Source of the DNA: Pseudomonadota bacterium
Lineage (GTDB): Bacteria > Bdellovibrionota > FAC87 > UBA2466
NCBI GenBank assembly: GCA_043767805.1
Contig: JAYUGC010000012.1
Span: forward strand, 1-18,218
Length of the DNA stretch: 18,218 nt
Direction: 5' to 3'
A program made the translations under genes and the position numbers. Every line of letters begins with the position of its first letter. Positions within the stretch are counted from its first letter, which is position 1. Below are positions 1 to 18,218 of the stretch, in pieces. The notes beneath the pieces are model-generated. The model searched no databases and was not told where the DNA came from. It worked only from the letters and a program-made list of their open reading frames with translations.

Positions 1-8
1 ACTCCCCT

Positions 9-358
9 GGCTGAACCCAGGCGCGAAACGAACAGTTCAGCCGCAAAGAATAAAGGTAAGTGGCGCGGACAAACAGGCTGAACCGGTGAGGCAATCCGCT
101 TAAGGGCGCGCAACGTGCCCGAAAGCAGCCGTCTTAAAAGGTACGGCGTACCTTTTAAGATAGGGGTCGGGAACACTCGGGCACGTGGGTTGCCTCTGAG
201 CTATTTGCCTCTCCGGTTCAGCCGGTGAATCCGAGATCTAACGTTCGTTGTGAGGGGCTGAACTGCGCTTCGGGCAAGTCTTGCGACCTAGCGAGGTTTG
301 CCTCGCCGGTTCAGCCTATTCATTCAAGCTACTTACTTTGCCTGTAGCGGCTGAACTT
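9..358. repeat. Array of alternating inverted octamers (GGCTGAAC / GTTCAGCC) forming nested hairpins; REP/REPIN/MITE-like or structured ncRNA array, probably truncated by window start
   Basis: GGCTGAAC at 9-16, 76-83, 256-263, 349-356; GTTCAGCC at 35-42, 216-223, 309-316. GTTCAGCC-to-GGCTGAAC gaps are 33, 32 and 32 nt. TTTGCCTC(T/G)CCGGTTCAGCC occurs at 204-223 and 297-316 (19/20 identical), with an inverted copy at 76-94. Confidence 0.85.
132..160. repeat. Perfect 13-bp inverted repeat TCTTAAAAGGTAC-ggc-GTACCTTTTAAGA at the apex of the long hairpin
   Basis: 132-144 is the reverse complement of 148-160; the same arms recur at 12343-12412. Confidence 0.9.
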
Positions 359-1050
359 CACTGCTGCTGCACGGCCTTCTCTTTACGCCGCATCAGCTCT
401 TCCGGATCCTTCGTCGCGCCGACGCGCATCTTCCAGATCTTATAGCCGTTAGGCCCTTCGATCCATTCACCTTTGGCTTTGGTATCGTTGGGATTCAACC
501 CGTGCTGCACAAGCGCCGTCTGGTAGCGGCTCTCGCAGTTGTCGAGCCGGTCCTTGAAGTTTTCGTACTGCTGCTCGAGCACGCGCTTTTGTTTCTGATA
601 GCGCGTGAGCCGCTGATCGAGCTCCTCTTCGGAGTAGCCGATCATATTGTTCTGATTGTCCGCCTTGTACTGGAAGTCCTCGTCGGTTTGCGTGATCCGT
701 TCCCACTTCTCCATGGGCTCGGGCTTACCCGTGCCGCCCACTCGCGGATCGGAGACCCGAGTGCGGCAATCGCGCACGGCTTCGTAAATGCCGCCCGGAT
801 CGCGTTTGGTCTTGCCGTAAATCGCAAGCTCCAGATCCTCGATCTCGCTCTGCATTTTATAGAGCTGCTCCTCGAGGTAAATTTTCTTTTTGACCATGAC
901 CTTGTCGCCTTTGAGACCGACCGACTCCGTTTTGTCGCTGGTCGAGACTTTCAATTCCTTGTCGAATTTTTCCGTGGGGTCGTTTTTCGACGCGCAACCC
1001 GTGAAGAGAAGGGCGCAAAAGAGAGCTAGGCTAAGGTGTAGGTGTTTCAT
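358..1050 (-). CDS. Hypothetical lipoprotein with coiled-coil segments (230 aa)
   Basis: The ATG at 1050 gives MKHLHLSLALFCALLFTG|C, a type II signal peptide with lipobox. Heptad-like stretches include LEEQLYKMQSEIEDLE and LEQQYENFKDRLDNCE. The track's start at 1113 overlaps plsC and is unlikely. Confidence 0.8.
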   Translation of the reverse strand: MKHLHLSLALFCALLFTGCASKNDPTEKFDKELKVSTSDKTESVGLKGDKVMVKKKIYLEEQLYKMQSEIEDLELAIYGKTKRDPGGIYEAVRDCRTRVSDPRVGGTGKPEPMEKWERITQTDEDFQYKADNQNNMIGYSEEELDQRLTRYQKQKRVLEQQYENFKDRLDNCESRYQTALVQHGLNPNDTKAKGEWIEGPNGYKIWKMRVGATKDPEELMRRKEKAVQQQ

Positions 1051-1070
1051 AGGTCTCCCGAAAATATCGC

Positions 1071-1751
1071 CTAGTGTACCACCTGGCAGGCCCAGCGCCA
1101 CAACTCTGCGCATTCGGCCGCCGGCTCTTTGACCAGGCGGGGCTCGAGGAACTCGATCTTCGCTTCGACGGGGTGCTTCAATAGATGCCAGAGATGGGGG
1201 ATGAAGGCATCGTCGCCGATGAAGGCGGCCGGGCGAAGCGGACTAAAGCTCAGGCGAAAGGGCTGTATCGGAAGGCCGTGTTTTTTCGCCGTAACGAAGA
1301 TGCCGTAACGCCAAGGGACCGACTCTTCGAGGGAAGTGGTCCCGGCGGGAAAGACGCCGATAGGCCGGCCCGTCTTCTTCAAGGCTTCCGCCATCAGATC
1401 GCCGACCTTGGCCCGCGACGTCTTGGAAGATCGATCCACGAACAAGATGCCGACCGATTTCATGGCGCGCCCGAAGAGCGGCCATGAGGCGAGCTCCTTC
1501 TTCGCTAGAAAAATGACGGGTGTTAGCGACATCAGGAGCGGAATATCGAGGTAGCTGATGTGATTTCCCACGTAAATCACCGCCCCCGACACCGGTTTTC
1601 CGACGACGGTAACCTTGGCGTTGAGGTCTCTGAGCGCAAGCGTTGCCCAGCGCCGGGTCACGCTTTCCACTCGATCGGGATAGCGGAGCGCAAAATTGGT
1701 GTAGCGCCAGCAGAGGGCAAGGACTTTGAAAAGCCGGAAAAGACGGCTCAT
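1071..1751 (-). CDS. plsC: 1-acyl-sn-glycerol-3-phosphate / lysophospholipid acyltransferase (PlsC/OlsA family)
   Basis: HxxxxD motif NHISYLD, FLAKKEL, LFVDR, FPAGT (FPEGT-like). Start taken at ATG 1751; the alternative at 1760 overlaps the upstream stop. Confidence 0.88.
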   Translation of the reverse strand: MSRLFRLFKVLALCWRYTNFALRYPDRVESVTRRWATLALRDLNAKVTVVGKPVSGAVIYVGNHISYLDIPLLMSLTPVIFLAKKELASWPLFGRAMKSVGILFVDRSSKTSRAKVGDLMAEALKKTGRPIGVFPAGTTSLEESVPWRYGIFVTAKKHGLPIQPFRLSFSPLRPAAFIGDDAFIPHLWHLLKHPVEAKIEFLEPRLVKEPAAECAELWRWACQVVH

Positions 1752-1756
1752 ACCGA

Positions 1757-3010
1757 TCAAACCACCGCGGCCTCGAGGCGCTTCGCGCGCACCCGGGTGA
1801 TACGGTGTCCGGAGAGACCGACGACGCTGATGGCGTAATCCCCCATGCGGACTTCATCGCTCTTCTTGGGGCTGCGGCCCAGCTGATTGAAGATGACGCC
1901 GCTCATGGTATCGCCGCGCTCGGCGGGGATGGTCCAGCCGGTGTGGCGGTTGAAGTCGTGCACGGAGATGCGGCCCAGGACTTCGTAAGTATCCTCGCCG
2001 ACCTTTTGGATCGTCTCGAGCTCTTCCTTGTCGAACTCGTCCCGGATCTCGCCGACGATTTCTTCGAGGATGTCTTCCTGAGTGACGATCCCGAGCGTAA
2101 CTCCGAACTCGTCCTTCACGATGGCCATGTGAGTGAAAGCGCGCTGCATGTCGGTCAAAAGCCGCAAGATCGGCTTTCTTTCCGGGACGCGCAAGATCGG
2201 CTTCATGATCTCTTGAATGTCTTTTTCACCGCTTCTGACCATGCGGAAGAGATCCTTGATGTGAATGAGGCCCTGAACTTTGTCGAGGGTGGCGTTGAAA
2301 ATGGGCACTCGCGTGTGGGCTTCCTCGATCATTTTGTCGAGTAGCTCCTCCGCGCCGATTTCCGACGAAAAGGCCAAAATTTCCGTGCGCGGAACCATGA
2401 TGTCGGAGACGGTGAGCTCCGCCGCCCCGGCCGCGCCCGCAATGATCGGAATGGGGCTACCGTCCCACCGGTGCTGGCGGAACCCGCGCGCGAGTCTTAG
2501 GATTTCCTGGGCGGAGTCCTTCATTTCCACTTCGCCCCGGGAAAGCCGGCGCATGAGCGGATCGATCAAGCGGTCAAAGGCGGCGTGGACCAAAAAGAGG
2601 GAGTGGTGGATGAGATAAAGGGGAAGGGCCACGAAATAGGCGACCTTCTTCGAGTGACCGGCGGCAACCGCTTTGGGCAGGACCTCGCCGAAGATCAGCA
2701 CGAGCACGGTTATGATTACGGCCGAGATCAAAACGCCCCATTCCTCGCCGAAGTAGTGGACGGCCAAAGCCGAGGCCACCGAGGCCGAGAGGATGTTGAC
2801 GATGTTATTGCCGAGCAAAATGGTGACGAGCAGGCGCGAGGTATTGCGCAAAAGATTGCGCGCCGCCACGGCGCTCGGGTTCTTCCCTAGCTTGATGTCT
2901 CCTTCGAGCTCTTCCGGCCTCAGCCGAAGCAAAGCGGTTTCCGCTGCGGAGAAAAAAGCAGAGAGAAAAAGGCAGGCAACGATTACGAGCAGGGTGGTGG
3001 CCGTGGTCAC
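1757..3010 (-). CDS. Hemolysin-family / CNNM (DUF21)-CBS-CorC Mg2+/Co2+ transporter-like protein
   Basis: LSAFFSAAETAL, ILLGNNIVN and FGEVLPK (CNNM); IMVPR, HTRVPIF and DEFGVTLGIVTQEDILEEIVGEIRDEFD (CBS pair); C-terminal CorC domain. GTG start at 3010 with a GGGAGG Shine-Dalgarno (complement of 3020-3025). Confidence 0.92.
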   Translation of the reverse strand: MTTATTLLVIVACLFLSAFFSAAETALLRLRPEELEGDIKLGKNPSAVAARNLLRNTSRLLVTILLGNNIVNILSASVASALAVHYFGEEWGVLISAVIITVLVLIFGEVLPKAVAAGHSKKVAYFVALPLYLIHHSLFLVHAAFDRLIDPLMRRLSRGEVEMKDSAQEILRLARGFRQHRWDGSPIPIIAGAAGAAELTVSDIMVPRTEILAFSSEIGAEELLDKMIEEAHTRVPIFNATLDKVQGLIHIKDLFRMVRSGEKDIQEIMKPILRVPERKPILRLLTDMQRAFTHMAIVKDEFGVTLGIVTQEDILEEIVGEIRDEFDKEELETIQKVGEDTYEVLGRISVHDFNRHTGWTIPAERGDTMSGVIFNQLGRSPKKSDEVRMGDYAISVVGLSGHRITRVRAKRLEAAVV

Positions 3011-3115
3011 CTGAAACGGCCTCCCACCGGAATCGGGAAGTTCACAATGACCGGTAGTGTAATTCGAAAGGTTTAGGCTTTCAAGGTGCGCACGCGATGA
3101 GGCATGATGCGATCC

Positions 3116-3775
3116 ATGATTGATCTGTACACGGCGCCGACCCCCAACGGATTCAAGGTATCCATCGCTCTCGAGGAAATGGAGCTTTCCTACCAAACCC
3201 GGGCCATCCGGCTGGACCTGAATCAGCAAAAGGAGCCCTGGTACACGGCGATTAACCCCAATGGGCGTATCCCGGCCATAGTCGATCGCTCCAATGGCGA
3301 TTTCGCCGTTTTCGAGTCCGGCGCCATTTTGCTTTATTTGGGTGAGCGCTACGGCAAACTGCTTCCGTCGGACGCCAAGGGCCGCTCGGAAGTCATTCAG
3401 TGGCTCATGTTCCAAATGGGCGGCCTGGGCCCCATGCAGGGCCAAGCGAACGTCTTCTTGCGCTATGCGCCTGAAAAAATCGAGTATGCCATTCAGCGCT
3501 ATCAGCGCGAGACGACCCGTCTTTACGGAGTCTTGGATCTTCGCTTAGCCGATCGCGAGTTTATCGCCAGCAAGCAGCTTTCCGTGGCGGATGTCGCCAC
3601 CTGGCCGTGGGTGCATTCCCACGAATGGGCGGGCATTTCCCTGGAAAATTTCCCTAACTTGCGAAAATGGCACGACGCTCTCGCGCAGCGCCCCGCTTTC
3701 CAGAAGGGAATCACCATCCCGGAAACCCCTCCGCAGGAGCAATCTCTTGCGACAGCGCGGACCATTCTGGCGTAA
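3116..3775 (+). CDS. Glutathione S-transferase, YfcG/YghU (Nu-class/Ure2p-like)
   Basis: [63 protein letters not shown]. Alternative ATGs at 3104 and 3107. Confidence 0.93.
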
Positions 3776-3784
3776 AATAGATCC

Positions 3785-4186
3785 ATGTCAGGTATAGAAC
3801 GGCGACGTCATAAACGAGTGGAGTGTAGCCTTCCCTGCCGTATTTACGTGCAGGGGCATGCGAAGCCCATTGCAGCGGAAGTCAAAAACATTTCGATTAG
3901 CGGTGCCTTCGTTACGTCCAAAGAAGAGATCCCGCCGGGAAAGAAAGTGCTCCTCGAATTTCAAGAGAGCGAGCTCGATATGATTCACGCCCGTATCGCG
4001 GGCACGCTGCCCCCGGCGGTGGAAGCCCCGAGCAATCTCTCCCCGGTGGCCGCGGAGATATACTTACGGCGCGTGGAAGGCACGGGCATCGGCGTGGAGT
4101 TTTTAAACGTCCGCCCCGAAGTGCAGCAGTTTTTAAACGATCTCATCGAGAAGATCGACGCGGCCACGCCGCCTTCCGAGTCTTAG
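3785..4186 (+). CDS. Stand-alone PilZ-domain protein (putative c-di-GMP receptor)
   Basis: ERRRHKR (RxxxR) and NISISG (D/NxSxxG) motifs, plus GIGVEF near the C-terminus. Confidence 0.88.
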   Translation: MSGIERRRHKRVECSLPCRIYVQGHAKPIAAEVKNISISGAFVTSKEEIPPGKKVLLEFQESELDMIHARIAGTLPPAVEAPSNLSPVAAEIYLRRVEGTGIGVEFLNVRPEVQQFLNDLIEKIDAATPPSES

Positions 4187-5190
4187 TGAGCATTGAAGAA
4201 ATCGAGAGCCGCTTTCAAGGCAGGCGCCCGGTAGGCGTCCTTTTCCCGGAAGGTCTCGTGCTTTCCGCCGGCGATGACCAGCTTGTGGCAATCCCAAGCG
4301 GCGCCGCAGAAGCGATTCATGCCGAGCGGATTGGCGTAGCCGTCGATAGTCGGCTGCAACATAAGCACCGGCGCGCGCACTTTTCCGCCTAAGGTCTCGA
4401 TCCGTTTCGCTTCGGTTTCCTTCAAGAGGAGGCTGACCCAGGAAGCGTCCGGTCCGCCCATCTGAATCTTCGGAAGTTTCGCGAGCGTGTCTTTGAAGAG
4501 ATCAAAGCGAACCTGGCTCTGCGTCGTCGGGCTGTTATCCAGTAAGTATTCGCTCAAATCCAAATCCTTGAAGCCCGGCGCGTACTTTTGGCCTTGGCCC
4601 GCGAGCACCAGCGCTTTGGAGAGAGCGACGGCGACGGGACGCGGGTACTTGCCCGTGTTCATGTCGAACAAGGGCGCGCTCAAAATGGCGGCGCGAAAGA
4701 GCTGCGGGCGGAGTGCGATGAGATGCGCCGTCACGAGGCCTCCCAAAGAGTGGCCGATGACGTAAAGCTTCGAGCTGAGGGGATCGCGGCTCACCACTTC
4801 GTCCACGAACTTTTGCAGATCGTCGATGTAATACTGGAATTTTTCGACGTGCACGATTTGCGGATTTTTCAGCATCCGGCCCGAGAGACCCATGCCCCGA
4901 TGATCCATGATGTAGACGCCGTAGCCCGCGTTCCAAAGATCGTAAATGAGCTCCTGATATTTCAGAAACGATTCCGTGTAGCCGGCGACGATGACGACGA
5001 CGCCTTTGCCTTCCTTGCGGGGAAAAGCCCGGTACTGCAAGGGAAGGTCTCTCTGCCCCGCGAGGGTGCCGGGAGTGCCCAGGGAAAAGAGCGGGGTCAC
5101 AAGCCGGGCGTAGTCTTTTTCCAAATCGGTTTCGGCAAGGCCGAAAGTCAGAGTGGAAAAGAACGCGAGAGACAGTACGAGTTTCTGCAT
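4183..5190 (-). CDS. Alpha/beta hydrolase, lysophospholipase L2 (PldB)/monoacylglycerol lipase-like, with probable signal peptide
   Basis: MDHRGMGLSGR, nucleophile elbow GHSLGG, LSAPLF, GGPDASW and GGKHE. The N-terminal MQKLVLSLAFFSTLTFGLA is a hydrophobic leader. Confidence 0.88.
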   Translation of the reverse strand: MQKLVLSLAFFSTLTFGLAETDLEKDYARLVTPLFSLGTPGTLAGQRDLPLQYRAFPRKEGKGVVVIVAGYTESFLKYQELIYDLWNAGYGVYIMDHRGMGLSGRMLKNPQIVHVEKFQYYIDDLQKFVDEVVSRDPLSSKLYVIGHSLGGLVTAHLIALRPQLFRAAILSAPLFDMNTGKYPRPVAVALSKALVLAGQGQKYAPGFKDLDLSEYLLDNSPTTQSQVRFDLFKDTLAKLPKIQMGGPDASWVSLLLKETEAKRIETLGGKVRAPVLMLQPTIDGYANPLGMNRFCGAAWDCHKLVIAGGKHETFREKDAYRAPALKAALDFFNAH

Positions 5191-5227
5191 GGGGGTGGGT
5201 ATATCAAACGCGCTCCGGCTGGGTCAA

Positions 5228-5614
5228 TCAAGGGGCCGGCGGGGCGGACGGGCGGGTCCAGAGGAAGACGAGCACCGCGACGCCAGTCAGACCGACGACG
5301 GCTTTCACTCCGGGAGCTACCCTTACGAAAACAAGGGTATAGCCGAACAAAGGCACGATTAGGGCGGTGGCGAGGCGCTTTGCCCGGAGCCGGATGACCC
5401 CGTGGGCTTCCCAGTCCCGGATGAGCGGTCCGAATAGCCGGTGCCCGAGTAACCAGGCGTGGAGCCGTTCGGAACTTCGCGAGAAGAAGTAGGCGGCAAG
5501 CAGCACGAAAGGGGTGGTGGGAAGAAGGGGCAAGAATATCCCGACGAAACCCAGAGCGAGGCTAAGGCATCCCAGGGCGACGAAGAGCGGCCGCCAAATT
5601 TTACTCACGATCAT
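5228..5614 (-). CDS. ybaN: YbaN family (DUF454) inner-membrane protein
   Basis: LGFVGIFLPLLPTTPFVLLAAYFFSRSSERLHAWLL..LFGPLI signature. The ATG at 5614 overlaps the upstream stop (ATGA coupling). Confidence 0.9.
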   Translation of the reverse strand: MIVSKIWRPLFVALGCLSLALGFVGIFLPLLPTTPFVLLAAYFFSRSSERLHAWLLGHRLFGPLIRDWEAHGVIRLRAKRLATALIVPLFGYTLVFVRVAPGVKAVVGLTGVAVLVFLWTRPSAPPAP

Positions 5615-6324
5615 GGGGTGGGACTCGGCCCGGTCCGGCCACAATTCAAGTTCGCGGGGACCGCTTCGTGAAGGCGCTTAGGCTCGGGGAGCTTCAAGGA
5701 CTTCATGAGGCTCACGAACTCAGGCTTCGAGACCTCGTCTCGCACCCGCGGGTTGCACAGACGCTCTTCCTGAATGCTGGAACACGTCTGCCCGTTGTAA
5801 TCGTGACCCGGAAACACGAGGGTGTCGTCGGGAAGGGTAAATAGCTTTTGGCGGATGCTGTCGAAAAGCAGTTCCGCCGAGCCTTGCTGAAAATCCGTCC
5901 GGCCCGTGCCGCGGATGAAAAGCGCGTCTCCGGTGAAGACCATGCCCGGCGTGTAGTAGCTCGTGCAGCCGGCGGTATGTCCCGGCGTCGAGAGCGCCGT
6001 GATGCGGAAAGAGTCGATGAGCAGGCTTTCGCCGTCGGCGAGCTTCACGTCGGCGGAGCGCACTCCCGAAGCTTCGCCCACGCCCACTTTCGCGCGAGTC
6101 GCTTCGCGTAACGCGTCGGCGCCCGTGATGTGATCGGCGTGCACATGGGTGTCTAAAATGTATTTCAGCCGGATGCCGAGCTCTCTGAGCAGCTTGACGT
6201 CCCGGGCCATCTGCTCGAGCACTGGGTCGACGATGACTCCCGCCCTGGTTTTGGGATCCGCCAGAAGGTAGGTGTAGGTGCTCGACTCGGCATCAAAGAG
6301 CTGGCGAAACAAAAGCGAGGTCAT
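5611..6324 (-). CDS. Persulfide dioxygenase (ETHE1-like, metallo-beta-lactamase fold)
   Basis: FRQLFDAESSTYTYLL, THVHADHITG, TPGHT, FTGDALFIRGTGRTDFQ, PGHDY, C-terminal AVPANLNCG. Confidence 0.9.
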   Translation of the reverse strand: MTSLLFRQLFDAESSTYTYLLADPKTRAGVIVDPVLEQMARDVKLLRELGIRLKYILDTHVHADHITGADALREATRAKVGVGEASGVRSADVKLADGESLLIDSFRITALSTPGHTAGCTSYYTPGMVFTGDALFIRGTGRTDFQQGSAELLFDSIRQKLFTLPDDTLVFPGHDYNGQTCSSIQEERLCNPRVRDEVSKPEFVSLMKSLKLPEPKRLHEAVPANLNCGRTGPSPTP

Positions 6325-6351
6325 GGACCGTCCTTCGGGCTTGAGCAGCGG

Positions 6352-6828
6352 CTAACGGGACTGTTTGGTGACCTGCGCCAGATTCCGCTTCACGTCTTTT
6401 TCTTTGATGTCTTGGCGCTTGTCGTGGGTCTTTTTCCCTTTTCCCAGGCCCAATTCTATCTTAGCGATCCCATTCTTAAAGTAGAGTTTCAATGGAATGA
6501 GAGAATATCCTTTGATCTCGAGCTTGCCCCAAAGCTTACTCATCTCCTCGCGCTTCATGAGAAGCTTTCTGGTGCGGAGCGGCTCGTGGTTCAAGTGCGA
6601 GCCCTGAGCGTAGGTATTGATGTGCGAGTTGATGAGAAAGAGCTCGCCCGATTGAAAGACCGCGTAAGCGTCCCTGAGGCTCGCGAGCCCCGCGCGGAGC
6701 GACTTCACTTCCGTGCCCTTCAAGACCATGCCCGCTTCCATCTTCTCGTCGAAGCTGTAGTTATGGAACGCTTTGCGGTTGTCGCAGACGATCTTGATGC
6801 CCCCGGCGGCGGCCGGCTTCGCGCTCAT
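6352..6828 (-). CDS. smpB: SsrA-binding protein SmpB
   Basis: NRKAFHNY, EAGMVLKGTEVKSLR, RTRKLL, GKGKKTHDKR. Confidence 0.98.
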   Translation of the reverse strand: MSAKPAAAGGIKIVCDNRKAFHNYSFDEKMEAGMVLKGTEVKSLRAGLASLRDAYAVFQSGELFLINSHINTYAQGSHLNHEPLRTRKLLMKREEMSKLWGKLEIKGYSLIPLKLYFKNGIAKIELGLGKGKKTHDKRQDIKEKDVKRNLAQVTKQSR

Positions 6829-7430
6829 ATCAAGATCCCCTTTTTGCGGGCGTCGTCGGCGCCGACGATACCCATGGAGATCGCCATGCGGAGCGCTTCT
6901 TGAACGGAAAGGTCGAGAGGAGATACGCGATCGGCTGCCACTAGCACGTAGTAACCCGAAGTCGGGTTCGGGACTAGGGGAATGAAAAGGTTCATCATGG
7001 GCTTATCGAACTTGCTCTGCAGGATCGGATCCGGGTTCCCGGTGACGAAGCCGATGCAGAAAAAGCCAGGAGTCGGAAATTCCACCAGCACCGCGAGCTT
7101 GAACTGATTGCTGGCGGGGTTGAAGACGGTTTCCAGGAACTTCTTGATGCCGCCGTAGATGCCGCCCACCAGCGGGAACTTCCTTACGGTGCGATCGGCC
7201 CAGGAGATGAGCCACCGCCCGAAGTAGTTGTGGGTGAGCATCCCCGTAAAGACGATCAGGGTGAACGAAACCAAAATCCCCAAGCCCCAGAAATCAAAGG
7301 GCAGGTGAGGAATGTAATTGCGAACGGCGCGATCGATGAAATCGAAGAACCATCTCAGGATGTCGATCGTCGCCATCAGGGGCATCAGGACCAGGAGTCC
7401 CGTGACGAAAGCGTTACGAAGGCGTTTCAT
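6825..7430 (-). CDS. DUF502 (COV1-like) membrane protein
   Basis: N-terminal TM segments, VLVEFP, IGFVT, PNPTSGY, ISMG. Overlaps both panC and smpB. Confidence 0.88.
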   Translation of the reverse strand: MKRLRNAFVTGLLVLMPLMATIDILRWFFDFIDRAVRNYIPHLPFDFWGLGILVSFTLIVFTGMLTHNYFGRWLISWADRTVRKFPLVGGIYGGIKKFLETVFNPASNQFKLAVLVEFPTPGFFCIGFVTGNPDPILQSKFDKPMMNLFIPLVPNPTSGYYVLVAADRVSPLDLSVQEALRMAISMGIVGADDARKKGILI

Positions 7431-8292
7431 TTTGTTCCGAGTAGAGCGTCCAGTTGTCGATGAGCCGGGTGGTGCCGGCTCTCGCGGCTGCGAAAATTCT
7501 AGGTTGCGATAAAGCGGCGACGTACGTCTCGGGAAGGACGGGCTGGAGATCGCTTTCGGAAGCGACGTCCACGTACTCGGGCTCGATTCCAGCGGCCGTC
7601 AGGTCTTGGCGCACTTGAGCGAGTAAAGCTCCGGCGGTCACCGAGCCGTCTTCAATCGCCCGGGAGCGGGCGCGAGCGAGTGCCTGGGGAAAGCTCGCCG
7701 CCGCGACGCGTTGCTCTTTCGAGAGATAGCGATTTCTCGACGATAAAGCGAGTCCGTCCTCTTCGCGCACCGTGGGGTGCGGCAAGATGGTGAGCGGCAT
7801 GTTGAAGTCCGCCGTCATTTGCTGAATGACTCTGAGCTGCTGAAAATCTTTTTCCCCGAAGACGGCAAAATCCGCCTGGGTGATGTTGAAGAGCTTCATG
7901 CACACCGTGGCCACGCCCTCGAAATGGCCGGGGCGGCTCTTGCCGCAAAGGTGATCGGTCAACAGGGACGGAATCACGCGGGTGCGAAAGGACGGCGGGT
8001 ACAAGTCCACGGGCTCCGGCGAAAAGAGCATGTCCACGTCGAGCTCCTGGAGCTTCGCTTCGTCTTGCTCGAAAGGGCGCGGGTATTTCGAAAGATCTTC
8101 CTTGGGCCCGAACTGCAGGGGATTTACGAAAATGCTGACGATGACGCGAGTGCCGTAGTGCTTCGCCCGGCGGATGAGCTGCAGATGCCCTTCATGGAGC
8201 GCGCCCATGGTGGGCACGAACGCGACTTTGCCTTCGCGCTTCCACCGAAGTACGGTCTCTTGAACGACTTGAGGTGAATTGAGCGTGAGCAT
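7414..8292 (-). CDS. panC: Pantoate--beta-alanine ligase
   Basis: FVPTMGALHEGHL, SIFVNPLQF, SRPGHFEGV, FGEKDFQQ, REEDGLALSSRN, RLIDN. Confidence 0.98.
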   Translation of the reverse strand: MLTLNSPQVVQETVLRWKREGKVAFVPTMGALHEGHLQLIRRAKHYGTRVIVSIFVNPLQFGPKEDLSKYPRPFEQDEAKLQELDVDMLFSPEPVDLYPPSFRTRVIPSLLTDHLCGKSRPGHFEGVATVCMKLFNITQADFAVFGEKDFQQLRVIQQMTADFNMPLTILPHPTVREEDGLALSSRNRYLSKEQRVAAASFPQALARARSRAIEDGSVTAGALLAQVRQDLTAAGIEPEYVDVASESDLQPVLPETYVAALSQPRIFAAARAGTTRLIDNWTLYSEQNETPS

Positions 8293-9122
8293 TAGTGAAA
8301 TGAGTGCGCTTCGGACGGAAACACACCCTCCCGCACTTCATCCGCGTAGGTGGCGAGCGCCGCTTTCACGGTGGCTTCCATTTCCGCGTAGTGTTTTACG
8401 AACTTCGGCTGAAACGAAAGATCGAGGCCGAGTAAATCCTGGAGGACCAGCACCTGGCCGTCGCAATTTTTGCCGGCGCCGATGCCGATGGTCGGAATGG
8501 TAATTCGCGAGGTGATTTCATGGGCGAGCTCCACCGGGACGCCTTCGACGACGATACCCCACGCGCCCGCGGCTTCCAAAGCCAAAGCGTCGGCGAGAAT
8601 GGAGTCGCGGCTCGTCTGCGTTCTACCCTGCACGCGATGCCCGCCCATGGCATGCACGCTCTGAGGCGTGAGACCGATGTGGCCCAAAACGGGAATGCCT
8701 AACTCCACCAGGCGCTCGACCGTTTTCGCAATAGTGACGCCGCCCTCGACCTTCACCGACTCCGCGCCGGCTTCGGCGAGCAAGCGTCCCGCGTTCTTGA
8801 CCGCGTCCTTCAGGCTCGTTTGATAGCTGAGGAAAGGCATGTCAACGCAAAGGTGCGAGCGGGTGAGCCCGCGGGAGACCGCGCGGCCGTGATAGACCAT
8901 GTCGTCCATCGTGACCGAAAGCGTGTTCTCGTGGCCCTGAACGACCATGCCGAGGGAATCTCCGACCAAAACCAAGTCCGCGATGCCGTCGACCAGGCGG
9001 GCGAAGGTGTAATCATAGGCGGTGACGCAAACGATCTTCTTGCCACTCTTAGAGGCGTCCGCGAGCTTCCAGTTTCTCAGCTCCGGTATCGTGATTTTCT
9101 TGGTTTCCTTCGCCTGGGACAT
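8292..9122 (-). CDS. panB: 3-methyl-2-oxobutanoate hydroxymethyltransferase
   Basis: TAYD, LVGDSLGM, DMPF, VKVEGG, GHIGLTPQ, TIGIGAG..CDGQVLV, PKFVK. Confidence 0.98.
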   Translation of the reverse strand: MSQAKETKKITIPELRNWKLADASKSGKKIVCVTAYDYTFARLVDGIADLVLVGDSLGMVVQGHENTLSVTMDDMVYHGRAVSRGLTRSHLCVDMPFLSYQTSLKDAVKNAGRLLAEAGAESVKVEGGVTIAKTVERLVELGIPVLGHIGLTPQSVHAMGGHRVQGRTQTSRDSILADALALEAAGAWGIVVEGVPVELAHEITSRITIPTIGIGAGKNCDGQVLVLQDLLGLDLSFQPKFVKHYAEMEATVKAALATYADEVREGVFPSEAHSFH

Positions 9123-9155
9123 AAGCGCCTCACTATAGTCAGGTTTCCGAGGGGA

Positions 9156-10460
9156 CTACAAGTCGGCCCCGAGGGAGATGCCGAACGTGTAGGCATGTCC
9201 TTGAACCGTGTAACCAGGCGAGCCGACCTCGGCTCCCGCGGTCTTGGTGACGGTTCGGTTCTTCATCCAGTGGTATTGGGCGTAGAGACCCCAAGTCAGA
9301 TCGAAAGGAAGCCATTCCACTTCACCGATATTGTGGCGGAACGAGGTTCCCACCACGTGCACGTCGGTATCCAGCGGATTGGCCGGGCCCGAGACGTCTT
9401 TTACCGGAGACGGTCGGAACTGGTAGCCGGCGGCAAAGATCAGGCGATCGCTGATGAGGGGCACCTCGATGGACGCGCGCGGAGAGATCGTGTCTTTGAG
9501 CCCGATGGTGGGCGCCGCCGTCCGGTGGACCGTGCCGCCCGCATCGGGCACTTCCGCCATGAGAAAAGCCGGCTGCCATTTCGTCCATTGCTGCAAAGTA
9601 ACGCCGACGGAAACCTTCGCGAAGACGAAGCGGTGCTGGAGGTCGCCTTCCAGAAGCCGTGGCTCGTAATAGAGGGACGTTTTGATGAGCACAGGCTGCT
9701 TCAAGATCGTGTCGCCACCGAGCGGAACGGTGCCGGTGAAAGACTGCTGAAAGACGGGATCGACGGCTTCGCGAAAGACGAGGCTCGCCCCCGTCAGGCC
9801 TTCCTCGAAATAGAGTCCCATGAGCGGCGTCGCGCGCAGGCCCACGTCGAGCGCCATTCTTCCGGTGGGATTATCGCCGGTAACCGCTAGCTCCGCGTTG
9901 CCTCCGGTGACGATGTAGAGGGAAAGGCCGGCCCCGAAGGAAAGCGTATTGGGAAGAATCTCGACGGCGCCGCTGAGCGTGGCCTTGAACTGGGCATCGG
10001 ACGTGCCGTAACGGAGCGGGAAAAAATCCTGGGGCGTGGACGCGCTGTAGGTCCTGAGCTTCTCGAAGGGCCCCGAGAGCGTGAAGCCAAAGCCTCCGCG
10101 GCGGTCCATCCACTGGGGCATGTCGAAAGCCGTGCCGTAGCCGACCGACCAAAGGGTCAGGCGCGAATCGGGGAGTCGGAAATCGCCGGGCTCTCCCGCG
10201 CGGCCTTCTTTGGACGCGAGCCGTACGCCGCGGATGGGGGCGAAGCTTGCCACCGCGGAGGCCGTCGAAAAGGCGAAAACCGAGTTGTTCTGGGCGGTGA
10301 GTAAGGCCGGATTGTAGAGTGCCGCGTACGGATTTCCGGGTTCCGCGGTGACCGATCCCACGCGTCCCGCCGAACGGTCCCCAAGGCCATAGGCTTGATC
10401 TTGGGAAGCCAAGACGCCACGGGCCGCGAGTGAAATTAAGATGATAAGTATTTTCAGCAA
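9156..10460 (-). CDS. OmpP1/FadL-family outer-membrane beta-barrel (long-chain fatty acid/hydrophobic compound transporter-like)
   Basis: Signal peptide, hatch-like YGLGDRSAGRVGS...ALYNPALL (NPA motif), amphipathic beta-strands, AAGYQFRPSPV, LDTD, terminal strand TFGISLGADL. The TTG start is uncertain. Confidence 0.75.
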   Translation of the reverse strand: MLKILIILISLAARGVLASQDQAYGLGDRSAGRVGSVTAEPGNPYAALYNPALLTAQNNSVFAFSTASAVASFAPIRGVRLASKEGRAGEPGDFRLPDSRLTLWSVGYGTAFDMPQWMDRRGGFGFTLSGPFEKLRTYSASTPQDFFPLRYGTSDAQFKATLSGAVEILPNTLSFGAGLSLYIVTGGNAELAVTGDNPTGRMALDVGLRATPLMGLYFEEGLTGASLVFREAVDPVFQQSFTGTVPLGGDTILKQPVLIKTSLYYEPRLLEGDLQHRFVFAKVSVGVTLQQWTKWQPAFLMAEVPDAGGTVHRTAAPTIGLKDTISPRASIEVPLISDRLIFAAGYQFRPSPVKDVSGPANPLDTDVHVVGTSFRHNIGEVEWLPFDLTWGLYAQYHWMKNRTVTKTAGAEVGSPGYTVQGHAYTFGISLGADL

Positions 10461-10509
10461 GTTAGATGGTTCTCACCGGTTCGGGATAGAGGCGTTTTAT
10501 CACGTTGCG

Positions 10510-11319
10510 TCAGACCGAATCAAGGAGCTGCCCCAGGCGCAGGTATTGCTCGCGGGAGAGCTCTTCGGGACGGGCTAGAGGGGGGTGACCGAGGTCGACA
10601 ATCATCTTCTCGATGTCGTGACCCGGGAAGAGGGCCTTTAAGTTGCTAGAAAGCTTCTTTCGCCGGTGAGCGAAGGCGGCGCGGATGAGCTTTTCGAAAG
10701 CGGGGAAGTTCTTAGGGGCTTCGGGGCGCGGGATGAGAAGCAGCGCCTGGGAATCGACATCCGGCACGGGATAAAAAGCGCCGGGCGGAAGGATACCCAC
10801 CGATTCCACCGAGAAAAACGTCTGCACCATCACGGTGAGGCCCGCGTAGTGAGACGTGCGCGGTTTCGCGGAAAGCCGTTCGGCGAACTCACGCTGAAAG
10901 GTCATCACGAACTGGGTAAAGAAATGCCGGTACGGGATGAATCCGAACAGGAGCGGCGAGGACAGGTGATAGGGCACGTTCGACAGCAGGCTCACCTTCA
11001 TGCCGGCCGTGAGCTTTGCCGCGAGATCCACGTCGAGAAAATCGCCTTCGGTGAGATCGAGCTGCGGAAAGGTCACGCGCAGATAAGCCGAAAGCGCGCG
11101 GTCGTACTCGAACGCCCGGACGGGCAACTTGCTTTGCTGGAGCAAAACGGAAGTCAGCGCACCGAGGCCGGGGCCAATCTCCCAGACTTCGGTGGAGTCC
11201 TTCCCCTCGAGTGCTTTGGCGACGAGCTTCTCCGCCCAATGGGGCGAGGTCAGAAAATTCTGACTCAGACTTTTACGGGCACGAATGCCCAAAGACTCTA
11301 ATGTGGCTTTGGGGTGCAT
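10510..11319 (-). CDS. rsmA: 16S rRNA (adenine-N6,N6)-dimethyltransferase
   Basis: KSLSQNFL, EIGPGLGALT, SNVPY (NLPY-like), QREFAERL, AFYPVPDVDS, AFAHRRKKL, RPEELS. Confidence 0.96.
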   Translation of the reverse strand: MHPKATLESLGIRARKSLSQNFLTSPHWAEKLVAKALEGKDSTEVWEIGPGLGALTSVLLQQSKLPVRAFEYDRALSAYLRVTFPQLDLTEGDFLDVDLAAKLTAGMKVSLLSNVPYHLSSPLLFGFIPYRHFFTQFVMTFQREFAERLSAKPRTSHYAGLTVMVQTFFSVESVGILPPGAFYPVPDVDSQALLLIPRPEAPKNFPAFEKLIRAAFAHRRKKLSSNLKALFPGHDIEKMIVDLGHPPLARPEELSREQYLRLGQLLDSV

Positions 11320-11320
11320 T

Positions 11321-12337
11321 TTAGTCCATGTGCGCTTGCGCGCTGACGTTCCAGGGCGCCGGCTGGAGCAAGCCTTCCTGGGAGTGAAGCGCGCCGAGCA
11401 CGGCCACCATGGCCGCGTTGTCGGTGCAATGGCGGGGCGCGGGGAAGTAAGCTTCCGGAAGCTTCGCCCTCAGACGGGAGTTGCAGGCGACGCCGCCGGT
11501 GACGACCGCGTTTCGGCAATCGTACTGCTTCATCGCGAGGCGGACTTTATCGACGAGCGGATCGAGAATGGCTTCCTGAGCACTCGCGCAGACGGCGAGC
11601 TTTCTTTCGTCGTCGAGCTCGCCCACGCTTTGGAGATGGAGCGCTACCGCCGTCTTGAGACCTGAGTAAGAAAATTGCAGGCCTTCCACTTTCGCTCTCG
11701 GGAAAGCGTGGCGTTTGCGGTGTTCGTCGGTCGCTTTTTCGCGCACCCAGCGGTCGATGAGCGGGCCCGCCGGATAAGGCATCTTCAAGAGCTTGCCGAC
11801 TTTGTCGAACGCTTCTCCGGCCGCGTCGTCCAAGGTGCCGCCGAGCCATTTCCAATCCTGCGCGCCTTTCACGTGAAAGAGCTCGGTGTGGCCGCCGCTG
11901 ACCACGAGGGCGATCCAGGGGAAGGGCGGCGGCGCTTTTTGCGTCTCGTCCCGGGCAGTGATGAGCGGCGAAAAGAGATGGGCCTCGATGTGATTCAAGA
12001 CCGAGAAAGGCTTGCCGAGCGCGAAGGCCAGAGCTTTGACGTAGGCCACGCCCACTAAAAGCGCCCCGATGAGACCCGGGCGGTTCGTTACCACGAACCA
12101 GTCGATGTCTTTTAGGGCGACGCCCGCCTTTTCGCAGGCTTCCTGGACCGCCAGCGGGAGCCCGCGGACGTGCTCGCGGCTCGCGATTTCAGGCACGACC
12201 CCGCCGTAGCGGGCCATGGCGTCCACATGGGAATGGACGGCGTCGCTCATCAGACGCCACTCGGCCACGTCGAAGACGGCCGCGCAGGACTCGTCGCAAG
12301 AGGTATCTACCGCCAGTAATTTCACGTCCTGGCTCAT
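11321..12337 (-). CDS. tsaD: tRNA N6-threonylcarbamoyltransferase TsaD (Gcp/YgjD)
   Basis: DTSCDES, GGVVPEIASREH, PGLIGAL, NHIEAH, VSGGHT, DDAAGEAFDK, FSYSGLKT, GGVACN, TDNAAM. The ATG at 12337 is preferred over the TTG at 12361. Confidence 0.97.
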   Translation of the reverse strand: MSQDVKLLAVDTSCDESCAAVFDVAEWRLMSDAVHSHVDAMARYGGVVPEIASREHVRGLPLAVQEACEKAGVALKDIDWFVVTNRPGLIGALLVGVAYVKALAFALGKPFSVLNHIEAHLFSPLITARDETQKAPPPFPWIALVVSGGHTELFHVKGAQDWKWLGGTLDDAAGEAFDKVGKLLKMPYPAGPLIDRWVREKATDEHRKRHAFPRAKVEGLQFSYSGLKTAVALHLQSVGELDDERKLAVCASAQEAILDPLVDKVRLAMKQYDCRNAVVTGGVACNSRLRAKLPEAYFPAPRHCTDNAAMVAVLGALHSQEGLLQPAPWNVSAQAHMD

Positions 12338-12342
12338 ACCAT

Positions 12343-12412
12343 GTCTTAAAAGGTCCTCCAATCAGCCTTCAAACGAAGCTTGAACGCTGACCGGGCCACT
12401 ACCTTTTAAGAT
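12343..12412. repeat. Hairpin bounded by TCTTAAAAGGT ... ACCTTTTAAGA, the same arms as 131-161
   Basis: GTCTTAAAAGGT at 12343-12354 equals 131-142; TACCTTTTAAGAT at 12400-12412 equals 149-161. Internal stem TCAGC-c-TTCAA / TTGAA-c-GCTGA at 12362-12390. Confidence 0.8.
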
Positions 12413-12514
12413 TTGCCCTGTTTTCTGCCGGTATACCGCCCCCGAAAGAGAGTGTTTGGAGACACTTTTTGTCTACGGTTACCCTGGTTTCTGCTGTTGT
12501 TGTGAGGTCGACGT

Positions 12515-13507
12515 TTGTTGAAGCTGGGCGTGTTGTGGCTAATTTTGCTTTCCTTTTGGATCAGTGGGCAAGCACGCGCTGAGTTCGAGACGGCAGACTT
12601 TGAACGAACCTACCAGCATTTCCGCTCGGATCCCGACTACCAGAGCGATACCCCGGCTCACGATAATGTGCGGTTCATCTTCGTCTCCGGGCTCAAAGGG
12701 GAAGACGATCCTTCTTATTTTATAAACACCGCGAGCGAGCTGCGCCGGCTGACTCACACGAGCGGGGAAACGGAGCTCAAGAAGATGAAGGTCTTCATCG
12801 TCAAGCCCAGCTCTCAGTACGATATGCAAGAGGGGGAGCAGTTTCTCGATGAGCGAATCAAAAATATCGTCGCGGCCTCGCCCCCGGGCACACGCTTTCG
12901 GATCATTGGGCACAGCCTCGGCGGATTTCGGCTCTTTGATTATCTAAACAAGCATCCGGAATTTGCCGCGAAGGTGGAAGCGGCCGTCTACGTGCAGACG
13001 CCTTTTGGCGGTTCCCCACTTGCCCAGTTCATTTTGGACGGGCGAAAGATTACCGAAGTGATTCCGCTGAAGAGTAATCCCATTCAGGCGGTCGCCCTCT
13101 ACGGACTTTCGAAATTTTTCAGCTGGTACAAGCCGAGCCTCCGGATTCTTTCTCCTCTCTCGGCGAGTCGCCACATCGAAGCCATCATGCAGGCAACTCC
13201 CGTCGCCGATCAGCTGGCGTTGACCGATAAGAGCCTCATGTTCACGACCCACAAGGCGCCTTACGGCGGACTGAGAATCGCACTGCCCGGCTCGGCGACC
13301 ATCTTGAATATCTGTGGCAAGGCCCTCGCCAAACTAAAACCGGGTCCCAATGACGGGCTGGTGCACGTCGCGGATCAGCGTCCGCCCGGCTTCGCGGAGC
13401 GGTCGGTGGAATTCTCGGGCCTCAATCACCGGGCGCTCTCTGGCTTTAGCGCCGAAGGCGTTCCTTTCGCGCGCGCGCTCTACTCATTGCCCGTCTCGGG
13501 TCAGTGA
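12515..13507 (+). CDS. Secreted alpha/beta-hydrolase (lipase/esterase, PGAP1/LCAT-like)
   Basis: Signal peptide ending ARA|E, GHSLGG, QTPFGGSPLA, NDGLV and LNH, giving a complete Ser-Asp-His triad. Confidence 0.82.
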   Translation: MLKLGVLWLILLSFWISGQARAEFETADFERTYQHFRSDPDYQSDTPAHDNVRFIFVSGLKGEDDPSYFINTASELRRLTHTSGETELKKMKVFIVKPSSQYDMQEGEQFLDERIKNIVAASPPGTRFRIIGHSLGGFRLFDYLNKHPEFAAKVEAAVYVQTPFGGSPLAQFILDGRKITEVIPLKSNPIQAVALYGLSKFFSWYKPSLRILSPLSASRHIEAIMQATPVADQLALTDKSLMFTTHKAPYGGLRIALPGSATILNICGKALAKLKPGPNDGLVHVADQRPPGFAERSVEFSGLNHRALSGFSAEGVPFARALYSLPVSGQ

Positions 13508-15393
13508 TAAATATTTACGATGTTCTCGTCGCCGGTGGGCGGATTAGAGATGGGGCCCTTGGCGCCGGTCTCGTTTAGCTTGATGCGCATGGTGCGCACC
13601 AGGGCGTCAAAGCCGATGAACTTCACCGAGTAACCGATGCGGCCCGGGCGGCCAGGAGGGGACCAAGCGCTGTGGAGCTGACGGCGAGTCGCCCAGCCGA
13701 ACTCGCTCAGGGCGTCTTCGCTTAAACCAAGCTTGTTCCCGGTCGACGCCAGAAGCGTCGAGTGAGACATCGGGCCTTCCGCGGCGTAACGTCCGTAGGA
13801 AGCGTTACCTTGCACGTTACGCGCGAACTGCCCGATCCAGCCGTCGCCTGAAGTGGCGGGGCCGACGCCTTCGGGTAGATAGGGCCGGGTCGGTGGCGGA
13901 TTCCTCTGGATGATCTGGTTATCGGGCCCGCCGGCCTCGAGATAATCCGGATAAAGCGCTTGCGCGTACTGCGGTTCCTCGTAGTTGTCTTCCGCATTCG
14001 GATCCGGATGAATGGTGAAGAAGGCCGCGTCGAATATCGTCGGTGCGCGCACCGCTTGTAAGGCGAGAGCCAACCTGTCTCCCTTATCAGGATCGGGCCA
14101 CCCTTGATTCTGATCGCCTTGCGGGCGTCCCGCGCCGTTGAAAGGATGCAGGCCGTCCAGAAAGGCCATGACCTTCGTGTTACGGATACCCAGGGTATCG
14201 CCGGGGCGGAAAGAAAAGTTGATGGACTCGTTCGCATTGCCGGGCCGATTGGGCACGGGAACAAGGTTGTCCGCCGTCGATTCAGGACCGACGCGGCTGC
14301 CGAAAGGTTTTGCCGCGGCGAAGGCTTCAAAGCGGGGGAAGACGGCTTCTTGCCACGCTTGCGGCATGAACATCATCGTCGGTTTCGCCGAGAGCTTCAC
14401 CGCGAAGTAGGTGATGATGGGCTGATCCTTCGTCACTCCGACGGTCATATCGTTGAAAGGGGTCGTTCGCGGACGGCCGACGCAACCATCGCCGACCACG
14501 TTGAAGTCGAAGAAGAAAAGAGACGCGCGCATCTTGTGCTCGATGAGAGAAAGATATTGTCCGCCTGACGGCTCGAGGATTTCCATCTGAAACTGTTCGC
14601 GATTGGCGAGAGTCAGGTTGCGTTTGGCGGACTCCAAGGCGGCGCCGACCAGCGGGTTGTCGTTTCCCTCCGCGTTGCCGCTTCCGATACCGTTGATAAA
14701 GCTTTGCATGGCGCGAATTTGCGTCATGTGCGCGGCGGATCGCTGCGCGTACACCGATTTCAAATGGTCGGCGAGAGTGCGGTTGTCTTCCGCGGCGGCC
14801 TTACACTCTTGGTTCGCGGCGTCCGCGATACGGCGGATCTGGGTGGCGATGGCGACCGCGAACGGATCGAACGCTGCGATGACGGGCGGGACCACGATCG
14901 GAGGGAGACCACCACTAGAAGGAGACGCGTTTCTACAAAGGTTGGTGTCGTCGGCGTATCTCAGCCCCGAGATCGCGCGGTAACCGTGAGCCTGCTGACA
15001 GATAAAGGGCTCCACGTTTGCGAGCCCTCCGCCTCCATTGATGAATTCCGAGCCGCGCGGAAAGCCGCGGTTGTGGCGAAGGTGGGTGACGTTCACCCGC
15101 ATCGCGAGCTCTTTCAGATCCTGGCGCATCTTGTAATTGATTTGGCCCACGCGGTTTAGGATCTGAGCTTGGTACGCGGCGCCGGAATAAGCGGCGGCGT
15201 CGGCGGCGTTCTGAAGATTGATCTTCGCGTTCACGAGGTGACCGAAGTCGACCACGAACGCGAAAAGCACGAACATAAAGGTGAAGACCAGTGCGAAGAG
15301 CACCGCCACCTGGCCGCGTTCGTTAGAACGGGCAGGGGGACCCTTATGAACATTTCCCCCAGAATCCATACAGTTGATTATACGCCGTGTCAT
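13501..15393 (-). CDS. Tad/Flp pilus TadG-like pseudopilin (N-terminal Tad domain) with long uncharacterised C-terminal region
   Basis: NERGQVAVLFALVF..VVDFGHLVNAKINLQNAADAAAYSGA is the TadG N-terminal signature. Start uncertain (15393 or 15369). Confidence 0.8.
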   Translation of the reverse strand: MTRRIINCMDSGGNVHKGPPARSNERGQVAVLFALVFTFMFVLFAFVVDFGHLVNAKINLQNAADAAAYSGAAYQAQILNRVGQINYKMRQDLKELAMRVNVTHLRHNRGFPRGSEFINGGGGLANVEPFICQQAHGYRAISGLRYADDTNLCRNASPSSGGLPPIVVPPVIAAFDPFAVAIATQIRRIADAANQECKAAAEDNRTLADHLKSVYAQRSAAHMTQIRAMQSFINGIGSGNAEGNDNPLVGAALESAKRNLTLANREQFQMEILEPSGGQYLSLIEHKMRASLFFFDFNVVGDGCVGRPRTTPFNDMTVGVTKDQPIITYFAVKLSAKPTMMFMPQAWQEAVFPRFEAFAAAKPFGSRVGPESTADNLVPVPNRPGNANESINFSFRPGDTLGIRNTKVMAFLDGLHPFNGAGRPQGDQNQGWPDPDKGDRLALALQAVRAPTIFDAAFFTIHPDPNAEDNYEEPQYAQALYPDYLEAGGPDNQIIQRNPPPTRPYLPEGVGPATSGDGWIGQFARNVQGNASYGRYAAEGPMSHSTLLASTGNKLGLSEDALSEFGWATRRQLHSAWSPPGRPGRIGYSVKFIGFDALVRTMRIKLNETGAKGPISNPPTGDENIVNIYH

Positions 15394-15554
15394 CAGGACG
15401 TGAAATCCCCTCTCTCAGCCTCCTGAATCGGTACCTTTCGGCAATAAATTAAGGGGCTTAGAAAACTCTCTGGGGATTCCGGGGTTTATAGGCGTCCTCT
15501 CATAACGCTAACCCTTTGGCCGCTTTCCTCCGATAGAGCAGCTAAGGAGTCACC

Positions 15555-17117
15555 ATGAAAAAGCGGTCCTTTAGAGATCGGATCCCTGGCCTCATTAACA
15601 CGCTCTTGGGAGTGCTCATCGGAGTCACTCTCGGCCTCGGGTTCGGCTATTACAAAACGAGCGAGGCCGCTCCCAACTACGAGTACCTGGACCTCTTCAC
15701 CAAGGTCCTCCACTTCGTGCAAAGCAACTACGTCGAAGAGACGGACACGAAGAAGCTGGTCGAGGGCGCCATCAAAGGGATGCTCGCCACTCTCGACCCG
15801 CACACGGTTTATCTTCCGCCGGAACAGTTCAAAGAGATGCAGGTGGATACCTCGGGTAAGTTCGGAGGTCTCGGTATCGAGATCACCATCACCGACGGCT
15901 ATCTCACGGTCGTGACCCCCATCGAGGACACGCCGGCCTATCTCGCGGGCGTCGAGCCCGGCGATCGCATCATGTCCATCGAGGACAAAGAAGCGAAGCT
16001 GAAGAAAGATACCAAGGGCCTCTCGCTCCAGGACGCCGTGAACTTCATGCGCGGCAAGCCGGGCAGCAAGGTCACCATCCATGTCGCGAGAAAGAACGAG
16101 AAGAAGTTCATCGCCATCGAGCTCAAACGCGACATCATCAAAGTCGTGAGCGTGAAGTCGGGTCTTCTCGATAAAGACTACGGCTGGCTCCGCATCACCA
16201 ATTTCCAGTCGAACACCACGCGCGATCTTCAGAAGAACCTCGAGAAGCTCATTACCGACAACAAAGGCCCCTTAAAAGGCGTGGTTCTCGACTTGCGGCA
16301 CAATCCGGGCGGTCTTCTGGAAGAAGCGGTCAATGTGTCGGGCCTCTTCCTCGGTAAAACGGGCGTGGTCTCGACGATCGGCCGCAACAAGAAGCACAAA
16401 GAAGTGGAGTTCTCCAACCCCAAGAAGTCTTACCGGGATTTCAAGATGGCGGTTCTCGTGAACGAAGCGAGCGCCAGTGCTTCCGAAATCGTCGCGGGCG
16501 CGTTGCAAGACAACAAGCGCGCGGTCATCGTTGGCAAGCAGACCTTCGGCAAAGGCTCGGTCCAGACGGTCATCGATCTCGAGAACAAATCGGGATTGAA
16601 GCTCACTGTCGCGCGTTATTACACGCCGAACGGCCGCTCCATTCAGTCTTTGGGCATCACGCCCGACATCGAAGTCGATCGCATCGATCCCGCGCTAGTC
16701 GAGAAAGCTCGTAAGGGCCGCGTGCTCCGCGAATCCGATCTCTCCAACCACATCCGGGGCGAGAACGAGAAGGACTCCGATAAGAAGAGCGAAGACGACG
16801 ACGAGTCGTCCATCGTGAAAGACGAAACGCTCGCCAAAGACGGCAAGGAAAAGGAAGACGAGAAGGACCAGCGCCCTGTCACCATGAAGGACGGCAAGAA
16901 AGTCCGCGTCACCGATCCTAAGATGATGCTCAAAACCGACTTCCAGTTGCAGCAAGCCATGAGCTACCTCAAGGCTTGGGGCATCTTCCAGGCCTCCGAT
17001 GAATCGGCGAGAAAGAGCACGGCGGGCGCCACGGCGTCGGTCGATCCTTCGACCCTGGAGAACCGCAACGTTCAGAGCACGGACGACAAAGACAAGAAAG
17101 ACAAAGAAACGAAGTAG
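15555..17117 (+). CDS. ctpA: Carboxyl-terminal processing protease, S41A family with PDZ domain
   Basis: AAGGAG Shine-Dalgarno; GAIKGMLATLDPH, GKFGGLGIEI (PDZ), LDLRHNPGGLL, SASASEIVAGALQD, TFGKGSVQ, LTVARYYTPNGRSIQ, DFQLQQA. Confidence 0.96.
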   Translation: MKKRSFRDRIPGLINTLLGVLIGVTLGLGFGYYKTSEAAPNYEYLDLFTKVLHFVQSNYVEETDTKKLVEGAIKGMLATLDPHTVYLPPEQFKEMQVDTSGKFGGLGIEITITDGYLTVVTPIEDTPAYLAGVEPGDRIMSIEDKEAKLKKDTKGLSLQDAVNFMRGKPGSKVTIHVARKNEKKFIAIELKRDIIKVVSVKSGLLDKDYGWLRITNFQSNTTRDLQKNLEKLITDNKGPLKGVVLDLRHNPGGLLEEAVNVSGLFLGKTGVVSTIGRNKKHKEVEFSNPKKSYRDFKMAVLVNEASASASEIVAGALQDNKRAVIVGKQTFGKGSVQTVIDLENKSGLKLTVARYYTPNGRSIQSLGITPDIEVDRIDPALVEKARKGRVLRESDLSNHIRGENEKDSDKKSEDDDESSIVKDETLAKDGKEKEDEKDQRPVTMKDGKKVRVTDPKMMLKTDFQLQQAMSYLKAWGIFQASDESARKSTAGATASVDPSTLENRNVQSTDDKDKKDKETK

Positions 17118-17143
17118 TCGTCTAGAGTCGCATTTAGTCCGCG

Positions 17144-17180
17144 AAAAGCCCGGTCTTCCGAGGGGGAGGCCGGGCTTTTT
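17144..17180 (+). terminator. Rho-independent terminator of ctpA (possibly bidirectional)
   Basis: AAAAGCCCGGTCTTCC-gagg-GGGAGGCCGGGCTTTTT: a GC stem with a U-tract, about 27 nt after the stop. Confidence 0.88.
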
Positions 17181-17340
17181 CATTGCCTCGCGTCACGGAA
17201 ACGTGGCCCAAGTTGTCATAATTCTTCACTTATTTGAAGTTTATTGTTAACGGTATCTGCCCCTTAAATTTCCTCGGTCGCTGCCAACGAATACATTTCG
17301 CTGCATACAGCGCCCAATGGGCATTTGGAGGGTTAGTTAT

Positions 17341-18218
17341 ATGCGGAAGCTTCTACTGGCGCTTCTTACGGTTACTGCGGTTTCGCAGGCGTACGAAGCG
17401 GTCCCTGGTGAATACGTCGTCCGTTTCAAGGACGTAACGGCCGCGAGAGAATATCTCGCGAACCCCACGTACTCGAATCTGGGCCAATACACGATTCTGA
17501 AAACGTACGCGGCCCCCTTGGCTGTCGTTCGCTTTTCTCGCGGCGCCGACGTGAATGGCTCGCTCCGGTCGATGTCGACCGCTAAGCAAATTGCGTACAT
17601 CGAGCCCAACTACATCTACACGATCCCGGCCGGCATGGATCGTTTCGACCACGCGATCAACCGTCAGGCCCAAAAGCCTAACGACGATCGTTTCGATGAG
17701 CTTTGGGGCCTCGCGAACCGTGGCGACAACGGCGGCGTCGCCGGTGTCGACATCAACGCTCTCAAAGCGTGGGGCGCTACCAAGGGCCGTCCCGAGATCA
17801 TCGTGGCCGTGATCGATACCGGTATCGATTACACCCATCCCGATCTCGCGGCGAACATGTGGAAGAACACCAAAGAAATCCCCGGCAACGGCAAAGATGA
17901 CGACGGCAACGGCTTCGTCGACGACGTGTACGGCTACGATTTCGCCAACAAAGACGGCGATCCTATGGACGACAACCGCCACGGCTCGCATTGCGCGGGC
18001 ACGATCGGCGCCGTTCATAACAACAAAGTCGGCGTTGCCGGCGTGATGGGCTCCGTCCGTCTGATGCCGGTGAAGTTCCTCACCGGTTCGGGCAGCGGCT
18101 CTCTTTCCGCCGCGGTGGAAGCCATCAGCTACGCGACCAAAATGGGCGCGCACGTGATGTCGAACTCTTGGGGCGGCGGCGGCTACTCCAAGGCCATGGA
18201 AGAAGTCATCAAGCTCGC
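17341..18218 (+). CDS. Secreted subtilisin-like S8 serine protease (3'-truncated by window; absent from ORF track)
   Basis: GGAGG upstream. Hand translation gives the MRKLLLALLTVTAVSQA signal, the VPGEYVVRFK..YIEPNY propeptide, VAVIDTGIDYTHPDL (Asp), DDDGNGFVDDVYGYDF, HGSHCAGTIGA (His) and SNSWGGG. The frame is open to the window end. Confidence 0.95.
   Translation, partial: MRKLLLALLTVTAVSQAYEAVPGEYVVRFKDVTAAREYLANPTYSNLGQYTILKTYAAPLAVVRFSRGADVNGSLRSMSTAKQIAYIEPNYIYTIPAGMDRFDHAINRQAQKPNDDRFDELWGLANRGDNGGVAGVDINALKAWGATKGRPEIIVAVIDTGIDYTHPDLAANMWKNTKEIPGNGKDDDGNGFVDDVYGYDFANKDGDPMDDNRHGSHCAGTIGAVHNNKVGVAGVMGSVRLMPVKFLTGSGSGSLSAAVEAISYATKMGAHVMSNSWGGGGYSKAMEEVIKL

Follow-up and report, generated by a model that had tools for sequence, protein, structure and literature searches.

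Structured intergenic repeats docked on stop codons: a small, old family in an uncultured Bdellovibrionota bacterium

What is the ordered array of complementary octamers at the left edge of this contig? The window, as the whole stretch of DNA under analysis is called here, comprises 18,218 nt (assembly GCA_043767805.1, contig JAYUGC010000012.1, here C12; other contigs of the genome are numbered likewise). Its plus strand carries the octamer GGCTGAAC at positions 9, 76, 256 and 349 and the complement, GTTCAGCC, at 35, 216 and 309. The seven sites alternate strictly, as a preliminary description of this DNA had claimed; 0.63 sites are expected, and seven were reached in none of 200 shuffles. The octamer alone is not enriched genome-wide (96 and 78 sites versus about 86 expected per strand). 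The octamer coordinates also agree with the segment lengths of that description (34, 148 and 61 nt, separated by 33, 32 and 32 nt), and its statements on both ends of the array are borne out. The last octamer ends at 356, one nucleotide before the lipoprotein stop codon that starts at 358, and the array reaches the contig edge, window base 1 being the first base of C12.

What did not survive is the parsing of the array into fixed spacers and variable-length hairpins. The repeated entity is a unit of about 88 nt that consists of a head, A-GTTCAGCC, a loop of 30 to 33 nt, the octamer GGCTGAAC and a 40-nt tail of the form CGGnnAGGyAA ... TGCCCGR. The supposed spacers, or linkers, are the homologous interiors of units, with about 50% pairwise identity, and the supposed hairpins are junctions, each reaching from the octamer that closes one unit to the octamer that opens its neighbour. 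The 148-nt hairpin is made up of the tails of units 1 and 2 and a member of a separate palindromic family. The array and its flanking gene are composed as follows.

1 to 33, plus strand: 3' end of a short-variant unit (U'), with the octamer GGCTGAAC at 9 to 16 and a 17-nt tail; the rest lies beyond the contig end.
34 to 122, plus strand: full unit 1 (nhmmer E 1.2e-18; covariance model R1, 92.8 bits).
123 to 131, no strand: linker from unit 1 to the nested palindrome, read from the sequence; comparable linkers are found in the composites on C53 and C182.
132 to 160, no strand: palindrome of the second family, TCTTAAAAGGTACG-g-CGTACCTTTTAAGA, with 14-nt arms that are 100% complementary.
161 to 176, no strand: linker from the palindrome to unit 2, similar to the linkers CTCCCCTTCCGAG.. 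of the C53 and C182 composites.
177 to 264, minus strand: full unit 2 (nhmmer E 1e-17; R1, 87.5 bits).
270 to 357, minus strand: full unit 3, in tandem with unit 2 (nhmmer E 3e-18; R1, 88.7 bits).
358 to 1113, minus strand: ORF of the flanking gene, whose stop at 358 to 360 reads TCA on the plus strand and TGA on the minus strand.

The stem of unit 1 pairs GTTCAGCC at 35 to 42 with GGCTGAAC at 76 to 83 across a 33-nt loop, and its tail ends in TGCCCGA. Unit 2 stands tail-to-tail with unit 1, which makes the two an inverted doublet around the palindrome, and the head of unit 3 abuts the stop codon at 358 to 360. The truncated U' matches in layout, and resembles in sequence, the short units found ahead of full units on C53 and C182, and it has a 15-mer in common with C53:75810. 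The predicted fold of the whole array is a single long hairpin with branches (-164.3 kcal/mol; shuffles -120.7 +/- 6.2; z = -7.0).

No contig in this assembly or in three public DNA runs crosses the left edge of the window, and the contigs of the three runs all stop at window position 1, 24 or 172 to 174. The edge has no exact k-mer match to another contig end at k >= 21, and none of the inspected contig ends with octamer-like words continues the array. The convergent gene that follows the lipoprotein orthologue in the sister species has no tblastn match in this genome at E <= 1e-5. To judge from the composites on C53 and C182, about 33 nt of the array, and then a stop codon, would lie past the contig edge. 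Contigs of public run X2 also contain an extra unit-like copy that is absent from this assembly.

The unit recurs well beyond this locus. Genome-wide, the pattern GTTCAGCC-N25-45-GGCTGAAC occurs at 13 places, always with a spacing of 30 to 33 nt, and the reversed control pattern at none; the sequences between the octamers at these 13 places are visibly related to the linkers of the window. Searching the whole genome with a profile HMM (nhmmer) returned 16 full copies at E <= 1.6e-9 and one partial copy. The covariance model R1 returned 17 matches, namely the same 16 at 66.6 to 92.8 bits and a divergent copy on C153 at 34.9 bits. In all, 17 full copies are spread over 11 loci and 10 contigs, 14 of them outside the window at 10 other loci. 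Both octamers are perfect in 13 of the 17, and whole-length pairwise identity between copies ranges from 50 to 85%. The 16 high-scoring copies all lie outside the long ORFs listed. Further variants are U', which is present at four places and combines an xTTCAGCC/GGCTGAAx-type stem with a 33-nt loop and a tail of 17 nt, and an internally deleted copy on C75, which added to the full copies gives a total of 18 units. A coding role was considered and rejected: the read-through peptides after the stops differ in frame and sequence between copies.

These counts bear directly on the two readings that had been offered at the outset, a guide-like array and a new REP/MITE family. The first would make the locus a guide-RNA array, CRISPR-like or otherwise, in which spacers of constant length separate structured repeats. 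Like CRISPR arrays, including those with the long and short direct repeats of type VI-B, the locus has short conserved blocks, the octamers, that alternate regularly with variable stretches of about 32 nt. Unlike CRISPR spacers, these stretches are homologous. Each of the three linkers can be aligned with the other two and with the unit interiors in the 14 other full copies, with residues C11, C31, C33 and G34 conserved and a mean identity of 0.50. The units are mutually inverted within the array (+, -, -), and the same unit stands singly behind unrelated genes. Cas1 (PF01867) has no match in this genome, which is estimated to be 100% complete, while control genomes do match, and only about 33 nt of the array is missing by the analogy given above. 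A guide array therefore receives next to no credence from us, and a false lead is removed. Copies scattered over the genome had been named beforehand as the finding that would speak against a locus-specific system, and they are scattered, at 11 loci. The regularity of the linkers is nevertheless real, as the loop of 30 to 33 nt holds in the other copies. The second reading, a new REP/MITE family, is supported in a broad sense by the 14 further full copies at 10 other loci.

The octamers also recall integrons, whose core sites have the consensus RYYYAAC and GTTRRRY. GCTGAAC and GTTCAGC each differ from this consensus at one position, and the GGCTGAAC...GTTCAGCC segments, which would be attC sites in an integron-like cassette array, vary in length (34 to 148 nt) and have complementary ends. 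The cassettes would then be 32 to 33 nt long, ORF-less and homologous to one another. Most copies in the genome consist of one GTTCAGCC-loop-GGCTGAAC unit followed by its tail, and they have no second core site; the 148-nt segment consists of two unit tails and an unrelated palindrome. We consider an integron-like origin extremely improbable.

What has been conserved in the unit is its stem. In an alignment of the 17 units and three short variants (160 stem cells), the 8-bp stem is paired in 98.8% of the cells. Double changes are present in four of the eight stem pairs, in seven cells: G-C to A-U three times, G-C to C-G once, and U-A to C-G, C-G to G-C and C-G to U-A. This pairing was reached in none of 500 column shuffles, and sliding the partner by one to three columns lowers it to between 4 and 48%. 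The copy on C153 has two G-U pairs; wobble or mismatch cells are few overall and are split 2 to 1 between the strands. The selected feature is the intrastrand pairing of each unit's own stem, be it in RNA or in single-stranded DNA. Mean pairwise identity is 0.91 and 0.94 in the two stem halves, 0.81 in CGGnnAGG and 0.83 in TGCCCGR, compared with 0.50 in the loop and 0.53 in the middle of the tail. Near-invariant stems and tail motifs next to loops at 50% point to constraint on every resident copy. The tail could form a second helix, CGG..GGCA / UGCC..CCG, of 3 + 3/4 bp with a 4-nt bulge; it is invariant and has no covariation. No supported helix was found inside the loop.

Invariant blocks of this kind might also be sites on DNA. 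Binding by nucleoid-associated proteins, gyrase or IHF has been proposed for some BIMEs, and the units could be double-stranded or cruciform sites for a protein of this type that organises the chromosome at gene ends. Such a role would suit the alternating clusters and the conserved linkers and central palindrome of three composites. It is difficult to reconcile with the spacing of the half-sites, which varies from 30 to 33 nt and would rotate them on duplex DNA, and the compensatory changes in the stem speak for pairing within one strand and not for a protein that reads the sequence; nor is a candidate protein known. We regard this explanation as unlikely.

The composites just mentioned have the order U', unit, linker, palindrome, linker, inverted unit, and this order is common to three loci, on C12, C53 and C182. 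U' precedes full units at both ends of the C53 composite and on C182. The minus-strand unit on C53 and the plus-strand unit on C182 are 85% identical, and their U' tails and linkers are nearly alike, which indicates that the composite was copied as a block. Six tail-to-tail inverted doublets hold 12 of the 18 units. The arms of a doublet are 56 to 71% alike and no closer than random pairs of units, so selection for a long hairpin between the arms is not evident. The nested palindrome belongs to a family of its own, TTAAAAGGTA-N0-9-TACCTTTTAA, with 17 exact matches in this genome, three in the sister species and none in 39 other relatives; more diverged copies are also present.

The 88-nt family, by comparison, appears to be restricted to this lineage. 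R1 was run against 40 relatives, 24 from the same family including the sister species, four from the same order and 12 from the same phylum. None of the 40 has a match, compared with 17 in this genome, and a search of the sister species alone at E <= 1 returned no unit. Scanning GTDB species genomes and JGI metagenome records for the exact pattern gave five loci in each, which score 13.9 to 26.1 bits with R1 and are at chance level. The Rfam comparison that the preliminary description had proposed, run on window 1 to 500 at E <= 10, gave no family at its gathering score; the only hits were mir-191 (16.1 bits versus a gathering score of 54) and sR14 (11.1 versus 38). The literature retrieved for Bdellovibrio together with repetitive extragenic palindromic sequences holds, in its titles and the beginnings of its abstracts, nothing on such repeats.

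Orthologous sites in the sister species are empty. At the C12 locus the TGA of the lipoprotein orthologue abuts the stop of the convergent ORF, and at the C48 locus the corresponding sequence is TGATTA. The C53 locus reads TAA-ACGCTC in the sister species and TGA-GC-[368-nt composite]-GCGCTC here, and the spacer of the c and d units on C182 measures 31 nt there and 212 nt here. The absence of the family from relatives and these empty sites indicate that the units are lineage-specific insertions. The flanks in the sister species are only 67 to 79% identical in DNA, and for this reason the exact insertion junctions cannot be fixed. The family is a new, small and old group of structured intergenic repeats, restricted to this lineage and docked on stop codons.

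Which protein could have moved them? The Y1 HUH transposase family (PF01797) is represented at three places in the genome, two above the cut-off and one just under it at 22.5 bits. Those on C66 and C84 are RAYT-like paralogues, 43% identical, in which the HUH and Tyr motifs are visible, and the one on C86 is a weak IS200-type match only. The C84 gene scores 70.4 bits against the NCBIfam model of the REP-associated tyrosine transposase, whose cut-off is 80 bits. The C66 gene is complete, and on either side of it stand perfect inverted copies of a 29-nt repeat from a family other than the 88-nt unit. Across the genome, about 50 places match this 29-mer over nearly its full length, many at 96 to 100% identity; it forms inverted doublets at about 20 loci with the copies 7 to 55 nt apart, several of them at contig ends. 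By their sequences, the C66 gene and its 29-nt repeat make up a classical, young REPIN-RAYT system on a different repeat. No 88-nt unit lies beside any of the three PF01797 matches; for the C84 gene this covers the 68-nt upstream flank, the 3' side being lost at the contig end. The RAYT flanks lack the unit, and the 88-nt family therefore does not show the link that defines a REP-RAYT pair. As the family coexists with a REPIN-RAYT system on a different repeat, its spread or retention needs another explanation.

A MITE with terminal inverted repeats was considered and rejected. The head and the tail end (TGCCCGR) are unrelated sequences, single units have no terminal inverted repeats as MITE-type elements do, and the flanks have no recurrent target duplication, with one possible GC/GC. 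A genome search for an autonomous parent element with the unit head and tail at its ends gave only chance pairs of octamers inside genes.

The explanation that we favour, with some reserve, is that window 1 to 357 is a BIME/REPIN-like cluster of a lineage-specific, non-coding hairpin repeat that was spread by hairpin-directed single-strand transposition. Units would have been inserted into intergenic DNA, preferentially at or a few bases from stop codons, their heads pointing to the gene. Many insertions would have been of inverted tail-to-tail doublets, and some would have surrounded a palindrome of the second family. The machinery may have been of the IS200/IS605-RAYT type, acting in trans on single strands and recognising the hairpin. 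Once inserted, the units would be transcribed as part of the 3' end of the upstream gene, where selection may have kept the stem-loops, for example as barriers to 3' exonucleases. The tail may form the second, bulged helix, and GAGY-A on the 5' side is usually conserved. Several observations weigh against this explanation. A cognate transposase linked to the family was not found in the genome, and the 17 to 18 copies are old and divergent (50 to 85%), unlike active REPIN populations. Stems that stay invariant in diverged copies point to function in place and not to mere selfish spread. Single units also lack terminal inverted repeats and a clear target duplication.

Comparison with known repeats places the 88-nt family near REPs, BIMEs and REPINs in a broad sense; it is not filed as a REP in the strict sense. 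Passages of one study of enterobacterial repeats (PMC3479197) describe a conserved GTAG 5' of the hairpin foot, which is needed for cleavage by TnpA-REP, and RAYT genes that are flanked by BIMEs. Like the REPs and BIMEs of those passages, the 88-nt units are extragenic, hairpin-forming, dispersed and located at the 3' ends of genes; they form alternating clusters with conserved linkers, have conserved bases 5' of the foot and reside in a genome with RAYT-like Y1 HUH proteins. Their 5' motif is GAGY-A and not GTAG as in the same passages, and GTAG is obtained here only when the covarying first base of the stem is counted. Where a REP is a roughly 30-nt imperfect palindrome, the unit has 88 nt, a loop of 30 to 33 nt and a conserved 40-nt tail. 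Unlike BIMEs, the units were not found in the assembled flanks of the two RAYT-like genes, and the cognate repeat of the C66 gene is a different one.

The REPINs of Pseudomonas fluorescens SBW25, in the part of the account that is drawn on here (PMC3116915), are inverted REP doublets that act as the replicative unit, fold in single-stranded DNA or mRNA and contain compensatory changes. The present family resembles these REPINs in that most units (12 of 18) stand in inverted doublets, with single units alongside, that compensatory changes keep the pairing and that the predicted hairpin can form in single-stranded DNA or mRNA. It differs from them in that covariation lies within the stem of each unit and not between the arms of a doublet, which are only 56 to 71% alike, and the population is small and old (17 to 18 copies) and not large and near-identical.

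Repeats of about 100 nt are a further point of reference. The Correia elements of Neisseria, which are of the MITE type, and the GTAG-tipped palindromic repeats of Stenotrophomonas are non-coding, lie where genes end, fold once transcribed and are able to change the termini of adjacent ORFs. The 88-nt units belong to the same size class, are likewise non-coding and located at gene ends, and would share the folding and the effect on adjacent ORFs.

The position of the units relative to genes is distinctive. Nine of the 16 outward-facing heads begin 0 to 5 nt after a stop codon in the same sense: unit 3 on C12, the units on C37, C48, C124 and C75, three on C182 and the left end of the C53 composite. 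The remaining heads (C55, C182_c, C189_a, C189_b, the right end of C53, C153 and the deleted copy on C75) point at the start of a gene or have a neighbourhood that is not clear. In 8 of 15 outward heads the motif GAGY is found at -5 to -2 relative to the stem, compared with a genome-wide frequency of 1.1% per position. With the bases that follow, it reads GAG-TAG or TGA-GC, and the head thus carries stop codons. Closeness to stops is partly forced by the lack of room in tight convergent spacers. The C53 insertion took place 2 nt after a stop with 224 nt available, which argues for a real preference for stop codons.

This position raises the question of whether the units act primarily for the host, as cis-acting RNA elements of the 3' UTR whose two-helix fold, set right behind the stop codon, would stabilise or terminate the upstream mRNA or modulate translation termination, with their dispersal a by-product of duplication long ago and not of continuing mobility. 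The nine stop-docked heads suit such a role. So do stems and tail motifs that remain 81 to 94% identical while the loops have drifted to 50%, an indication of constraint on each resident copy, and the copy-specific compensatory changes, including the two G-U pairs on C153. T-runs follow two of the five high-scoring single units, those on C37 and C55. In the part of a study that bears on this point (PMC12320835), mRNAs that contain REPs are structured targets of RNase R and PNPase, and structured substrates of 3' exonucleases are thus known among such messages. A conserved regulatory RNA would not usually be missing even from the sister species, and the family has no Rfam match. An intrinsic terminator was looked for and rejected: in window 1 to 1300 a consensus scan called no terminator-like site, with a GC-rich stem of at least 5 pairs and a T-run behind it, where 1.7 are expected in shuffles. 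C55, C182_c, C189_b and the right end of C53 face gene starts or are antisense to both neighbours, and the tail helix lacks covariation. Taken together, a primary role as a 3' UTR element is possible but rather unlikely in our view.

A related idea, which we put forward tentatively and hold to be rather doubtful, keeps both mobility and function. The units may be a stop-codon-docking module that the host has retained, and not decaying selfish DNA. Selection on each resident copy would hold the module to a two-helix fold right behind the stop codon, with a loop of constant length but free sequence, and it would act on the upstream message through protection of the 3' end or coupling to translation termination. 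Its spread would have been hairpin-directed but independent of the genome's REPIN-RAYT pair. The strongest puzzle of the family, invariant stems and tail motifs beside loops at 50%, keeps a host function in play as a minor possibility next to the preferred reading of a BIME/REPIN-like cluster. The coordinates and the covariance model document a small, old family of structured repeats in an uncultured sediment bacterium. Repeat families of this kind also fragment assemblies, and where genes end they can lead gene callers astray.

Comparison of protein ends with the sister species indicates how the units meet coding sequence. The ORF at 358 to 1113 on the minus strand, which has no NCBIfam match, probably encodes a lipoprotein; read from the ATG at 1050 its product would begin MKHLHLSLALFCALLFTGC.... 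Its orthologue in the sister species is 80% identical and ends in ...KEKAVKNPDGDT, compared with ...KEKAVQQQ here; the C-termini are ...AVKNPDGDT* there and ...AVQQQ* in this genome. At the C48 site the terminal GAG codon is native, as the sister species also ends in ...RSE*. GloA on C124 ends in ...ELIER* in the sister species and here runs through a duplicated head to ...ELIEREGSSAE*. The three comparisons therefore place insertion at or in the last codons. Judged from these sequences, unit heads have reshaped the C-terminus of one protein at least and probably of two: GloA gained six residues, and the lipoprotein beside the array does not end as its orthologue does.

The ends of at least one gene, and probably of two, are altered where the 88-nt unit has inserted. 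The glyoxalase I (GloA-like) gene of the source genome (G000, contig C124 1925-1950; stretch L010) carries a 6-residue C-terminal extension, EGSSAE, whose coding sequence is a duplicated unit head; the orthologue in the sister species G001 ends ...ELIER* and lacks EGSSAE. The lipoprotein adjoining the array has the C-terminus ...KEKAVQQQ* (window 358-380), whereas its G001 orthologue, which is 80% identical, ends ...KEKAVKNPDGDT* (stretch L044, 2240-2283). The last codons of the lipoprotein gene were apparently replaced through array insertion. In G001 the stop of the orthologue directly abuts that of a convergent ORF, at least 463 aa long, for which tblastn gives no match in G000.

An additional ORF lies at the unit copy on contig C48 of G000:

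C48 16381-16791 (L005 963-1373), 136-aa ORF between the unit and the next gene

It starts with a hydrophobic, signal-like stretch. Because its match in G001 is located on a different contig (C13), the C48 locus has a second rearrangement beside the unit. A unit-like copy is also carried by a 249-nt contig of the public sediment DNA run X2 (record 6), aligned to window 268-317. The flanks of this copy are absent from the G000 assembly, and therefore further copies exist, either in genomic sequence missing from the assembly or in another, related strain.

Nested in the array is a member of a palindromic family, TCTTAAAAGGTA-N0-9-TACCTTTTAAGA, which has 17 exact pattern matches in G000, 3 in G001 and 0 in the 39 other relatives. 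Members in the window include:

132-160, family member within the array
~12340-12415, family member with an insert of ~45 nt between its arms

Many copies of the family are closely preceded by stop codons. The palindrome could function as a site for a protein or as a weak bidirectional terminator, or it could be a REP.

G000 has two RAYT-like genes. The one on contig C66 encodes a Y1 transposase of 230 aa and has a perfect 29-nt inverted repeat on both sides:

C66 16715-16743 (L014 1398-1426), first 29-nt repeat
C66 17427-17455 (L014 2110-2138), second 29-nt repeat

The GC content of this element is 47%, versus 58% for the genome. The 29-mer has near-full-length matches at ~50 places in G000, many of them 96-100% identical, and forms inverted doublets at ~20 loci; several copies are at contig ends. 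Examples are:

C182 35749-35827, copies of the 29-mer
C169 18037-18115, copies of the 29-mer
C46 4124-4187, copies of the 29-mer

The C66 gene and its 29-nt repeats are a textbook young REPIN-RAYT system; the 29-nt repeat bears no sequence relation to the 88-nt unit. The second gene has 43% identity to the first:

C84 3-560 (L016), second RAYT-like gene

It is truncated by the contig start ~45 codons short of its expected end, and its product scores 70 bits against NCBIfam REP_Tyr_transpos, under the 80-bit cut-off. The spacer upstream of this gene contains a perfect 18-nt palindrome, CCATTTGGTACCAAATGG.
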